In this document: positions 1-64,000 of the stretch, piece by piece
Numbering within the stretch: the first letter of the stretch is position 1
How the letters are laid out: each line of letters begins with the position of its first letter
DNA from: Methanothermococcus sp. Ax23
GTDB taxonomy: Archaea > AGJL01 > Methanococci > Methanococcales > Methanococcaceae
Reading direction: 5' to 3'
Assembly: GCF_049075655.1 (NCBI RefSeq)
Contig: NZ_CP157522.1
Span: 960,001-1,024,000 of the forward strand
Length of the DNA: 64,000 bases
Notes under the pieces: generated by a model
Told to the model about the DNA's origin: nothing
The model's database searches: none
The model's input: only the letters and a program-made list of their open reading frames with translations
Program-made: the position numbers and the translations under genes

Positions 1-30
1 GGGGCTATTGAAATAAAAGACAAACTTTAA
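1..30 (+). CDS. mcrB: methyl-coenzyme M reductase beta subunit, C-terminal end (partial)
   Basis: Reads GAIEIKDKL-stop directly upstream of mcrD; conserved mcrBDCGA order. Confidence 0.75.
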   Translation, partial: GAIEIKDKL

Positions 31-83
31 TTTAATTAATAGTTATCAATCATACCATTAAAACTACAATGATAGGTAATAAA

Positions 84-578
84 ATGATAGAAATAGAAGT
101 CTTCCCCCATAGGTATTTAAAAGCTAAAACTACTGAAAAATTCCTTAATGAAGCTTATTCCTTAGATACGGTGGAGAGAATCATAATCCACGGTGAGCCT
201 TTGCCAAAAACCGTATATTACGGTCCTGCAAGAGGAACTCCTGTGAATCATCCTGAGAGAAAGGAAATTAACGTTCATGGAGTTCCTGTCGAGCTCACAG
301 TGATGGCAGGGAGATTCTGGATAACATTAAAGGATGATAGTGAAGTAGATAAAATTGAAGAAATCTGTAAATCACTGTTTCCATATGGATACAATATAAA
401 GGTCGGTAAATTTACCAGAAGTAAAGCAACCGTAACAGATTATATGAAATACGGTGAAAAACTGGTAAATATGATGGATAGAACTATGATAGGCTTAACC
501 GACCCAAGAAGCAAATATGAATCCGCAGTAAAAATTATTCCAAAAGATGAAAAAGAAGCTGAAATATCCAATGAATAA
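84..578 (+). CDS. mcrD: methyl-coenzyme M reductase operon protein D
   Basis: IEVFPHRYL...TTEKFLN and HGEPLP..GPARG motifs; ATG at 84 follows AGGT RBS. Confidence 0.95.
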   Translation: MIEIEVFPHRYLKAKTTEKFLNEAYSLDTVERIIIHGEPLPKTVYYGPARGTPVNHPERKEINVHGVPVELTVMAGRFWITLKDDSEVDKIEEICKSLFPYGYNIKVGKFTRSKATVTDYMKYGEKLVNMMDRTMIGLTDPRSKYESAVKIIPKDEKEAEISNE

Positions 579-604
579 TTGCAATAAACCATTAAAGTGA
601 TTAT

Positions 605-1201
605 ATGCCAGTAGGTAGAAGAGAGCAAATTGTAGATTGCAGGTCCGTAATGGGATTGGGCGAAGGCGGTGGATTGGCTCAAAGAGGAACCTTCGCAGAA
701 GGTTTAGAAAATGATGTTGTAGTTGTAGCTATGTCTCCTGGAAGGAGGCATATCACAAAACCAGTTTGTGAAATTACCTATGGTATAAGGGAAGCAGGAA
801 TCCAAACAAGCGTTCTTGTATTGGATGCAGGTAGTGGTATTCCTCATGATGCCCCTCATGGAAGTCTTGGTTCAACATTTGGATTAAAACCCAAAGAGGC
901 CGAGCAGGTAAATAGGCATAAACTCTGCGTTGTCCATTTTGGGAATGTTAAAAGTCATATTGTATATAAGGCAAGATTATTTCTAAGGTATGTTAAAATA
1001 CCAACAATAATTGTTTGCCAAACTCCTATTGATATGGAGGATTTTGCTAAGGTGGGTATTAAAACTAAGGATGTTATGCCTATTGAACCTAAAACTGAAG
1101 GTATGGTTGTGGATATTATTACAGGAGTTGTTAGGGGTGAATCAGCTCCGCAGTCTAAAATTGATGAAGTAATTGAAAAAATCAAGAAGCATTTAACTTA
1201 A
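605..1201 (+). CDS. mcrC: methyl-coenzyme M reductase operon protein C
   Basis: [20 protein letters not shown] and [16 protein letters not shown] motifs. Confidence 0.96.
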
Positions 1202-1212
1202 GAGGTGATTTT

Positions 1213-1995
1213 ATGGCATACAAGCCTCAATATTACCCTGGTGCAACAAAAATTGCACAGAACAGAAGAGACCACTTGAACCCAGAAGTTGAATTGGAAA
1301 AATTAAGGGAAATTCCAGACGATGAAATTGTAAAAGTTATGGGACACAGACAACCTGGTGAAGATTATAAAACAGTTCACCCTCCATTGGAAGAAATGGA
1401 CTTGCCAGAAGATTATGTAAGAGACTTAGTTGAACCTATCACAGGAGCTAAGGAAGGGCACAGGATTAGATATATCCAGTTCGCAGATTCCATGTACAAT
1501 GCACCTGCTCAGCCATACGACAGAGCAAGAACATACATGTGGAGATTCAGAGGTGTAGATACAGGAACACTCTCAGGAAGACAAGTTATTGAAATGAGAG
1601 AAAGTAACCTTGAAGAAATCTCAAAGAACTTCTGTATCGATACAGCATTCTTTGACCCTGCAACCTGTGGTATGAGAGGAGCGACCGTTCACGGACACTC
1701 ATTAAGATTGGATGAAAACGGATTAATGTTCGATGCTCTCCAAAGATACATCTATGATGAAAAAACAGGTCATGTATTATATGTAAAAGACCAGGTTGGA
1801 AGACCATTGGATGAACCTGTTGATGTTGGAGAACCATTACCTGCTGAAAAATTGGCAGAAATTACAACAATATATAGAAAAGATGGAGTTCCAATGAGAG
1901 ATGATGAAGAGCTCATAACAGTAGTTAAGAGAATCCACAGGGCAAGAACATTAGGTGGATTTATGCCTACTGAAGAAACATTTAAGGGATTGTAA
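1213..1995 (+). CDS. mcrG: methyl-coenzyme M reductase gamma subunit
   Basis: YPGATKIAQNRR, RGVDTGTLSGRQ, RGATVHGHSLRLDENG. Confidence 0.98.
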   Translation: MAYKPQYYPGATKIAQNRRDHLNPEVELEKLREIPDDEIVKVMGHRQPGEDYKTVHPPLEEMDLPEDYVRDLVEPITGAKEGHRIRYIQFADSMYNAPAQPYDRARTYMWRFRGVDTGTLSGRQVIEMRESNLEEISKNFCIDTAFFDPATCGMRGATVHGHSLRLDENGLMFDALQRYIYDEKTGHVLYVKDQVGRPLDEPVDVGEPLPAEKLAEITTIYRKDGVPMRDDEELITVVKRIHRARTLGGFMPTEETFKGL

Positions 1996-2065
1996 TTAGT
2001 GTATATTATCTTAATTAAATTATTTAATTAATTATTACCTCTATAAACTTTTGAGGTGAATATTT

Positions 2066-3724
2066 ATGGAAGCTGAAAAGAAATTGTTCTTAAAAGCATT
2101 AAAAGAAAAATTTGAAGAAGACCCAAAAGAAAAATATACAAAATTCTACACCTTCGGTGGATGGAAACAGTCAAAGAGAAAAACAGAGTTTGTTGAAGCA
2201 GCAAAAGAAGTGGCTGAGAAAAGAGGCGGAATTCCTGGATACAACCCAGATATTGGGGTTCCACTCGGACAGAGAAAATTAATGCCTTACAAACTCTCAA
2301 ACACAGACAGCATTGTAGAAGGAGATGACTTACACTTCATGAACAACGCTGCTATCCAGCAAATGTGGGACGACATCAGAAGAACAGTTATTGTAGGTAT
2401 GGACACAGGACACGCTGTTCTTGAAAAAAGGCTTGGTGTGGAAGTTACACCTGAAACAATCAACGAATATATGGAAACAATAAACCACGCATTGCCTGGT
2501 GGTGCTGTTGTTCAGGAACACATGGTTGAGGTAGACCCTGCATTAGCATGGGACTCATACGCTAAGATATTCACAGGAGACGATGAATTAGCAGATGAGC
2601 TCGACAAAAGAGTATTAATTGACATTAACAAATTATTCCCGGAAGAACAGGCAGAACAGTTAAAAGCTGCTATTGGTAAAAGAACCTACCAGGTATCAAG
2701 AGTTCCTACATTAGTAGGTAGAGTATGTGATGGAGGTACCATAGCAAGATGGTCTGCTATGCAGATTGGAATGTCATTCATTACAGCATACAAACTCTGT
2801 GCTGGGGAAGCTGCAATTGCTGACTTCTCATACGCTGCAAAACACGCTGATGTTGTAGGTTTAGGTACTGCACTACCAGCAAGAAGGTCAAGAGGAGCAA
2901 ACGAGCCAGGAGGTATCCCATTCGGTGTATTATGTGATGTAGTGCAGACAACAAGAGTGAGTGATGACCCAGTTGAGCAGTCCTTAGAGGTAGTTGCTAC
3001 TGGTGCTATGTTATACGACCAGATATGGCTCGGTGCATACATGTCAGGTGGTGTAGGATTCACACAATATGCTACCGCATCATACACAGACGATATTTTG
3101 GATGACTTCTCATACTATGGATACGACTATGTAGAGAAGAAATACGGAATAAACAACACAAAACCAACAATGGATGTCGTAGAAGACATTGCAACAGAAG
3201 TTACACTCTACGCATTAGAGCAGTATGACGAGTTCCCAGCATTGTTGGAAGACCACTTCGGAGGTTCCCAGAGAGCAGCAGTTACAGCTGCAGCAGCAGG
3301 TATTTCAGTATGTATGGCAACAGGAAACTCAAATGCTGGTGTTAATGGATGGTATTTAAGCCAGATATTGCACAAAGAATACCACAGCAGATTAGGATTC
3401 TACGGATACGACTTGCAAGACCAGTGTGGTGCTTCAAACTCACTTTCAATTAGAAACGATGAATCATCACCATTGGAATTGAGAGGTCCAAACTATCCAA
3501 ACTACGCAATGAACGTAGGTCACCAGGGAGAATACGCAGGTATTACTCAGGCAGCTCACTCAGCAAGAAGAGATGCATTTGCAACAAACCCATTAATCAA
3601 GATTGCATTTGCAGACCCATCATTAGTATTCGACTTCGCACACCCAAGAAAAGAATGTGCAAGAGGAGCTCTAAGAGAATTCGAACCAGCAGGAGAAAGA
3701 GACCCAATTATCCCTGCACACTAA
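2066..3724 (+). CDS. mcrA: methyl-coenzyme M reductase alpha subunit
   Basis: [41 protein letters not shown]. Confidence 0.99.
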
Positions 3725-3736
3725 AAAAATATTTTT

Positions 3737-3761
3737 AGGAAACTTTAACGTTTCCTTTTTT
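3737..3761 (+). terminator. putative mcr operon terminator
   Basis: AGGAAAC/GTTTCCT hairpin followed by a T run just after the mcrA stop. Confidence 0.5.
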
Positions 3762-3888
3762 ACTTCATATTATAAGATACCGATAATATTGTTATTCTAT
3801 TTTAATTATACATATTATTTTTCCATTTAGTTAAAGAATGCTTTATTAAAAATAAACAATATTTGCCGTATTTTTATGGAATCAAATA

Positions 3889-3903
3889 GAAAATAATATA
3901 TAT
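3889..3903 (+). promoter_or_regulatory. putative BRE/TATA promoter of the mtr operon
   Basis: GAAAATAATATATA about 65 nt upstream of the mtrE ATG. Confidence 0.45.
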
Positions 3904-3966
3904 TATCACAAATGAATGATACATTCGGGAATAAAACAAAATTAGTGTTTTATACGAGGTGAAATA

Positions 3967-4869
3967 ATGGACCCAACATTGTTGGCTCTTGGGGCATTGG
4001 CATTATCCGGTGCTGCGGCTACCGTGGCAGGATGTGCGGAAGATTTGGAATCCGATGTAGGTTCTCAGTCAAACCCTAACTCTCAGGTTCAGTTAGGACC
4101 TCAGATGGGTAATATACACAGATACTTTAACAAAGCTATATCTGGGGAACCTGTATCCTATGGTTTATATGTTGCTGCGGCAGGTGCAGTTGCATGGGCT
4201 TTAATGGGTGCAGGACTTAATACAGTATTGGCACTTATTGTAGGTTCAGGAATTGCAGCATTAGTTCATGGTGCTTATTCAGTAAGTGCATACTTAGGAA
4301 GGATAGTAGGTCAGTCTAAAAACTTCGGTCAGCCAGTATATATGGATGTAATTACGACACATTTAGGTCCTATAGTAGGACATGGTTTTATTGCAGTATT
4401 TTGTATATTATTCGCTGCACATTTGGCAAGCACAGCATTAGGAAATCCATTCCCATTACCATTAATTGCATTGATATTCGGTATTACAGTAGGTGCTATT
4501 GGTTCATCAACAGGGGACGTTCACTACGGTGCTGAAAGAGAATATCAAAAATACCCATTCGGTGGAGGTATTCCTGTTGCAAACCAGGGGGACATTGATA
4601 TTAAAGCAGAAACTGGTATTAGAAATGGTATGGATTCATCTTATTTTTGTTCTAGATTAGGAGGTCCATTGACAGGGCTTGCATTTGGTCTTATCATATT
4701 CCTCGACGGCTGGAGAGGAATTGTTGGAAGTATTCTTGGTGGAGATTTAATTACAAAGTCAGCAATTGCTATTGTTGTAGGACTTATAATTGTTGCAATT
4801 GCAGCATACCTCAACAGAGTAATAGAAGTATATGCTAGAAACAAATATGGTCCATACACAAACAGATAA
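3967..4869 (+). CDS. mtrE: N5-methyl-H4MPT:CoM methyltransferase subunit E
   Basis: AEDLESDVGSQSNPNSQVQL, NKAISGEPV, GDVHYGAERE. Confidence 0.98.
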   Translation: MDPTLLALGALALSGAAATVAGCAEDLESDVGSQSNPNSQVQLGPQMGNIHRYFNKAISGEPVSYGLYVAAAGAVAWALMGAGLNTVLALIVGSGIAALVHGAYSVSAYLGRIVGQSKNFGQPVYMDVITTHLGPIVGHGFIAVFCILFAAHLASTALGNPFPLPLIALIFGITVGAIGSSTGDVHYGAEREYQKYPFGGGIPVANQGDIDIKAETGIRNGMDSSYFCSRLGGPLTGLAFGLIIFLDGWRGIVGSILGGDLITKSAIAIVVGLIIVAIAAYLNRVIEVYARNKYGPYTNR

Positions 4870-4899
4870 TAGATTAAGAAATAAATTTGGTGATAAACT

Positions 4900-5607
4900 A
4901 TGGATGCTGTAAGTTTAATACTGCCTCTTGCAGAGATTACAGTTGCAGGTGCCATAATTAATGCAAGTGTTCATTTTGTTCCAGTGGGTGGAGCTCCCGC
5001 AGCTATGGCTACATCAACTGGTGTAGGGACAGGAACTACTCAGTTAGCAGCAGGTGCTGGATTTACAGGATTAATGGCTGCTGCTATAATGGCTGCACAA
5101 AGCGGTATTAATTTAATGAACCCAGTGCATTTAGCAATTATATTATTATCCGGAGCAGTAGGTTCCATGATTATGCTGGGTTTAACAATGTTGATTGGTC
5201 AGTTGATTTATGTCTTTGGTGTTGGAGTAGTTCCAGCAGCAGATAAGTGTGATAAAGACCCAATTACAGGAGATTATCAAAAATCATACATTACACCGGG
5301 GACCACAGGGCATGCCATACCTACTGTATGTTTCATCAGTGGTTTAATTGGTGCAGCACTCGGTGGTATCGGTGGAGGTCTTGCATATATAGCATTTAAA
5401 CAGTTAGGATTCAGTTCAGAGATTGCAGGGGTAATTGCTGTTGGTTTCTTTTTCATGAATGCGGTTCTTGCATCATACAACATTGGAGGAACAACAGAAG
5501 GATTCCACGACCCAAAATTCAAGAAGATACCAAATGGAATTATAGCATCATTTGTAGCTTCATTAGTGGCAGGAGCTATCGTAGCAGGTATGGCTCTTGG
5601 AATTTAA
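4900..5607 (+). CDS. mtrD: Mtr subunit D
   Basis: [40 protein letters not shown]. Confidence 0.98.
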
Positions 5608-5639
5608 ATTATAATAATATAAATAAATGAGGTGTTATT

Positions 5640-6452
5640 ATGAGTCATGGTGGTGGAGGACATGCAGCAGAACTTTATCCAGAAAACCAGGTTTTAATAT
5701 TTGGTGCGGTCCTTTCAATTGTTGGAATGTATATTGCACAATTTGTCCCTCAATTAGCCATGCTTGTTGGAGGACTTTTAGCAGCTGCGGCTACTGTGGC
5801 AGGTGCAAACACTACAAGAAGAGTAGCAGCTTATGGGCTTGGGACTGGTGTTCCATCCATCGGTATGGTAAGTTTAGGTATGGGAACAATGTCAGCATTA
5901 GCAGGAGTATTGTTGGCTAATGCAATGGTTACTCAATTTGGACTTCCAAATAGCGTCATCTATGCCATACCAATAATTGTGGCAGTGGTAGCTATAGTTT
6001 TAGGATTTATTGTAGGGAAATTAACAGTAAAACCAATTGGAATGAAGATACCAATTATGGTTGAAAGTATGACAAAGTTGGCTCTTATGGGAGCTCTGTC
6101 AATTATGGGATTCTGTGTAGCTTTCGCAGGTGGATTTTCACCTGATGTGCTTATTCCAGGAGCAATTAAAAATGGAATAATTGGGTTAGCATTTATTGCA
6201 GCAGGTATGGCTATATTACACCCATTTAACGCATGTTTAGGTCCAAATGAAAGTCATAAAAGGACATTGCTATTGGCAATAGCATGTGGATTGCTAACAT
6301 GGTTTATATTCTCAGTAGCTAAATTGGATGTAGTATCTTCAATAGCTTCTGTTGCATTATGGGCAGTTGTGTACAGGTCATTTGTGAAACAGTCATTAAA
6401 CGATGCCTGCGATGTTTTATACACCCCAGAATTACCTAAGAAGGAAATGTAA
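5640..6452 (+). CDS. mtrC: Mtr subunit C
   Basis: [27 protein letters not shown]. Confidence 0.98.
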
Positions 6453-6461
6453 GGTGGTAAG

Positions 6462-6788
6462 ATGGAAATAATAAAAATATGTCCTGAAATTGGAGTTGTA
6501 ATGGATGTAGATTCAGGACTTATCGCTGAGATGAGAAAGGATATCCTTGTAGTAGATTTAAATCCTGTTGAGGAAGAAATAAATAAATTAGAAAAATTGG
6601 CAAAGGCATTCGAAAATTCACTTGACCCAAGACATGCTCCATTAAAAGCATATGCGGGTAGGGAAGGAACCTATGAAATTGGAGGTCTCTTTCAAGGAAT
6701 GTTCTTTGGTTTCTGGATAACATTGGCAATCGCTATATTGGCTATAATATTAGTTATTAAAATGAATCCAGGTTTGATAGGGTTATAA
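6462..6788 (+). CDS. mtrB: Mtr subunit B
   Basis: [14 protein letters not shown]...GREG and a C-terminal TM helix. Confidence 0.95.
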
Positions 6789-8074
6789 GTTTGGAGGTGC
6801 TAAAATATGGCAGATAAAAAAGCCCCTGCATCAGGATGGCCAATTGTAAGTGGTGAGTATGTAGTGGGAAATCCTGAAAGCTGCGTTGCAGTCGTAACAT
6901 TGGGTTCCCACGGAATAGATGAGGCTGCTATTGAAGCAGGAGCCGCTATTTCAGGACCTTGCCACACAGAAAATCTTGGAATTGAAAAAGTTGTAGCAAA
7001 CTACATATCAAATCCAAACATTAGATTTATGGTAGTATGTGGTTCCGAGGTTCAGGGACACATTACAGGACAGTGTTTTAAAGCATTGCATGAAAATGGT
7101 ATTGGAGACGATGGAGGAATCATCGGAGCTAAGGGAGCTATCCCATTCTTGGAAAACGCAGGTAAGGATGCTATTGAAAGATTCCAAAGACAGATTGTAG
7201 AAGTTGTGGATTTAATCGATGTAGAAGATACGGGTAAAATAGCACAGGCTATTAAGGACTGCATTTCAAAAGACCCTGGTGCTATCGACGAAGACCCAAT
7301 GATATTGGACTTAGAAGGTGGCGCTGGCGGTGCAGGTGATGATGAATCCACTTCAATAAAACCATCTTCACCAGAGTTAGTATTGTTGGAAACAAGAATG
7401 AGATTAATTTCTGAAAAAATAAACGATGCTGCGTTAGTTGCAAAATTTAACTCAGGATACTATAACGGAAAGATTCAAGGTATAGCAATAGGTATGTTCC
7501 TATCCTTGCTGATATTCTCGTTGTTATAAGTTTGGAGGTGCTAAAATATGGCAGATAAAAAAGCCCCTGCATCAGGATGGCCAATTGTAAGTGGTGAGTA
7601 TGTAGTGGGAAATCCTGAAAGCTGCGTTGCAGTCGTAACATTGGGTTCCCACGGAATAGATGAGGCTGCTATTGAAGCAGGAGCCGCTATTTCAGGACCT
7701 TGCCACACAGAAAATCTTGGAATTGAAAAAGTTGTAGCAAACTACATATCAAATCCAAACATTAGATTTATGGTAGTATGTGGTTCCGAGGTTCAGGGAC
7801 ACATTACAGGACAGTGTTTTAAAGCATTGCATGAAAATGGTATTGGAGACGATGGAGGAATCATCGGAGCTAAGGGAGCTATCCCATTCTTGGAAAACGC
7901 AGGTAAGGATGCTATTGAAAGATTCCAAAGACAGATTGTAGAAGTTGTGGATTTAATCGATGTAGAAGATACGGGTAAAATAGCACAGGCTATTAAGGAC
8001 TGCATTTCAAAAGACCCTGGTGCTATCGACGAAGACCCAATGATATTGGACTTAGAAGGTGGCGCTGGCGGTGC
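6782..8074 (+). repeat. 552-bp direct repeat (6782-7333 / 7523-8074)
   Basis: Appears nucleotide-identical by eye, including RBS and upstream stop codon; offset 741 bp. Confidence 0.9.
6807..7529 (+). CDS. mtrA: Mtr subunit A (corrinoid protein)
   Basis: [36 protein letters not shown]; C-terminal GKIQG TM anchor. Confidence 0.97.
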
Positions 8075-8312
8075 TGAAGGTGGAGATGAAGAAGGTCTCT
8101 CAATTGAAGGTATTCCAACAGTTGTGGAACCTGATTTGGAATATGCTAAAAAACTTATGAATGTTTTGGATTACAAAGTAGGATTACTTACAAGAGACTT
8201 TGGTTTGGCATCAGGAGTACAATCCAAGGCACTTGAAGGAGCAGCATATGGTGCATTGTTCGCGGTAGTTTTAATTGGAATTCCAATTGCATTAAAATTC
8301 TTATTAGGGTGA
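7548..8312 (+). CDS. mtrF: MtrA-MtrF fusion (second MtrA domain plus MtrF-like C-terminus)
   Basis: First ~175 aa identical to MtrA; C-terminus [15 protein letters not shown] is MtrF-like; occupies the mtrF position. Confidence 0.9.
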
Positions 8313-8316
8313 TTAG

Positions 8317-8544
8317 ATGACTGAGATACCCACAGTAGTTACTCCATCAAAAGATTTTAAAAGATTACAGGAAAAATTAAATGACATAGATGAAACCGTA
8401 GAGAATACAAATGCCGAAGTAATACAAAGGTTAGGTAAAAAGGCAGGTAGGGATGTTGGTATTGTCTATGGATTCATGATAGGATTTATAATTATGATGG
8501 TAATTGGAAAAATATTACCAATATTTCAATATTACCTAAAATAA
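8317..8544 (+). CDS. mtrG: Mtr subunit G
   Basis: EVIQRLGKKAGRDVGIVYG. Confidence 0.96.
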   Translation: MTEIPTVVTPSKDFKRLQEKLNDIDETVENTNAEVIQRLGKKAGRDVGIVYGFMIGFIIMMVIGKILPIFQYYLK

Positions 8545-8571
8545 AATAAAGGATAATTGAGGTGGTAATAG

Positions 8572-9531
8572 ATGTTCAAATTTGACAAAGAACAGATGGT
8601 AATCGAAATCGCAGGTAGGAAATTTGGTGGTCAGCCAGGAGAATACCCAACAGGTTTATCAGGAACCATATTCTACGCAAGACACAAAATCGTTGAAGAT
8701 GAAAGAAAAGGTATTTTCGATAAAGCAGCTGCGGAAGATTTAATAAACAAGCAGGCAGAAATGGAAGATACCACAGGAAACCCAGCACTTGTTCAGGTAT
8801 TTGGTGGGAACCCTGAAGCATTGACAAAATACATAGACTTCGTTGCTGAGGTATGGGATGGACCAATGTTATTGGACTCCACCTCAGGAGAAGCAAGAAT
8901 GGCAGCAGCAAGAAGGGCAACAGAAGCAGGTTATGCTAATCAGTGTATTTACAACTCTATTAATGTTTCAATTGAAGAAGAAGAATTCCAGAACTTAGTA
9001 GAAAGTGACTTAGAGGCATCAATTGTTTTATGTTTCGACCCAATGGACCCATCAGTTGAAGGTAAATTGAATGTTTTATTAGATGGTGGTAAAACAACAG
9101 ATACTGGTATGTTGGAATTAGCTGAAAAAGCAGGAATTAAATACCCGTTGATTGACGTTGCTGTTACACCATTAGGTAGCGGTGCAGGTCCTGCTGTAAG
9201 AGCATCATTTGCAGTTAAAGCAAAATTGGGTCTTCCAGTAGGAAGTGGTATTCACAACATTCCATCTGCATGGGACTGGTTAAGGGAATTCAGAAAAGGA
9301 TTAAGAGAATCAGGTTTAACCCAATTGTCAAAAGATGTTCATCATGTTTGTGATATTGGGGCAAACATTGTTCAGACAATGGCTGCAGGGGACTTTGTTT
9401 TATATGGTCCTATTGACAACGCACAGTTAACATTCCCTGCAATAGCAATGACCGATGCAGTAATCGCAGAAGCTGCAAAAGAAATGGGTATATCCCCAAT
9501 CGATGCTCACCCAATAAACAAATTGTTGTAA
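8572..9531 (+). CDS. mtrH: Mtr subunit H
   Basis: FGGQPGEYPT, GSGIHNIPSAWDWL. Confidence 0.98.
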   Translation: MFKFDKEQMVIEIAGRKFGGQPGEYPTGLSGTIFYARHKIVEDERKGIFDKAAAEDLINKQAEMEDTTGNPALVQVFGGNPEALTKYIDFVAEVWDGPMLLDSTSGEARMAAARRATEAGYANQCIYNSINVSIEEEEFQNLVESDLEASIVLCFDPMDPSVEGKLNVLLDGGKTTDTGMLELAEKAGIKYPLIDVAVTPLGSGAGPAVRASFAVKAKLGLPVGSGIHNIPSAWDWLREFRKGLRESGLTQLSKDVHHVCDIGANIVQTMAAGDFVLYGPIDNAQLTFPAIAMTDAVIAEAAKEMGISPIDAHPINKLL

Positions 9532-9697
9532 TTAAAGTTAAAAAAATAAATATAACTAATTTTTTAATCTTTTCTATTTTAAAAAATTACTGATTGTAGT
9601 TTTTCATAATTTTATAATTTAATTTCAATAATGCGTTTTTAATAATAACTAAAAGGAGCTCTACAATTTTCAATAATTTAAATTAATTAATATTATG

Positions 9698-10225
9698 TTA
9701 GTATTTCCAAATTATGGAGAAATCCTTCAATGCGTTTTTTACTTTATCCTTATTGCCTTCAATTATAACGGTATTATCCAATTCCTTACTGAATTCAAAA
9801 ATAACACCATACCATTCGCTTAAATCACCCAATATTTCAGTTTGAAGTTCCTTGTTTAGTTTTATCCTTATGGACTCGATATCCTTTCTTTTTTTAACTT
9901 CTGTGTTAAATGTGGTTTTTTTAAGGGGAAACTCTGCATCAAGTTCATTCCTTACAGCCTTAGCCATTTTGTCTAAATATTCTTTGGCGAGCTCATTATC
10001 ACACAAACCAAAAAGAATCATCTGCACTTTTGAAAGCTCTTTTTCAGCATCCCTCAAAGCCTCAAAAGATGAATGCTCATCCAGCAAGTAGTATGTAATT
10101 ATATTGTTTGCCAGTCTCAATCTGAAAAAGGCTTCTTCTGGAACCATCCGTCCCTTGCTTGCCAATATAGATGCGAGCTCCGCTAAGACTACCCACTGTT
10201 TATCTATTCCTCGTGCATCTTTCAT
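9698..10225 (-). CDS. conserved archaeal protein (DUF2096-like)
   Basis: N-terminal QWVVLAEL motif typical of this methanogen family. Confidence 0.65.
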   Translation of the reverse strand: MKDARGIDKQWVVLAELASILASKGRMVPEEAFFRLRLANNIITYYLLDEHSSFEALRDAEKELSKVQMILFGLCDNELAKEYLDKMAKAVRNELDAEFPLKKTTFNTEVKKRKDIESIRIKLNKELQTEILGDLSEWYGVIFEFSKELDNTVIIEGNKDKVKNALKDFSIIWKY

Positions 10226-10229
10226 ATTA

Positions 10230-10955
10230 TCACTTCTGTTTTTTTAAGTAATACAATCTTTTTTCTTTATCAAATTTTTCGACAGCATACCTAAGCATCG
10301 TTCTTGGCATTACTACACAGTATTTTTCTAAAAATTCTTCTTCAACAGCCCTATTTCTCTTTCCAACTTCCCTCAGCATCCATCCAACTGCCTTATGAAT
10401 TAAATCATGCCTATCATTTAATAGAATCTTGGAGATTTTTAATGTATCGTTAAAATCATATTTCCTAATAAATTCAAATGTTGATACAATTGAAATTCTT
10501 CTTTCCCAAAGATTTTCCGATTTTGCGAGCTCATACAACACATTTCTATTTTTATCAAATAGATAATTCCCAACAATCTTATAGCAAGATGTATCCACCA
10601 AATCCCAATTATTTATATTTTTTGTATTTTTTAGATAAAATTTATAAATATCTCTTTTTAAGTCTTCGTTAGATTTTGCCCTTTGATATTTGTAGGTCAA
10701 TATTAAAAGAGCCGTAAGCCTATGCTCATGAATCCTTGAATTTAAGAGCTCCTGCAATTCATCAAAATTTAGATGGATATATTTTTTTGCAAGTTTCCTT
10801 TGCTGTGGAACTGTGATTCCTAAAAATACATCCCCTTCTGCATACTCTCCTTTTCCAGTTTTAAAAAACTTTTGAATTGTTTCTGCCTTTTTAGGATTTT
10901 TTAAGGAATCCATTTCAGAGAGTAAATTATTTAGACAATTACCTGATGGACACAT
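10230..10955 (-). CDS. DNA alkylation repair protein (AlkD-like HEAT repeat)
   Basis: FFKTGKGEYAEGDVFLG, NNWDLVD, HKAVGWMLREVGK, MPRTMLRYA. Confidence 0.9.
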   Translation of the reverse strand: MCPSGNCLNNLLSEMDSLKNPKKAETIQKFFKTGKGEYAEGDVFLGITVPQQRKLAKKYIHLNFDELQELLNSRIHEHRLTALLILTYKYQRAKSNEDLKRDIYKFYLKNTKNINNWDLVDTSCYKIVGNYLFDKNRNVLYELAKSENLWERRISIVSTFEFIRKYDFNDTLKISKILLNDRHDLIHKAVGWMLREVGKRNRAVEEEFLEKYCVVMPRTMLRYAVEKFDKEKRLYYLKKQK

Positions 10956-10966
10956 AATGCCACTTT

Positions 10967-11269
10967 TTATTTGTTCATCCTTTCAATGTATCTTTTTAGC
11001 GTTTCCTCTGAATCGTAATTTAATGAAGTTTCCATCTCATTTAACTTTGTTTTAATATAGTCTATGCTTTCCTCTCCATCTATAAAAAATGCCTGATAAC
11101 TTGTGGTTCCGGATATATTAAATATTGCTACAACATTGTCGTTTTTTAGTTCCCTTTTGTCAATATTAGCCCTCATTCTTATACAGTCTGCCACTTCACT
11201 TTTTAACCCCTCTTCAACGCTTATTATACTTATTAATTTCGCTGTAAATGTATTTGCATTACACTCCAT
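10967..11269 (-). CDS. conserved hypothetical methanogen protein (DUF749-like)
   Basis: F.AKLISI...RA..DKREL...AIFNI.GT.SY pattern; GGTGA RBS. Confidence 0.55.
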   Translation of the reverse strand: MECNANTFTAKLISIISVEEGLKSEVADCIRMRANIDKRELKNDNVVAIFNISGTTSYQAFFIDGEESIDYIKTKLNEMETSLNYDSEETLKRYIERMNK

Positions 11270-11300
11270 GATATCACCATAATATTAATTATTTATCAAA

Positions 11301-12053
11301 TTAAATATTGAATAATTTTTTCGTGTTATTGTATATAATATTAACAATCTCATCATAGTTATAGGTCCCATCATTCTTTTTTATATCGTATATCTTTTCT
11401 ACAACTTTTGTTACATTTGTAGGCTGGTTTTTTTCCCCTTTCACAGGGGATAAATATGGGCTATCCGTTTCAACCACAATATTTTCCAAATCCAAATTCT
11501 TAACAAGTTCTTGGTGATGATTGGAAAAACAAACAAGTGTGGATATGGAAATATAATGATTGTTATTAATTAGTTCCTTTACAAGACTAATATCGCCACT
11601 ATAACAGTGAAACATGGATATTACTCGATTATTTATTAAATTGTAGCATTCTCTTTCAAGACCTCTTCCATGAATTATGACAGGTTTGTTCAGTTCCTCA
11701 GCTAAATTTACAAATTTATTAAATATTTCTTTTTGACGGCTTATATTTTGCACATTTACATCGAGCCCTATTTCACCAACCCCTAAAATTTCCTTTTCAC
11801 TCTGTTTTATTAGATTATATACTTTATCTATCACCTTATCATCAGCCCGCACATTACCGGGATGAAAACCCAAAGTTAGATATACATTATATTCTTCTTT
11901 GAGTTCCAATGCCCTTTTACACCCTCCGAAACTTGCACCACTAGTTATCATCTCCACATTTTTGTTTTTTGCGAGCTCTATAATTTCACGTCTATTTTTG
12001 TTAAATCCTTTATCTTCAATATGGCAGTGGGCATCAATGTATCTAAGTTTCAA
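11301..12053 (-). CDS. tatD: TatD family hydrolase/nuclease
   Basis: DAHCH, GFHP, GEIGLD, ETDSPYL. Confidence 0.93.
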   Translation of the reverse strand: MKLRYIDAHCHIEDKGFNKNRREIIELAKNKNVEMITSGASFGGCKRALELKEEYNVYLTLGFHPGNVRADDKVIDKVYNLIKQSEKEILGVGEIGLDVNVQNISRQKEIFNKFVNLAEELNKPVIIHGRGLERECYNLINNRVISMFHCYSGDISLVKELINNNHYISISTLVCFSNHHQELVKNLDLENIVVETDSPYLSPVKGEKNQPTNVTKVVEKIYDIKKNDGTYNYDEIVNIIYNNTKKLFNI

Positions 12054-12077
12054 TTTTTCACCAAATTGTTATTTATT

Positions 12078-12545
12078 TTATTTTTCTAATTCTTTTATCA
12101 TAAATTCTTTTACCTTTTGTTCTTTATTTTTCGGAACATAGATTTTGAAATTTATAATAATTCTTATAACATCATCTCCATCTACCAACTTACATTCTTC
12201 AAGATATGCCTTTTGCTTATCGAATCTTAAATAAATTTTGCTTTTTTCAAGTCTTAAATCAATATCCTTTTTTAATTTAGTGATATTTCTCTCATTAGAT
12301 TTCACAAGTTGCATAATGTGATTAAATACTTTTTTGGCTATTTTGCTTTTATCTATTGTAATTTTATGAATAAAAATGGGATTTCCAAAACATCCTTCGG
12401 AATCTACTGTTTCAATCTCTAAATCTTCATCATCAATATTTTCCGGCAAAAAATATGCCATTGCTTCCAAAACTTTATCTTCATCTTCTGTGGCATGAGA
12501 AATTGAAGAAATGGTTATATTATTTATTCCAATATTCTCAGTCAT
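12078..12545 (-). CDS. RNA-binding protein (DUF54/exosome-associated family)
   Basis: HATEDEDKV, G.FGNPI, LRFDKQKAY. Confidence 0.85.
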   Translation of the reverse strand: MTENIGINNITISSISHATEDEDKVLEAMAYFLPENIDDEDLEIETVDSEGCFGNPIFIHKITIDKSKIAKKVFNHIMQLVKSNERNITKLKKDIDLRLEKSKIYLRFDKQKAYLEECKLVDGDDVIRIIINFKIYVPKNKEQKVKEFMIKELEK

Positions 12546-12879
12546 AATACACCTTCTGTTTTTATTTTTTATTTTTATATTTAGTTATTTATTTAAATTA
12601 TTTATTTAAAAAACATATATAATTTTAAATATACATGAATATAATTAAAACCAATATCTCGGTTAAAATAGGTATTTTTACATTTATTAAATGTTTTATT
12701 TATATTTTCTGCATTTTTTTAATATATTCAATTCATAAAATGCACAATATTTTTACGACATGTGCCGTATAACAAAAAGCTTTATATAATATATTTTATA
12801 ATGATTAATAATGATGGTTAGGATTGATTAGACAATAGCCTTAATAAATATTTTTCATTATATATCATAATGAGGTGAA

Positions 12880-13413
12880 GTGATGATTGAAGTTAGATTT
12901 CATGGAAGGGGCGGTCAAGGAGCAGTTACTGCCGCTCAAATTTTAGCAAAAGCTGCTTTTTACGATGGTAAGTTCTCCCAAGCTTTTCCGTTTTTCGGTG
13001 TTGAAAGAAGGGGAGCTCCGGTGATGGCTTTTACAAGAATTGATGATAAAAAGATAAGGCTGAGAAGTCAAATATATGAGCCTGATTATGTTGTAGTTCA
13101 AGACCCAACACTTTTGGATACCACTGATGTTACAGGCGGTTTGAAAAAAGGTGGAAAAATTGTAATAAACACGAATAAGGACATAAAATTGGAAGGCTAT
13201 GAAGTTTATACAATTGATGCGACAGGCGTGGCTCTTGAAGTATTGGGGCTTCCTATTGTGAATACCGTTATATTGGGAGCATTTACTGGAGTTACAGGAG
13301 AAGTTAGTATTGACTCACTTAAAAAGGCAATTATGGATACATTCCCAAAAAAACTCGGAGAAAAAAACGCAAAAGCTGCGGAAGTTGCTTATAACATGGT
13401 TAAAGGGGAATAA
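12880..13413 (+). CDS. porC: pyruvate:ferredoxin oxidoreductase gamma subunit
   Basis: [24 protein letters not shown]. Confidence 0.95.
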
Positions 13414-13483
13414 GTATACTACACTACATAAATACATAAAACAGAGTAAAATAACAAAGATTAAAATTATATAAGGTGATTTG

Positions 13484-13741
13484 ATGGTTACTATTGGGAC
13501 CATAATATACGAACCAGGGAATTCCGTTAATAATAAAACAGGTAGTTGGAGAGTATTTAAGCCAATAATGGATAAGGATAAATGCGTAATGTGTGAAAAC
13601 TGCTTTATATTTTGTCCAGAGGGATGTATTAAGGAAAAAGATGGAAAATTTGAAATAGATTATGATTACTGCAAAGGATGCCTTATATGTGTAAAAGAAT
13701 GCCCTGTTAAAGCCATAAGTAGTATTAGGGAAGAAAAATAA
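13484..13741 (+). CDS. porD: pyruvate:ferredoxin oxidoreductase delta subunit
   Basis: KTGSWR plus two CxxCxxCxxxCP motifs; DYDYCKGC. Confidence 0.95.
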   Translation: MVTIGTIIYEPGNSVNNKTGSWRVFKPIMDKDKCVMCENCFIFCPEGCIKEKDGKFEIDYDYCKGCLICVKECPVKAISSIREEK

Positions 13742-13831
13742 GGTTATAATTAATTATTTAATGCTGAGTTAATAGAAAATAAATATTTGCTTTTTTAGAT
13801 TAAAAATAGAATAGAGAAAGGTGGATAAATT

Positions 13832-14995
13832 ATGAGTAAAGTTAAAATTATCACTGGAACATCTGCTGCTGCGGAAGCTGCAAGGTTATGTGATGTGGAT
13901 GTTGTTTCAGCTTATCCGATAACTCCTCAGACAACATGTGTGGAAAAATTGGCAGAGTTTGTTGCAAATGGGGAGTTGGATGCAGAATTTATTAAAGTAG
14001 AAAGTGAGCACTCAGCAATGAGTGCATGTATTGGGGCAAGTGCAGCAGGTGCAAGGACTTTCACTGCAACTGCATCGCAAGGACTGGCATTAATGCATGA
14101 GACCTTGTTTATAGCGTCAGGTATGAGATTGCCAATAGTTATGATGAATGCAAATAGGGCATTGTCTGCTCCAATAAACATTTGGAATGACCAGCAGGAC
14201 AGTATATCTCAGAGAGATACTGGATGGATTCAAATATATGCTGAGGATAACCAAGAAACACTGGATTCACTAATTCAAGCGTTTAAAATTGCAGAACATG
14301 AAGATGTATTATTGCCCGTTATGGTTAATTTAGATGGTTTCATATTAACTCATACAGTTGAACCGGTGGAATTGCCTGATGAAGAAGAAGTAAGGGATTT
14401 CGTAGGAGTTTATGAACCTAAACATGCATACATGGACCCAGATAGACCAATAACACAGGGACCTGTTGGTGTTCCAAGTTGCTATATGGAATCAAGACAC
14501 GATGTTCAATTAGCTATGGATAATGCTGAAAAGGTTATAATGGATGTTAATGAAGAATTTGCAAAGAAATTTGGAAGAAAATACGGTAATGGATTAATAG
14601 AAACATACAACATAGAAAATGCAGAAACTGTGCTTGTTGCTATGGGCTCAGTTTGCGGAACAATTAAAGAAGTTATTGATGATTTAAAACAGAAAGGGAA
14701 AGAGTACGGTCTTTTAAGAATAAGAACATATAGACCACTTCCAATAAACCATATAAAGGAAGCATTAAAGAATGCGAAAAATATTGCCATTCTTGATAAA
14801 AACATAACGCTTGGTATGAATAAAGGTGCATTATATATTGATTTGGCAGCCTTCTTAAAGGACAAGAAAACTATTAATTACATCGTCGGTTTGGGAGGAA
14901 GAGATATCAAACCAGAAGATATTAAAGAAATTATGGAACATGCTGAAAAAGCAGAGGATGGAGAAACCAAGTGGGTAGGATTAAAAGAACAATAA
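13832..14995 (+). CDS. porA: pyruvate:ferredoxin oxidoreductase alpha subunit
   Basis: AYPITPQT, ESEHSAMS, TASQGLALM. Confidence 0.96.
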   Translation: MSKVKIITGTSAAAEAARLCDVDVVSAYPITPQTTCVEKLAEFVANGELDAEFIKVESEHSAMSACIGASAAGARTFTATASQGLALMHETLFIASGMRLPIVMMNANRALSAPINIWNDQQDSISQRDTGWIQIYAEDNQETLDSLIQAFKIAEHEDVLLPVMVNLDGFILTHTVEPVELPDEEEVRDFVGVYEPKHAYMDPDRPITQGPVGVPSCYMESRHDVQLAMDNAEKVIMDVNEEFAKKFGRKYGNGLIETYNIENAETVLVAMGSVCGTIKEVIDDLKQKGKEYGLLRIRTYRPLPINHIKEALKNAKNIAILDKNITLGMNKGALYIDLAAFLKDKKTINYIVGLGGRDIKPEDIKEIMEHAEKAEDGETKWVGLKEQ

Positions 14996-15046
14996 ATAAA
15001 AATTAAAATTAAAAAAATTAGGAAGAAGAATAATTTGGTGATAGAA

Positions 15047-15943
15047 ATGGCTGAAAAACAATTTCCAAGAGAGGAACATTTTGCTCCAGGTCATAGGGGT
15101 TGTGCAGGCTGTGGAGCAGCAATTATCGTTAGGCAGGCATTAAAAGCTGCTGGAAAAGATACAATAGTAGCAAATGCCACAGGATGTTTAGAGGTTATGA
15201 CCACACCATATCCTGAAACAGCTTGGAGAGTTCCATGGATACATGTTGCTTTTGAAAATGCCGCAGCTGTTGCAAGTGGTATGGAAAGTGCAGTAAAGGC
15301 TTTACAGAGAAAGAGAAAAAAATATGCCGATAAAAAAATAAATGTAATAGCATTTGGTGGAGATGGAGGAACAGCAGACATTGGTTTCCAGGCATTAAGT
15401 GGTGCCATGGAAAGAGGGCACAATATGGTATATATTATGTATGACAACGAGGCATACATGAATACAGGTATTCAAAGAAGTAGTTCTACACCATTACTTG
15501 CATCAACAACAACTTCTCCTGCGGGTAGTGTCATAAGAGGGGAAGATAGACCTAAAAAGGATATGCCTATGATTATGGCTGCACATGGGGTCCCTTATGT
15601 TGCTACCGCATGTTTGAGCTATCCTGAGGATTTCATGAATAAGGTTAAAAAAGCATGCGAAATAGATGGTCCAGCATTTATTCACGTATTCCAACCATGT
15701 ACTACTGGATGGAGATATGACCCAAAGGATACAGTAGAAATGGGAAGATTAGCAGTAGAAACTGGTGTATTCCCACTGTATGAAATCGAAAATGGAGAAT
15801 TTAGAATATCATACAAGCCAGTAAAAAGAAAACCATTGAAAGAATATGTAAAAATGCAAAAGAGATATAGGCATTTAACAGATGAAGATATTGAAATGTT
15901 GCAAAAATGCATAGATGAGAAATGTAAATTATTGGGATTATAA
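15047..15943 (+). CDS. porB: pyruvate:ferredoxin oxidoreductase beta subunit
   Basis: [12 protein letters not shown]-binding [24 protein letters not shown]. Confidence 0.96.
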
Positions 15944-16041
15944 ATTTAATAAATTATACGATTTAAACCTTTAATTTATTCAAATTTTTTTATTTTAATA
16001 TAAATATTTTAATATAATTATACACGCTAATTGGTGTTATC

Positions 16042-16557
16042 ATGAAAAAGATAGTAATGATTAATGATAAGTGTGATAACTGCGGAGATTGTGTTAAAGC
16101 ATGTATGGGACTTCATGGAGTAAGTAGGATTGGTATATTGGAACATGATGGTAGATATTTGCCCGTAGTATGTCAGCATTGTGCGTCAGCACCCTGTAAG
16201 GAAGTATGTCCTGTTGAGGCTATTGAAAATAAGGATGGGGTTATTTACTTAGAAGAATCTAAATGTATAGGTTGTGGATTGTGTGCTATGGCTTGCCCAT
16301 TCGGTGCTATTTCTATGTCCGATGTGGCACACAAATGCTCACTGTGTATGGAACAGGAAGATGATGAATGTGCCTGTGTTAAAGCATGTTCAAAGAGATG
16401 TTTGGATTTGGTAGATATATTTGATATTGTATTTGATAAAAGAGTTAAAAATCTTGAAAACATGTCCAAATTAAATTTAAAGTCCGGTAAAAAAGAAGGT
16501 GGCACTCTTTTATCAAAAATCGCCAGTTCTGCAAAAGTGGGTAATCCACTGAAATAA
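16042..16557 (+). CDS. porE: POR-associated polyferredoxin
   Basis: Multiple 4Fe-4S motifs (CQHCASAPC, CIGCGLCAMACPFG); position after porB as in Methanococcus. Confidence 0.8.
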   Translation: MKKIVMINDKCDNCGDCVKACMGLHGVSRIGILEHDGRYLPVVCQHCASAPCKEVCPVEAIENKDGVIYLEESKCIGCGLCAMACPFGAISMSDVAHKCSLCMEQEDDECACVKACSKRCLDLVDIFDIVFDKRVKNLENMSKLNLKSGKKEGGTLLSKIASSAKVGNPLK

Positions 16558-16588
16558 ATTTTTACAGCTTAACTAAGTGGTGAGTAGT

Positions 16589-17005
16589 ATGAAACTAATG
16601 CCTAATATTAAACTCTGTGTAGATTGTAAAAGGTGTGAAAGGGTTTGTCCGACCAATGGAATGTTTGTTGTTGAAGGCGTCCCTGTAAAATGTATGCACT
16701 GTGAAGATGCACCATGTTTAAATGTATGTCCTGAATATGCCATTGAAAGAATAGATGATAAAGTAGTGGTCCATAAGGAGAAATGTGTGGGATGTGGATT
16801 ATGTATGGATGCCTGCCCATTCGGTGCCATGAGGATGAATCATAATTTAGGAGTAGTATTTAAATGCGATGGATGCTATACAAAAGATGAAGAATTATGT
16901 AAAATCGTCTGCCCTACTGGTGCATTAGAATACAGTGAAAAAACAGTGGAAAATAAACAAAAAGAACTTGTATCAAAACTTAAAAAAATATATTCTTACA
17001 TTTAA
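16589..17005 (+). CDS. porF: POR-associated polyferredoxin
   Basis: CMHCEDAPC, CVGCGLCMDACPFG; position after porE. Confidence 0.8.
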   Translation: MKLMPNIKLCVDCKRCERVCPTNGMFVVEGVPVKCMHCEDAPCLNVCPEYAIERIDDKVVVHKEKCVGCGLCMDACPFGAMRMNHNLGVVFKCDGCYTKDEELCKIVCPTGALEYSEKTVENKQKELVSKLKKIYSYI

Positions 17006-17033
17006 TTTTGTATCTATTTTCTATTTTTTATCT

Positions 17034-17552
17034 TTATTTTATTTGAAGTGGAATTAAGTTAGGTTTTATCATATTATTTTTAATTTCAATTTTCATAATG
17101 GTTTTAAGTGGAAACCTTGGAACTGTTGGGCTCCCGGGATTTAATAAAAGGATTTTTTTGTTTAATTCAGGTATTTTTATTTCTTTTATAAGTGGAATAT
17201 GAGTATGTCCAGATATGAGCACATCTAAATCTTTTTCTAAGCTGTAATATTTCATCTTTAATAAATCCCCCCTGGGATAAATTATGTCCCCATGGATAAT
17301 GCCTATTTTAAAGTTTTCAATATTCAAAACTTTCTCCCTTGGAAGTTCGAGATGGTCCATATTTCCCTTAACTGCTATTACTTCCGCCATATCATTTAAT
17401 TCATCTAAAATAGATTTTGACGTTAGGTCTCCACAATGGATTATTATATCTACATCTGAAAACTGTTTATAAACCTCTTTTGGTATTTTATCTACCCTAT
17501 CGCCCATGTGGGTGTCTGAAATAACACCTATAATCAATTTATCACCTACCAT
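17034..17552 (-). CDS. YfcE/Vps29-like metallophosphoesterase
   Basis: SDTH, HCGD, GNMD, GHTH, NPGS motifs. Confidence 0.92.
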   Translation of the reverse strand: MVGDKLIIGVISDTHMGDRVDKIPKEVYKQFSDVDIIIHCGDLTSKSILDELNDMAEVIAVKGNMDHLELPREKVLNIENFKIGIIHGDIIYPRGDLLKMKYYSLEKDLDVLISGHTHIPLIKEIKIPELNKKILLLNPGSPTVPRFPLKTIMKIEIKNNMIKPNLIPLQIK

Positions 17553-17765
17553 TTTTCATAAAACTGGTTTAATGATATATACAAAATATGGTTGAAAATA
17601 TATAAATAAATTTGGATATATTATATAAAATTGAATGATAAAATATTTATGAAATAACCCTTGGAAAATATAAAAAAGTATAATATGCCTATTTATTGGA
17701 TAGATTGCTTAAAATAAAGATGATGGAAATAAGAAAAAACAGCAAAAATCCTTTTAATAAAAAGT

Positions 17766-18071
17766 GGCTTCCTTGGGGTGGATATGAGCTCCTACTGTCC
17801 ATCTACCCCAAGTCCTACTCGATTCCGCTACCCTGTGAGCGTCGGTGTCCCACCTACCGCTGCTCCCTTCCGGGCCTGACGGGGTTCGGTGGATTAAGGA
17901 GGTTTGCCCACTCCCTACAGAGTGGGTCCCTCCACCGCCTTACCCCACAGGACGAAATGTCAACGCAGAACTTGGGAATGAACAGTAGAATGCCCATACC
18001 GCCCCCAAGTTTTCGGCTCCCGCATAAGACGATTTCGGGTTACAGGGGACGCCTAACCCCCCAGCCTAGCC
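17766..18071 (-). ncRNA. ffs: archaeal SRP (7S) RNA
   Basis: GC-rich ~306-nt island; minus strand has helix-8 motif GTCAGGCCCGGAAGGGAGCAGC, 5' GGCTAGGCTGGGGGGTTAGGCGTCCCCTGTAACCCGAAA Alu domain, paired ends and an upstream TATA. Confidence 0.93.
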
Positions 18072-18265
18072 AAATTACTATTTATATTTAACGTATATAT
18101 ACTTTACTATTATTATTTGATATTATCCATCTATTATCTATTATTTGTCTATCTGATATATCTTTAATTTAATTAAAAAGGAAAATATAAATATGTGGTG
18201 TTATAAAATTGAGTATATATTAAATTATATTATGATTAATATTTATTTATGTAAAGGAGGATAGT

Positions 18266-19363
18266 ATGAGACTAGTCAATGAAGCATTATCGAAGAACAA
18301 CGATGAATTATACAATAAACAAATTTCAAAAGATGATTTTGGAAATGCCAGTATTATTGTAGTTGGATGTGGCGGTGCAGGGAACAACACAGTTCATAGG
18401 CTTATGGAAATAGGTATTGAAGGTGCGGAAACCATAGCCCTTAATACCGACAAACAGCATTTAGAGCATATAAACGCTGATAAAAAGATTTTAATCGGTT
18501 CCACATTAACAAGAGGGCTTGGAGCAGGGGGCTATCCTGAGATTGGAAAAAAATCAGCTGAGCTCGCAAAAAATGTTTTGGAAGATGTTTTAAAAAATGC
18601 AGATTTAGTATTTGTCACTGCTGGAATGGGTGGTGGAACAGGAACTGGTTCTGCGCCAATTGTAGCAGAAATAGCAAAAGAAAATGGTGCAGTAGTTATT
18701 GGAATGGTTACATATCCTTTTAAGATAGAAAGAGCAAGGTTGAAAAAGGCCGATGAAGGTCTTGCAAGACTAACTGAAAGTTGTGACACAGTTATTGTAA
18801 TTGACAATAACAGACTTGTTGATTTTGTTCCAAACTTACCTATAAATGAGGCATTTAAAGTTGCAGACGAAATAATAGCTCAGGCAGTTAAAGGTATCAC
18901 TGAGACCATATCTAGAAAGAGCTTAATAAATATAGATTATGCCGATGTGAGGTCAATTATGACCGATGGTGGAGTGGCAATGATTGGTGTTGGTGAAGTA
19001 GATTATGAAACAAAAGGAGATAGGGTTGAAAAAGTTGTTAAAGATACATTAAGCTGTCCTCTTTTAGATGTAGATTATAAAGGTGCCACAGGAGCTCTGA
19101 TACATATCACGGGAGGTCCTGATTTAACACTTGGAGAGGCTAACAGAATCGGGGAAGGCATCACTGAAAGCATGGAATCTAATGCAAATGTGATATGGGG
19201 TGCGAGAATTGACCCTACCATGGAAGGTTGTATTAGAGTTATGACAATAATAACTGGTGTGAAATCTTCAAGTATATTAGGAAGTGGAGAGATGCCAAGA
19301 AGAATAATACCTAAATCTTCTCAAAAAAGTAAATCATCATTAGGTATTGATTATATTGTATAA
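18266..19363 (+). CDS. ftsZ: cell division protein FtsZ
   Basis: GCGGAGNN, GGGTGTG tubulin signature, INIDYADV. Confidence 0.97.
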
Positions 19364-19437
19364 TTAACTTATTATATTTATCTTATATTGTATATATTTT
19401 ATATTTTTATATCATAACAACTTATTTTTGTGAAACC

Positions 19438-19950
19438 ATGAAAGCACATGAGAGGCTTTTATTAAGCTTGGATTCGGATAAATTTACAGATGAATTTAAA
19501 AAAATTCTACTGGAACTTAATATACCCTTGAAGGAGTTTTCTGAAATATCTGACATACCATACAGCACACTTTATAAAATAGTGCAAGGGAGGGATTTTA
19601 GGGTATCTACCCTCAAAAAAATCATAGATACTATAAAGGAATTTGAAAAAGATAAAGATGAGATTGATAAAATAGCTGTGATTGCGGCTAGGCCTTCATT
19701 AAACAAAATAAAAACTAAAATATTCTCTGTAAAAGGTAAGGACTACCTATTAAAAGAATATCCTGCAAATTCCTTAGAAGACTGTATCACTGCATCGATA
19801 CAGGCAGAAAGGGAAGGGGTCAAGGCGATAATTTGTGCCCCTATTGTAAGTTCGAGCATTGAAAAAGTTGTAAGAGTTCCTGTTGCTGTGGTCATACCTG
19901 AAAAGGATGCATTTATGAATGCTCTCGAAATCGTTGCAAATAAAATCTAA
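19438..19950 (+). CDS. XRE-type HTH transcriptional regulator
   Basis: LKEFSEISDIPYSTLYKI HTH; AVIAARPSL and ICAPIVS conserved C-domain. Confidence 0.8.
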   Translation: MKAHERLLLSLDSDKFTDEFKKILLELNIPLKEFSEISDIPYSTLYKIVQGRDFRVSTLKKIIDTIKEFEKDKDEIDKIAVIAARPSLNKIKTKIFSVKGKDYLLKEYPANSLEDCITASIQAEREGVKAIICAPIVSSSIEKVVRVPVAVVIPEKDAFMNALEIVANKI

Positions 19951-20044
19951 AAAATAACAATTTCTTTTTTGTTGTCTATCCTATATAATAAAAAGAGCAA
20001 AGAAAAGAAATAAATTTATAAAATGTATTATTTGAGTATTTTAA

Positions 20045-20830
20045 TTATTTTATTTTTTCCACAAATGAATTGATTCTCTTCATATTTTTTGATAATATTT
20101 CATCTATTTCTGGGGCAATATCTTCATCTAAACAGCTTACAGTTATTGCAGGAGCATTTACTTCACTTATAAACTTTTTAGCATTTTTCTCGTGGAATAG
20201 CATTCCCTCATAGTATTTCAAATTAGGCATGGCATAAAGCACTCCGTCGAGCTCCCTTATTTCATTACATGAATCAAGCACAGTATCGATAGTTAGAGTC
20301 ATAGTTCCAGATGTTTTCGAAACTTTCGATGACCTAAATGTGTTTAACAGACCTCTTTTTTTACCGGTATTTAGTCTTTCCATGGAGTTGTCTATTTCAA
20401 AAACATCTATATCGTATGTGCATTTTGGATTTTCTACAATAAGCACATCTGGATTAAATTGTGATAAAATTTCTGGTTCTATACCGCCTATTCCAGTTAT
20501 ATCAACAATCAAATCAGGGTTTAGTTTTCCATTTCTTAATGCTAAATTGAATTTGTTTGAATCCATAAATGTTATTTTTTCGTTGATTATTATATCTTTT
20601 AAATGTGGATAGACATCTACAAGTATTACCTCATCTGAATCTCTTATTAGTGAGTGAGCCATATAATTTCCACATAAATAAGCACCAAAAACAATAGCTT
20701 GTTTAAATTCCTGCCCTTCTAAAAAGTATTTTATGGCGTTTGTCTTTTTTTCTACAATGTCATAAATAATATCTTTAACTTTTGTTTTTGATTCTATTGT
20801 TTTTACAGTTTCTGTTATGCCATATTTCAT
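20045..20830 (-). CDS. hcgC: FeGP cofactor biosynthesis SAM-dependent methyltransferase
   Basis: MKYGITETVKT, GAYL.G, KTSGTMTLT; adjacent to hcgB. Confidence 0.85.
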   Translation of the reverse strand: MKYGITETVKTIESKTKVKDIIYDIVEKKTNAIKYFLEGQEFKQAIVFGAYLCGNYMAHSLIRDSDEVILVDVYPHLKDIIINEKITFMDSNKFNLALRNGKLNPDLIVDITGIGGIEPEILSQFNPDVLIVENPKCTYDIDVFEIDNSMERLNTGKKRGLLNTFRSSKVSKTSGTMTLTIDTVLDSCNEIRELDGVLYAMPNLKYYEGMLFHEKNAKKFISEVNAPAITVSCLDEDIAPEIDEILSKNMKRINSFVEKIK

Positions 20831-20834
20831 ATTA

Positions 20835-21335
20835 TCACCAACGATTATCTGTAATTCCAATCCTTTTTAGTGCATCGATTAATTCATTTTTTACTGTGTC
20901 TTCAATGCTTTCTTTATGTATAATTGACGATGGAGATAATGAACCTGTTAGTATCCTCCCTTTATTATCCATAATCAATAACATTGAGCCAGAACCTGGA
21001 ACGCCGAACCTACCTCTTGCAATAACAATATCTGCATTTGAAGTATCCACGGCAATTAAGCCCTTATTTAATGCAGGCATCCTTGTTAAATCTGAAACTT
21101 CTGTGGGCATATCTATTTTTGATACAACTATATTCTTATTTTTTTCTTTATCCAATATCTCTAAGAGAATATCCCTTACTACTTTAAATTTTTTTGGATT
21201 GTTTGTTGCAACAACAATATTTTTTGCATTTAATATTGTCTGTTTAATCAATTCAACCTCTTCTTTTTTATCTCCCTTTCTAGTTCCATTGTATGATTCA
21301 ACATAGGCGCACTTTATAGATTCTTCAATTTTCAT
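20835..21335 (-). CDS. hcgB: FeGP cofactor biosynthesis guanylyltransferase
   Basis: RKGDKKEE, DLTRMPAL.KG, ARGR.GVPGSGSM. Confidence 0.87.
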   Translation of the reverse strand: MKIEESIKCAYVESYNGTRKGDKKEEVELIKQTILNAKNIVVATNNPKKFKVVRDILLEILDKEKNKNIVVSKIDMPTEVSDLTRMPALNKGLIAVDTSNADIVIARGRFGVPGSGSMLLIMDNKGRILTGSLSPSSIIHKESIEDTVKNELIDALKRIGITDNRW

Positions 21336-21388
21336 TTTTTCCCTATTTTTTATAGTTTTAAGTTTTGCCGCTTTTACTTTACTGCTTT

Positions 21389-22909
21389 TTACTGCCTGTA
21401 TTTAACCTTTTTAAGCCAGTTCAATTCATTCTTGTGGAGCTCCCTTATATCAGTTAATCCCAATCTGAGCATAGCCAACCTACTCAATCCAATGCCCCAT
21501 GCTAAAACTGGTTTTTCTATTCCAATAGGTTTAAGCACCTCAGGTCTGAATATTCCAGCTCCAAGAAGTTCTAGCCATCCTTTTCCTTCCAAATAAACCT
21601 CTGCCTCCAATGAAGGTTCTGTAAATGGGAAGTATGCAGGTCTTACTCTGACTTTATCAAAGCCTAATCTATTTAAAAATTCCACTAAGATGCCCATTAG
21701 GTTATCAAAATTAACATCATCATCCATAATTATTCCTTCACACTGATAAAATTCAGGAAGATGCTTATAATCAATAGCTTCGTTCCTAAATACCCTATCT
21801 ATACAAAATACCTTATGGGGCTGGTTTTTTTCTTCATCCGATAATGAAGCTAAATATTTTATTGATGAAACGGTTGTATGGGTTCTTAAAACTGTTCTTT
21901 TGGATATATTTTCGTCAAATTTATAGCCCCATCCCTTAGAAATCTTTTCACCATCGGCAATACCGTTCTCATGTATATCTTTCACTTTTTTTAGGAGCTC
22001 AGCTGGAACATCCCCTTTGTCAGGGTATCTTAAAAAGAATGTATCCTGCATATCCCTTGCTGGATGGTCTTGTGGTTCAAATAATACATCAAAGTTCCAA
22101 AATTCTGTCTCAACGATAGGGTTTTTTACTTCTTTGAATCCCATTCCAATTAAAATATCCTTAACTTCGTGTATCACTCTTGCCATAGGATGCAGTTTTG
22201 CAGGATATATATCTTCTGTTGGGATATTCACATCATAAGGTCTTATGTGGCATTCTTTCCATTTTCCGCTGATGATATGTTCTCTGGTTAATTGGGAAAT
22301 TTCTTCCTTTATTTCAATTGGATTTTTTATGAATTCCTTTCCTTTTTCTGTTAATTTAATTGTCCTATCGACTATTTCTTCAACTTCAATAAATCCTCTT
22401 TTTTTCAAGTTATCAAGGGCTTTTGCATTTTTATATTCTTCTAAATTATTATTTATTTTTATTTTTTTTAGGAGCTCCTCCTCTTCATCCACATAATCTA
22501 AATTGTCTATAACAATATTCCCTTTATCAATTTTCGCAATCTTTTTTTTCTTCAAATTTCCCAATGCAGGGCTTATTTCAGCTTTATCCAATATATTTCC
22601 AAGGTCTTTAATTGGTATTGAATTTACACCTTTTTCTTTTAAATAATTTGCAATTTTTCTTTCTGGAAGACCTTCATTTAATGCCTTTTCTCCCCTTTCT
22701 GTTAATCTGACATATTCTTTTTTATTCTCAATAATTTCTACCAGTTCCTTTCCGGATAACCATAATGCAGTTCTCATAACCTTTGTTTCTGAACCCATTA
22801 ATTCATTTTTTGCTAACTCTTCAACTGTGATTTCATCTTTCCCGCTGTCTTGAAATATTTTTAGAAGTTTCTTCTCATCAATATGAAGTTCCATTATTCC
22901 ACGCTCCAA
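21389..22909 (-). CDS. pheS: phenylalanyl-tRNA synthetase alpha subunit
   Basis: [34 protein letters not shown]. Confidence 0.97.
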
Positions 22910-23081
22910 ATTATGTATTTTTACAAATAAATCCTTAAAACCATATTTTAATATAAATCATACTTAAATATCATTTATATTTAAATAGTTATTAAATATA
23001 TAATTTATCCATCTTTTTTAATTCAATTATGGATTTTATGAATAAACTACATATAATTTAAATACTAAATATGGTGAGTTT

Positions 23082-24179
23082 ATGACTAAATTAAAACCCC
23101 TTAATCCTGATAAAAGGGATGCTAAAATTAATATTAATAAAGTTAATACAGCTACAAATAATATAAATTGTAATAAGACACACTCTCCAAACAGAAATAT
23201 TGCTAATAATGTTATTGATAAACATGTCATCGATAAAATTTATTTGGATGGTTTTCCAATAGCACAATATGGATTATATATGAAAAAGGCAAAACCTTAT
23301 AGAACTTTTAAAATACCTGTTGATGCAGGATTTTCATGTCCAAATAAGGACGGCACTATCGATACAAAAGGCTGTATATTTTGCCCAAAGATGGGCAGAC
23401 CCATAAGTGTAAAATACTGTAATGTGAAATACTCATTAAAGGAACAAATTGAAAAACAAATTGAAAAACAGAAAGGCAAAGGCATTGAGAAATTTTATAT
23501 ATATTTTTATCCTGGAACAAATACCCACGGAACTCCTGAAAAACTAAAAGAGCTCTGGGATTTTGCACTATCCTATCCTGATGTAATTGGGCTATCTATT
23601 GGAACTAGACCTGACTGTCTTGAAGATGAAAAATTGGATATTTTGGAAGATTATGTAAAAGAAGGTTATGAAATATGGATTGATTTAGGAATCCAAACTA
23701 TGCATCAGAGAACATTGAACTTTTTGAACAGAAAGCACAAGGTTTCAGACACTGTAAGGGCAATATTGAACTGTAAAAAAAGGGGCATTTTTGTGTGCGG
23801 TCATATTATTTTGGGGCTCCCCAATGAAACATGGGACGATATGATGAAAACTGCCCAAATTTTATCTAAACTGGAAATTGATGCACTTAAAATATATCCA
23901 TTAGTTGTAATCCAAAATACAGAATTGGAAAATCTTTATTGGAAAGGAGAATATAAAACCCTTGACGAAAAACAATACATAAAACTTGTATGTGATTTTT
24001 TAGAGCATTTATCTCCTTATGTGCTTATTCAAAGGGTGTCAAAAGATAAAACTCCCGACGAAATAAAAATATCTCCCGAATGGAGATTACATAGGTTAAG
24101 GATATTAAATGAGATTTCCAATGAATTAAAGAGAAGAAATACAAAGCAGGGTATATATCATAAGGATAAAATTAACTAA
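23082..24179 (+). CDS. radical SAM protein (YhcC/TIGR01212-like)
   Basis: GFSCPNKDG....GCIFC cluster motif, IGTRPDC. Confidence 0.88.
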   Translation: MTKLKPLNPDKRDAKININKVNTATNNINCNKTHSPNRNIANNVIDKHVIDKIYLDGFPIAQYGLYMKKAKPYRTFKIPVDAGFSCPNKDGTIDTKGCIFCPKMGRPISVKYCNVKYSLKEQIEKQIEKQKGKGIEKFYIYFYPGTNTHGTPEKLKELWDFALSYPDVIGLSIGTRPDCLEDEKLDILEDYVKEGYEIWIDLGIQTMHQRTLNFLNRKHKVSDTVRAILNCKKRGIFVCGHIILGLPNETWDDMMKTAQILSKLEIDALKIYPLVVIQNTELENLYWKGEYKTLDEKQYIKLVCDFLEHLSPYVLIQRVSKDKTPDEIKISPEWRLHRLRILNEISNELKRRNTKQGIYHKDKIN

Positions 24180-24197
24180 AACTGATAGCGTGATTTT

Positions 24198-24782
24198 ATG
24201 AAGTTTGAAGTGGTAATCACATCTGGAAAAAATAACCGAGCTCCGATAGGAGTATTTATAAAAGATACAAAAAAGGATAAAATTGACAATAACAAGGAGA
24301 TTATACTGCATCTCTATGAAGGTTCCCATACCTACGATAATTTAAAAAATGAAGATTATTTTATAATAAACATATGTTCCCCCTATTTAATAGCTGAATC
24401 AGTTTTGGATGATAATGGAAATTATGAATATTTTGACTACAACAATCATTCAATACCCTACTTGAAAGATTCCTACAAAATATGTTTAGCAAAAATAAAT
24501 GATAGAAAAATCATAGAATCTAAAAATGAGTATGGGAGCTCTAAACTTATGATTGTTGAGGGAACCATAATTTCAGAAAAAGAATTAAAATCTCCCTCAT
24601 TTGAGCCATATAATAGGGCAGAAGGTCTTATTGTGGAGATGGCAGTATTGTATTCGCGGTTAAATATTGTAGATGATGAGAAAAGAAAAAAAATTAAAGA
24701 AGAGATGGAAAATTATTTTAAAACCATCAAAAAAGTAGGGTCTAAAAAATACATTGAGTTGGGAAAAAAATTTTTAGAGTGA
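24198..24782 (+). CDS. DUF447-like protein
   Basis: E.V.T..N.APIG, LYEGSHT..N, YNRA...VE.AV..SR. Confidence 0.75.
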   Translation: MKFEVVITSGKNNRAPIGVFIKDTKKDKIDNNKEIILHLYEGSHTYDNLKNEDYFIINICSPYLIAESVLDDNGNYEYFDYNNHSIPYLKDSYKICLAKINDRKIIESKNEYGSSKLMIVEGTIISEKELKSPSFEPYNRAEGLIVEMAVLYSRLNIVDDEKRKKIKEEMENYFKTIKKVGSKKYIELGKKFLE

Positions 24783-24797
24783 ATTTTATTTTTAATA

Positions 24798-25364
24798 TTA
24801 TTCATTTATCAATCCACAAACCCTACAAAAATTCTTTAATAATTCAGAACCACATTCTGTATGGGATACTTCTGGATGAAACTGCACGCCGTATATTGGT
24901 TTTTCCTTATGTTTTATGGATTCCACATCGCAAATGTCAGAATATGCGAGAATCTCGAAACATTCAGGGACTTTTTTAACCTCGTCCTTGTGGGATGCCC
25001 ATGCAGTGAATTCTTTTGGCATATTTTTGAATAAGTCATTTTCATTTTTAACATATATCTTTGTATGGGCATATTCTTCTGATTCTGCTCTTCCAACCTC
25101 TCCACCATAAGCCCGAGCTATTAACTGATGACCTAAACAAATGCCCAATATTGGGAGTTTTGAATTTAAAGCAATATCCATACAGTTTGATGCTTTTTCA
25201 ATATCTGGACCGCCACTTAATATTATGCCTTTTATCTCCTCATTTCCTTCAATTTCTTTTAATGGTGTGTCATTTGGAATTATTTTTGAAGCTATGCCTA
25301 AATATCTCAAACTCCTATGTATTCTATGAACATACTGACCGCCGTTGTTAAGAATTACAATCAT
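24798..25364 (-). CDS. guaAA: GMP synthase glutamine amidotransferase subunit A
   Basis: NGGQYVHRI, GICLGHQ, QFHPEV. Confidence 0.93.
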   Translation of the reverse strand: MIVILNNGGQYVHRIHRSLRYLGIASKIIPNDTPLKEIEGNEEIKGIILSGGPDIEKASNCMDIALNSKLPILGICLGHQLIARAYGGEVGRAESEEYAHTKIYVKNENDLFKNMPKEFTAWASHKDEVKKVPECFEILAYSDICDVESIKHKEKPIYGVQFHPEVSHTECGSELLKNFCRVCGLINE

Positions 25365-25425
25365 GAAATCACCGTTCATTTATACTTGCGATAATAAATA
25401 ATATTGATATTATGTTTTTTATTTA

Positions 25426-26367
25426 TTATTTCTTTGTTATGATTTTTGCCCCATTTTCAGTAATTAAAACTGTATGTTCCGACTGGCTCACCATACCGCG
25501 GTTTTTCTCAATTAATGATGGGTATCCATAGAGACAACCTGAGCTCATCAAATTTCTCAATCCTGCCTTGTATTTTGGGTCCTCATTTGCGAGCCATCTC
25601 TCTGCAAATGGTAGATATGGGTATTTTTTTTCAATAATTTTTAATATTTTCCTTGCAGAAGGTAATCTGACCGGTCTTGATGTTATATATTTAAAGATAT
25701 ATTTTTCACTTCCATCTACAACCTGTCCAAATCCATCTGTTGCAAAAGGCTCTATTGCCACAATATCCCCAACATCAATGTAATCTTTTGATTTCTCCTT
25801 TATATTGGGAATGCTTATTCCAGAATGTAAAACATACTGTTCCATAACATGTCCAGATAGGTTTGATATTGGTTTGTATCCATAACTTTCAATTACTTCT
25901 TGGATAATTGCCCCCATATCTCCAATATTCATTGGTGGCACAATTTCCTTAATTACGGTATGGAGTGCATCCTCTGACGCCTTTTTTAAATCATTGTAGG
26001 AGCTCGACAAATCAATAGTTATGGCACCGTCTGCTATGTATCCATCAACATGAACTCCAACATCTAACTTTACAACATCATTTTCAGAGAATGCCTTTTC
26101 ATCCCCATAAAAGGGCGTATAATGTGCTGCAATATCATTTATTGATATGTTGCAAGGAAATGCAACTTCTCCTCCGAGCTCTCGGGTTCTGTTTTCAATA
26201 TATTCTGCTACATCGTAAAGTTTAGTATCAGGTTTTATAAGCTTTACGGCTTCTTCCATTATTTCAGCATGGATTTTTCCAGCTTTTGTTAGTTTTTTAA
26301 CCATGTTGGTTTCTTCATCCTTTCCTTCTTCCATCTTATTTTTTTTAGTTATGTCTTCAATTGTCAT
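25426..26367 (-). CDS. map: methionine aminopeptidase type II
   Basis: AFPCNISIN..AAHYTP, DVGVHVDGYIAD, AIEPFAT, SQSEHT. Confidence 0.96.
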   Translation of the reverse strand: MTIEDITKKNKMEEGKDEETNMVKKLTKAGKIHAEIMEEAVKLIKPDTKLYDVAEYIENRTRELGGEVAFPCNISINDIAAHYTPFYGDEKAFSENDVVKLDVGVHVDGYIADGAITIDLSSSYNDLKKASEDALHTVIKEIVPPMNIGDMGAIIQEVIESYGYKPISNLSGHVMEQYVLHSGISIPNIKEKSKDYIDVGDIVAIEPFATDGFGQVVDGSEKYIFKYITSRPVRLPSARKILKIIEKKYPYLPFAERWLANEDPKYKAGLRNLMSSGCLYGYPSLIEKNRGMVSQSEHTVLITENGAKIITKK

Positions 26368-26443
26368 TATATCCCATTTTTAATTTATTTTTTATTTTTT
26401 TATTTATTTTATTTTTATTTATTTATCCAATGTCGGCGGGAAG

Positions 26444-26490
26444 TTTGATAAATTCCTTCGGAATTTATAAATGTCTTCGCTATCGCTCAG
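26444..26490 (+). repeat. double-hairpin short repeat nested in the left end of the element
   Basis: ATAAATTCC-TTC-GGAATTTAT then ATGTCT-TCGCTATCGCTC-AGACAT. Confidence 0.75.
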
Positions 26491-26517
26491 ACATCCCCTT
26501 CCGTAAGGTGGAGATGA

Positions 26518-26568
26518 GATCAGATGAAATGCTTCGCATTTCATTACTTTCCTTCGCTATCGCTCGGA
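26518..26568 (+). repeat. double-hairpin short repeat, second nested copy
   Basis: ATGAAATGC-TTC-GCATTTCAT then TTTCC-TTCGCTATCGCTC-GGAAA. Confidence 0.75.
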
Positions 26569-26778
26569 AATCCGACGAAAAATATAAATATTATGGCATA
26601 ATAAAATAGATATATAAATGGGCGAAAACCAAGCCCATTCTACACTATTTCCATACACCTGCGGAAGGCGGGGGTGAGCCTGTGGAGAAGTGAGCCCCTA
26701 CCTAGGTAGTTAATAACTACTGATGATGGCAAGCTCGTTCAGTGAAGCAGGAAGCCCCTTCCGTAAGGAAGGGGTACT

Positions 26779-27879
26779 TCACGTTCTTTTAATTACAATC
26801 GTAAGGATATCTCCATCTTCCAATACATGATTAAGCCCTACCCTTTGACCAGGATGTTTTGCAGATTTTCCCCATACTTGGGCATATCTAAAATTCTTTA
26901 CAAAATCTCTGTGAAGTTTATTACATACATCTTCAACAGTAGAACCTCTTAAAATAATAAGTGGTTCGTCAAGGTCTGGTTTTTTACCCTGTGGTTTTAA
27001 ATAAACCTTCATAAATCCAAGGGTATTAAAAATTTGTTCTTTTAATTCTTCAATATTAATATTTTTATGCCCTGAAACAAGAATGTGCGGTCTATCCTTC
27101 AAAACTTCTTCAATTCTCTTAATATGCTCTTCATCAGCTAAATCTATCTTATTCACAATAACAAGGGATGGGATATACACTCTGTTTGCACTAATCACAT
27201 CTATAAATTGGTCTGTTGTGATATCATCCCTTATTACGATATCTGCGTTGTGTATCCTATGCTCATGTAAAATTGCTACAATCGTTTCTTCATCTATGTT
27301 TGTTAAAGGAACTGTGGTGTTTATATTAATTCCACCCCTATCCTTTTTTACAATCTTAACATCTGGTGGTCTTTGGTCTAATCTAATGCCAACATTGTAG
27401 AGCTCCCTTTCAATCACTGGGATGTGCTCAGGTGAGAACACATCAACAACAAGCATCACTAAATCCACATTTCTAATGGCGGCTAATACCTCACTACCTC
27501 TACCTTTTCCAAATGATGCACCAGTAATAATCCCTGGAGCATCTAATACCTGTATTTTTGCCCCCCTATACTCTAAAATTCCTGGAATTATTGTTAATGT
27601 TGTGAAAGCATATGCTCCAACTTCTGAGTTGGCATTTGTAAGTTTATTTAAAAGTGTAGATTTACCTACTGATGGAAATCCTACAAAAGCAACTGTGGCA
27701 TCCCCTGTTTTTTTAACCGCGTAGGAGTATCCTGTCCCTGTGCTTTTTGGTTTATTTTGCATATCTCTTAATTTTGCAAGTTTCGCCTTCAATATCCCGA
27801 TATGTTTTTGAGTAGCCTTATTATACTGTGTATTTTTTATTTCGTCTTCTAATCTTTTAATTTCTTCTTGAATCCCCAT
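26779..27879 (-). CDS. drg: DRG/OBG-family GTP-binding protein with TGS domain
   Basis: QYNKATQKHIG, GFPSVGKST, YAFTTL, GKSAKHPGQRVG. Confidence 0.93.
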   Translation of the reverse strand: MGIQEEIKRLEDEIKNTQYNKATQKHIGILKAKLAKLRDMQNKPKSTGTGYSYAVKKTGDATVAFVGFPSVGKSTLLNKLTNANSEVGAYAFTTLTIIPGILEYRGAKIQVLDAPGIITGASFGKGRGSEVLAAIRNVDLVMLVVDVFSPEHIPVIERELYNVGIRLDQRPPDVKIVKKDRGGININTTVPLTNIDEETIVAILHEHRIHNADIVIRDDITTDQFIDVISANRVYIPSLVIVNKIDLADEEHIKRIEEVLKDRPHILVSGHKNINIEELKEQIFNTLGFMKVYLKPQGKKPDLDEPLIILRGSTVEDVCNKLHRDFVKNFRYAQVWGKSAKHPGQRVGLNHVLEDGDILTIVIKRT

Positions 27880-27985
27880 AATTTCACCAAATTTAATACA
27901 TTATATTTTTTATAAATTTTAAATTATATTATATTTTAAATTTCATTATGATTCATATTTGAAAATATAAAAAATCTATGATACT

Positions 27986-28012
27986 AAATACCCTCGCTTT
28001 GCTCAGGATATT
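27986..28012 (+). repeat. degenerate copy of the double-hairpin repeat (second hairpin only)
   Basis: AATACCCT-CGCTTTGCTC-AGGATATT. Confidence 0.45.
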
Positions 28013-28067
28013 GTAAAACATGTTTAAATTTAAATAAAAAAATATTAAAAAAAGAAATAAAGTGATA

Positions 28068-28358
28068 TTATTCATTAATCATCTCATCCATTGTAGATAT
28101 TATGTCTTTAACTTTTGGATTTACTATATAATAGTGATTCCATGTTCCTTCTTTTCTAGCTTTTATTATGCCAGATTTTTTTAATATATTTAAATGATGG
28201 GATATGGTTGGTTGAGGCTTTTTTAATTCATCTATTATATTACACACACACATGCTATCATTTTCACTTAATAATCTCAATATCATTAATCTTGTTGGGT
28301 CAGCAAATGCTTTGAAAATTTCTGCCATGTTTTCATATTTGCTTTCATCTACAACCAT
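28068..28358 (-). CDS. ArsR/SmtB family transcriptional regulator
   Basis: FKAFADPTRL, CVC, QPTISHHL..LK. Confidence 0.92.
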   Translation of the reverse strand: MVVDESKYENMAEIFKAFADPTRLMILRLLSENDSMCVCNIIDELKKPQPTISHHLNILKKSGIIKARKEGTWNHYYIVNPKVKDIISTMDEMINE

Positions 28359-28609
28359 TTTATCACCAAAAAAGCCATTTATAATTTTATTTTGTAAAAT
28401 ATATAAAATATATTATTGTTGCCATGTTAATACAATGCTAAAATTAAAAGATTATTGTAATAATATGTTTCATAATATTTATATATTTTTCAATATTTAT
28501 ATTTAATTACGTTAGTGATTACATATTATAATTGTTTGTATATAATATTTATGAATGATGATTTTTGATAACGATTTTTATGTGTGGGCAATATAAAATA
28601 AGGTGATAA

Positions 28610-29302
28610 TTAAAACTCTTTAATTTTTATAGATATATTTTTTGGGTCATCTACGCCTTTTAACGAGCTTATTATACCTTTTAACGTGTTTTTAATTATG
28701 ATTGAAACAAATGGATTCATAGGAATGGTTTTTCCATTAACTACCATTTCCACTCCTTTTGATATCACACACTGGTCCCATTTTAGTTCTCCACTAATGA
28801 CTTTTTCTACAAACGTTTTACAGTTATGTCCACAATGACCGCAATTTAGGTTGTATGTTGGAACTATACTTTTTTCAAGCACTTTTTCTATAACTTCGTC
28901 AATATCATATTCATAGTCTTTAACTACCATAATAGTTTGAGAATCTCGGAGCTCCGACCCTTCATCTCCTTTAACCATAAGTATCTTTGGAATATTTAAT
29001 TCTTTTAACTGCTCTTTAAATCCTTCCACTATAACAATCTCATTATCTAATTTGGAAAGTATCTCATATAAGCTCATTTTATTGTAAAAAAATGTAGTTT
29101 TATTACTATCTGATAGAACAGATATATCTGAATAATGTTTGAACTTGTAGGAATCTGTTCCTTCTTTATCAACTTCAACATCATGAAAACTATGTTTTAT
29201 GGATGCAACACTAATGTTCATCTCTTTTAATTTCTTTAAAATATCGCATATAAGCGTAGTTTTCCCGGATTTTTTTGGACCGATTACTCCAATAACTCTC
29301 AT
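28610..29302 (-). CDS. mobB: molybdopterin-guanine dinucleotide biosynthesis protein B
   Basis: GPKKSGKTT, IKH..H..EVD.EG.DS, VEGFK, C-terminal NCGHCG..C Fe-S motif. Confidence 0.88.
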   Translation of the reverse strand: MRVIGVIGPKKSGKTTLICDILKKLKEMNISVASIKHSFHDVEVDKEGTDSYKFKHYSDISVLSDSNKTTFFYNKMSLYEILSKLDNEIVIVEGFKEQLKELNIPKILMVKGDEGSELRDSQTIMVVKDYEYDIDEVIEKVLEKSIVPTYNLNCGHCGHNCKTFVEKVISGELKWDQCVISKGVEMVVNGKTIPMNPFVSIIIKNTLKGIISSLKGVDDPKNISIKIKEF

Positions 29303-29487
29303 AATATCACATCATAGTATTAGCAATATTCATTTAACAATATTAATATATAAAGTTTTTTAATATAAATTATTGATACATAATCATAAAATAAAAATAA
29401 ATGACATAAAAAACATAAATAAAAGAAATAAAAAAATAATCAAAAGATAAAATAGAAAAATTAAAAATAATATGTTTGGGTTAAAGT

Positions 29488-30105
29488 ATGATATATATTG
29501 TAGGAATAGGTCCGGGGGATAAAAAATATTTAACATTAAATGCAATCGAAACTGTGGAGAGCTCAGATATTGTAGCAGGTAGTGGCAGAGCATTGGAGTT
29601 ATTTAACATCGAAGAACATAAAAAATATATATTAACAAAAAATTTGATTGAGGAGTTAAAAAACTTAGTCATGAATAATAAAGATAAAAACATTGCAATA
29701 TTGTCCACAGGAGACCCGTGTTTTAGTGGATTGTTGAAAACAGTTTTAAAATATAATATTGCAAAAAGGGATGATATTCAGGTAGTTTCAGGCATATCCT
29801 CTATTCAGGTTGTAGCATCCAAGCTTAAAATCTCATGGGAAGATTACCATATATTGACGCTTCATGGAAAGGAGGAAAATAGAAAAATCCTTCTGGATTT
29901 AATAAAAAATAACGAAAAAGTAATATTTCTGCCAAGTAACCTAAAAGAAGATGTAAAATATTTAATAGACAATGGTATAAGCCCCAATAAAAAAATAATA
30001 GTTTGTGAAAACCTCACATACAAAAACGAAAGAATAATAAATGATGAATTAAAGAATATAATAAGTATGGATTTTTCATACCTGTGTGTTTGTGTTATGG
30101 AATAG
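29488..30105 (+). CDS. cbiE: cobalt-precorrin-7 C5-methyltransferase
   Basis: IVGIGPG, LSTGDPCFSG, GISS.Q, CENL.Y.NERI. Confidence 0.88.
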   Translation: MIYIVGIGPGDKKYLTLNAIETVESSDIVAGSGRALELFNIEEHKKYILTKNLIEELKNLVMNNKDKNIAILSTGDPCFSGLLKTVLKYNIAKRDDIQVVSGISSIQVVASKLKISWEDYHILTLHGKEENRKILLDLIKNNEKVIFLPSNLKEDVKYLIDNGISPNKKIIVCENLTYKNERIINDELKNIISMDFSYLCVCVME

Positions 30106-30121
30106 TATATTTGGTGATTAT

Positions 30122-31105
30122 ATGGAAAATATAAAGAAAATCAAAAAAGATTTTCTAAATACCTCGTCGATTTCAAGGATAAAAATAATAGTGATGCTCG
30201 GGATTTTATCTTTTCTAATGTGTTCAGTTAATGCCACAGAAGTTGCAAAGATTGTAGATAATAGTCCATATCCTGAGTTTGTATATGTTGATAATTCCAT
30301 AGTGTCAGAAGTTATCAGCCAAAATTCTGGAAAAAATATTCCTTCATTTTTCTTTTATTTTATAGATGGGGTGTATCTCAACCCAAATAATCCAAATGAG
30401 ATTGCTATAAAAACTCCATTATGGTTTATAGGAAAACTGTTTAAATCTGATGAAATTAATCCTGAAAATGGATATATTTTCCTAAATTCCAAATATGTGG
30501 GAAAGCCTGACAATAAATGGGTGGATTATATTACACCAAGTGATGTAATAATATATACCAATGAAACTGCAATATGTGCAAGAACTTATGATAAATATAC
30601 TGATGTGGATATAATAATGTATAATAATGAAACTTTGAAGCAATTAATAGGTGGATTAAAAAGTATCAATGGTATAAAGGTTATAAAATCCAGTGCTGAA
30701 ACTAAAAACAATATGTTAATTGGCAAATTAAGATTGGATGCTAACATAGATAAATTTATGAATATGAATGAATTCAATCCAAACTATGTTCCAATCAAAG
30801 TTGAAGTCAATGGATGGAATAAAAAAGACCAAAATACCTATACCAAAGGATATGATACCATAATATTATACAAATTGCCAGTGGATAAGGAAACTATAAA
30901 AAATATAGTTAAAGAACAGACGAAAAATCAAAATCTGAAAAAATTAAAGGACAGTTCATACAACGGATGGGATGTTGAAGAATATTCCTATAACAATATA
31001 GGAAGCCAATATATCTGTTGCAAAGAATTTGAATATGGCTCCGTATGTGTAATCACAAACAAATTGAAAAATCTTGATGATATAATAATCTCTGAAACCA
31101 AATAA
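30122..31105 (+). CDS. hypothetical exported protein
   Basis: Long ORF with GGTGA RBS; signal-peptide-like [17 protein letters not shown]; no recognised family. Confidence 0.65.
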
Positions 31106-31121
31106 AAAGTTGGTGATTTCG

Positions 31122-31424
31122 ATGGACATAACTCAATTTTTGCCCGATTTGGGAACCGGATTTATAAGTGGGGCAATTATAGGATGGGGCATAAAGAAAG
31201 CCATAAAACTAGTTGCTGCATTAGTGGGGCTTTATTTTTTAAGCCTCCTGTATTTGGCAAAACTTGGTGTGATATCAATAAACAAAGAAGCATTCACAGG
31301 ATTGCTGGGCAATTTTGAGTCTTCTATTGTAGCATATGGTAGCCAGGCTGCTGGATTGATTCATTCTGCATCTTTGGGAGCAGGATTTGCGACTGGATTT
31401 GCACTGGGATTTAAGAAGGGATAA
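31122..31424 (+). CDS. FUN14-like small membrane protein
   Basis: [29 protein letters not shown]. Confidence 0.8.
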
Positions 31425-31546
31425 TTCTTGCAATATATCTTATTTTTTTATTCTTTATTCTTAGTTTTATTTTTTTCATCATATCATCATATATCACCAT
31501 ATATAATCATATATTATTTATTAAAAACCGAGTTATAAGTGAAATC

Positions 31547-32632
31547 ATGATAAAAGCAAGGTTAAGGGATTTTGTAGAAACAGAAATCGGATTTTTCGCA
31601 GTAAATACCTATGAACATCCAAAAGATAGGATTTTTGCTTTTTTAAGGTATTTAAACCTTGATGCAGTAGATGACGATGTAATAAATAAATACAATTTGA
31701 ATAGAAACGATATACGGCAGCAGATGAACGGAAAAAAATATATAAAAATAACAGATACGACGAAAACATACGGAATTTTAAAGGATTATTTTCCAGAATA
31801 TTTATTTTACGATGAAACAAAAGACATTACGATACATGCAGTTCCAAAGGAACATGTAATTAATATATTAAGCCCAAATGATAGACTAAACGAGATATTG
31901 GACGCACAAAATAATGAATTTGAAGAAAAATGTAAAAATTTAGCTGATAAACTTCACGATTATGGATTAAGCTATAAATACATGGGAGTTTCAGGTTCAA
32001 CAGTAATAAAATTAAACAATGAGAATTCAGATATTGATTTTGTAATATATGGAATGAAAAACCACAAAAAAGCAAGAAGTATTTTAAAAACTATTTTTGA
32101 GGAAAATGAAAAATATAGGTTAAACCATATTCATCCATTATCTGATGAGTTTTGGAAGAAGGCATACAATAAAAGAATAAAAGATGGAACTCTTTCCTAT
32201 GATGAATTTGTCTGGCATGAAAAAAGGAAATACAACAGAGGGGTGATAAATAACACAATGTTTGATTTACTTGCTACAAGAGATTGGAGTGAAATAAATT
32301 CAAAATACGGGGATTATAGCTATAAAAATTTAGGGTTTATTAAAATTGAATGTGATATAGTCGATGATGATTATATCTTTGATAATCCTGCAATTTACAA
32401 AATAGACAATGTTAAAATTGTTGATTTAGCTGAAAATAAATTGGAATTAAACTCTAAGGAGATTAAAGAAGTTGTCTCATTCACCCACACATACGCAGGA
32501 CAGGCATTTAATGGTGAAAAGGTAATTGTCAGAGGAAAATTGGAAGGTGTGAGCTCCCCTCATGGTGGCTATAAAAGAATCGTTGTGGGCACTTCAAGAG
32601 AGGCTTTTAATGAATATATTAAATTAATATAA
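31547..32632 (+). CDS. Pol-beta-type nucleotidyltransferase domain protein
   Basis: GVSGS......SDIDFVIYG; SFTHTYAGQ..GE...VRG; VGTSRE. Confidence 0.82.
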   Translation: MIKARLRDFVETEIGFFAVNTYEHPKDRIFAFLRYLNLDAVDDDVINKYNLNRNDIRQQMNGKKYIKITDTTKTYGILKDYFPEYLFYDETKDITIHAVPKEHVINILSPNDRLNEILDAQNNEFEEKCKNLADKLHDYGLSYKYMGVSGSTVIKLNNENSDIDFVIYGMKNHKKARSILKTIFEENEKYRLNHIHPLSDEFWKKAYNKRIKDGTLSYDEFVWHEKRKYNRGVINNTMFDLLATRDWSEINSKYGDYSYKNLGFIKIECDIVDDDYIFDNPAIYKIDNVKIVDLAENKLELNSKEIKEVVSFTHTYAGQAFNGEKVIVRGKLEGVSSPHGGYKRIVVGTSREAFNEYIKLI

Positions 32633-33047
32633 GGTTGATATTTTGGAGCTCCTAAACTTAAACTCTCTGGGAAAATTGGAAAAGGCAGAATTCATAAAAA
32701 GAGTAAATAGGTTTTTGGGTAAAATAGTAATAAATGGGCAGGAAAAAAGTTGCTATATTGCAGATACTGGTCGTCTTGAAGAAATACTAACAGAAGGTAG
32801 GGAAATATTGGTGGTAAAGAATAGAGAAGGGCTAAAAACGGATTATACATTAATTACTGTAAAAATGGGGAATGAACTGGTTTTAGTAAATACATCCCTA
32901 CACTCATCAATTGCATACAATGCCATAAAACAGGGTGTTCTTGGTTTCGTGCCAAAAACTATAAAAAAAGAGGTTAAATATAAAAATAGCCGTTTTGATT
33001 TTTTATTAGACAGTAAAACATTTGTGGAGTTAAAAGGCTGCAATCTT

Positions 33048-33415
33048 CTGACCTACTCCAACGAGTGAACTCGTTGGGTTCTCGCTTACGGTAGTAAGCG
33101 AGCAACGAAATCACGAAGTGATTTCGTCTAATTTTAGCAGGGTTTAACCCTACATGGGTGGCCAAGCCCACTACCCCTATCCCCGTTTAGGAGATTCAGG
33201 GCTACGCTGTATCACTAAGATTACTCTATCAAAACAAACCACGATACCAACCACTACCAGCGGTAGAGTTTTCACTAACCCTACCCATTAGAACTTGGAC
33301 TGGTAGCGTTACTTACTATTAATCTTCTCATATTTATATTTTACTACTTACTAGCCGATATAATGTCCGCCTCTCATCCAACGATTAAAATCGTTGGCTT
33401 TCTCGGCGGTTTATC
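33048..33415 (-). mobile_element. non-autonomous IS200/IS605-type mini-element with omega-RNA-like region
   Basis: Minus strand: target TTAC, left end AAAG + CCAACGATT/AATCGTTGG hairpin, right end GAAC + CCAACGAGT/ACTCGTTGG hairpin ending TCAG; no TSD; no credible protein gene. Confidence 0.9.
33081..33132 (-). repeat. double-hairpin short repeat nested at the right end of the element
   Basis: ACGAAATCAC-TTC-GTGATTTCGT then CTCGCTTAC-TACC-GTAAGCGAG; near-identical to 52383-52432. Confidence 0.8.
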
Positions 33416-33721
33416 GTAAAGGGCGGCATTTGCCTTTTCCCAAATGCTCCAACAGTTAGGGGAACAAAACACTTAAAAGAGTTAATTTTAGCTAAAAAAG
33501 AAGGTTATAATTCTATAATACTGATTATGGCAGTTAGGGACTGCAAATATTTTCTCCCAAATTCAAAAATGGATAAAGAATTTGCAGACACATTCTACCG
33601 AGCTCTGAAAAATGGAGTGGAATTTAAAGCTTTTAAAATTAGGATAGATGAAAATGGTAAAAAGGTATATCTATCATCTAACTTAAATCTCAAAGTATAA
33701 AATTATCAATAATATCTGTGA

Positions 33722-34594
33722 TTATTGCAATAGCTCTTTAATCATGTTTATATATTCTTTTTTATCGGGAACAACCATTAATTCCTTTGAAGGAAGTTTT
33801 ATAGATGCCCTAAATCCATGTTTTCTTGCTAAATCCGTGATTTTTTTATTGTATGTATATAAATCATCTAAAAGTTCCTCAGTTATTGTTGTATCGTAGT
33901 CGCAATACTGTAATGGGCAACCTTCCCTCCAATATCCGAATTTATCGCCAACTTCGTGGATTCTTTTTATCTCTATTCCATAATAATTTTTGAGCTTAAT
34001 AACATCGTCATAACCGCATCTTATAAGAGGTCTAAAAAACATTTTATTATATCTTTTTGGAACTGGGGTGAGCTCCATTTTATCAAATTTTTCCATGCCA
34101 TATTTTTCCCTTAAATACTGAAATATTGGTCCAGAAATCTTTTCAAGTGCTGTATCCCCCGTTAGTATGATTTCCGCACCTTCATTCTCTGCTATTTCCA
34201 TCATTTTATCCTTCATTATGTTCTTGCAGATTCGGCAGATGCTCCCTCCTTTTGCACCTTTTGTTCGTTTTTTCAAGTCTTCGGTTATATCATAGAACAG
34301 TATGGGAATATTTAATTCATCGGCTATTTTTTGAGCCTGTTCCTTAGCTAAATTCCAGCTCCATTTATGGATAAAATGAACACACAAACAAACATTTAAA
34401 TTTAAATCCTTTGCTAATGCAAGGGCTGTTGAGCTGTCCTTTCCACCACTAAGCATGGAAACTATTTTTTTATCTTTAAGTTGGTTCTCTTCAAAATTCT
34501 TTATTATATCTCTTTTTAACTGATTCAAATCTTTTAAATTTCTTTTTTGAGCTGTCCAGTCTGTAAATAAGACATTGTTTTCCATAGTATCCAC
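33722..34594 (-). CDS. PP-loop (adenine nucleotide alpha hydrolase) family protein
   Basis: MLSGGKDSS, CxxC (CRIC), TGD, RPL. Confidence 0.8.
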   Translation of the reverse strand: MDTMENNVLFTDWTAQKRNLKDLNQLKRDIIKNFEENQLKDKKIVSMLSGGKDSSTALALAKDLNLNVCLCVHFIHKWSWNLAKEQAQKIADELNIPILFYDITEDLKKRTKGAKGGSICRICKNIMKDKMMEIAENEGAEIILTGDTALEKISGPIFQYLREKYGMEKFDKMELTPVPKRYNKMFFRPLIRCGYDDVIKLKNYYGIEIKRIHEVGDKFGYWREGCPLQYCDYDTTITEELLDDLYTYNKKITDLARKHGFRASIKLPSKELMVVPDKKEYINMIKELLQ

Positions 34595-34641
34595 AATTTT
34601 ATGAATATTTTTTATTCATATTATTTTATTATTCTATAATT

Positions 34642-35370
34642 TTATTCTTCATCTATAATTCTTTCAAAACCATTATATACTACAAACCTGTTCTTTCGGG
34701 CAAAACCTATCAATATTATATTATTATTTTTTGCGAGCTCTACACCTTTATCTGTTGATGGAGATTTTGATACTATTGCAGGTATTTTGGCATTAACTGC
34801 CTTTTTTACCATGGCATAAGGCTGTCTTCCGCTTGAAACCAATATTTTATCATCCAAATTTATATTATTTAAAACTCCATAACCTATTACTTTATCTGCC
34901 GCATTATGCCTTCCAATGTCTTCAATAGTGATTATTTCATTACCTTTTAAATCAAATAGGCATGCCCAGTGAGTTCCGCCTGTTATTTTCCATATTCCTG
35001 TGATATTTGACATATATTCCATTATTTTAAAAATGGTTTTTAAGGGTATTTTTAATTTTATATCATTATAGCTTTTATCGTTATTGTTATTATTTGATTT
35101 ATTATTTGATTTATCGCTATCTGATTCATCAGTTATTACAATTATTCTATCGTTATTGATATGAACATCCTTAATATCCTCTGGTTCTAAATAACCCTCT
35201 GAAATAACATAACCTGCCCCGAGCTCCTTTAAATCCTTAGGTGATGCTGTCATTTTTTCTATAAATTTATCGTTAATATATAAATCATAATTTTCTTCAA
35301 TACACACATAGTCCTCTTTATGACTTGAAGAGAGCTCATCCCAGTTTAAAGTTTTTATCTTTTTCATCAT
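34642..35370 (-). CDS. fdhD: formate dehydrogenase accessory sulfurtransferase
   Basis: TGGTHWA, EDIGRHNAADK, SSGR, S.SPST..GV. Confidence 0.92.
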   Translation of the reverse strand: MMKKIKTLNWDELSSSHKEDYVCIEENYDLYINDKFIEKMTASPKDLKELGAGYVISEGYLEPEDIKDVHINNDRIIVITDESDSDKSNNKSNNNNNDKSYNDIKLKIPLKTIFKIMEYMSNITGIWKITGGTHWACLFDLKGNEIITIEDIGRHNAADKVIGYGVLNNINLDDKILVSSGRQPYAMVKKAVNAKIPAIVSKSPSTDKGVELAKNNNIILIGFARKNRFVVYNGFERIIDEE

Positions 35371-35377
35371 AGTATCA

Positions 35378-35773
35378 TTACTCCATAATTTTAACATAAA
35401 ATGTTCTGTTTCTTGGTCCGTCGAATTCACAGAAATAAATGCCCTGCCAAGTTCCAAGTAATGGTTTTCCATGTGATATTATTACAGTTAATGAGCTCCC
35501 AAATAGCGAGCTCTTAATATGGGCATCTGAGTTGCCTTCCAAATGTGAAAAATTATAGTTTTTTGGTATTTTTTCCTTTAAAAACTTCAAAATGTCTTTT
35601 TTAACAGATGGGTCGGCATTTTCGTTGATTGTTAAGCCTGCTGTTGTGTGCGGAACATATATTACAGCAATTCCATCGCTGATTTTTGAGTTTTTTATGG
35701 ATTCTTTTATATAATTTGTAATATCAATCATTTCTTCCCTTGAATTTGTTTTTATTTGGTGTTTAAACAACAT
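35378..35773 (-). CDS. yjbQ: YjbQ/UPF0047 family protein
   Basis: PHTTAGLTINENADP, GNSDAHIKS, LGTWQGIYFCEFDGPR. Confidence 0.93.
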   Translation of the reverse strand: MLFKHQIKTNSREEMIDITNYIKESIKNSKISDGIAVIYVPHTTAGLTINENADPSVKKDILKFLKEKIPKNYNFSHLEGNSDAHIKSSLFGSSLTVIISHGKPLLGTWQGIYFCEFDGPRNRTFYVKIME

Positions 35774-35943
35774 ATCACATCACCCTGCGGTAGTTGAATT
35801 AATTATGATGATGAAGTGATTAAGTAATTTCATCTAATTATTTCTTCAATTAATGATAAATATATAATATATAAAGGATATACTATATAAGTTAGATAAA
35901 TCACAATCACAATTATAAAATTATCTTAAAATTGAGGGAGATT

Positions 35944-37851
35944 ATGAACAGCACAGGCGAGAATTTAAGTTTGAATCTAAATTTACAAAACAAAAAAATT
36001 ACCGTTGATACCTGCGTAGTCATCGATGGAAGAATATCGGAGCTCATAAAAAAGGATGCAATAAAGAACAGCAAAATAATCATTCCAGAGGCTGTTGTAT
36101 CAGAGTTGGAAGCTCAGGCAAATAAAGGTAGAGAAATAGGATATTTAGGTATAGAGGAATTAACAAGATTGGTGGATATTGCAAAGGAACATAATATCGA
36201 AATAGAATATTATGGAGAGAGGCCATCAGTTGATATTGTTTCACTTGCAAAAGCTGGTGAAATAGATGCCATGATTAGAAAAGTGGCAAAGGAGACAAAC
36301 TCACTATTGCTCACAAGTGATAGGATACAGCATAATCTTGCAAGAGCTCAGGGTATAGAGTCCTACTATTTGGAGGTTGAAGAGGAAAAAGTGGAACTAT
36401 CTTTGATGGATTACTTTGATGATATTACTTCGTCAATCCATTTAAAAGAAAACTGCATCCCTTACGCAAAAAAGGGAAAACCTGGGGAAGTTAAACTTGT
36501 TCCAATTGGCGATGAAAAATTAACAAGAGAAAAGATGGAATATTTAATTGATAATATATTGAAATATACTGAACAAAACAATGGTCTTATTGAAATTCAG
36601 AAGAGAGGAGCCACAGTAATTCAACTTGCAAACCTGAGAATATCAATAGCAAGACCTCCATTTTCAGAAGGGCTTGAAATTACCGCAGTTAGGCCAATTA
36701 CCAAGGTTTCTCTTGATGATTATAAATTGTCCGATAAGCTTTTAGAGAGATTGAAGGAAAAAGCAGAGGGGATTTTTGTTTCTGGAAGTCCGGGAAGTGG
36801 AAAATCAACATTTGTATCAGCATTGGCAGAATTTTACTGTAATAACAATAAGATAGTAAAGACGATGGAAAGCCCAAGAGACCTTCAAGTTGGAAAAATG
36901 ATTACCCAGTATGCACCACTTGAAGGAAATATGGAAAACACCTGTGATATTCTACTACTTGTTAGACCAGATTATACCATATATGATGAGGTAAGAAAAA
37001 CAAGAGACTTTGAAATATTTGCCGATATGAGGATGGCAGGTGTTGGAATGGTTGGGGTGGTTCATGCCTCAAAACCAATCGATGCCATCCAGCGTCTTAT
37101 TGGCAGGGTGGAGCTCGGTGTGATACCTCAGATAGTAGATACTGTAATTTATATAGAAAGTGGGCAGATAAAAAAGGTTTATGAAGTGCATTTCACTGTT
37201 AAAGTTCCACACGGTATGAAGGAGGCAGATTTGGCAAGACCTGTAATTGAAGTAAGGGATTTTGAAACAAAAGAGCCAGAATATGAAATATATACCTATG
37301 GTGAGCAGGTAGTGGTCATGCCTATAAAAGAAGAGGAGGGGGAAAAATCCAAACCTCCAATTCACAAATATGCAGAAGAAAAAATAAAAGAAATTTTAAA
37401 AGAACACCTGCCAAGAAAGGTAAGAAAAGAAATGCGGGTGAAAGTTAAGAATGATAATACCATAGATTTAATAGTTCCGGAAAAATATGTTCCCGCAATT
37501 ATTGGAAAAGGTGGAAAGGAGATAACAAAACTGGAAAATATACTGGGCCTTAGAATAAATGTTGAAAGAAAAAGCGTGGAAATGGATTTTGAAGAAGAAT
37601 CTTTTGAAAAATATGAATTTGTAAGTGATTACGAAACCACAAAATTGACTGAAACAAAAAACCATGTTATAGTAGATGTTGGAGAAGAATTCATGGGAGC
37701 AAATGTCAAAATATATGTTGATGGAGATTACTTATGTAATGCCACAGTAGGTTCAAGCGGAATTGTCAAAATAACTAAAAAAACAGGTATAGGAAAGGAG
37801 CTCCTAAATGCTATGAAGAAAAATAAAGATATATATGTAGAAATTGATTAA
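35944..37851 (+). CDS. PINc/VapC family ATPase with KH domain (PINA)
   Basis: PIN domain DTCVVIDG, Walker [32 protein letters not shown]. Confidence 0.92.
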
Positions 37852-37858
37852 TAAAAAA

Positions 37859-38626
37859 TTAATTATTTGAACCTTCAATTACTCCTTCTTTTAATTCCTT
37901 AGCTTTTTCTTCAAGTTTTTTCACAGTTTCCTCAGAATCGCCATATTCTTCAATTATTTTTACATAGGCACTTCCAACTACAACACCGTCTGCACCGTTT
38001 TTTATAAATTCTTTTGCATGCTCTTTTTTTGATATTCCAAATCCAACATAAACTGGTTTTTTACATAAATTCTTTGTTCTATTAAGGAAATCTAGGGCAA
38101 GATTTGAAACATCATCCCGAGCTCCTGTTGTTCCATATACAGATACAAGATAAACAAACATAGAGCTCGCCTCATCAATCTTCTTCAATCTGTCCTCTGA
38201 GGTATTTGGTGCCGCAAGGAATACCGTTCCAATATCGTATTTTTTACAAACATCTAAATATTCCTCAGCATCTTCAACAGGCAAATCTACAACAATAAGT
38301 CCATTTCCGCCAACTTCTTTAAGTGTTTTAACAAAATTCTCCACACCTTTTGTAAATACCGGGTTGTAGTATGTCATTACAACAACGGGGGTGTCGGAAG
38401 TTTTCCTAAACTCTTTTATTATATCAAAAACCTTTGAAACTTTCATACCATTGTTTAATGCCCTTACATCTGCTTTTTGGATTGTTTCTCCATCTGCCAT
38501 AGGGTCGCTGAATGGAATTCCCAATTCGATTATGTCCGAGTATTTAGAAAGTGCGTTCATAAATTTCAATGTAGCGTCAGGAGATGGGTCTCCTGCAACA
38601 ATAAAGCTCACAAGTTTTTTTTCCAT
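37859..38626 (-). CDS. trpA: tryptophan synthase alpha chain
   Basis: [32 protein letters not shown]. Confidence 0.97.
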
Positions 38627-38667
38627 AAAAACACCTCTTTTTGCATTTTTTAAATATGATGTCGTAA

Positions 38668-39423
38668 TTAATAGGATTTAATGGATATGTCATATTTTGC
38701 ATTAACACTAATGGACTTTAAAATATCTTCTGTTCGTTTTCTTATTGAATCCATATTTATTTTCTTTTTGAGAACTCCAAGGGTTCTTTTTGGAATTAAA
38801 ATTACATTACATCTGTAATGATATATTCCATTTTCATACTCCACTTCAACATTTAATGCATAATCGTGAATCATATCCTGCTCTTTTAGTATGTCAAATA
38901 AATTACATGATAGCTCATCAATGGCAGTTTTTTCCATGGTTCTGAGCTCCAATTTATCAGGTTCAAATGTTTTGCTTATAAGATTATCAATATATTCATC
39001 ATCAGGTAATTTGATGCCAAGTTTTTTTAGGAGCTCATCTCTTTCAGGGTTTCCACCACATCCTTCATCCTCACCTTTGAGATTTTTGGAAGATTTATTC
39101 CCTTCCCCAAATCCGTAGTCAATAACTGGGTAGACAAATATTTTTCCATCCCCGTAATTTCCCGTTTTTGCACTATTGGTTATTGTAGATATTATGTCTT
39201 CCAAATGTTCCTCATCAGTTATTAGCTCCATTTTTGTTTTTGTTTTTTGAACATCCATTACAAATGTATGTCCCCTATATTCCCTAACAACTTTTTCGCC
39301 AACTTCACGCCTTCTGCCTTTAACATCTGAAATAAGAATATCGTCCTTATGTCCAAATTTTGCAAGTGCGGCGATTACATCGGCTGTTTTCTCTGGTCGC
39401 AATACTGCTTCCACCAAATACAC
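38668..39423 (-). CDS. divergent PII (GlnK-like) domain fused to a ~140-aa unknown C-terminal domain
   Basis: [19 protein letters not shown]-loop, [15 protein letters not shown]-loop; GTG start after AGGTGA RBS. Confidence 0.85.
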
Positions 39424-39473
39424 AATATCACCTAATGTAATCAATATACACACTATTATATCTCAATCAAATC

Positions 39474-40643
39474 TTAGAATTTAATATATTTCATAACAGT
39501 TCCTAAATCTTTATCTCCCCTTCCTGAGAGATTTACTATTATAATTTCATCTTTATCCATTTCCTTTGCCATTTTCATACCCTGAGCTACTGCATGAGAT
39601 GATTCAAGAGCAGGTATGATTCCCTCTGTTCTGGACAATTCTAAGAACGCATTTAATGCCTCTTCATCTGTAATTCCTGCATACTGCACCCTTCCTATGT
39701 CCTTCAAATATGCATGCTCAGGACCTACACCGGGGTAATCCAGTCCAGCGGATACGCTGTATGTTTCTTTTATCTGCCCGTCTTCATCCTGTAAGAAGTA
39801 TGAGAACATACCATGTAATATTCCCTTTCTACCTTTCAACAACGAAGCCGCATGTCTTTCTGTATCAAGACCTTCACCAGCAGCCTCAACACCAACAAGT
39901 TGAACTTCTTTGTCATTTTTGAATTCATTGAATATACCTATTGAATTACTACCTCCACCTACGCAGGCAACAATACAGTCAGGAAGTCGCCCTTCTGCTT
40001 CCAATATCTGCTGTTTTGCCTCTCTACCTATTACTGACTGGAAATCCCTAACCATTGAAGGATATGGGTATGGACCAACAACAGAACCTATTAAATAGTG
40101 GGTGTATTCGAATGTTTCCACCCAGTCCCTAAGTGCTTCGTTTATGGCATCCTTTAATGTTTTTGAACCAGATTCAACAGGATGAACTTCTGCACCGTGC
40201 AGTTTCATCTTATAAACATTTAACTTCTGCCTTTCTACATCTATTGCTCCCATGTAGATTTTTGCCTTCATATTGAACAATGCCCCAACCATTGCAGTGG
40301 ATAAACCATGCTCTCCTGCACCAGTTTCAGCAATAATTCTTGTTTTACCCATTTTTTTAGCAAGGAGTGCCTGACCTAAACTGTTGTTTATTTTGTGAGC
40401 TCCGCCTAAAAGTAAATCTTCTCTCTTCAAATATATTTTTGCTCCACCCATCTTCTTTGTAAGGTTTTCAGCGAAGTATAATGGAGTCTCCCTACCTGCG
40501 TATTTTTTTAGGTAGTAGTCGAGCTCCTCCTTGAACTCAGGGTCATCTTTATATTCTTTATATGCTTTTTCGAGCTCCTTTAATGATGGCATAAGCACCT
40601 CAGGAACATATTGACCGCCGTATTCTCCAAATTTAAATTCCAT
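39474..40643 (-). CDS. trpB: tryptophan synthase beta chain
   Basis: [39 protein letters not shown]. Confidence 0.98.
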
Positions 40644-40679
40644 TTTATCACCTAATTTTTTATTATTTGTTAAATTTTG

Positions 40680-41309
40680 TTATACATTTGCCTCATTTAA
40701 ATTTTTAACAAATGATTTTATTAATAATTCATCTTTTTTATTATTCTTTTCAACACCGCTGGATAAATCGACACCATAAGGTTGCACATACTCAACAATT
40801 TCCTTAACATTCTCAGGATTAAGACCTCCTGCAAGAATTATGTTAAAGTTTTTTGCGATTATTTTGCTTACTCTTAAATCGTGTGTAATTCCGCAACCTT
40901 TTCCAGTATCGAGAAGTATATTACAAACATCAGTATATTTTTTTATTTCATTTATTAGATTTTCAGCATCTCTTTCTGGATTTGAACTTAATGAAGGAAC
41001 TTTAAACGCTTTTATTATATTAATGTTATAATTATTTTTCAATTTAACAATCTCATCAACATCCATCTTTGAGTGGATTTGTATATATTTAGTTCCAGTT
41101 TTTTCTATTATCTCCGCCCAGTCGTCATAAGTATTTACTGTGGATACAGCATAAACAGGAATATTTGCAATTTCCATTAATTCTTTTGCTTTTTCAAGTG
41201 GTATTTGTCTTTTGGACTCGCTTTTAACAATAACTCCTGTGGCATTAGCATATCTTTCAACTATTTTTAATTCTTCTTCTGATTTGATGCCGCATATTTT
41301 GATAAACAT
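40680..41309 (-). CDS. trpF: phosphoribosylanthranilate isomerase
   Basis: IKICGI, IQIH, LLDT, LAGGLNPENV, GVDLSSGVE. Confidence 0.95.
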   Translation of the reverse strand: MFIKICGIKSEEELKIVERYANATGVIVKSESKRQIPLEKAKELMEIANIPVYAVSTVNTYDDWAEIIEKTGTKYIQIHSKMDVDEIVKLKNNYNINIIKAFKVPSLSSNPERDAENLINEIKKYTDVCNILLDTGKGCGITHDLRVSKIIAKNFNIILAGGLNPENVKEIVEYVQPYGVDLSSGVEKNNKKDELLIKSFVKNLNEANV

Positions 41310-41319
41310 AATGTTCCCT

Positions 41320-41907
41320 CTATTTATAGCTCAATACCCTATCTACAAAGTTTTTTATTATTTTTAATCCCTCTTTATTTTCCCATTCAGTCAATACGCT
41401 TTCAGGGTGGAATTGAACCCCTTCAATAGGTTTTGTTTTATGCCTAATGCCCATAATTATTTCTTCATCCGTATCAATGGTAGTTGCTGTAATTTCAAAA
41501 TCCTCAGGAACTTCAAGGACTGCAAGAGAATGGTATCTTCCAACCTCCAACGGATTTTTAACATTTTTAAATATGGTTTTTCCGTCGTGTTTTATTATAC
41601 TAGACTTTCCATGAACTGGGGGTATTCTATCAACCTTTCCGCCAAATATATGGGCTATAATTTGATGACCAAGACAAACTCCCAATATTGGAACATCCAT
41701 ATTCATTATAATTTCTGGACAGTTTTCAATATCTCTTTTTTTGTCCGGAGCTCCGGGACCTGGTGATATAATAATCCCATCTGGATTTATTTTTTTAACC
41801 TCTTCAAGAGTTATAGTGTTTGGAACAACCTTTATTTTATCATATATGGAAGCATATTCTGCCAAATTCCATACAAACGAATCCTTATTGTCTATTATTA
41901 AAATCAT
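41320..41907 (-). CDS. trpG: anthranilate synthase component II
   Basis: IDNKDSF, SPGPGAP, GVCLGHQ, RYHSL, QFHPES. Confidence 0.95.
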   Translation of the reverse strand: MILIIDNKDSFVWNLAEYASIYDKIKVVPNTITLEEVKKINPDGIIISPGPGAPDKKRDIENCPEIIMNMDVPILGVCLGHQIIAHIFGGKVDRIPPVHGKSSIIKHDGKTIFKNVKNPLEVGRYHSLAVLEVPEDFEITATTIDTDEEIIMGIRHKTKPIEGVQFHPESVLTEWENKEGLKIIKNFVDRVLSYK

Positions 41908-41937
41908 AATTTCACCTTTGTTGGGAAATTACCTGGA

Positions 41938-43299
41938 TTATTTATCGATATCATGTTCCACCTCTAATGCACGCATAACAGCCGCCATTTTTCTCTCGGT
42001 TTCGATATATTCATTTTCAGGAACAGAATCCGCAACTATTCCAGCTCCTGCTCTTAATCTAATGGTATCGTTGTCTATTTCTGCCATTCTTATGGCTATT
42101 GCAGTATCTGCGTGATTACTCAGTGAGAAATACCCCACAGCACCGCCGTATATTTTTCTTCTGGATTTTTCCAGTTCATCAATTATTTCCATTGCCCTAT
42201 ATTTCGGAGCTCCTGTTAATGTTCCCGCAGGGAATGATGCCTCTATTGCATCGAACATTGTAGCACTGTCTTTTAACTCCCCGATTACCTCACTTTCTAT
42301 GTGCTGAACATGACTGTATCTTATTACCTCAAAGAATCTAGTTAATTCAACAGTTCCAGATTTTGATATCTTTCTTACATCGTTTCTTGCCAAATCAACA
42401 AGCATCATGTGTTCAGCTCTTTCTTTCTCATCATTAAGGAGCTTTTCAGCAAGTTCTTTTGTTTCTTCCTCGGTTTTTCCAACTTTCGTAGTTCCCGCAA
42501 TTGGATTTATTTTTAAAATACTGTTCTCAACTGATGCCATTGTCTCAGGAGACGCCCCCACAACATCCTTTTCAAATTCAAGCAAAAACATATAAGGACT
42601 TGGGTTGAGCTCTCTCAAATTTCGATATATTTTAAATGCTGAATAATCGCTTTTTAATTGATACTCCCTTGATATTACAACTTGGAAGGCATCACCGCTG
42701 TAAATATAGTCCTTTGTTTTTTCCACCATTTCCATAAAATCGTTTTTATTTGCATCGCATCCAACGATATTTGTTCCGCCTTTTTCATCCACTATTTCGG
42801 ATTTTTTAGCTTTTTCAATAACTCTTTCGGCATTTTTCATTTCTTCAAGAGAATTGTTTAATGACAGGTAGTAATATCTGTTTAGTATGTGGTCATAAAC
42901 ATAAACATTGTTGTAATATCCAAATACAGAAGCTTCCTCAATATCTCCGCCGATATAGTTATGTATCGTATCATAGGCGAAGTATCCTAAAAAACCTCCC
43001 GTAAATCTCTCGTTTAATTCAATATTGCTAATTTCTTTTTTGTTTTTTATTTCTGATTCAAATATCTCTTTTAATGCCTTAAATGGATTACTTTCCTTTG
43101 AAACTGTGCTGTTGCCTATTTTTGTATTATTTTTAATATTTACAACAAACTCTGGATTTGAAGATATATATGTATATCTCGCTTTTGAAGGGTGTTTGTC
43201 CCTCGACTCTAAAATAAATGGATATTCCCCTTCCTCTCTTAAAACATTATACAGTTTCAATGGGTCGATATAATCAAACTTCTGCCTAAATAGCTTCAT
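41938..43299 (-). CDS. trpE: anthranilate synthase component I
   Basis: NPSPYMF, GASPE, PIAGT, KERAEHMMLVDLARND, FPAGTLTGAPK. Confidence 0.97.
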   Translation of the reverse strand: MKLFRQKFDYIDPLKLYNVLREEGEYPFILESRDKHPSKARYTYISSNPEFVVNIKNNTKIGNSTVSKESNPFKALKEIFESEIKNKKEISNIELNERFTGGFLGYFAYDTIHNYIGGDIEEASVFGYYNNVYVYDHILNRYYYLSLNNSLEEMKNAERVIEKAKKSEIVDEKGGTNIVGCDANKNDFMEMVEKTKDYIYSGDAFQVVISREYQLKSDYSAFKIYRNLRELNPSPYMFLLEFEKDVVGASPETMASVENSILKINPIAGTTKVGKTEEETKELAEKLLNDEKERAEHMMLVDLARNDVRKISKSGTVELTRFFEVIRYSHVQHIESEVIGELKDSATMFDAIEASFPAGTLTGAPKYRAMEIIDELEKSRRKIYGGAVGYFSLSNHADTAIAIRMAEIDNDTIRLRAGAGIVADSVPENEYIETERKMAAVMRALEVEHDIDK

Positions 43300-43317
43300 A
43301 CTATCCCATTCTATCTT

Positions 43318-44346
43318 TTATTTATAATTTTGAATTTTTGTCAATTTATTTAATACAATTCCATCATCAATGGCATTTTTTGCCATTTCGAGACCTTCCT
43401 TATAATCTGATGCCACATCTGATGCATAAAGGGCCGCAGCAGCATTCAATAGTATAAAGCCCCTATTCTCATTAATTTTTCCTGAAAATATCTCAAAATC
43501 CTTCGGATTTTTACGATTTCCTTCGCTTCGCTCGAAAACCTCGATTATTCTTTTGGCACTTTCATCAGGGCTTCCGCATGGAATAGGTTTTGAAGGGGTT
43601 AATCCAATATCCCTTGGATGTATCTGGTATATTTCATTTTCCTTATTTTCGTTTATTTCGCAAATTGTAGAATAATCATTTGGGTTTAATTCATCCAATC
43701 CATTTCCATAAACTACAAGAGCTCTTTTAACACCAAGGAGTTTTAATGCATCCCCAACTTTTTCAACTAAATCAGGGGAATTTACTCCCATAATCTGATA
43801 ATCAGGGTTTGCAGGGTTTGCAAGTGGTCCCAATATATTGAATATTGTTTTTATCCCCAATTCTTTTCTAACAGGCATTATTTTTTTCAATGCAGGGTGA
43901 TATTTTGGAGCAAACAAAAACACAAAGTTTGTTTCATCAATCATTTTTTTAGCTTCCTCTGGTGTGGAATCAATTTTAATGTTCAATGCTTCCAAAACAT
44001 TTGCAGAACCGCTTTTTGAAGTAATGGATACATTTCCGTGTTTTGCAACCTTTTTAAAACATGATAATACGATAGATACAGCGGTGGAAACATTTATTGT
44101 GGAAAAACCATCCCCTCCTGTTCCGCAGGTATCACAAACACTTCCTAAATCTACTTTAACGGCATTATCTCTCATCGCCTTCGCAAAACCGGCAATTTCT
44201 TCGGAAGTAAAGCCCTTAGTTTGAAGTGCTGCAAGATATGCCCCTATTCTTATTTCACTTTCATTTAAAAGGTTATTGAATAAATTATATGCCTCTTCAT
44301 AAGTTAAATCCTTTCTATCCACTATTTTATTTAATAAGTCGTTCAT
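43318..44346 (-). CDS. trpD: anthranilate phosphoribosyltransferase (with 16-aa repeat-derived insertion)
   Basis: DTCGTGGDG, AKHGN.S.TSKSGSA, TIFNILGPL. Confidence 0.96.
   Translation of the reverse strand: MNDLLNKIVDRKDLTYEEAYNLFNNLLNESEIRIGAYLAALQTKGFTSEEIAGFAKAMRDNAVKVDLGSVCDTCGTGGDGFSTINVSTAVSIVLSCFKKVAKHGNVSITSKSGSANVLEALNIKIDSTPEEAKKMIDETNFVFLFAPKYHPALKKIMPVRKELGIKTIFNILGPLANPANPDYQIMGVNSPDLVEKVGDALKLLGVKRALVVYGNGLDELNPNDYSTICEINENKENEIYQIHPRDIGLTPSKPIPCGSPDESAKRIIEVFERSEGNRKNPKDFEIFSGKINENRGFILLNAAAALYASDVASDYKEGLEMAKNAIDDGIVLNKLTKIQNYK
43486..43533 (+). repeat. double-hairpin short repeat inserted in frame in trpD
   Basis: AAAATCC-TTC-GGATTTT then TTTC-CTTCGCTTCGCTC-GAAA; encodes ERSEGNRKNPKDFEIF. 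Confidence 0.8.
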
Positions 44347-45074
44347 AATTTCGCCTCCACAAATGATTTAACAAATTCCTCCATATTTTTTGCCTTCATA
44401 AAGCTTGTTCCTATAAGTGCCGCATCGGCATACTTTAAAGCTATTCTTAAATCATCTATCGAGCCAATACCGCTTTCACTAACAAATACTACATCCTTTG
44501 GAATTAAATTGGATAGTTGTTCCGTAAGGGATACTGTTCCATCGTCGAGCTCTAACTTTGTAATATCTCTATTATTAACACCAATCATTGTGGTGTTTGT
44601 ATCCTTTGCTATGTCAATTTCCTCCTTATTATGAACTTCCACAAGAGTATCCAATCCATGTTCAAGGGCATAATCAACGAATTCGGCTGTTTCATCCTTT
44701 AACATTCTCGCTATTATTAATATCGCCCCTCCCTCTGCTTCTGCTGTTTTTTCAATCTCATCTTTTGTGGTGATGAAATCCTTTCTTAAAACCGGGAGCT
44801 CGGTTGATGCACATATTTTTTTGAACATGTCAAAGTTCCCGTTAAAGTATTTTTTAGCGGTAATGTAGGATATTCCCGCAGCTCCTGCATTTTCATATAT
44901 TCTAAGAATATCTATTTCATCCCTTCCTTTAAGCATATCGCCATATTTTGGAGAATGGACTTTTATTTCTGCTATTATTGGATTTCTGCACTTGTGCGGA
45001 AATTCACAAATCTCTGATTTGGGTAAATTTTTGCTATTATTTTTTGTGTTTATTATTGAATTGACCATCTTCAT
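44343..45074 (-). CDS. trpC: indole-3-glycerol phosphate synthase (with 15-aa repeat-derived insertion)
   Basis: IIAEIK..SP, PVLRKDF, LVEVH, IGVNNRD, SESGI. Confidence 0.95.
   Translation of the reverse strand: MKMVNSIINTKNNSKNLPKSEICEFPHKCRNPIIAEIKVHSPKYGDMLKGRDEIDILRIYENAGAAGISYITAKKYFNGNFDMFKKICASTELPVLRKDFITTKDEIEKTAEAEGGAILIIARMLKDETAEFVDYALEHGLDTLVEVHNKEEIDIAKDTNTTMIGVNNRDITKLELDDGTVSLTEQLSNLIPKDVVFVSESGIGSIDDLRIALKYADAALIGTSFMKAKNMEEFVKSFVEAKL
44982..45026 (-). repeat. double-hairpin insertion in frame in trpC
   Basis: CAAATC-AGA-GATTTG then ATTTCCGCAC-AA-GTGCAGAAAT; encodes LPKSEICEFPHKCRN. Confidence 0.6.
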
Positions 45075-45225
45075 GATATCACCAGTTAATAGTTATGCTT
45101 ATATTAATATAATCATTAAATTAAATATATAAGTTAATAATTATAGGGGCTATTATGGCAAATAACCACATATTTGATAACATTTGAAAAGCATTTAATA
45201 TTTACACTAACAACTATTTAAAAAA

Positions 45226-45324
45226 TCACCACCATCTCCAAACAACATTGGAGTGGTTGCTAAAAAAAGAATCCATTTTATATATGTTCGAGATTTTCGT
45301 TCTCTTTATGTTGGATAATTCCAT
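45226..45324 (-). CDS. putative trp operon leader peptide (32 aa, MELSNIKRTKISNIYKMDSFFSNHSNVVWRWW)
   Basis: AGGTG RBS 5 nt before ATG; three Trp codons in the last four; T6 run right after TGA; 151 nt upstream of trpC; below the ORF-track length cutoff. Confidence 0.8.
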   Translation of the reverse strand: MELSNIKRTKISNIYKMDSFFSNHSNVVWRWW

Positions 45325-45371
45325 ATTTGCACCTTATTGGAAAATTATAATTAAAAAATATAATTTTATAG

Positions 45372-45387
45372 TATATATAATTTTTTG
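45372..45387 (-). promoter_or_regulatory. putative BRE/TATA promoter for the leader and trp operon
   Basis: Minus strand CAAAAAATTATATATA about 50 nt upstream of the leader ATG. Confidence 0.55.
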
Positions 45388-45451
45388 ATATCTTATGTCA
45401 AATTAATATTATTTAATCTAGTTAATCTATTTATTTAATCTATTGTGCCTT

Positions 45452-46126
45452 TTAAATATATTTTTCCATAGAAGTATCCCAATACTGTGTGTGGATATAA
45501 TATAATAACATCCCAAATATCCAAATGGCTACTGGAATTAATATAACAGTCATGGCAAATATAAATGCCACAATATATAATATTATCTCCAATATCACCA
45601 CTACAATAGTTAGTATAATATTGAATATTAAAATATCAAGCCATGTTTTTTTCAATATGTCAAATATGGTTCTAAATTCAAATATTGACGATAATTTACC
45701 TGTATTGGCATAATGAGATAATGCAATTGGAGTGATTAATGCAAATATTATAAGACATAATATATAAAAAATCAAAAATAATATAAAAATCAACATCATC
45801 ATAACGCCAAGTCCGGCTGTTCTATCATCAAGGATTAATAAAAAACCTCCTCCTAAAAATACATACCCAATTATCAGTATGATAATCGGAATTATGGCAT
45901 ATATTAAGATAATCACTATCCCAATAATTCCCCCAATAAACTGATTAACAATATTAAATTCAGGTAATTTGTTTTCAAATCCGCCGGAAACAAGTTTTAT
46001 TATATCTATCATATATCCATATAATGCCAAATTGAGAATTGGTATTGCCCCAATTATTCCACCAATGGCAAGTTTCTTTTTCCAATTTTCATCATTGAAC
46101 AAATATTTAAATGATTCAGATATCAT
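45452..46126 (-). CDS. DUF4013-like membrane protein (possible C-terminal frameshift)
   Basis: ESFKY.F.D..WKK, IPILN...YGY, LPEF, PIALSHYA.TG. Confidence 0.8.
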   Translation of the reverse strand: MISESFKYLFNDENWKKKLAIGGIIGAIPILNLALYGYMIDIIKLVSGGFENKLPEFNIVNQFIGGIIGIVIILIYAIIPIIILIIGYVFLGGGFLLILDDRTAGLGVMMMLIFILFLIFYILCLIIFALITPIALSHYANTGKLSSIFEFRTIFDILKKTWLDILIFNIILTIVVVILEIILYIVAFIFAMTVILIPVAIWIFGMLLYYIHTQYWDTSMEKYI

Positions 46127-46362
46127 TGTACCCCTCCAACTTTTTTAAGAGCTCATCTGCAATACTCAAAAACACAGGAAGTATATAAAACACTCCGACA
46201 AAACCTGCAATAAGTCCCGTAATCAATCGCAATTCATTAAAGCTTTCCCTTAATCCTATCAGTTGAGTAGTTCCATCAATTCCCATAGGTATCAATGCCA
46301 TAATTAAATACCATTTGTTGGGTGTTTTAAAGTCATTTAGTTTTTTTACTGTCAAATTTCAT
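46116..46362 (-). pseudogene. DUF2085-like membrane protein, C-terminal remnant
   Basis: PMGIDGTTQLIGLRES.NELRLITG motif; the RBS-preceded ATG at 46362 is out of frame and the N-terminal half is missing. Confidence 0.65.
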
Positions 46363-46422
46363 AATACCTCCCCTTAATTCTATATTTATATTTACAAATT
46401 TAATATTTAATATTTGTAATAT

Positions 46423-47688
46423 TTAAACATTTCCACATGCATCATACACTTCTCCATTAATAATAGTATATATCGGAGCTCCCCTTACACACCACCCTTC
46501 AAATGGTGTAAATTTAGCCTTAGATTTAAAGTTCTCACCTCTTATAATAATTTCCCTATCCAACTCAACAATCGTTAAATTTGCTTTATTTCCTTCCCTT
46601 ATCTCATTATCAATATTAAATATTTTTGATGGATTTTCCGATAGAACCCTTACAGCATCAAATATGTTAATTATCCCCTTATTTACCAAATCAAGCGTCA
46701 ATGGAACAAGAGTTTCAATTCCTGGAATTCCAGAAGGGCAGTTCTCCACGGAATTATTTTTTTCTTCATAAGTATGTGGTGCGTGGTCTGTTGCTATTAT
46801 ATCTATTTCTTTATTTACTATACCATTTATAAGTGCCTTATTGTCTTCTTTTGTTCTAAGCGGTGGATTAAATTTCCCCATCCCTTTTAATTCCTTAGCC
46901 ATATCCATATTTAAAAATATATGGTGCGGTGCAACTTCCGCAGTGATTTTAACATTTTTAAATTTAACTTTTGCATCAGTGATTAAATTTAGCCCCTCTT
47001 TTGTGGATACATGGCAGAAATGGACATGCGGCTTTTTATCATTTAATTTATCGATTATTTCTAAATTCCTTAAAACTTCTTTCACTGCCTCAATTTCGCT
47101 TCTTTTGTCCCTTATCTTACAATGGTTAGTCCAGCTGGTGAGCTCATATTTTTTTAAGTTTTCAGCAATTACATCCTTATGTTCCGCATGTATTGTAAAT
47201 AGTTTATTTTGGTTTAAAATGTCCTTTAATTTTGAATACTCGCTTATGAATAAGTCCCCAACGGATTTTACCATAAAAATCTTGTAGGATTTTGCATCCT
47301 TTATGGTTTCCATGTAGTTATTTTCAGTAATTCCAAAGTTGAATTCAATATTTATCTTACTTTGATTTTTCCCTTCATGATATTTTTTATAGAAGAGCTC
47401 CGTTGTGGTGGTTGGTGGGTTGCTGTTGGGCATGTCTATGGCATAAGCTACACCGCCGTTAATAGCTGCTTCGCTTCCACTTATGAAATCCTCCTTTTCA
47501 GGTTGCCCATATCTAAAATGAACATGGGAGTCAATAATTCCCCCCATAACTATTTTTCCTTTTAAATCGATTTTCCGCCCATCATGGTTAATATTTTTAC
47601 CTATTTTTTTAATTTCATCCCCTTCGATTAAAATATCTGCTTCGATTATATTGTTATTTTTTATTATTTTGCAGTTTTTTAGAAGCAT
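46423..47688 (-). CDS. pyrC: dihydroorotase
   Basis: [38 protein letters not shown]. Confidence 0.92.
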
Positions 47689-47843
47689 TTTTTCACCGCT
47701 ATTGTTATTGGATTATTATTAAAAATATTATGAATTCCAAAAGATAAAAATATATTGTAAATAAAAATAAAAAGTTAAAATTACTTAAAATCAAACATAA
47801 AAAACATAAAACAAAGTAAATATTAAAAAGGAGTATTTATTAT

Positions 47844-49571
47844 TTACTTATGTGCAAAATAGCATATTACTTCGTCATCCTTCTTTTCATCCACTCTTAC
47901 AAATCCAAATCTCTCAAACTGGACAATTTCATCAACAGATACTATTTTAAAGTCCTTTTCTGCAAATCCAATGTGCTCTTCTCCGTTGGTGTCGATTACC
48001 TTTGTTTTTACTGCATCATTTACTGGAATCCAGTGTATGATTTTTGCCTTATTTTGCCTTGCAATTTTAAAGTCATCACTGTGATATTTTGCATATATTG
48101 TATTGTTTTCGATTTTTTCTATAGTTATGTTGAATAATTCCATCAATCTATACATTTTTCCAATCTCCAAATCATCTGAGACATATATATTTCCATCAAA
48201 TATGAGCTCCCTTGTTCCTAAGTCTTCCCTATCTGGGTGAGCTCTTAAATTTAAAACTGTATTTTCTGCACCTTCTATTACAACCTTCTTTGGATTTTCC
48301 ACAAAGAAGAACCTTCTTGCGTCCTTATCTATTATATCCTTATTTGCGGCGTAGAGATTTTCCCATGAGAACTTAACATCAGCCTGCTTTATACCTATTT
48401 CTGTCATCAATTTATATATTGCCTCTGGTTTTATGCCTCTTCTTTTTAGAGCTCTAAGGGTTCCCAATCTTGGGTCATCCCATCCTTTATATTCTCCCTC
48501 CAAAATACCGGCGTGCATTTTTGACGTGCTTAAAACAGGTCCTTCTATCGGAGTGAGCGAAGCGAGCGAAGAGCTACAAAAATCACTTTGTGATTTTTGT
48601 CCAATCTTTAAAATACCGTAGTGAATGTATTCTGGCATTTCCCATCCAAAGTAATCAAATATATACTTCTGCTTTTCTGTATTCACTATGTGGTCTTTCC
48701 CTCTTAATACATGGGTCATGCCAAGTAAATGGTCATCAACTGGAACAGAGAAGTTCATTAATGGATATACGCAGTATTTATCCCCAGTTCTTGGGTGTGG
48801 TGTTTTTTCAATTCTGAATATTGGGAAGTCCCTTATTGACGGGTTTTTATGCTCTATGTCGGTTTTTAATCTAACTGCCACATTTTCCAGCTCACCATTT
48901 AACATCTTCTCCCAAAGTTCAAGGTTTCTTTCTACTCCCAAGTCTCTACATTGACATGCTGTTCCATTTGCCCTGAGCTCTCTAAATTCCTCAGGGTCGC
49001 ACTCACAAACATAGGCATATCCCATTTCAATTAATTTTCTTCCGTATTCGTAGTAAATTTCCATTCTATCGGATTGGATGACAACATCGTCTATTTTTAC
49101 TCCAAGCCATTCTAAATCCTCTTTTATCATGTCATAAGCTTCTGGAAGAACTCTTTTTGGGTCTGTATCTTCAAGTCTTAAAATTAATTTTCCATTGTAT
49201 TTTTTTGAAAAGTAATCATTTAAAACTGCCGCTCTTGCATGTCCAAGATGAAGGGGTCCAGAAGGGTTTGGTGCAAATCTCATTACAACAGTGTCTTTTA
49301 CATTTTTTAATGCGAGCTCTTTCTTTTTCCTTGTGGTAGTTTTTGCCTCTAAAAATTCTGGTGCAATTTCTTCTAACTTTGCTTTTTGTTCTTCCAATGG
49401 CATTGATTCAACTTCTTTTGCTATTTCCGCCACTATTTTGGAAACTTCTTTTGCTTCCTTTCTTAAATCTGGATTTTCTGCCAATATTTTTCCTATTACT
49501 GCTTTTGGATTTGCTTTTCCCTTGAATCTAATAGAATTTTGAAGAACATATTTTAAAATAGTGTCTCTCAA
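47844..49571 (-). CDS. gltX: glutamyl-tRNA synthetase (with 19-aa repeat-derived insertion)
   Basis: [14 protein letters not shown] (HIGH), [22 protein letters not shown]. Confidence 0.97.
48546..48602 (-). repeat. double-hairpin short repeat inserted in frame in gltX
   Basis: ACAAAAATCAC-AAA-GTGATTTTTGT then TTCGCTCGCTTCGCTC; encodes [19 protein letters not shown]. Confidence 0.85.
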
Positions 49572-49703
49572 TGTTTCACCTGATTAATTTGTAAAAAATA
49601 AAAGATTTATTAAAATTAGGATTTAAAATATTAAAAAAATTATTATTGATTATTGTTCATTATTTACATTATTTATTATTTTTTATTATTTCCTTATTTT
49701 ATT

Positions 49704-50939
49704 TTATTCTTTGAAATACTTGTATCCTGATGACAACAAGGCAGCTCCTACTGCACCAATGTGCTGTGAGTGCGGTGGAACAATGATTTCTTTACCAAGT
49801 ATCTCTTCCAATGCAAGCACCATACCTTTCAAAAGACTGCTTCCTCCAACAAGTATTACTGGGTCTCTTACATCCACTTCCTGCAACTGCTGTTCATAAA
49901 TCTGCTCTGCAACTGAGTGAGCTGCCGCCGCCGCCACATCCTTAGGTTCTGCACCACCTGCAAGAGCTGTGACTAAATCCTGAATACCAAATACAATACA
50001 GTAGCTGTTCATCATTACATTCTTCCAATCTCCCTCTGCGGCTAAGTCCCCGAGCTCCTGTATGGATACATCCAATCTTCTTGCAGTAATTTCAAAGAAC
50101 CTACCACTTGCACCTGCACAGATACCTCCCATTGTAAAGTTGTCAGGTATGGCATTGTTTAAGGATATTGCCTTGTTATCCATACCCCCAATATCAATTA
50201 CAGTAGCCTCTCCTTCCTGCTTTCCAGCTAAAAATGCCGCACCTTTTGAATTAACTGTTAATTCCTCTTGAATAAGGTCTGCTTTGAAATGCTCCCCAAG
50301 TGTATGTCTTCCATATCCTGTGGTTCCGATTGTTTCTATATCTTCCATCTTTAAACCAGCTTCCTTTAATGCCTCATCAATTGCCTTTTGTGCTGATTCT
50401 ATCACATCTCTTGTATATACCCATCCCTTTCCAATGATTTCGTTGTCCTGCATTATTACTGCTTTTGTTGTTGTAGAACCACTATCAAGACCTAAGCTTA
50501 TACCTTCCTGTTTCTTCCTACCTAATAGTGATTTTCTCTCCACAATTGTGGCGAGTGCCTCCATTCTTGTTGATAATTCTGATGCCTTTGTTCTCTCTGT
50601 AAATGAATACATAACAACAGGCAAATCAGTATGTTGCTGAATTAATCTCCTTACTTCGTTTCTAACCAGAGCTCCCTCAGCACACCTAAAACATGTTGCT
50701 ATAAAAACTGCCTCTGCATCTGTGTTTCCCTCGATAATGGACATTGCTCTTGCAAACATGAGTTTTAAATTTGGAGATGCTACTTCGAATCCCAAATGTT
50801 CATCAACTTTGTCAATATAGTCTAAATCCACCTCTGGAAATACAATTTCCCCGCCAACATCATTTGCCGCCTTTTCAATTTCAGCCTGAACTCCACTGTA
50901 TTCTGGACCGCATGTTAATTCAGCTATTTTTACCGTCAT
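49704..50939 (-). CDS. methanogenesis marker 15-like protein (BadF/acyl-CoA dehydratase activase-type ATPase)
   Basis: [45 protein letters not shown]. Confidence 0.88.
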
Positions 50940-51131
50940 AATATCACCAAATTAATATAAATATGATAATTAGTATATCATTTGATAATTATTAACTAAT
51001 GTTATGGTATTTATAAATAATTATTTTATGATTTTAGTTATAATATATTGCTTGTTGAGTTAAAAACAACTACTGCCTACTATTATTACTACTTAATTTA
51101 CATCTTAATATATTTTAAACCATGGGATATT

Positions 51132-52058
51132 ATGAAAAACGATATTAAATTTAGCAATAATGAAATAAAATGTGAGATGTGTCTTAACACAAGTAAAACA
51201 TCAAAAATAATCGAATATAACGGAAAAAATATATGTGTTGAATGTTATTACTCAATGAAATATCCAAGGGATTTTAAAAAAATGAAAAAAGAAATTGAAA
51301 CTATTTTAAAAGATGGTCAAAATAAAAAAATAAAAGGGAAAAATAAAAAATACGACTGCATACTGGCATTTTCTGGTGGAAAAGATAGCGTTGTGGCGTT
51401 ATATTTACTTGTGAAAGATTTTAATGTAAATCCTTTGTGTATAACTGTGGATAATAAGTATATGTCAAAAGATGCCCTTGAAAATTGCTACAATATCACT
51501 CGACATCTAAATGTTGATTGGATGGTTTTAAGTAGGGACTATACGGAGCTCTTCAAAGAAACTATACTAAGGGGAGAATCTCCATGTAGAAGATGCTCTG
51601 AACTTGTAATGAGAGATGTTTGGAAGATGGCAAAAATGCTAAATATTGATAAAATAATCACTGGGCACGAGCTCCCCTTTGGAACTTCACCATTTAAGAA
51701 GTTGAAGGATGATATTATTATGGTAAGATTGCTCACAGGTTATAAATTAACCGATGAAGATAGACGTAATATGTTGAAGGAGCTCCCTTGGAAGAACCCG
51801 AATTTGGGAGGATATACCACAAACTGTTTAGTGCTTGCACCGGCTTTAAGGGAATTTTATAAAAAACATGGTTTTAGCTTTGAATTTAATAGAGTTTGTG
51901 CAATGGTGAGATATGGATTAATTGACAGGGGAAAAGCTATGCAAGTGTTAAAATGTCCTGAGGTTCCCGAAGAGATATATGTAGAGCTCAGAAAAAGGGG
52001 ACTTGATTTAGAAAATAACAATAGTAATAATTATTGTGATGATGATAATAATTCGTGA
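51132..52058 (+). CDS. N-type ATP pyrophosphatase (PP-loop) family protein
   Basis: N-terminal CxxC pairs, AFSGGKDS, SPCRRC, TGHELPFG, GGYTTNC. Confidence 0.82.
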   Translation: MKNDIKFSNNEIKCEMCLNTSKTSKIIEYNGKNICVECYYSMKYPRDFKKMKKEIETILKDGQNKKIKGKNKKYDCILAFSGGKDSVVALYLLVKDFNVNPLCITVDNKYMSKDALENCYNITRHLNVDWMVLSRDYTELFKETILRGESPCRRCSELVMRDVWKMAKMLNIDKIITGHELPFGTSPFKKLKDDIIMVRLLTGYKLTDEDRRNMLKELPWKNPNLGGYTTNCLVLAPALREFYKKHGFSFEFNRVCAMVRYGLIDRGKAMQVLKCPEVPEEIYVELRKRGLDLENNNSNNYCDDDNNS

Positions 52059-52062
52059 TATT

Positions 52063-52290
52063 ATGATAAAATTTAAAATGGAAATTCCTGCAAATGAGGA
52101 TATATTTAAAAGCTTAGAAGTTGATGATGTATTTGATGGGTTAATTATAAAAACTACCTATGATAAAGACTTAAAAAACTTGAAATTATATGTGAAAACT
52201 AATTCAATAGGTTCCTTAAAAAACATACTTGACGATTATTTTATCAATTATGACATGGCGACGAATATTATTGGAATAAATGAAAAATAA
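52063..52290 (+). CDS. KEOPS complex subunit Pcc1-like
   Basis: Small protein, IFKSLEVD...L.LYVK..SIGSLKNILDDY pattern. Confidence 0.6.
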   Translation: MIKFKMEIPANEDIFKSLEVDDVFDGLIIKTTYDKDLKNLKLYVKTNSIGSLKNILDDYFINYDMATNIIGINEK

Positions 52291-52382
52291 GTGAAAAATA
52301 AGTAAATTAATGAAAAATTAATGAATAAATAAACTGAAAATCTAAATCAACACGGAAATTGATAGTATATTGAAATACTGTT

Positions 52383-52432
52383 TTCGCTTGCATAGCAAGC
52401 GAGCAACGAAATCACAAAGTGATTCGTCTAAT
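52383..52432 (-). repeat. double-hairpin short repeat, intergenic copy
   Basis: Near-identical to 33081-33132 (AAGCGAGCAACGAAATCAC core). Confidence 0.8.
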
Positions 52433-52456
52433 ATATTTTATTTTTTGTTTATTCTA

Positions 52457-53385
52457 TAGTGTGGGTCATATTACACTCTAACCTCTAATACCTTCATATA
52501 AGGATAACCTCTGGTAATGAGATTATATAGTGCTAAAACCTGTGCAGAAACTACTGCACAGAGACAGAATACTTTTTTACGAATATAACCTTTGATATTA
52601 ATCCAAAACTTATTCATAAATCGGTTCTTTAATATTGAATTGGTGTGCTCTATTTTAACTCTTATCTTAGAAACTTCCGAAGGAAGTTTCTTTTTATTTT
52701 TCCTACCCAATCTCCGTGGATTATGTGCTGTTATTAGTTCATTTTTGTATAATTCTATCGCTTTTTTTTAAATCTTTTGAATCATAGCCTGCATCTGCAC
52801 AGGACTTTTTGGTAGGTACTAATAATTTATCAGCTACTTTACAATCGTGAGTATTTGCTGTGGTAAATTCTGCTCTTAATGGTATTCCTAACTTATCTAC
52901 TGCTAAATGTAATTTAAAGCCTTTAAACATTCCTACACTGTTATATCCTATCTTTCCCTCAATATCTGTTTCGTCTTTTATTGGAGTGCTATCGTATATT
53001 GACCATTCAGGATTATTTAGTTCAATATATTTATCACCTAATAAAGTAATTATTGCATGCAATTCTTCATCTAGGGATTTTTTCCATCTATCGATGGTTC
53101 TTCTACCAGGGCAGGATTTAAATCCTAATGCAGTTAAAATCTGTGGATTATTTTGTAAGTGTAATACTAACGCTCTATTTGAATGTATGCCTTTTAAAAA
53201 GGCATACACTAATAGTTTAAGCCTCAACTCTAAATTATATCCTTTTCTCCCTACCTTTCTTCGTTTAGGGATTCGGTCAATTAAATCTGATGTAATTATC
53301 TCATTTACCACTTCCTCAGCCTTCATATTATCGTCTTTTTTATAATATTATATTTAGTATAGGTTATATATTTTGACCCATACTA
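52457..53385 (-). mobile_element. 929-bp insertion sequence, DDE transposase (IS5/ISNCY-like)
   Basis: TIRs TAGTGTGGGTCA / TAGTATGGGTCA; 12-bp direct repeat TTGTTTATTCTA at 52445-52456 and 53386-53397. Confidence 0.92.
52471..53326 (-). pseudogene. DDE transposase split by a frameshift at an A8 run
   Basis: YDSTPI, GFKLHLAVD, ADAGYDS in ORF1; R.KIEH.N..LK in ORF2; junction at 52762-52769. Confidence 0.85.
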
Positions 53386-53477
53386 TTGTTTATTCTATTT
53401 TAATGAAGATGTGATTTTCGATATGTGGTGATTAATATAGTAAAATATTTTAATAAAACAATAAATATGGGAAAAAT

Positions 53478-55106
53478 ATGGTTAAAAAAATTCAAATAAA
53501 TACAGCTGAACAGGCGAAAAATAGATTGGTAGATTTGGTAATACCTAAGTCAAGCAACCTTAAAAATGATATTTTATCAGGATTAACTGTTGCCTTGGCA
53601 CTGGTTCCAGAGGCAATAGCATTTTCTTTTGTGGTAGGGGTGGACCCCAGAATAGGACTTTATGCAGCTTTTATGATGGGATTAATAGCAGCAGTATTGG
53701 GGGGTCGTCCCGGAATGATTTCAGGGGCAACAGGTGCAGTGGCAGTCATTTTTGCACCATTGGTAATGACTCAGGTGCAAATCGGTGGAATGGATTACGC
53801 CCTTGGGTATCTTTTTGCAGCAGTAGCACTTATGGGAATAATTCAGATACTATTAGGACTGTTTCGTGTTGGAAAGTTTGTAAGGCTCATTCCTCATCCT
53901 GTCATGCTTGGTTTTGTTAATGGTCTTGCTATTATTATATTCATGTCACAGCTTGGACAGTTCTATACTGGCACAGGAGCTAATGCAACGCTTCTTCCAA
54001 CTCCTACACTGTTAATTATGTTTGCACTTATTGCAATAACAATGGTTATAAGTAAATTCCTTCCAAGGATTACAAAAGCAGTGCCTGCCACACTGGTGGC
54101 GATAGTTGTAGTTACAATTATTTCATATTTTTTGAATCAGTCAGGTTATGAAGTTCTTACAGTGCTTGATTTTGTAAAAAGTATAGACCCGACAAAAACA
54201 ACTATTGCAGCAACCCTACCATCGTTTAGCATTCCAAATATTCCTTTCACAATGGAGACTTTTAAAACAATTCTGCCTTATTCAATACTGGCTGCGTCTG
54301 TGGGTTTGATTGAATCCCTTATGACTATGAGGCTTATAGATGAGCTCACCGAAACACGAGGAAGGGGAAATAAGGAGTGCATTGGTCAGGGCGTAGCAAA
54401 CTTGGTTAATGGTTTCTTTGGAGGCATGGGTGGCTGTGCCATGATTGGTCAGAGTATGATTAATGTGCGGGCAGGAGGTAGAGGACGAGCTTCAGGGATT
54501 GCTGCTGCAATATTTTTGCTTGCATTTGTGGTATGGGGGTCATCCCTTATAGAGCTCATACCCCTTGCCGCACTTGTTGGTGTAATGTTTATGGTGGTTA
54601 TCGGCACTTTTGAATGGTCGAGCTTCCGTATTATTCGGCAAATTCCAAAATCAGACGCCCTTATTCTTATACTGGTGTCAGCCATAACTGTAATTTACGA
54701 TTTGGCAACTGCGGTTTTTGCTGGAATTATTTTATCGGCTCTTGCATTTGCATGGGAGCATGGGAAACAGATGCGTGCTGAGAAAGAGACTAGGGGGAAT
54801 AAAAAAGTATATAGGCTTGATGGACCCCTTTTCTTTGCATCCGTAACATCATTTAAGGATTTATTTGATTTTCGAAATGACCCTGATGATGTTGTAATAG
54901 ATTTTAAAAAATCACGAGTTTGTGACCATTCAGCAATTGAAGCAATTAATAATATTACTGAAAGATATGCCCAATATGGCAAAAGACTGCATCTTCTCAA
55001 TCTAAGTGATGATTGTTATAAATTAATTAAAAAAGCAGATAATATTGTAGAAGTAAGTGTTATAGATAACATAATATGGCCAGTGGCAGATGATAGACTG
55101 GGATAA
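53478..55106 (+). CDS. SulP family inorganic anion transporter with STAS domain
   Basis: ALVPEAIAF, GGRPGMISGATGA, GCAMIGQS, GPLFFAS. Confidence 0.94.
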   Translation: MVKKIQINTAEQAKNRLVDLVIPKSSNLKNDILSGLTVALALVPEAIAFSFVVGVDPRIGLYAAFMMGLIAAVLGGRPGMISGATGAVAVIFAPLVMTQVQIGGMDYALGYLFAAVALMGIIQILLGLFRVGKFVRLIPHPVMLGFVNGLAIIIFMSQLGQFYTGTGANATLLPTPTLLIMFALIAITMVISKFLPRITKAVPATLVAIVVVTIISYFLNQSGYEVLTVLDFVKSIDPTKTTIAATLPSFSIPNIPFTMETFKTILPYSILAASVGLIESLMTMRLIDELTETRGRGNKECIGQGVANLVNGFFGGMGGCAMIGQSMINVRAGGRGRASGIAAAIFLLAFVVWGSSLIELIPLAALVGVMFMVVIGTFEWSSFRIIRQIPKSDALILILVSAITVIYDLATAVFAGIILSALAFAWEHGKQMRAEKETRGNKKVYRLDGPLFFASVTSFKDLFDFRNDPDDVVIDFKKSRVCDHSAIEAINNITERYAQYGKRLHLLNLSDDCYKLIKKADNIVEVSVIDNIIWPVADDRLG

Positions 55107-55241
55107 GCAAATGCGAAACAACATCATCATAAACTTTAAAAACTGAAACTAATAATTAAGAGTTAGGTAAATATAAATGTATATAAAAATAAAAAATAAA
55201 GAAAGTAAAAAAGTAAAAAAAGTAAAATATAAAGGGGATAT

Positions 55242-55805
55242 ATGGTGAGCTTAAAAGACATTATATCGTGTTTTAAAATGGAAAACTTTGATATGAGATA
55301 TATAATAAGGGGACTTATTGACGGTTCCCTGTCGTCCCTAGGTGTAGTAATAGGGGCAAGTGGTGGAGATGTTTCTGTGATAATTGCCGCAGGGATTGGT
55401 GGTGGTGTGGCAAATGGTATTTCCAACATACTTGGAGCATTAACCGCAGAAAGGGCAATTTTAGAAGGAATGAGAGCATCACAGGAGAAGGTTCTTTTAA
55501 GGGAAGAAGGCTCTTTAAAAACTGCATTATTTTATAAAAAGGCACTTAATAAAACAGCAGTCAGCGGTGTGGGGGATGGGCTATCCACAACCTTTGGGTC
55601 AGTTATTCCCGTAATTCCATTCTTATTTTTGAGGAAGGATTTGGCAATAATCACTGCAATTATTATTACATTGGCTATATTATTTGGACTTGGAGTATTC
55701 ATAGGCAGAATATCTAAGGAGAATTTGGCAATATCTGGGCTTAAAATGGTATTGGGAGGATTGGCAGTGGCATTAATTAGTTTTACAATTGAACATATGC
55801 TCTAA
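55242..55805 (+). CDS. VIT1/CCC1-like membrane protein (TIGR00267-like)
   Basis: RYIIRGLIDG.LS.LGV, ANGISNILGA..AE. Confidence 0.82.
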   Translation: MVSLKDIISCFKMENFDMRYIIRGLIDGSLSSLGVVIGASGGDVSVIIAAGIGGGVANGISNILGALTAERAILEGMRASQEKVLLREEGSLKTALFYKKALNKTAVSGVGDGLSTTFGSVIPVIPFLFLRKDLAIITAIIITLAILFGLGVFIGRISKENLAISGLKMVLGGLAVALISFTIEHML

Positions 55806-55816
55806 AAAGTGATAAC

Positions 55817-56305
55817 ATGAAAGGCAGAGAATTACTTAAAAAACTAAGGGAAGATGCAGCTAAATTTAGCATTCATGATTTAATGAATGTAAGAGTATTC
55901 TTGGAAAAAGATATGCAGTATCTGCCGAAGGATTATAAAGAATCTTATCTTAAAGGGCAAATCATGTATTTTATAAATACATTAAATGAAGTGCGAAAAA
56001 AGAGTGAAGATGAATTGGAAGACTTTGAAATTGATGAAAATATATTAAATAAATTATACGATAGAATAAACCGCTTTAAATGTGGCATTAAGGGGGAAGA
56101 CTCGTTTATTAAATTATCATATATTGTGGTTCCTTATTTAATATTCATTGCTAAAAAACCGCTTCACCCTGTTGGAATAAGATTTCCTGGGGGGAAGCAT
56201 ATTATTGAAAAAAATGGAACATACTACTGTCCAGTGAAAAACAGGCAGGAAAATGAGTATTCATTATGTGAATTTTGTATATGTAAAGGAATTGAAGAAC
56301 TTTAA
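55817..56305 (+). CDS. DUF2115/UPF0305-like protein
   Basis: PLHPVG..FPGG, YYCPVK, LCEFCIC. Confidence 0.85.
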   Translation: MKGRELLKKLREDAAKFSIHDLMNVRVFLEKDMQYLPKDYKESYLKGQIMYFINTLNEVRKKSEDELEDFEIDENILNKLYDRINRFKCGIKGEDSFIKLSYIVVPYLIFIAKKPLHPVGIRFPGGKHIIEKNGTYYCPVKNRQENEYSLCEFCICKGIEEL

Positions 56306-56381
56306 TATTTATTATAGGAATAAAATAAAAATCTTAAAGAAATTGGAAATAAATTAAAGGAATTAGTTATTAAATAAGATA

Positions 56382-58124
56382 TTACATCTTACCAGGACAT
56401 TCTATACCTAAAATATTCAATCCATTTTCTATAACTGTTTTTGTGCATTCTACAAGTTTTAATCTTGAATGAACTATATTATGGTTTTCTTCTTTTAATA
56501 TTGGACAGTTTCCATAGAATCTATTAAATGCCTGTGCAACATCGAGCACATAATTTGCCACTATTTGTGGTTTTCTTACATCTGCGGATTTTTCAACAAC
56601 TTTTGGGAATTTTAAGAGTGTTTTTATTAATATCTTTTCGTTATCATTTAATTCGTAGTCAAATAGTTCGTTAATGTCAATATTGCCATTGTTGTTATTA
56701 TCATTGTTCAATCCATTTTCGAGAATTCTGCAACATCTGGCATGGGCATACTGTATTACTGGGCATCCAACTTTTTCAAAGTCAAGTGCTTCATCCCATC
56801 TAAATACCATAGGTTTTTCTGGCGAGATTCTAACGATATTGTATCTTACCGCACCGGTAGCTATTTTATGGGCAATTTCATTTATTTCATCTTCATCTGT
56901 TGCCACGCCTCTTTTCTTAACTTCTTCAATTGCTCGTGTTTTTGCCTCTTCAAACAACTCATCAATACTTATAAATCTTCCTCTTCTGGTGCTCATAGAG
57001 CCCTCAGGAAGTGAAATAAATTCATAGAATACGATTTCTGGCGTGTTGTATCCCAATAGTTTTAAACTTGCATTCACCATTTCAGCGGTGAGCTTGTGGT
57101 CTGCACCAAGTATATTAATCCCTATATCGCAGTTTTTCATCTTATCGATATGGTATGCAATGTCCCTAGTGGAGTATAAACTTGTTCCATTTAATCTTGC
57201 AAGAACCAGTTTTTTCTCTATTCCAAAGTCTGAAAGGTCTAATCTATATACTTCGTCCTTTTCCACTTTTCCAGTTTCCATCAGGTTTTTTATGACTTCT
57301 CTCACCATGCCGTTTTTAACATAGGAGCTCTCCCATATGAATTTGTCATGTTTAATATTAAGATTTTTTAAAGTTTCTTTAAATCCCTTTAAAGCATAAT
57401 TTACGGCATATTCGAACTTTTTGGTTATCTCGTTTTCTTCGTTTTTCTCAGAAGATTCTTCATATTTTTTCATTAAATCCAATATATTTTCTTCGAGCTC
57501 GGGGTTTTCATTTAAAAGTTTATTGGTTTCTACATAAACTTCTCCTATGGCATGGTCTGGTTTTTTATTTTCGTCTAATTTAAATTTATCCAATCCAAAT
57601 ACTACAATTGCCTCCTGTCTTCCCATATCATTTACATAGTATTGGGTTTCAACCTTATATCCTGCAAATTCAAGCACTCTTTTTAAACTGTCTCCAACAA
57701 TGGCGTTCCTACTGTGTCCTATATGTAAAGGTCCGTTTGGATTTGCAGATGTGTGCTCTAATATTATTTTTTTGTTTTTTTCATCTCCTTTTCCAAAATT
57801 ATTTTTTTCATCAAGTATCTTTTTTACGCCTTTTTTTGAATAGCTGTTGTAGTCTAAGAAAAAGTTTATGTATCCATTTACTGCCTTTATGTCCTTTATC
57901 CCTTCAATATTTTCGGATTTTAAAGAATCCGCCATTTCCTCCGCTATAATCATCGGTGATTTTTTCAATACTCTTGCCAATCTAAATGCTATGTTTGTTG
58001 AATAATCGCCCAAATCTAATGATGGTGGTTCATCTAACCTTATTGTTTCCATTTCTTCTTCTGATTTACCAGTTAATTCGTTTATTTTTTTGTATAATGC
58101 GTCAATTATATTTTTTTCAATCAT
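56382..58124 (-). CDS. argS: arginyl-tRNA synthetase
   Basis: [27 protein letters not shown]. Confidence 0.97.
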
Positions 58125-58300
58125 TCTATCACTTTAATTTTAATTTATTTTTTATTTTTATTTTTAATTTAGTATGATTATATCATTTTCATTTAAATTA
58201 AAAGTATGATGGATTATAGTTTTATATAGAACACATACTTATTTGATATAGTATTACACAATATTTATAACTTTTAATTTTATTTTTTTATGGTGAGACT

Positions 58301-60346
58301 ATGAAAACGGAACTAACGAACATAGATATATATGTTGCTGTAAAGGAGCTCCAAAAAATAATAAATGGAAAACTTGATAAAGCATTTTTAGTGGATTCTC
58401 AGGATGGTAAAGAGTTAATATTAAAGCTCCACATCCCAGAGATTGGAACAAGGGAAATTGCCATAGGGACTGGAAAATATAAGTATATTACATTAACCGA
58501 ATATAGCAGGGAAAAACCAAAAAATCCTCCATCCTTTGCAATGTTGCTTAGAAAACATCTAAAAAATATAAAAATAACAAGTATAGAGCAACATAACTTC
58601 GATAGGATTGTTAAATTTACATTCCAATGGGGCGAAAAAATTTATAAATTAGTTGTCGAGCTCTTTGGTGAAGGGAATGTCATACTGTTGGATAATGAAG
58701 ATAGGATTATTTTGCCATTGAAAATTGAGAAATGGAGCACAAGGAGAATCGTTCCAAAGGAAATATATAAATTCCCTCCTCAAAAGGATTTGACGCCATT
58801 TAATTTGGAATATGCCGTGGCTTATGATATATTCAAGGACGAGTTCAAAAAGGATGAGAACAAAAACACAGAATGTGTAAGGATTATTTCAAGGACCTTT
58901 GGTCTTGCAGGAATATATGCCGAAGAAATTTGTGAGATAGCAGGAGTTGATAAAAAAATAACAAATCCTTCCGATGAGGAAATAAAAAATTTATTTGATG
59001 GGACAAAAACATTTTTTAATAAAGTATTCAATGAAAAGAAACCACAAATAGTGCTGAAAAATGGAGAATATCACGATATTACACCAATAGAATTGGCAAA
59101 ATATGGGGATTATGATAAAAAATACTATGAAGAGTTTTTAAATGCAATGGATGATTACTTTTCACAGTTTATATTGAAAAAGGAGATTAAAAAGGAAGAA
59201 ACAAAATTACAGAAGATGGTAAAAAAACAGGAAAGAATATTGAATAATCAGATTGAATCCCTGAAAAAATATGAAAAACAGGCGGAAGAAAATCAGATAA
59301 AGGGGGATTTAATTTATGCAAACTATACTCTTGTTGATGAAATAATAACTACCTTGAAATCAGCAAGGGAAAAGATGGATTGGAAGGCTATAAAAAAGAT
59401 AGTTAAAGAGAATAAGGATAATCCAGTATTAAGCAAAATAGTGTCTATTGACGAAAAAAATGGGGAAATTACATTAAAATTGTCCGCAGATTATGGAAAT
59501 GGGCTTATTGAAAAGAATGTTTCGCTGGATATAAGGAAAAACGCCTTTGAAAATGCCGATAACTATTACAGCAAATCCAAAAAGTTTAAAAGTAAGATAG
59601 AAGGGGTTAAAACAGCGATAGAATTATCAAAAGAAAAACTTGAAAAATTAAAGAAAAAAGAAGAAATTGAAATGGAATCCCTTAAAGAAAGAGAAGAAAA
59701 AACCATGGAGAAAAAAGAGAGAAAGAAAAGAAAATGGTATGAAAAATTCAAATGGACAGTTATAGGCAATCATTTAATAATTGCAGGAAAGGACGCCACA
59801 ACAAACGAAATGCTTATAAAAAGATACACCGAAAAGGACGATGTGGTATTTCATACTTTGATGGAAGGAGCTCCTTTTACAGTAATAAAAATGAATGGTA
59901 AAAATATAGATGAGCTCGATGAAGATGAGAGGGAATTTTTATTAAATGAAACTGCAAAGTTTGCAGTGTCTCACTCAAAAGCTTGGAGATTGGGGTTAGG
60001 TAGTGCCGATGTCTATTGGGTAAAGCCTGAGCAAATTTCTAAAACTGCTGAAAGTGGGGAATATCTTAAAAAGGGAGCATTTGTAATAAGGGGTAAGAGG
60101 AATTTTATAAGGAGCATGCCTCTTGAACTTGGAATAGGTATTGTTGAATATGATAATGAGGAAAAACTAACCACCGCACCGCCGGAGACGCTTAAAAACT
60201 TTAAAAAATATATTCTTCTAAAACCTGCTAAAAAGAAAAAAGGTGAATTAATAAAAGAGCTTAAAAAAGAGTTTAAAGAATACGGTGTGGATGATGAGGA
60301 TATACTCAGAGTCCTTCCACCTGGTGAAAGTGATATAAAAGTATAA
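58301..60346 (+). CDS. rqcH: ribosome quality control protein RqcH/NEMF (NFACT family)
   Basis: FAMLLRKHL, FDRI, ELFGEGN, WYEKFKW, GKDA..NE, SGEYLKKGAFVIRG. Confidence 0.92.
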   Translation: MKTELTNIDIYVAVKELQKIINGKLDKAFLVDSQDGKELILKLHIPEIGTREIAIGTGKYKYITLTEYSREKPKNPPSFAMLLRKHLKNIKITSIEQHNFDRIVKFTFQWGEKIYKLVVELFGEGNVILLDNEDRIILPLKIEKWSTRRIVPKEIYKFPPQKDLTPFNLEYAVAYDIFKDEFKKDENKNTECVRIISRTFGLAGIYAEEICEIAGVDKKITNPSDEEIKNLFDGTKTFFNKVFNEKKPQIVLKNGEYHDITPIELAKYGDYDKKYYEEFLNAMDDYFSQFILKKEIKKEETKLQKMVKKQERILNNQIESLKKYEKQAEENQIKGDLIYANYTLVDEIITTLKSAREKMDWKAIKKIVKENKDNPVLSKIVSIDEKNGEITLKLSADYGNGLIEKNVSLDIRKNAFENADNYYSKSKKFKSKIEGVKTAIELSKEKLEKLKKKEEIEMESLKEREEKTMEKKERKKRKWYEKFKWTVIGNHLIIAGKDATTNEMLIKRYTEKDDVVFHTLMEGAPFTVIKMNGKNIDELDEDEREFLLNETAKFAVSHSKAWRLGLGSADVYWVKPEQISKTAESGEYLKKGAFVIRGKRNFIRSMPLELGIGIVEYDNEEKLTTAPPETLKNFKKYILLKPAKKKKGELIKELKKEFKEYGVDDEDILRVLPPGESDIKV

Positions 60347-60395
60347 TACGAATAAATTCCTTTTCTTTTTTATATAATAATTATATTATATAATA

Positions 60396-60737
60396 TTATA
60401 CTTCAACAACATCCACTATTTCAAGAGGAATGTCTTTTAAAGCCCTTCCTATTGATGATTTTGCAATTCTCACTGCATGTTCTGGACTTTCCGCATTAAA
60501 AATCTTCATGGATAATAATATTCCCACAATAGCAGTTCTTGCAACAACCAAAACACAATCTATCGGCTCTCCACATTTTGGACAGATAGTTAAACCAACA
60601 TCTATATCAACATATTCCATATTTTTTTTGTTTAATATCTTCCCTATATTTGATACTGCCACTCCTATGGCATCTTCAACATCTTCAACATTTTTTACTA
60701 TGTAAGGTGCCTGTAATGTTACATGATAATTTGTCAT
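60396..60737 (-). CDS. DUF555/UPF0212-like protein
   Basis: [29 protein letters not shown]. Confidence 0.85.
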
Positions 60738-60774
60738 TTAATCTCACCAATAAATATTATCTCGCATTTCTCCT

Positions 60775-61083
60775 CTATTTTGCTAGCGTAAATCTTATGT
60801 CATCATCGCCCACATTGAAAATACCTAAGCGAGCTCCTGCATCTATCCAGCCATAAGCATAATTTAGTGATGCGAACGCATTAACATAATCTCCTTTTTC
60901 TATAAATGTTTTTGCATCATTAAAATAACATTCAATCATGCATAAAAAATCTTCTGCAACATCATATAATAAACTTCTCTTTGGAGGAAGCCCATTTTTT
61001 ATAATGGATATGGCTTCTTCTGTTCTGCTTAGGTAGTTATCTATTTTTTCATCCGAGATGATATTGTCTATATTGTCCTTCAT
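60775..61083 (-). CDS. DUF357-like protein
   Basis: [25 protein letters not shown]. Confidence 0.88.
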
Positions 61084-61165
61084 AACATCCTCTTTAATCT
61101 TTGGTCAATATATTAAAAAATAAAATTAAAAATTAAAAAAATGAATAAAGTATTTTATTTAAGAA

Positions 61166-63466
61166 TTAGAAGTTCCCCATGTCTTTTTTATCTCTAATAG
61201 CATCGAGAATTACTCTTTGTTCGGTTCTTGCAACTGTTTTTCTTATAGTGTCTATTGCATCGATGTTTGCAGATATGCTTGTAATGCCCCATTCCACGAG
61301 TTTTTCAACAATAGCAGGTCTGCTTCCAGCCTGACCGCAGATTGAAGTCTTAATACCGTGTTTTTTACAGGTTTTTATAACTGATTCAATGAGTTTCAGA
61401 ACTGCGGGGTGGTTTTCCCTGTAATATTTTGCAACAAATTCATTGTTTCTATCTATTGCAATTGTATATTGGGTTAAGTCATTTGTTCCCAAGGAAACAA
61501 AGTTAATGCCTTCTTTTATAAAGTCCTCAATGATTAAAGCGGCAGCTGGTGTTTCAACCATTATTCCGAATTCAACATCCTTTCCAAGATTTAATCCTAT
61601 TTCATATGCCAATTTTTTAACTTCTCTGACTTCATCAGGGCTGGTGACAAGTGGTATCATTATATTTATGTTTTTATAGCCCTCTTCCCTTAATTTTTTA
61701 ATAGCCAGTAATTCACATTTTAAAATTTCTGGCTGGTCTAAACCTCTTCTGATACCTCTCCATCCCATCATAGGGTTGTGTTCTTCTGGTTCGTCATCTC
61801 CGCCTTCTAAACCTCTGAACTCATCTGTTGGAGCATCGAGTGTTCTGTATGTGATAGGTCTTGGGTAAAATGCATCTGCAACTTTTCTAATACCTTCTGC
61901 AAATACATCAACAAGTGCCTCTTCTCCTTTTTCCTCCAATACCTTAATTGGATGAACTCCTGTTCCAAGTATCATGTGTTCTGCTCTTAAAAGACCTACT
62001 CCATCTGCACCAGTAGCCGCAGCTCTTTCAGCAACCTCTGGCATGGATACATTTACCTTTATCTCTGTTGCAGTTATTATCGGAGCTCCTGCATATACTA
62101 CCTGAGCAGGTGCAGCTTCTTCTTTTTTCTTAATCTCTCCTTCATATACAATTCCTTTTTCACCATCTACGGTGATTACCATGTTGTCCTTTAATACTGT
62201 TGTGGCTTTTTGAGTTCCTACTACACAAGGTGTGCCGAGTTCCCTTGAAATAATTGCGGCGTGACAGGTCAATCCACCGTCATCTGTAACAATGGCACTA
62301 GCTTTTTTCATTGCAGGGACCATGTCAGGAGTTGTCATTTTTGTAACTAATATGTCCCCTTCTTTAATTTTATCTATCTCTTCAATGTCGTAAAGTATTT
62401 TTACCTTACCTGATACTACACCTGGTGATGCACCAATACCTTTTAAAAGTATTTTTGCCTCAATTTCTTCTCCTATTTTTTTTGCCTCTTTCTTTTTCTC
62501 CTTACCTAATGTTGTGATTGGTCTTGCCTGAAGCATATATACCTCCCCACTTTCCAAAGCCCATTCAATATCCATTGGTCTATTGTAATGTTTTTCGATA
62601 AGGATTCCTTTTTCAGCCAATTTTTTAAGTTCTTCATCAGATAATACTCTTTTTTCTTTCAAGTCTTCGGGGGTAGGTATCTCCCTAGTCTCTCCATTTT
62701 CGTCCTTAACGAACATCGTTTCCTTTCTTGCTATATATATGTCCTTAACTGATAAATCGGTTTTATCAATTATGTATGTATCAGGGCTTACAGTTCCACT
62801 TACAACTCCTTCACCAAGTCCCCATGCTCCTTCTATTACCATTTCATCGTAGTTCTGGTTTATTGGATTTACTGTGAATAATACTCCTGCTTTTTCCGCA
62901 TTTACCATTTTTTGAACAACTGCGGCTAATGCCACTTGGAAGTGGTCAAACCCTTTCTGTTCCCTATAAAATACTGCTCTTGGAGTGAATAATGATGCGA
63001 AACATCTCTGAACAGCATTAACTACTTCATCCGCACCTTTAATGTTTAAGTAGGTGTCCTGCTGTCCTGCAAAACTTGCGTCAGGTAAATCCTCTGCTGT
63101 GGCGGAGCTCCTAACTGCTACAAATGTCTCCTCTCCTCCGCTAATTTCACAGAGTTTGTTATAACTTTCAATAATACTTAACTCCAAATCCTTAGGCATT
63201 TTTGCATTGGTGATTAAATCCCTAACTTTTTTTGACCTATCCATTAGGTCCTCACTGTTATTAACATCAATACCTCTTAAAATTTCTCTTATTTTTTCAT
63301 CCAATTTTGTTTCCCTTATAAAATATCTATATGCTTCGGCGGTTACCACAAATGCTGGTGGCACTGGAAGACCTGCGTTCCACATCTCACCAAGTGAGGC
63401 TCCCTTACCTCCTGCTATATTCACATCATCGTTTGAAAGTTCATCCAACCATGCTACTAGTTTCAT
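61166..63466 (-). CDS. ppsA: phosphoenolpyruvate synthase
   Basis: GGKGASLGE, VAVRSSATAED, GGLTCHAAIISRELG, GTNDLTQY, ICGQA; ATG after GGAGG. Confidence 0.97.
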   Translation of the reverse strand: MKLVAWLDELSNDDVNIAGGKGASLGEMWNAGLPVPPAFVVTAEAYRYFIRETKLDEKIREILRGIDVNNSEDLMDRSKKVRDLITNAKMPKDLELSIIESYNKLCEISGGEETFVAVRSSATAEDLPDASFAGQQDTYLNIKGADEVVNAVQRCFASLFTPRAVFYREQKGFDHFQVALAAVVQKMVNAEKAGVLFTVNPINQNYDEMVIEGAWGLGEGVVSGTVSPDTYIIDKTDLSVKDIYIARKETMFVKDENGETREIPTPEDLKEKRVLSDEELKKLAEKGILIEKHYNRPMDIEWALESGEVYMLQARPITTLGKEKKKEAKKIGEEIEAKILLKGIGASPGVVSGKVKILYDIEEIDKIKEGDILVTKMTTPDMVPAMKKASAIVTDDGGLTCHAAIISRELGTPCVVGTQKATTVLKDNMVITVDGEKGIVYEGEIKKKEEAAPAQVVYAGAPIITATEIKVNVSMPEVAERAAATGADGVGLLRAEHMILGTGVHPIKVLEEKGEEALVDVFAEGIRKVADAFYPRPITYRTLDAPTDEFRGLEGGDDEPEEHNPMMGWRGIRRGLDQPEILKCELLAIKKLREEGYKNINIMIPLVTSPDEVREVKKLAYEIGLNLGKDVEFGIMVETPAAALIIEDFIKEGINFVSLGTNDLTQYTIAIDRNNEFVAKYYRENHPAVLKLIESVIKTCKKHGIKTSICGQAGSRPAIVEKLVEWGITSISANIDAIDTIRKTVARTEQRVILDAIRDKKDMGNF

Positions 63467-63574
63467 AATATCCTCCTCTTTTATTAAAAATAGCAATTTT
63501 ATATATTGCAGCAATAGTTTTTAAATATATCTTTCATTCATATTTTATGAACTAAATATGGTAAAATAGATAAT

Positions 63575-63970
63575 TTGAATAACATTTAATATTAAATCAC
63601 TATAAAGAATTCGTATTTCGACAACCTCGAATTATGGCCCTAATTGGAGAACATATTATTCTAAATAGGGGCAATTTTACTGCAAGAGTTGGGGGTTATC
63701 AGGAGTGTTGAGGAATATTGTCAAAAACCTAATAAGTAATTCATAAAATATGAACTTTAATTCAAAATAGAAAACTTTATATATCATTATGTATCTTACA
63801 ATCTTATCGAGGTTGTCGAATAATTGCTAAGTGTCTATTGTGCAATATATTATTCACACCAGTGATATCCTAAATATTTAATATTTGTAGAGTAAAGTTT
63901 TGCACAGTCGGGTATTATTGAATAACATTTAACATTAACTCACTATAAAGAATTCGTATTTCGACAACCT
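63575..63970. repeat. 53-bp direct repeat (63575-63627, 63918-63970) plus an inverted 14-bp copy (63807-63820)
   Basis: 51/53 identity; TTCGACAACCTCGA versus TCGAGGTTGTCGAA. Confidence 0.85.
63770..63785 (+). promoter_or_regulatory. strong BRE/TATA promoter
   Basis: GAAAAC-TTTATATA, consensus methanococcal promoter. Confidence 0.6.
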
Positions 63971-64000
63971 TATTGTTATCGTAAATTCACTCTTATCGTG

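Follow-up and report, generated by a model that had tools for sequence, protein, structure and literature searches.

A protein-less IS200/IS605-type element with a predicted TnpB guide-RNA scaffold at the stop codon of an archaeal drg gene

Within the window, by which the whole analysed stretch of 64,000 nucleotides of Methanothermococcus sp. Ax23 is meant, a gene for a drg-type GTPase of 366 aa lies on the minus strand (26779–27879). The Pfam domains found in its reading frame (MMR_HSR1, MMR_HSR1_Xtn and TGS) make up the DRG-type GTPase architecture, and the gene now ends in AAA AGA ACG TGA. Its 3' end overlaps a protein-less IS200/IS605-type element (PATE/MITE) of 356 bp on the plus strand (26427–26782), which was assigned to subtype M, has defined ends and occurs in five copies in the genome. 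The kind of element, its boundaries and its strand agree with the original prediction, in which it follows TTTAT and ends in TCAC. The motif TTTAT (26422–26426, plus strand) is the target or transposon-adjacent motif (TAM), and its minus-strand reading, ATAAA, holds the original TAA stop of drg. At the other end, TCAC (26779–26782, plus strand) is the right-end cleavage motif; drg draws the G of its ACG codon and its TGA stop from the complement of this motif, with the TGA complementary to the element's TCA. The reading frames overlapping the element measure only 82 and 41 aa. No protein-family signal was found in the frames inside it, and all 21 TnpB zinc-ribbon matches of the genome fall elsewhere.

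The left end opens with the conserved terminus CCAATGTCGGCGGGAAG (26427–26443, plus strand), within which GTCGGCG (26432–26438) is able to pair with TCCGACG (26571–26577). A comparison of the copies places the left-end hairpins at 26448–26570 on the same strand. Among them, the hairpin at 26495–26513 is the conserved subterminal one; four optional small modules (26448–26468, 26473–26492, 26524–26544 and 26548–26570) are there or missing as whole units, depending on the copy. The same CCCCTTCC-GTAA-GG..GGGG hairpin is found near both ends of the element, and the termini carry no inverted repeats. The left-end tetranucleotide is AAAA in distant relatives, as expected for TTAT, and GAAG(A) in the local copies. 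In the drg copy, the left-end GAAG is set apart from the left hairpin by about 49 bases made up of hairpin modules, and this distance might impair mobility.

The hairpins are followed by a BRE/TATA-like box, CGAAAAATATAAATA (26576–26590, plus strand; the TATA-like part AAAATATAAATA is 26579–26590), which points to the right end. It was found that the box is invariant in all five M copies, the next ~30 bases being variable, and that homologous boxes stand upstream of tnpB in IS_A, IS_B, E11 and the F2 copies. The TATA box noted originally is thereby borne out as that of a retained tnpB promoter, and we infer that it works as one. A small stem-loop (26617–26639, plus strand) was recognised by copy comparison at the remnant of the tnpB start, the ATG of which is 26618–26620; three of its seven pairs vary between copies, and all of these are still paired via G-U. 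One RNA library contained words of the stretch; the resulting contigs derive from drg and the IS_A copy only, and may reflect DNA carry-over. An RNA-library contig that matched the scaffold belongs to IS_A and runs into its flank; it says nothing on processing or on the drg copy. No transcript of the drg copy was shown by the reads or contigs of the runs searched.

The 3' module (26654–26782, plus strand) was assigned with a covariance model, R1, as an omega-RNA scaffold with four predicted helices. P1 lies within 26656–26676, P2 joins CCTGT (26679–26683) to GCAGG, P3 carries a 37-nt insert in its loop and P4 is the right-end hairpin. The CCTGTGGAG...GAAGCAGGAAGCCCC region, described originally as structured and tnpB-3'-like, corresponds to 26679–26758. 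The candidate right-end DNA guide GAAG (26751–26754) immediately precedes the subterminal hairpin CCCCTTCC-GTAA-GGAAGGGG (26755–26774), both on the plus strand. Under the IS608-type pairing scheme, GAAG would fit the cleavage motif TCAC. In copy M706 the right-end hairpin is kept through a compensatory change. A predicted guide segment, GTTCTTTTAATTACAA (26783–26798, plus strand), placed by position only, would lie 3' of the scaffold as in TnpB systems; the segment is antisense to the final 16 coding bases of drg.

Model R1 draws exclusively on other archaea: its 50 training regions each lie downstream of an intact tnpB gene of 370 aa. Its sole match in the window is 26654–26782 (70.6 bits, E 6.9e-19, model positions 1–96 of 96). 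A match to a model that comes from independent tnpB-adjacent regions argues that this segment is, as judged by homology, a real TnpB guide-RNA (omega RNA) scaffold, as the original prediction had it. In the organism's own genome R1 gave nine matches of at least 43 bits, namely the five M copies, IS_A (67.4 bits), IS_B (53.7 bits) and two S-type mini-elements. In the alignment of 50 sequences, 96.8% of the cells are paired as against 74.4% after shuffling, compensatory changes occur in 21 of the 28 pairs, and none of 500 shuffles reached any of five measures. Within the five local copies, support for the structure consists solely of strand-specific G-U retention: on the plus strand, 12 of the 14 variable stem pairs are still able to pair, compared with one of 14 for the same structure on the minus strand and five of 14 for the minus strand's own best fold. 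A shuffle control on these five copies alone was not significant (102/500) and is uninformative. The strongly covarying guide-RNA family defined in this way links the hyperthermophilic methanococci with elements of the Methanosarcinales.

The core of the scaffold (26679–26753, plus strand), with its k-turn-like CCUGUGGAG ... UGAAGCAGGAA, resembles the Rfam family RAGATH-18 (RF03064) but stays below its gathering score (22.1 versus 44.9 bits), the best value in the genome being 28.8 bits. RAGATH-18 is the reRNA of IS607 TnpB. In the passages of PMC11061315 that describe it, an equivalent core likewise closes a k-turn-like stem, and the guide RNA also lies wholly downstream of tnpB without overlap. 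However, the RAGATH-18 elements of those passages are mainly bacterial, and they differ further in having a serine recombinase and an AGGAG TAM. At gathering thresholds, Rfam returned only the SRP RNA in the window, and no Rfam 15 match at an E value of 0.01 or better was obtained for this guide-RNA family in the five loci tested. Weak matches of the element region to cyano-S1, sR22 and permuted tmRNA (Rfam, E up to 10) were treated as chance.

Altogether, 14 elements with a right end like that of the drg element were located in the genome, and all of them end in TTCAC. The five of subtype M, which are 92–96% identical over their last 183 bases, comprise the drg copy and copies of the same module at four other, unrelated loci. 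TTTAT is found 5' of eight of the nine elements sharing this left end, the ninth having TATAT. Both ends, including the conserved left terminus, are common to the element and to the tnpB-carrying IS_A, IS_B and E11 of the same genome. The element is not a product of chance, because it is a repeat with five subtype copies and shares its ends with copies that carry tnpB. The motif pair is divided among the families, TTTAA going with families 2/S and TTTAT with families 3/4/M. Promoter and scaffold were retained in each of three derivatives that arose by independent deletions (M from family 3, S from family 2 and E8 from family 4). Among 40 relatives searched with the last 183 bases, subtype M was not found; elsewhere this query matched only the terminal hairpin, over ~35–40 nt. 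A search for left ends by hairpin similarity recovered them in only 8 of 67 distant elements, and the TAM of the distant clade rests on those eight.

A comparison of drg 3' ends across relatives uncovered the empty allele that had been predicted, ACA TAA, in the closest relative, G003. Its drg is 90% identical, and the site reads ...TTTAT|GTTC.... Orthologous empty sites in G003 were exact in all four cases examined, with insertion 3' of the motif, no scar and no target-site duplication. Since the complement of TTTAT holds TAA and that of TCAC reads G-TGA, the insertion at drg converted ACA TAA to ACG TGA with no change to the DRG protein, so that the swap was silent as supposed. Not every archaeon treats TGA as a neutral codon; in the element region no SECIS-like family was matched (Rfam, E up to 10). 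In the sequencing runs searched, no contig joins 26426 to 26783, as an empty allele would. Contigs of runs X18 and X19 extend across the right end into drg; they contain only 25 and 30 letters of the element, under the 31-letter rule, and were not counted as bridges. In this spacer, at a distance of 19 nt and likewise oriented, the sister species G003 has an independent mini-element of its own.

The retained promoter is aimed into drg on the opposite strand. Together with the recurrence of a mini-element in this spacer, at 19 nt and in the same orientation, this would be consistent with an RNA adopted by the host without any TnpB, either as a cis-antisense RNA that extends into the 3' part of drg or as a structured 3' UTR or spacer ahead of the gene that follows drg. 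Such a function is highly improbable, as the same module is present at four unrelated loci and the transposon family itself accounts for the conservation. Moreover, no element end abuts the drg stop at any of 29 relatives' loci, and drg needs no element because 29 of 29 relatives do without it at this site.

The element is instead very probably a palindrome-associated, non-autonomous member of IS200/IS605 that originated by loss of tnpB, was inserted by a Y1 transposase acting in trans and is now an orphan. Its ancestor would have been a solo-tnpB insertion sequence of the TTTAT-using clade. Almost exactly the tnpB reading frame would have been lost from it, leaving the left end, the tnpB promoter, the complete omega-RNA scaffold and the right end. 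A Y1 single-strand transposase supplied in trans would have pasted the remainder 3' of TTTAT without target duplication, at drg probably after the split from the sister species. For the element in working order, we infer transcription, TnpB binding and cleavage of the following kind. Transcription from the promoter would yield ~170 nt of scaffold, followed by a guide taken from the adjoining drg sequence. Together with a matching TnpB, the transcript would target an element-free chromosome copy (TTTAT plus the drg 3' end) for cleavage, and recombination would restore the element. With all its boundaries defined, the locus offers a clear-cut natural example of a guide-RNA gene that travels without its nuclease.

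The proteins that such a cycle would call for were searched for. The original prediction looked to a cognate Y1 tnpA and to a TnpB supplied in trans. The former was not found: the genome (98.9% complete) has no match to the Y1 transposase family (PF01797). In 40 relatives, the same genus contributes only remnants (in G010 and G003); matches free of internal stops are confined to G015, G024, G032 and G040. In the congener G010, an element with like ends holds the Y1 transposase remnant beside an intact tnpB of 424 aa. A TnpB in trans for this guide is not evident either, because this scaffold accompanies just two tnpB genes, the family-3 copies, both of which are split into 273 and 130 aa by one identical 47-nt insert, at a point through which relatives run uninterrupted as 370-aa proteins. 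These relatives were found only through a scan of the species collection; among the 40 relatives there is no close homologue of the family-3 TnpB, the next best being 40–41% identical. It was considered whether the insert is a bulge-helix-bulge intron, an idea that was dropped as its local fold consists of two simple hairpins without such a motif. With no Y1 transposase and with both scaffold-matched tnpB genes interrupted, the element is most likely an orphan today.

The alternative is that the element still works as a guide-only partner, its omega RNA being loaded by a TnpB from elsewhere that cuts element-free genome copies and so maintains the element in a multi-copy genome. The protein might come from the intact genes of families 2 and 4, which have open frames of 418–455 and 421 aa, respectively, or from family 3, provided that the cell gets past the 47-nt insert in the RNA or during translation. 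That promoter and scaffold are kept in five of five copies, with substitutions that preserve plus-strand pairing, would fit this proposal, as would the scaffold core and right-end hairpin that the families have in common. The use of PATE omega RNAs by TnpBs in trans has also been proposed in the literature. However, the family-2 TnpB is only 37–44% identical to that of family 3 in aligned segments and its scaffold differs in the 5' part, while R1 gives the family-4 end just 21.5 bits. For family 3 itself, purifying selection is seen in both halves of the split copies (pN/pS 0.14 and 0.11), which speaks for a bypassed insert. However, the two copies are identical over a tract of ~560 nt that includes the insert, and recent gene conversion of a dead allele would account for the data just as well. 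On balance, a working partnership today is unlikely. Under the orphan interpretation, mini-elements with a just-broken cognate nuclease, and recent insertions in a genome without transposase, are material for studying how TnpB elements persist.

The concept of protein-less omega-RNA elements is already in print, and the element type is known. Published passages state that protein-less IS200/IS605 elements "often encode omega RNAs", which would have to be used in trans by the TnpB of other copies. There, minimal gene-less IS200/IS605 elements also take their guide from the right flank and use a left-flank motif as the TAM. They differ in that transposase and nucleases were shown to be active, whereas here there is no transposase and the cognate tnpB is split; their scaffold, too, is unlike that of the drg element. 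A close counterpart is found in the Haloquadratum walsbyi PATEs. As given in passages of PMC3119063, these are likewise protein-less, core-deleted IS605-type transposons (IS1341-type tnpB) with subterminal palindromes, no terminal inverted repeats and no target duplication. They also show small repeats inserted into the palindromic ends and recent insertions despite Y1 transposase genes that are absent or broken. In contrast, the present element belongs to a hyperthermophilic methanogen lineage, and its deletion left the promoter and the entire guide-RNA scaffold in place. The passages of that report make no mention of landing on stop codons.

For Sulfolobus, passages of PMC10640517 give TTTAA as the TAM of IS200/IS605 elements with tnpA and tnpB and TTTAT as that of solo-tnpB elements; cleavage by SisTnpB1 was shown with TTTAA. 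The S. islandicus SisTnpB1 elements of the same passages resemble those described here in being archaeal and thermophilic, in the TTTAA/TTTAT motif pair and in an omega RNA with hairpins at the conserved right end. However, they belong to another protein and RNA sequence family and are full-length elements rather than mini-elements. In IS608 of Helicobacter pylori, according to the portions of PMC3201880 that treat its ends, the left cleavage motif also lies outside the element, ~17–19 nt 5' of a hairpin. The right motif likewise lies inside, a few nt 3' of a hairpin, and a 4-nt DNA guide precedes each hairpin foot. The motifs themselves differ (TTAC/TCAA versus TTTAT/TCAC), and the distance from the hairpin foot to the start of the right motif is 4 nt here versus 10 nt in IS608. 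The current picture of how such elements work is unchanged.

What is added to this known element type is a neat detail, its repeated landing on stop codons. In the genome, four of nine TTTAT-type elements sit on an xxA-TAA-A stop, and the empty sites of all four were verified in G003, giving four before-and-after sites where a transposon trades a TAA stop for its own TGA. The host protein is unchanged in three of them and altered from I to M in the fourth. The notion that xxA-TAA stops serve as neutral landing sites therefore stands as far as their use is concerned, and fails on neutrality for one insertion. Stop landing was also seen outside this genome, for 2 of the 19 right ends from close relatives and for 6 of the 64 from distant relatives. 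No literature on stop-codon landing of IS200/IS605 elements was found by title and the start of the abstract; supplementary insertion-site tables may exist.

It is conceivable that the TTTAT target and the TCAC end form a matched pair, which would make every A-TAA-A stop a scarless landing pad and would give the element an addiction-like hold through a guide at the gene end. If true, the guide would be forced to be the last coding bases of the host gene, which is often essential, as for example drg. A TnpB cut of the emptied allele could then be survived only if recombination copied the element back in, imprecise repair would harm the gene, and such a hold would operate in a multi-copy genome. 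We consider this quite unlikely.

Whether stop codons are actively preferred by the mechanism, beyond being the tolerated remainder after selection, depends on the background chosen, and here the predicted enrichment held only in part. Against all non-coding TTTAT sites the excess is clear (four of nine versus 5.3% expected, P 8.3e-4), and the recurrence in close and distant relatives points the same way. However, the excess fades when the background is restricted to sites no more than 30, 60 or 100 nt beyond a stop (P 0.10, 0.025 and 0.011), and more so when the close relatives are pooled (6/28; P 0.56, 0.18 and 0.077), the gene calls behind these counts being crude (ORFs of at least 90 codons). 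An active preference is therefore doubtful. Six of the 14 elements lie in short tandem spacers (21–120 nt to the next start), at or beside the stop of the upstream gene, and spacer sites at the upstream stop are those furthest from the next promoter, as selection alone would leave.

The element was read from the window sequence (G000:C1:960001-1024000) at positions 26427-26782 on the plus strand, directly 3' of the target motif TTTAT (26422-26426) and ending in TCAC, and the letters of the original prediction were correct at every coordinate checked. Its end lies on the last codons of a 366-aa open reading frame on the minus strand (26779-27879), which terminates in AAA AGA ACG TGA as had been described. 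Pfam assigned MMR_HSR1, MMR_HSR1_Xtn and TGS to this frame, the architecture of a DRG GTPase (drg); the open reading frames that overlap the element are of only 82 and 41 aa. The 3' part of drg was used to search 40 relatives, and 29 orthologous loci were read, none of which shows an element abutting the drg stop. In the closest relative (G003, 90% identity), TTTAT is followed directly by GTTC, which gives AAA AGA ACA TAA, and the sequence is identical to that of the window after excision of 26427-26782. In G012 and others, drg ends in ACA TGA or in other contexts. The empty site forecast for relatives, ACA TAA, therefore exists exactly in the sister species: the boundaries are as drawn, the target was not duplicated and the change to drg is silent. 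The sister species also has an independent mini-element of the family-2 type (locus L027, within the roughly 420 bases before the drg stop) in the same spacer between drg and the next gene and in the same orientation; it lies 3' of TTTAA, with its right end 19 nt from the drg stop.

The element gave 25 to 28 BLAST matches in its own genome (1.67 Mb, 32% G+C). All element ends were located by pattern scans for both ends, and 14 of the 38 loose matches have a hairpin and were assigned to elements. These are five mini-elements of 255-356 bp (subtype M of the original prediction, including the drg copy M986), two shorter ones (S), a further one of 302 bp (E8) and six tnpB-carrying copies, namely IS_A and IS_B (family 3), E11 (family 4) and three F2 copies (family 2). 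Of the 14, nine share the left terminus C[CT]AATGTCGGCG, 3' of TTTAT (in one instead 3' of TATAT); the five elements of families 2 and S are all 3' of TTTAA, and the right end is TTCAC throughout (14/14). The M copies are 92-96% identical across their last 183 bases; most of the differences in their left parts involve entire small hairpin modules. These modules (26448-26570 in the window, and in other copies) are 20-25 nt long with short loops such as TTCG and are present or absent in a mosaic manner. They recall the small repeats that, as outlined in PMC3119063, target IS605 palindromes in Haloquadratum. Similar nested hairpins are found within the right-end hairpins of distant relatives. Another family, with a right end finishing in GTCAG, accounts for about a dozen further tnpB genes in this genome.

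The IS608 guide rule, on which the original prediction relied, may apply at the right end, where GAAG (26751-26754) adjoins the hairpin and would pair with the right cleavage motif TCAC. At the left end, local copies have GAAG(A), which modules part from the hairpin in the drg copy, and distant relatives have AAAA (8 left ends recovered of 67). The arrangement matches that outlined for IS608 (PMC3201880): the left motif stands some 17 nt from a hairpin, beyond the element's border, the right motif is inside it a few nt past a hairpin, and a candidate 4-nt guide stands at each hairpin foot. Sulfolobus elements are described as using the same motifs, TTTAA with tnpA and tnpB and TTTAT with tnpB only; SisTnpB1 was shown to cut beside TTTAA, and TTTAT served as a target-adjacent motif in an editing design (PMC10640517, in part). 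The congener G010 has ends of this kind enclosing the remnant of a transposase together with an intact tnpB of 424 aa.

Empty sites were reconstructed for all 14 elements. Four of the nine TTTAT-type elements split the last sense codon of a converging gene (267-449 aa) after its second base, and each converts xxA TAA to xxG TGA. The amino acid is unchanged in M986 at drg (ACA to ACG, T), M1036 (AGA to AGG, R) and E11 (AAA to AAG, K); in E8, ATA becomes ATG and I is replaced by M. The sister species carries the exact predicted empty sequence at the last three sites too. The four insertions postdate the split from it, although a cognate tnpA was sought and no Y1 transposase gene was found in the own genome. 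M1154, M706 and S497 lie 1, 5 and 0 nt past a converging stop. In F2b, the TTTAA motif finishes with the TAA stop of a 395-aa gene that lies upstream on the same strand as the element, a pattern repeated by F2a only with a 111-codon open frame, below the gene threshold used for the spacer survey. Six of the 14 local elements are in short tandem spacers at or beside the stop of the upstream gene, the furthest point from the next start.

The landing pad at stop codons is thus real and repeatedly used. The nulls were based on crude gene calls (1564 ORFs of at least 90 codons), which place 280 TTTAT sites of this genome over stops, 4956 between genes and 14509 inside them. The stop share expected from non-coding TTTAT sites is 5.3%, and 4/9 was observed (P = 8.3e-4); if only sites lying at most 30, 60 or 100 nt 3' of a stop are taken as tolerated, P becomes 0.10, 0.025 and 0.011. 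Right ends fall on stops in 2 of 19 cases in close relatives, and such placement is seen in 6 of 64 usable distant elements, both as plain counts. The proposal that an xxA-TAA stop is a neutral landing site holds for the four insertions as a position, but E8 is not neutral and the excess fades when compared with sites close to stops. Most simply, the excess is what selection leaves rather than a demonstrated targeting preference.

The element has kept the left terminus and its hairpins. The predicted TATA box is part of a BRE/TATA-like box (26576-26590) that is invariant in all five M copies and has homologues upstream of tnpB in full-length copies. The tnpB ATG and about 20 following bases are also retained, and the retained 3' sequence, which extends to the right end, starts in IS_A directly after the tnpB stop codon. 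By these borders, the deletion took out almost exactly the tnpB reading frame.

Using the N-half of the family-3 TnpB as query against one genome per species, 237 relatives were found. The best ones (61-69% identity) come from Methanosarcinales and Methanomicrobiales, with a few from MAGs labelled bacteria; own-genus TnpBs other than family 3 are only 40-41% identical. The scaffold is likewise closest to these two orders (loci L132-L211), and this distribution points to a possible transfer between orders. The tnpB of these relatives is an uninterrupted 370-aa frame in 22 of the 26 loci read, with a 3' region of about 96-106 nt and a terminal GTAGTTCAC. From 80 loci, 67 distinct tnpB-adjacent regions were taken, and the 50 of 96-106 nt were aligned. 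Four helices were found, in which 21 of 28 pairs are kept by changes on both sides. Pairing cells reach 96.8% versus 74.4% in shuffled alignments, none of 500 shuffles attained any of five measures, and pairing falls to 37-49% when the partners are slid. A covariance model made of these 50 sequences, none from the own genome, has a single match in the window, at 26654-26782 (+), which covers the full model length at 70.6 bits (E = 6.9e-19) and has 37 inserted nt in the third-helix loop. Genome-wide, nine matches score at least 43 bits: the five M copies, IS_A, IS_B and the two S elements. Since the model derives from tnpB-adjacent regions of other archaea, the match places the 3' module in a family of TnpB-adjacent structured RNAs, and by position and structure it is an omega RNA scaffold, as first suggested.

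For all its strong covariation, this RNA family had no match in Rfam 15 with an E-value of 0.01 or better at five of the relatives' loci (L132, L142, L157, L168 and L200). For the 3' module of the element itself, the nearest Rfam family was RAGATH-18 (22.1 bits versus a gathering score of 44.9), described as the guide-RNA core of IS607 TnpBs (PMC11061315, in part). Of the 14 stem pairs that vary among the five M copies, 12 remain paired on the plus strand, mostly via G-U, compared with only 1 of 14 for the same structure on the opposite strand and 5 of 14 in the fold that suits the minus strand best. A shuffle control on these five sequences was uninformative; the retention of pairs is a modest sign of constraint at the RNA (or top-strand) level.

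The guide had been predicted to direct a trans-encoded TnpB. In each of the two family-3 tnpB genes (G000:C1 about 439340-439400 and 913720-913780; loci L107 and L110), a 47-nt insert of identical sequence splits the frame into 273 and 130 aa. It consists of two small hairpins and stands between KLI and CTENQ, residues contiguous in intact relatives. The 15-19-nt core of the second hairpin occurs exactly at at least ten other places in the genome. The N-halves of the two genes are separated by 48 substitutions, and purifying selection is seen in both halves (pN/pS 0.14 and 0.11) despite the frame break. About 560 nt around the insert are identical in both copies, and given this tract a recent conversion of a broken allele and a tolerated insert seem equally likely. 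Intact tnpB genes exist in families 2 and 4, but their proteins are distant from family 3 and the 5' parts of their scaffolds are different. The cognate nuclease of the element is therefore doubtful to judge from these genes, and the element is probably a recently active mini-element that is orphaned now; that its predicted RNA is still in use seems rather unlikely.

Protein-less IS605 derivatives (PATEs) are known from Haloquadratum, with core deletions and recent insertions without intact Y1 genes (PMC3119063, in part), and work on Geobacillus, in outline, reports that PATEs often encode omega RNAs for use in trans. New here are the host lineage, a scaffold family that is defined and covaries, three kinds of mini-element that arose independently and each retain promoter and scaffold, and the four verified stop-codon swaps; in full-text literature searches, no paper came up whose title or opening abstract lines dealt with such swaps. 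Elsewhere in the window, an archaeal SRP RNA is located at 17761-18076 on the minus strand (249 bits).

Follow-up and report, generated by a model that had tools for sequence, protein, structure and literature searches.

Between trpB and trpA in the tryptophan operon of Methanothermococcus sp. Ax23 lies a gene, here called X, that joins a PII domain of the GlnK type to a C-terminal module otherwise found in DUF2226 proteins. Gene X is real, and at least two lineages have long maintained it within the operon. In the literature searched, neither this domain partner nor this place in an operon has been described for a PII-family protein. The reading that we prefer, at a probability of roughly 40%, is that X, a PII-type protein whose effector site is altered, acts as a dispensable modulator of an enzyme encoded by the same mRNA. 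Positions refer to the window, i.e. the whole stretch of 64,000 nucleotides that was analyzed, which belongs to genome G000; residue numbers of X follow a frame of 261 amino acids.

The operon has the order trpC-D-E-G-F-B-X-A and occupies positions 37859-45074 of the minus strand, with all seven trp genes scoring above their NCBIfam cut-offs, at the equivalog level or, for trpG, at the subfamily level (Table 1). A co-oriented gene of about 251 amino acids between trpB and trpA had been noticed in an earlier reading of the sequence alone, and the open reading frame together with the TIGR00263 and TIGR00262 matches of its neighbors confirms it; the motifs quoted there are all present in the translation. 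The spacers flanking X, 50 nt from trpB to the start at 39423 and 41 nt from X to trpA, are comparable with the remaining spacers of the operon (≤36 nt), a sequence scan found no terminator-like hairpins, and GAGGTG precedes the ATG of trpA. A scan for bacterial-type promoters gave 10 matches against 9.1 expected, a result that says nothing about an archaeal host.

Translation of X could begin at an in-frame GTG at 39453, giving the longer frame 38668..39453 of 261 amino acids, or at the GTG at 39423, giving 251. Judged from the sequence, the latter is the more likely start, because AGGTGAT, which we take to be complementary to the 3' end of 16S rRNA, lies just upstream of it, and because of where related records begin: the metagenomic homologue P0003 starts at the equivalent residue, an ATG stands at that position in the G026 orthologue, and the ESM Atlas record of X starts at residue 11.

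Table 1. Features of gene X and genes of the trp operon, with positions in the window
Feature	Position	Strand	Basis
trpC	44343-45074	-	NCBIfam equivalog
trpD	43318-44346	-	NCBIfam equivalog
trpE	41938-43299	-	NCBIfam equivalog
trpG	41320-41907	-	NCBIfam subfamily cut-off
trpF	40680-41309	-	NCBIfam equivalog
trpB, neighbor upstream of X	39474-40643	-	TIGR00263, 653 bits
Shine-Dalgarno-like AGGTGAT, 3 nt 5' of GTG 39423	39427..39433	-	sequence
Gene X, PII-DUF2226C fusion, 251 aa + stop	38668..39423	-	ORF list, translation
PII domain, residues 13-112	39118..39417	-	PF00543, phmmer vs PDB, AF2, Foldseek
T-loop region, residues 46-66	39256..39318	-	alignment to 2j9d/7p52; AF2
B-loop, residues 97-107, nucleotide-binding signature	39133..39165	-	translation, alignment
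Linker, residues 113-135, poorly conserved, in place of PII C-loop	39049..39117	-	AF2, alignment
DUF2226-type C-terminal module, residues 136-261	38671..39048	-	PF09987, hhalign, AF2, fold searches
trpA, neighbor downstream of X	37859-38626	-	TIGR00262, 307 bits

The sequence of X occurs in RNA libraries. In two hydrothermal-vent metatranscriptome runs from a single study, trpB, X and trpA are each represented in part by contigs of ≥99% identity; the stretches of X represented are 38740-38978, 38947-39083, 39085-39172, 39093-39216 and 39303-39472, the last of which comprises the start of X and the entire spacer between trpB and X. None of these contigs bridges the trpB-X or the X-trpA junction with 31 nt on each side, the contigs being short, and DNA carry-over into the libraries is possible.

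The N-terminal half of X was assigned to the PII family by several methods, which bears out the earlier recognition of a PII-like N-terminus with an intact B-loop. The Pfam P-II profile PF00543 matches residues 13-112 with E = 4.1e-12 and 46.8 bits against a cut-off of 25. A phmmer search of the PDB identified GlnK1 of M. jannaschii and GlnK1/GlnK2 of M. thermolithotrophicus as the closest solved structures, with E values from 1.5e-16 to 4.9e-16 and about 43% identity. The AF2 model of X, based on a 46-row alignment, has a mean pLDDT of 84 with both domains confident and the PII part at about 80-94, and when the whole model was submitted to Foldseek only PII proteins were returned, with GlnK1 at E = 3e-10 and TM scores by target of 0.65-0.73. 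The predicted strands and helices of this part (E11-18, H20-31, E39-45, E71-80, H81-95 and E104-110) make up a ferredoxin-like beta-alpha-beta-beta-alpha-beta core with a T-loop, which is modeled as a beta-hairpin (E54-59 and E62-66). X is the fifth PII-family frame of its genome, being 44-45% identical to the GlnK-type pair at 1.313 Mb vs 34% to the pair at 1.042 Mb, and it remains below the NCBIfam equivalogs for GlnB/GlnK, NF008111 and NF007946, with 48 and 44 bits vs 202 and 181. An alignment of 10 sequences that are 32-70% identical to X has 32 invariant columns, Y59-R60-G61, K74 and E76 among them. A defense or phage origin of X was considered and rejected: PADLOC gave no matches, and the single PHROGs family that was matched, one whose function is unknown, matched the PII domain alone.

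To describe the effector site, we took the ligand contacts reported for Methanococcales GlnK in PMC8395244 and mapped them onto X through an alignment to M. jannaschii GlnK1. According to that paper, ATP is contacted by T29', I38, Q39, G87, K90, V64', R101' and R103', of which the two C-loop arginines bind the phosphates, and F92 stacks against the adenine; 2-oxoglutarate is contacted by the backbone of Q39 and of G41 and, at its carboxylate, by salt bridges from R9 and K58; the side chain of Q39 closes the coordination of Mg; and the importance of the PII-type C-terminus next to the cleft is emphasized. Among the residues kept in X are R9 (R19), G35 (G46), G41 (G52) and K58 (K72), as well as the G87-D88-G89-K90 stretch (G101-D102-G103-K104) and F92 (F106). 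The B-loop reads T97-G-N-Y-G-D-G-K-I-F106, in full agreement with the signature T-G-x-x-G-D-G-K-I-F, and it is intact in five of five sequences from X's own family lineage and in none of five from the sister family. Five positions have changed, T29 to L40, G37 to R48, V38 to R49, Q39 to E50 and Y51 to F64, so that the base of the T-loop is G-R-R-R-E in X vs G-R-G-V-Q in GlnK1, and the T-loop itself exceeds that of GlnK1 by 2 residues. R101 and R103 are missing, the equivalent positions, counted past the end of the alignment, being F115 and E117. The replacement of the G-x-Q motif by R48-R49-E50 and the absence of the C-loop RxR, both of which the sequence-only reading had pointed out, thus hold. 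The chain does not end next to the cleft, as it does in PII proteins, but continues into the linker and the C-terminal module.

This pattern makes adenine-nucleotide binding by the PII core plausible, judging from the residues retained, and a canonical Mg-ATP/2-oxoglutarate switch not plausible. One may speculate that arginines at the base of the T-loop could replace the lost C-loop arginines; in the lineage of G026 that base reads G-Q-R-Q-N, with N at the position of Q39, and only R48 is conserved.

The linker, of roughly 25 residues, has pLDDT values below 50 at residues 113-123 and 127-130, is predicted by AF2 to be disordered and is variable in the alignment. For the part that follows it, the resemblance to the tails of DUF2226 proteins, suggested earlier, was substantiated by profile comparison. 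DUF2226 (PF09987) matches X with 39.2 bits against a cut-off of 22, over profile positions 143-232 of 252 only, and hhalign, run on profiles of the X family and of 25 canonical DUF2226 proteins, gave a probability of 99.6% and E = 6e-25, again over the C-terminal 125 columns only, aligning residues 121-249 of the 251-residue form with residues 295-418 of a 420-residue paralogue. Because the hhalign match is confined to those C-terminal columns and the PII half matches nothing in DUF2226, X is a genuine domain chimera, with a GlnK-like domain where DUF2226 has its two N-terminal domains, and it does not have the full DUF2226 architecture. The best-conserved elements of the module are a motif of 12 residues common to all DUF2226 proteins and a basic loop. 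A word-indexed protein search with the C-terminal domain alone, which is insensitive, returned only X's own three clusters, and the DUF2226 relatives come from genome searches.

Modeled alone with a 44-row alignment, the C-terminal module reached a pLDDT of 81; the predicted fold has three helices and, after them, an alpha-beta-beta-alpha-beta unit. In the PDB, Foldseek identified no structure at E ≤ 0.001, OsmC coming nearest with 3.7e-3. With VIA-align over 48,161 chains, the top Z values of 9.4 to 8.2 belonged to OsmC-like proteins, the ring-building motif of PrgK/EscJ and the C-terminal domains of cation-diffusion facilitators, which is barely higher than the best Z of 7-8 typical of models without a true match; a structure search of the Atlas returned the same generic mixed set of folds. 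We read the module as a common small fold of a kind that often serves oligomerization or docking; none of these structural matches is informative enough to assign it a function. Lower ranks of the VIA-align search contain the KH-type or ribosome-associated modules Era (Z 7.3) and RbfA (Z 6.8), the probable RNA-binding protein 3gku (Z 8.0) and BolA (about 7). These weak likenesses, the conserved basic loop K222...G226..K229-K230 (K-x-x-x-G-x-x-K-K-x-I) and the presence of a Trp-rich ORF of 32 codons upstream of trpC, which makes control of the operon at the RNA level plausible, could be taken to mean that the module binds the trp mRNA while the PII domain gates it, in the manner of an attenuation protein. 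We regard this as very improbable, considering that the Z values fall within the range of models without a true match, that OsmC-like, cation-diffusion-facilitator and secretion-system ring motifs score equally high or higher, and that the canonical DUF2226 genes have a different context. As for the proposal that the leader peptide and X together form a two-layer control system, the Trp-rich ORF does exist and the two-layer system is conjecture.

To trace the distribution of X, we combined searches of genomes and of protein collections, and the fusion was found to be confined to Methanococcales. In a clustered collection of 5.8 billion proteins, four clusters contain both domains, P0001 being 100%, P0002 and P0003 69-70% and P0004 52% identical to X. 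HMMER over 1.84 billion representatives gave 1353 matches at E ≤ 0.001; among the best 150 of these, only P0007 and P0008 extend over the two domains and the rest are single-domain PII or DUF2226 proteins. Seven of 40 Methanococcales genomes have an intact X, namely G000 and G026 in its own family and G001, G007, G008, G015 and G017 in the sister family, and a further two have a pseudogene; one of these, in G005 of the sister family, is a full-length copy with 5 stops. A scan of metagenomes added one full-length locus, L081.

Within the family, trpA is present in 23 of 23 genomes, and the trpB-trpA junction could be assessed in 22, the contig of G031 beginning at trpA. X is intact at two of these junctions (G000 and G026), a remnant at one (G033) and absent from 19, where the gap between trpB and trpA is about 10-145 nt. 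The remnant belongs to the closest relative, whose TrpA is 98% identical; it has deletions of 3 nt and 2 nt and has lost a further stretch of about 470 bp from its interior, between flanks near-identical to the window, although this assembly consists of 80 contigs and a mis-assembly at that place is possible. Because trpB and trpA are intact where X has been lost (19 of the 22 junctions, in addition to the pseudogene), X is dispensable for tryptophan synthase. In G026, a distant congener, X occupies the same site as in the window and is 52% identical, compared with 78% for TrpA and 87% for TrpB, and therefore evolves fast, yet its frame and motifs have been kept.

A TrpA+TrpB tree of 16 genomes (648 columns, quick IQ-TREE run, rooted at the midpoint, with an outgroup of four genomes from another genus; seven genomes of the family are not included, their genes being incomplete or their start codons not located) places G026 as the earliest branch of the genus clade and G000 with G033 and G027 (SH-aLRT 97). 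Since G026 branches first, a single old insertion of X followed by losses is the economical history. It needs at least three clean losses, in G027, in G037 and in a clade of seven genomes, as well as a decay still under way in G033; otherwise X would have been inserted twice, independently, at one site.

Given the decayed copy in the closest relative, the pseudogene in G005 and the absence of X from most relatives, it might be asked whether the copy in the window is itself a functionless relic that is still open but heading for loss. This is improbable, in view of a frame of 251 codons that has remained intact in an AT-rich genome behind its own Shine-Dalgarno sequence, of structural and ligand motifs conserved at 50-70% identity (P0002 and P0003 at 69-70%, P0004 and G026 at 50-52%), and of AF2 confidence for both domains. 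Both this explanation and the RNA-binding one are less likely than the two others considered here.

In the sister family, all six copies (G001, G005, G007, G008, G015 and G017) lie outside the trp operon, next to a divergent gene for an HxlR-type regulator and a gene for a MinD/ParA-type ATPase. On the other side, G001, G005, G007 and G015 have a convergent Nif3-family gene and a methyltransferase gene, and G008 and G017 have a co-oriented aroD about 137 nt downstream of X, followed by a TatD-type gene. The metagenome contig L081 repeats the X-aroD arrangement and apparently represents the same lineage as G008 and G017, so that it is not independent; in G001, G005, G007 and G015, aroD is hundreds of kilobases away from X. 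The adjacency of X and aroD is a second link to the aromatic pathway, seen in a single lineage and noticed after the fact. Two sister-family genomes without X, G002 and G004, have no remnant of it within about 1.5 kb beside the HxlR gene at E ≤ 0.01. The sister-family proteins are devoid of equivalents of R9, K58 and the B-loop and do not reach the Pfam P-II cut-off, L010 coming closest with 19.9 bits; therefore, only the copies residing in the operon still look ligand-competent. The sequence-only reading had named orthologues in unrelated contexts as evidence that would speak against its own proposal, and such contexts were found in part, namely for these six copies away from trpB and trpA. 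Of its idea of a PII protein with altered specificity tied to the Trp enzymes, the domains, the altered site and the place in the operon hold, and the putative role in Trp control is weakened by the distribution.

Canonical DUF2226 genes, encoding proteins of about 370-500 amino acids, were found in one or two copies per genome in 36 of 40 Methanococcales genomes (E ≤ 0.001). One group of these paralogues sits, in both families, in a conserved trio with a LarB-like gene (AIR-carboxylase fold) and, downstream of DUF2226, a gene for a 179-residue protein: out of 30 loci, 18 have the full trio and 4 more have DUF2226 with the 179-residue gene. In the genome of the window the trio lies at about 237-240 kb of C1, and X is outside its neighborhood. 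Our full-text literature search found no paper on DUF2226.

A tentative second possibility is that X serves a process of the DUF2226 family through the shared C-terminal module and that the trp operon only supplies transcription; X might, for instance, bind whatever protein canonical DUF2226 binds, the conserved 179-residue protein being one candidate. The clear homology of the module to the canonical C-terminus, the conserved trio in both families, the non-trp contexts of the sister-family orthologues and the intact state of trpB and trpA after loss or pseudogenization of X all argue for it. What speaks against it is that X has been kept at one operon site across lineages in which it is 52% identical, with ligand motifs intact at that site only, that aroD is an aromatic-pathway neighbor in another lineage, and that PII-family genes generally neighbor their targets. 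It is a nearly equal rival and accounts for unrelated contexts and frequent loss about as well as a modulator would.

Genes of the PII family commonly lie next to those of their targets, as in glnK-amtB, nifI-nifHDK and sbtB-sbtA. We prefer the reading of X as a modulator of an enzyme from its own mRNA because of this tendency, because ligand motifs are kept only in the operon copies, and because of the hint from aroD. The PII core is predicted to trimerize and to bind an adenine nucleotide, and X would read a signal different from, or simpler than, that read by GlnK. The T-loop hairpin, the three tethered C-terminal modules or both would then touch the partner, which would most likely be an enzyme translated from the mRNA of X itself, be it tryptophan synthase or anthranilate synthase, the latter a user of glutamine, since genes of this family usually adjoin those of their targets. 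The effect would be modulatory rather than essential. A complex prediction with TrpB, TrpA and X gave 0.00 in two runs (mark 0.32), a result that counts neither for nor against binding. The patchy distribution, the two pseudogenes, the non-trp contexts in the sister family, the loss of ligand residues there and the lack of an RNA contig across either junction are observations that run against a modulator.

Comparison with characterized systems places X nearest to GlnK1/GlnK2 of Methanococcales (2j9c-e, 7p4v, 7p4y, 7p50 and 7p52), which are the top sequence and fold matches over residues 13-110 and share with X the core, the T-loop hairpin, the B-loop and the equivalents of R9, K58 and F92. X differs from them in having R-R-E for G-V-Q, a longer T-loop, neither R101/R103 nor a PII-type C-terminus, and 150 residues of linker and extra domain appended, and in not being beside amt. 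With canonical DUF2226 proteins it shares about 125 homologous C-terminal residues, including the 12-residue motif and the final alpha-beta-beta-alpha-beta unit, and it differs in the PII domain that replaces their two N-terminal domains and in its neighborhood. SbtB with its R-loop and the plant and algal PII proteins with their Q-loop, the latter described in PMC8395244, resemble X in being PII cores in which a C-terminal addition changes sensing, and SbtB, a PII-like protein, is moreover co-expressed with the protein that it regulates, SbtA. Their extensions are short and not homologous to the folded domain that X carries on a long linker, and the targets mentioned are transporters or NAGK, not Trp enzymes. 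The closest parallel in gene arrangement is NifI1/NifI2, a PII pair within the methanococcal nif operon that, according to PMC9765008, regulates the enzyme of that operon by direct binding; as with X, these are archaeal PII-family genes amid the structural genes of an operon, with the difference that the NifI proteins have a single domain and X has two. A literature search for a PII-like protein tied to archaeal tryptophan synthase found no relevant paper, nothing in the literature on the Methanococcus trp operon concerns X by title or abstract, and the main text of a transcriptome paper on M. thermolithotrophicus mentions neither tryptophan nor trpB.

Few metabolic sensors are as widespread as the PII proteins, whose known targets center on nitrogen and carbon assimilation. 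A PII protein with a rebuilt effector site and a second domain in the trp operon would extend PII signaling to the aromatics, if it acts there. The narrow distribution and the evident dispensability of X limit its general importance; at the same time, intact copies, a pseudogene and clean absence in close relatives provide a natural comparison. It is a doubtful prospect that X represents the first case of a PII-family protein regulating the biosynthesis of aromatic amino acids, in which it would be an accessory subunit that forms trimers, is gated by a nucleotide or a metabolite and docks, by way of its T-loop and its tethered DUF2226-type modules, on tryptophan synthase or anthranilate synthase. 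If that were true, Trp synthesis would be tuned to energy or nitrogen status, and the DUF2226 C-terminal module would gain its first role, as a protein-docking domain. X would also offer a first handle on the uncharacterized DUF2226 family.

The 377-nt gap before trpC houses a 32-codon ORF preceded by AAGGTG and ending in W-R-W-W, which is a candidate Trp-rich leader peptide of the trp operon. Such a leader would be unusual in an archaeon.

Within X, the gene between trpB and trpA, the B-loop coding segment (window 39133–39166) aligns, with 3 differences in 33 nt, to other contigs from the DNA sequencing runs X9 and X10; these matches presumably represent the equivalent conserved stretch in other PII genes and not a rearrangement. 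The representative protein library also contains a 362-aa protein (P0009) to whose one chain Pfam assigns three tandem P-II domains. Canonical DUF2226, a protein whose C-terminal module is homologous to that of X, lies in a conserved trio consisting of a LarB-like gene (AIR-carboxylase fold), DUF2226 and a 179-aa protein, in that order, as seen among loci L051–L080 and in both Methanococcales families. A family match was sought for the 179-aa protein and none was found. A second paralogue group of DUF2226 has neither the LarB-like nor the 179-aa neighbour.

In the TrpA+TrpB tree, G037, a genome assigned to genus g3, nests within the g1 clade, although the genus differs, and its TrpB shares 95% identity with that of the window; this would reflect either a shallow genus split or an exchange of the trp operon.

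Decayed copies of X and other features located in this analysis
Feature	Location	Strand	Remark
Decayed X	L028 (G033 C59) ~1065-1470		trpB and trpA on either side intact; closest relative of G000 (genome of the window)
X pseudogene, sister family	L011 (G005) 1501-2247		5 stop codons inside
32-codon ORF, C-terminal W-R-W-W	window 45226-45324	-	upstream of trpC
LarB-like/DUF2226/179-aa trio	G000 C1 ~236.9-239.9 kb (L026 430-3349)		

X itself has decayed in two of the compared genomes. The G033 copy has lost ~470 bp internally and also shows small indels. The G005 copy, despite its stop codons, is 68% identical to the protein of a neighbour species and is a second pseudogene, independent of that in G033. 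The decayed X of G033 constitutes a natural knock-out usable for comparison.

Follow-up and report, generated by a model that had tools for sequence, protein, structure and literature searches.

A Trp-codon-ended leader ORF upstream of the trp operon of Methanothermococcus sp. Ax23, a candidate ribosome-read attenuator in an archaeon

Leader-peptide attenuation, a textbook mechanism in bacteria, needs transcription to be coupled to translation and termination to be driven by a hairpin. Archaea also couple these two processes, and their transcription ends at U-tracts and via aCPSF1/FttA. In the bacterial tnaC/Rho system, a ribosome held at the end of the leader ORF covers the RNA by the stop codon that is needed by the factor. 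The trp controls known so far in archaea are proteins, and PMC6737238 describes two of them for trp operons, the repressor TrpY of M. thermautotrophicus and the activator Tar (TK0271) of T. kodakarensis. A full-text literature search found no description of a leader-peptide attenuator in an archaeon, and neither trp, nor a leader, nor attenuation in this sense is mentioned in the main texts of PMC7515710, PMC8716108 and PMC10450193.

The locus described here lies on the minus strand of the window, the whole 64-kb stretch of DNA that was analysed. It was compared between Methanothermococcus-type loci (genus-1), a second genus (genus-2) and Methanococcus-type loci (genus-3), L and G numbers being labels of loci and genomes. 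Following the direction of transcription, the features are:

45372-45387, minus strand: BRE/TATA-like box CAAAAAATTATATATA, from which the leader transcript may start (candidate promoter P1); it ends 47 nt 5' of the leader ATG
45330-45335, minus strand: Shine-Dalgarno-like AAGGTG, 5 nt 5' of the leader ATG
45226-45324, minus strand: leader ORF with ATG start and 32 codons plus TGA, its peptide ending in W-R-W-W
45262-45268, minus strand: U7 tract within the leader ORF (codons Ser-Phe-Phe), kept in genus-1 and genus-2 type leaders
45231-45257, minus strand: hairpin with 5' arm ACCACUCCAA, loop UGUUGU and 3' arm UUGGAGAUGGU, which contains Trp codons 29 and 31
45229-45240, minus strand: regulatory codons UGG AGA UGG UGG (Trp29, Arg30, Trp31, Trp32)
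45220-45225, minus strand: U6 tract (TTTTTT), 0 nt after the TGA, candidate terminator or aCPSF1 recognition tract
45205-45210, minus strand: UUAGUG motif, found in all three genera at 13-21 nt past the last Trp codon
45121-45135, minus strand: TATA-like box AACTTATATATTTAA, including TTATATA (45132-45126), which may be a second promoter (P2) or a regulatory site of another kind
45078-45083, minus strand: Shine-Dalgarno sequence GGTGAT of trpC
37859-45074, minus strand: trp operon, assigned by Pfam matches
44343-45074, minus strand: trpC
43318-44346, minus strand: trpD
41938-43299, minus strand: trpE
41320-41907, minus strand: trpG
40680-41309, minus strand: trpF
39474-40643, minus strand: trpB
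38668-39453, minus strand: P-II/DUF2226 gene
37859-38626, minus strand: trpA

The trp enzymes were matched with E-values of 2e-53 to 7.5e-93, except for trpF (1.1e-30) and trpB (9.4e-41). The minus-strand ORF proposed in the initial annotation, with Trp in three of its last four codons, is present exactly as described, and so are its ribosome-binding site and upstream TATA element, here AAGGTG and CAAAAAATTATATATA; the core of the latter is kept in loci L005, L004, L111 and L113. The run of six T directly after the stop and the distance of 151 nt to trpC were both confirmed, this distance being an AT-rich spacer between the leader stop and the trpC ATG at 45074. In Methanothermococcus sp. Ax23, the U6 tract begins 3 nt past the last Trp codon. 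The finding also amends the existing annotation, since the ORF is missing from the protein collection of this genome and its homologues in the records of M. maripaludis and M. voltae are labelled 'hypothetical protein'.

One of the closest described counterparts is enterobacterial trpL (Rfam RF00513, Trp_leader). Both have a short ORF led by a Shine-Dalgarno sequence, with a late cluster of Trp codons, co-oriented upstream of the trp operon and followed by a hairpin and a U-run, and in both the rest of the peptide is free to drift. A short ORF with at least two Trp codons in this position, one feature of the trpL class, was found in the form of a predicted ORF and its Shine-Dalgarno sequence. 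Unlike in trpL, the Trp codons of the archaeal leader lie within the terminator-like hairpin, not in an upstream segment 1, and a conserved TATA-like box is located in the 151 nt that separate the leader from the first gene. The locus also has no Rfam match (E ≤ 1): cmscan of positions 44000-46500 returned no Trp_leader and only three sub-threshold matches to unrelated families. No antiterminator was found in this genus. A further difference is the archaeal host: its RNA polymerase stops at U-tracts, aided or unaided by aCPSF1 (PMC8116511).

The leader ORF is not due to chance. At least two TGG among the last five codons are found in 31 of the 13,506 genomic ATG ORFs of 15-80 aa, and at least three in only three of them. 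Two of these three lie inside long ORFs, and the leader is the sole intergenic one. Among 5,175 intergenic small ORFs, 19 have at least two W in the last eight residues, and a T-tract in the immediate downstream context follows the leader only. A functionless ORF in AT-rich intergenic DNA, for which such a plentiful supply of small ORFs could be invoked, is therefore very improbable in view of this rarity (3/13,506), of the conservation in 12 of 30 relatives' loci and of the reading frame itself, which stays open after shuffling with a probability of 0.016-0.21 in each of six divergent leader versions. The product of these six probabilities, 5e-8, overstates the case because the six versions are kin. 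The genome was also scanned, crudely, for leaders of other amino acids (Shine-Dalgarno sequence, small intergenic ORF, T-tract and at least three identical residues in the last ten). This returned 25 ORFs, and the trp ORF alone is leader-like. A 14-codon F-rich ORF at genome position 889908-889952 was rejected, the next gene being an unrelated FAD-type oxidoreductase.

A comparison across Methanococcales, as suggested by the initial annotation, for a Trp-rich small ORF with a U-tract before trpC was positive in three genera. A Trp-ended small ORF led by a Shine-Dalgarno sequence, 135-273 nt upstream of trpC, was found in the 12 loci mentioned above, which correspond to 4/13 Methanothermococcus-type genomes, 1/1 genome of the second genus and 7/7 Methanococcus-type genomes. 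Metagenomes provided three more variants (L111, L113 and L121). In all 16 leader-bearing loci, TGG pairs or triplets stand in frame, 0-4 codons from the stop, and 15 of them (the exception is L121) have a GGTG-, AGTG- or GTGG-type Shine-Dalgarno sequence 6-8 nt before the start. L009 starts with GTG in place of ATG and retains this sequence, the length ranges from 17 to 43 codons, and the N-terminus drifts too. What persists is the frame, the terminal Trp codons, the hairpin enclosing them and a U-rich tract, which in every lineage begins 0-17 nt past the final Trp codon. The stop codon is shifted in L005 and L003, where the Trp codons and the U-tract are nevertheless as far apart as elsewhere. 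In alignment A3, the TAG of the UUAGUG motif is invariant in 15/15 rows. The flank upstream of the leader varies, forming eight groups among 15 loci; conservation of the leader is linked to trpC alone.

In nine of the 13 same-genus genomes trpC is not preceded by such an ORF, and BLASTN finds none elsewhere in them, so the element is dispensable. A BLASTN search of all 23 family genomes for relocated copies matched only the four known genus-1 genomes (E ≤ 2e-38). The next-best match is a 42-nt segment in G015 (E 6.6e-5).

A leader peptide would typically show such drift in length, sequence and start codon while its frame stays open. In 12 of 13 leader pairs, non-synonymous changes are no fewer than synonymous ones, which together with the variable length (17-43 aa) speaks against a small protein with its own job and a Trp-rich C-terminus that merely accompanies the trp operon. 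Such a protein would be compatible with the M. maripaludis and M. voltae homologues being recorded as 'hypothetical protein' and with a K-[ML]-x-S-F peptide motif common to genus-1 and genus-3 leaders. The peptide matches no Pfam family, however, and the C-terminal block has no synonymous-site differences in 7/7 genus-3 loci, which points to a constraint at the RNA level. We regard a separate protein function as quite improbable.

The stem proposed earlier, with Trp codons in its 3' arm, appears in both the minimum-free-energy and the centroid folds (-13.9 kcal/mol). For the 46-nt hairpin piece, this energy corresponds to z = -2.75, and 3/200 shuffled sequences were as stable. The hairpins of relatives are modestly better than shuffles (z -0.6 to -2.3). 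An RNAalifold consensus of eight sequences contains ten pairs, and the 5'-arm changes of L004 and L005 stay paired as G.U. A candidate terminator of hairpin and U6 is thus present, but 5 nt lie between the stem and the U6 tract, and the Trp codons are part of the stem. A consensus terminator scan passed over the leader hairpin and gave one match, inside the upstream gene. In each lineage the Trp codons are inside a hairpin ahead of a U-rich tract, with a differing geometry. In Methanothermococcus-type loci they form the 3' arm. Methanococcus-type loci have them in the 5' arm, with the stop codon in the loop, UUUGUU next and 112/112 alignment cells paired.

The initial annotation had proposed occlusion of the terminator without an antiterminator. 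This idea fits the genus of Ax23: RNAalifold on eight sequences gave one hairpin only, and ribosome-masked folds revealed no conserved alternative. The Methanococcus-type loci, by contrast, have a candidate classical 1:2 / 2:3 / 3:4 arrangement. Their candidate 2:3 pairing comprises 5 bp, with 34/35 cells paired, one compensatory pair in two sequences and one intermediate mismatch, and it is weakly supported, being equalled by 65/500 shuffles. There, UUAGUG makes up the 5' side of a predicted hairpin B and is also the candidate pairing partner of the post-stop UCACU. The set behind both structures comprises seven sequences from two clades.

The genome encodes aCPSF1, which scores 973.8 bits with TIGR03675 (cut-off 580.2), as well as two other beta-CASP nucleases. 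Two features expected for factor-dependent attenuation were found, a host-encoded factor and Trp codons within one ribosome footprint, at its commonly quoted size, of a U-rich tract. Termination by aCPSF1 is linked to U-tracts in M. maripaludis (PMC8716108 and its preprint), and the termination signal of the archaeal RNA polymerase consists of U-tracts, with or without aCPSF1, and not of the bacterial hairpin mechanism (PMC8116511).

From the observed anatomy, conservation and presence of aCPSF1, we infer the transcript structure, the stalling, the termination site and the direction of the response. Transcription would begin at P1, some 47 nt ahead of the leader ATG, and the ORF would be translated during RNA synthesis from its Shine-Dalgarno sequence. 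With ample charged tRNA-Trp, the ribosome would pass UGG-AGA-UGG-UGG, reach the UGA and depart, freeing the hairpin and U6. Transcription would then stop, be it by intrinsic termination at the U-tract or because aCPSF1/FttA cleaves the RNA, and little RNA would extend to trpC, 151 nt on. When Trp-tRNA is scarce, a ribosome stalled on the Trp codons would melt the 3' arm of the hairpin and hide the next ~12-15 nt, i.e. the stop codon and U6. The terminator would be unformed or unrecognised, and the RNA polymerase would continue into trpCDEGFB-x-A. We give slightly better than even credence to this reading of the leader as a cis-acting Trp-sensing peptide gene, a trpL analogue in which the stalled ribosome disables a hairpin/U-tract terminator.

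As in tnaC/Rho, a ribosome at the end of this leader would cover the RNA of the factor, here the U6 tract at 0 nt past the stop. In contrast to tnaC, where free Trp acts on a nascent arrest peptide, the stall would result from a lack of charged tRNA-Trp, and the proposed factor is aCPSF1/FttA instead of Rho.

The Trp codons lie 6-21 nt from the end of U6. By the figures for the bacterial expressome, a ribosome can hardly be on these codons while the RNA polymerase is still at the U-tract. A purely hairpin-driven intrinsic termination therefore fits poorly. The geometry would be eased if the polymerase pauses, or if termination follows its transit through aCPSF1 cleavage. The same disfavoured co-occupancy of the site by ribosome and polymerase lends something to another explanation, in which Trp is sensed by stalling and the output is post-transcriptional, the stalled or absent ribosome altering endonucleolytic cleavage or stability of a leader-trpC mRNA at the U-rich/UUAGUG region. 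The conserved anatomy would apply equally to it, aCPSF1 and the two other beta-CASP nucleases are available, and in three genera UUAGUG is located 13-21 nt past the last Trp codon, near the expected edge of a stalled ribosome. Against it, U-tracts are known as the archaeal signal for termination (PMC8116511), and we consider a post-transcriptional output rather improbable.

A further alternative arises from the TATA-like box between leader and trpC. The caveat, raised with the initial annotation, of a second TATA near 45126-45132 is real and stronger than first stated. The box is kept as AACTTATATATTTAA in L001, L002, L004, L005, L111 and L113 and as ATCNATATATYTRAC in 7/7 genus-3 loci, that is, in core genus-1 and all genus-3 loci; L003 and L121 do not keep it. 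It stands ~58 nt before the trpC ATG, similar to the distance of P1 from the leader ATG, and this position coincides with a weak genome-wide TATA peak. A conserved box at a normal promoter distance means that trpC could be transcribed independently. TATA-like words are too common in this genome for the position histogram to decide its promoter status, with roughly 30-50 per 5-nt bin expected by chance in 563 upstream regions. An inverted repeat around 45135-45121 was rejected as a conserved RNA hairpin: L002 still pairs via G.U, but there is a C-C mismatch in L113 and the 3' arm is missing from L005.

The locus might accordingly consist of two units, a leader with its own promoter that ends at U6 and a trp operon transcribed from the 45135-45121 box, perhaps controlled by a DNA-binding regulator that responds to Trp. 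In that case the leader RNA or peptide would work in trans, as with rnTrpL/peTrpL of S. meliloti, or by promoter interference on read-through. The conservation and spacing of the box argue for this arrangement, and so does the leader-trpC spacer of 135-273 nt, far above those of bacterial attenuators. Trans-acting trp leader products exist in bacteria, and protein control of archaeal trp operons is documented for TrpY and Tar (PMC6737238). On the other hand, no regulator gene adjoins the operon within the 64-kb window, TATA-like words reach the above frequency by chance, the box is missing from two loci, and an independent promoter leaves unexplained why the Trp codons are locked in a hairpin/U-tract in every lineage. 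Two separate units seem unlikely to us, though less so than a post-transcriptional output. Contigs from four vent metatranscriptome/metagenome runs lie on trpC/trpD and on the upstream DUF4013 gene, none over 45052-45427; being contigs, from runs with small shares, they carry no weight for leader transcription either way.

Returning to the attenuator, the M. maripaludis leader resembles that of Ax23 in its position before trpC, its terminal Trp codons, UUAGUG and a related K-[ML]-x-S-F block. It differs in ending with QWWQ versus WRWW, in a hairpin whose 5' arm carries the Trp codons and whose loop carries the stop, in a covarying hairpin B and a candidate 2:3 pairing that Ax23 does not have, and in the absence of U6 right after the stop. 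A more specific proposal can be made tentatively, at clearly lower confidence than Trp sensing in cis itself: an archaeal, antiterminator-free attenuation in Methanococcaceae, in which the Trp codons are part of the terminator hairpin beside a U-tract, the ribosome starved of Trp-tRNA shields both from folding and from aCPSF1/FttA, and its release lays them bare, the arm swap between genera being a redesign under selection.

The leader, which three related genera share, is probably a Trp gauge read by the ribosome in the manner of a bacterial 'attenuator'. It would target the same pathway as TrpY and Tar, and the operon of T. kodakarensis has the same gene order, trpCDEGFBA (PMC6737238). Those regulators are DNA-binding proteins at promoters, whereas the conserved feature here is a predicted translated ORF with Trp codons. 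The family includes the genetically tractable M. maripaludis, which makes the question of whether an archaeal ribosome can steer termination directly testable. If true, the antiterminator-free form proposed above would be a first worked case of translation-coupled, factor-assisted attenuation in Archaea, and the leader would show how an attenuator design was made to work with a eukaryote-like polymerase and a factor of the CPSF73 type.

The trp operon of Methanothermococcus sp. Ax23 is preceded by a small minus-strand ORF ending in tandem Trp codons. On sequence grounds, its best-supported reading, held with moderate confidence, is that of a cis-acting sensor of the Trp-tRNA supply. The following elements are found in this region.

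45387-45372, minus strand: BRE/TATA-like box upstream of the leader ORF (sequence reading)
45335-45330, minus strand: Shine-Dalgarno-like AAGGTG before the leader ATG (sequence reading)
45324-45226, minus strand: leader ORF, 32 codons, ATG start, TGA stop, peptide end W-R-W-W
45257-45231, minus strand: hairpin; the first two Trp codons, with the Arg codon separating them, constitute its 3' arm
45225-45220, minus strand: U6 tract after the TGA (sequence reading)
leader to trpC, minus strand: AT-rich spacer of 151 nt
45135-45121, minus strand: TATA-like box in the spacer, conserved in relatives
45074, minus strand: ATG of trpC, with its Shine-Dalgarno sequence

The initial annotation had described the leader correctly in every detail (ORF, Shine-Dalgarno, TATA, hairpin with Trp codons, U6 and distance to trpC). 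Downstream, trpC, trpD, trpE, trpG, trpF, trpB, a P-II/DUF2226 gene and trpA (Pfam) all lie on the same strand. The P-II/DUF2226 gene (38668-39453, minus; 261 aa) combines a P-II-like domain at its N-terminus (PF00543, residues 13-112) with a DUF2226 portion; it might serve the operon as a ligand-binding accessory or regulatory protein. Full-length homologues were found only in this genome (G000) and in G010, there within the trp operon, ~5.4 kb past trpC; G003 has a remnant with many stop codons (C59:1109-1441). Within the upstream DUF4013 gene, a palindromic stretch (45522-45604 and 45550-45573, minus) matched an Rfam microRNA family below threshold on each strand (29.6 bits; gathering score 74) and was the sole terminator-like call of the consensus scan; these signals are probably due to chance.

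The leader stands out in a genome-wide scan for small ORFs (1.67 Mb, 32% G+C). Among 13,506 ATG ORFs of 15-80 codons, 31 have at least two TGG among the final five codons and three have at least three; the two besides the leader fall inside long ORFs. At least two Trp in the last eight residues are found in 19 of 5,175 intergenic small ORFs, and among those 19 a T-tract occurs in the downstream sequence inspected at the trp leader only. An identical 37-codon ORF with a T-rich tract is present in three copies (G000:C1 893836-893949, plus; 1279441-1279554 and 1504847-1504960, minus) and likely belongs to a repeated unit, an rRNA operon for instance.

trpC is present in 41/41 related genomes, and 30 of the loci were fetched, G015 and nine genomes of the neighbouring family being left out. 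An ORF of 12-90 codons with at least two Trp in its last eight residues, in the 700 nt ahead of the trpC ATG, was found in 14 of them; two matches (L016, L017), out of frame within a long upstream ORF, were discarded, leaving 12. These represent 4/13 genomes of Methanothermococcus, the single genome of a second genus and 7/7 Methanococcus-type genomes, with M. maripaludis and M. voltae among the members (exact protein match). The sole fourth-genus locus and eight neighbouring-family loci gave no match to this rule. The search for a Trp-rich small ORF with a U-tract before trpC in Methanococcales, proposed in the initial annotation, is thus positive in three genera. The other nine own-genus genomes have no leader before trpC and no BLASTN trace of it elsewhere, so that the leader is not essential. 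In the fourth-genus genome G015, a 42-nt BLASTN match to the leader ORF's 5' portion (C67:9098-9137; 84% identity, E 6.6e-5) lies on a different contig from trpC.

Public genome and metagenome contigs added 16 loci, three of them uninformative (<120 nt of upstream sequence). Five carry the leader ORF: L031 and L002 are one and the same contig, L114 resembles L003, and L111, L113 and L121 are new variants. The leaders end in WRWW, WRW, WRWCGFL, KWGWCF, TWWC, QWWQ or QWWH, and a GGTG-type Shine-Dalgarno sequence lies 6-8 nt ahead of the start in all leader loci except L121; L009 retains it before a GTG replacing its relatives' ATG. The upstream neighbours form eight similarity groups among 15 loci, which ties the leader to trpC and not to the preceding gene. 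The metagenomic L121 (100-340) has a 17-codon leader ending in TWWC and two tandem UUUAGUG copies after its U-tract. With a TATA-like box ending ~22 nt ahead of the ATG, the transcript may be leaderless and the peptide perhaps translated from it.

The ORF, by its sequence variation, behaves as a leader peptide rather than a protein. Its length ranges from 17 to 43 codons, and non-synonymous changes equal or exceed synonymous ones in 12/13 pairwise comparisons; a free-standing small protein fits these data poorly and is quite improbable. The frame is open in every version. With its own letters shuffled, the chance of this is 0.016-0.21 in each of six divergent leaders, the product of 5e-8 being an overstatement as the versions are kin; a chance ORF, also a poor fit, is extremely unlikely. 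The stretch around the Trp codons is conserved at the nucleic-acid level: across the seven Methanococcus-type sequences, the final eight codons plus stop (alignment A1, columns 21-47) vary at two positions only, synonymous sites included.

In all lineages, the Trp codons lie within a hairpin, with a U-rich tract 0-17 nt and a UUAGUG motif 13-21 nt past the last Trp codon; L005 and L003 have a shifted stop codon but an unchanged spacing from Trp codons to U-tract. Taken alone, the 46-nt hairpin piece has a folding energy of -13.9 kcal/mol, equalled by 3/200 dinucleotide shuffles, while the 286-nt leader region as a whole is not unusually structured against shuffles (z = -0.77). RNAalifold of eight own-genus sequences yields a single hairpin of 10 pairs with the Trp codons as 3' arm, and 5'-arm substitutions in L004 and L005 keep pairing as G.U. 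A U7 tract within the leader (45262-45268, minus; codons Ser-Phe-Phe), ~5 nt upstream of the hairpin and kept in leaders of the first and second genus types, could in an archaeon itself pause or terminate transcription.

In Methanococcus-type loci, the Trp codons instead make up the 5' arm, the hairpin having 7+4 bp; the stop codon is in the loop, the 3' arm comes after it, and UUUGUU comes next. Further downstream is a second hairpin, B. All 112 cells of the 16 pairs are standard pairs, and hairpin B shows both-sided changes at two pairs (score matched in 6/500 column shuffles). Alternatively, the post-stop UCACU can pair with an AGUGG overlapping hairpin B (34/35 cells), with one compensatory change (A-U to G-C) shared by two sequences and the intermediate mismatch present in L019; this pairing, equalled by 65/500 shuffles, is weakly supported and would give a classical 1:2 / 2:3 / 3:4 topology. 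Occlusion without an antiterminator, as initially suggested, agrees with the own genus, where neither RNAalifold of the eight sequences nor folds with ribosome-covered positions masked gave an alternative pairing; the Methanococcus type, by contrast, has this candidate 2:3 pairing.

Beyond this anatomy, the steps of Trp sensing are inferred. Having read through the Trp codons and come off at the stop, a ribosome would leave hairpin and U-tract free, and transcription would end before trpC; one stalled on the Trp codons would melt the hairpin and cover the adjoining U-tract, and polymerase would read on. In bacterial expressome structures, the ribosome decoding site trails the polymerase active site by roughly 20-30 nt or more. 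As the leader Trp codons are 6-21 nt from the end of U6, a stalled ribosome would hardly coexist with polymerase on the U-tract, and this crowding favours two variants. Polymerase might pause at the U-tract, awaiting the ribosome's verdict, or termination might follow transit, with aCPSF1 binding and cleaving the exposed U-tract. Rho-dependent tnaC control is closer to the latter variant than E. coli trpL is. The genome encodes aCPSF1 (TIGR03675, 973.8 bits, profile search), which in M. maripaludis is described as working together with terminator U-tracts (PMC8716108; PMC8116511). Trp sensing by the leader with a post-transcriptional output is unlikely.

The initial attenuator interpretation is partly supported, through the conserved Trp-codon, hairpin and U-tract anatomy; a possible second promoter speaks against it. 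The caveat of a second TATA-like box before trpC was well founded: the box at 45135-45121 is kept in core own-genus loci, with a related form in 7/7 Methanococcus-type loci, at a promoter-like distance from trpC. Words resembling TATA abound in this genome, and L003 and L121 do not retain the box. Even so, it may serve as a trp promoter in its own right, perhaps under protein control, with the leader as a distinct unit that works in trans or through interference, a reading of low probability.

The sensor reading would make the leader work like a bacterial leader-peptide attenuator. It falls outside Rfam Trp_leader, with no covariance-model match and, in its own genus, no antiterminator. The archaeal trp regulators on record are the proteins TrpY and Tar (PMC6737238), and a Haloferax Ribo-seq study goes no further than to call some 5'-UTR sORFs reminiscent of leader-peptide genes (PMC10117724). 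No description of a leader-peptide attenuator in an archaeon was found in the full-text literature searched, whose coverage excludes most subscription journals, and the main texts of relevant M. maripaludis studies do not mention the leader or the trp locus. The leader hypothesis is a specific one, concerns a conserved element and can be tested in a tractable relative.
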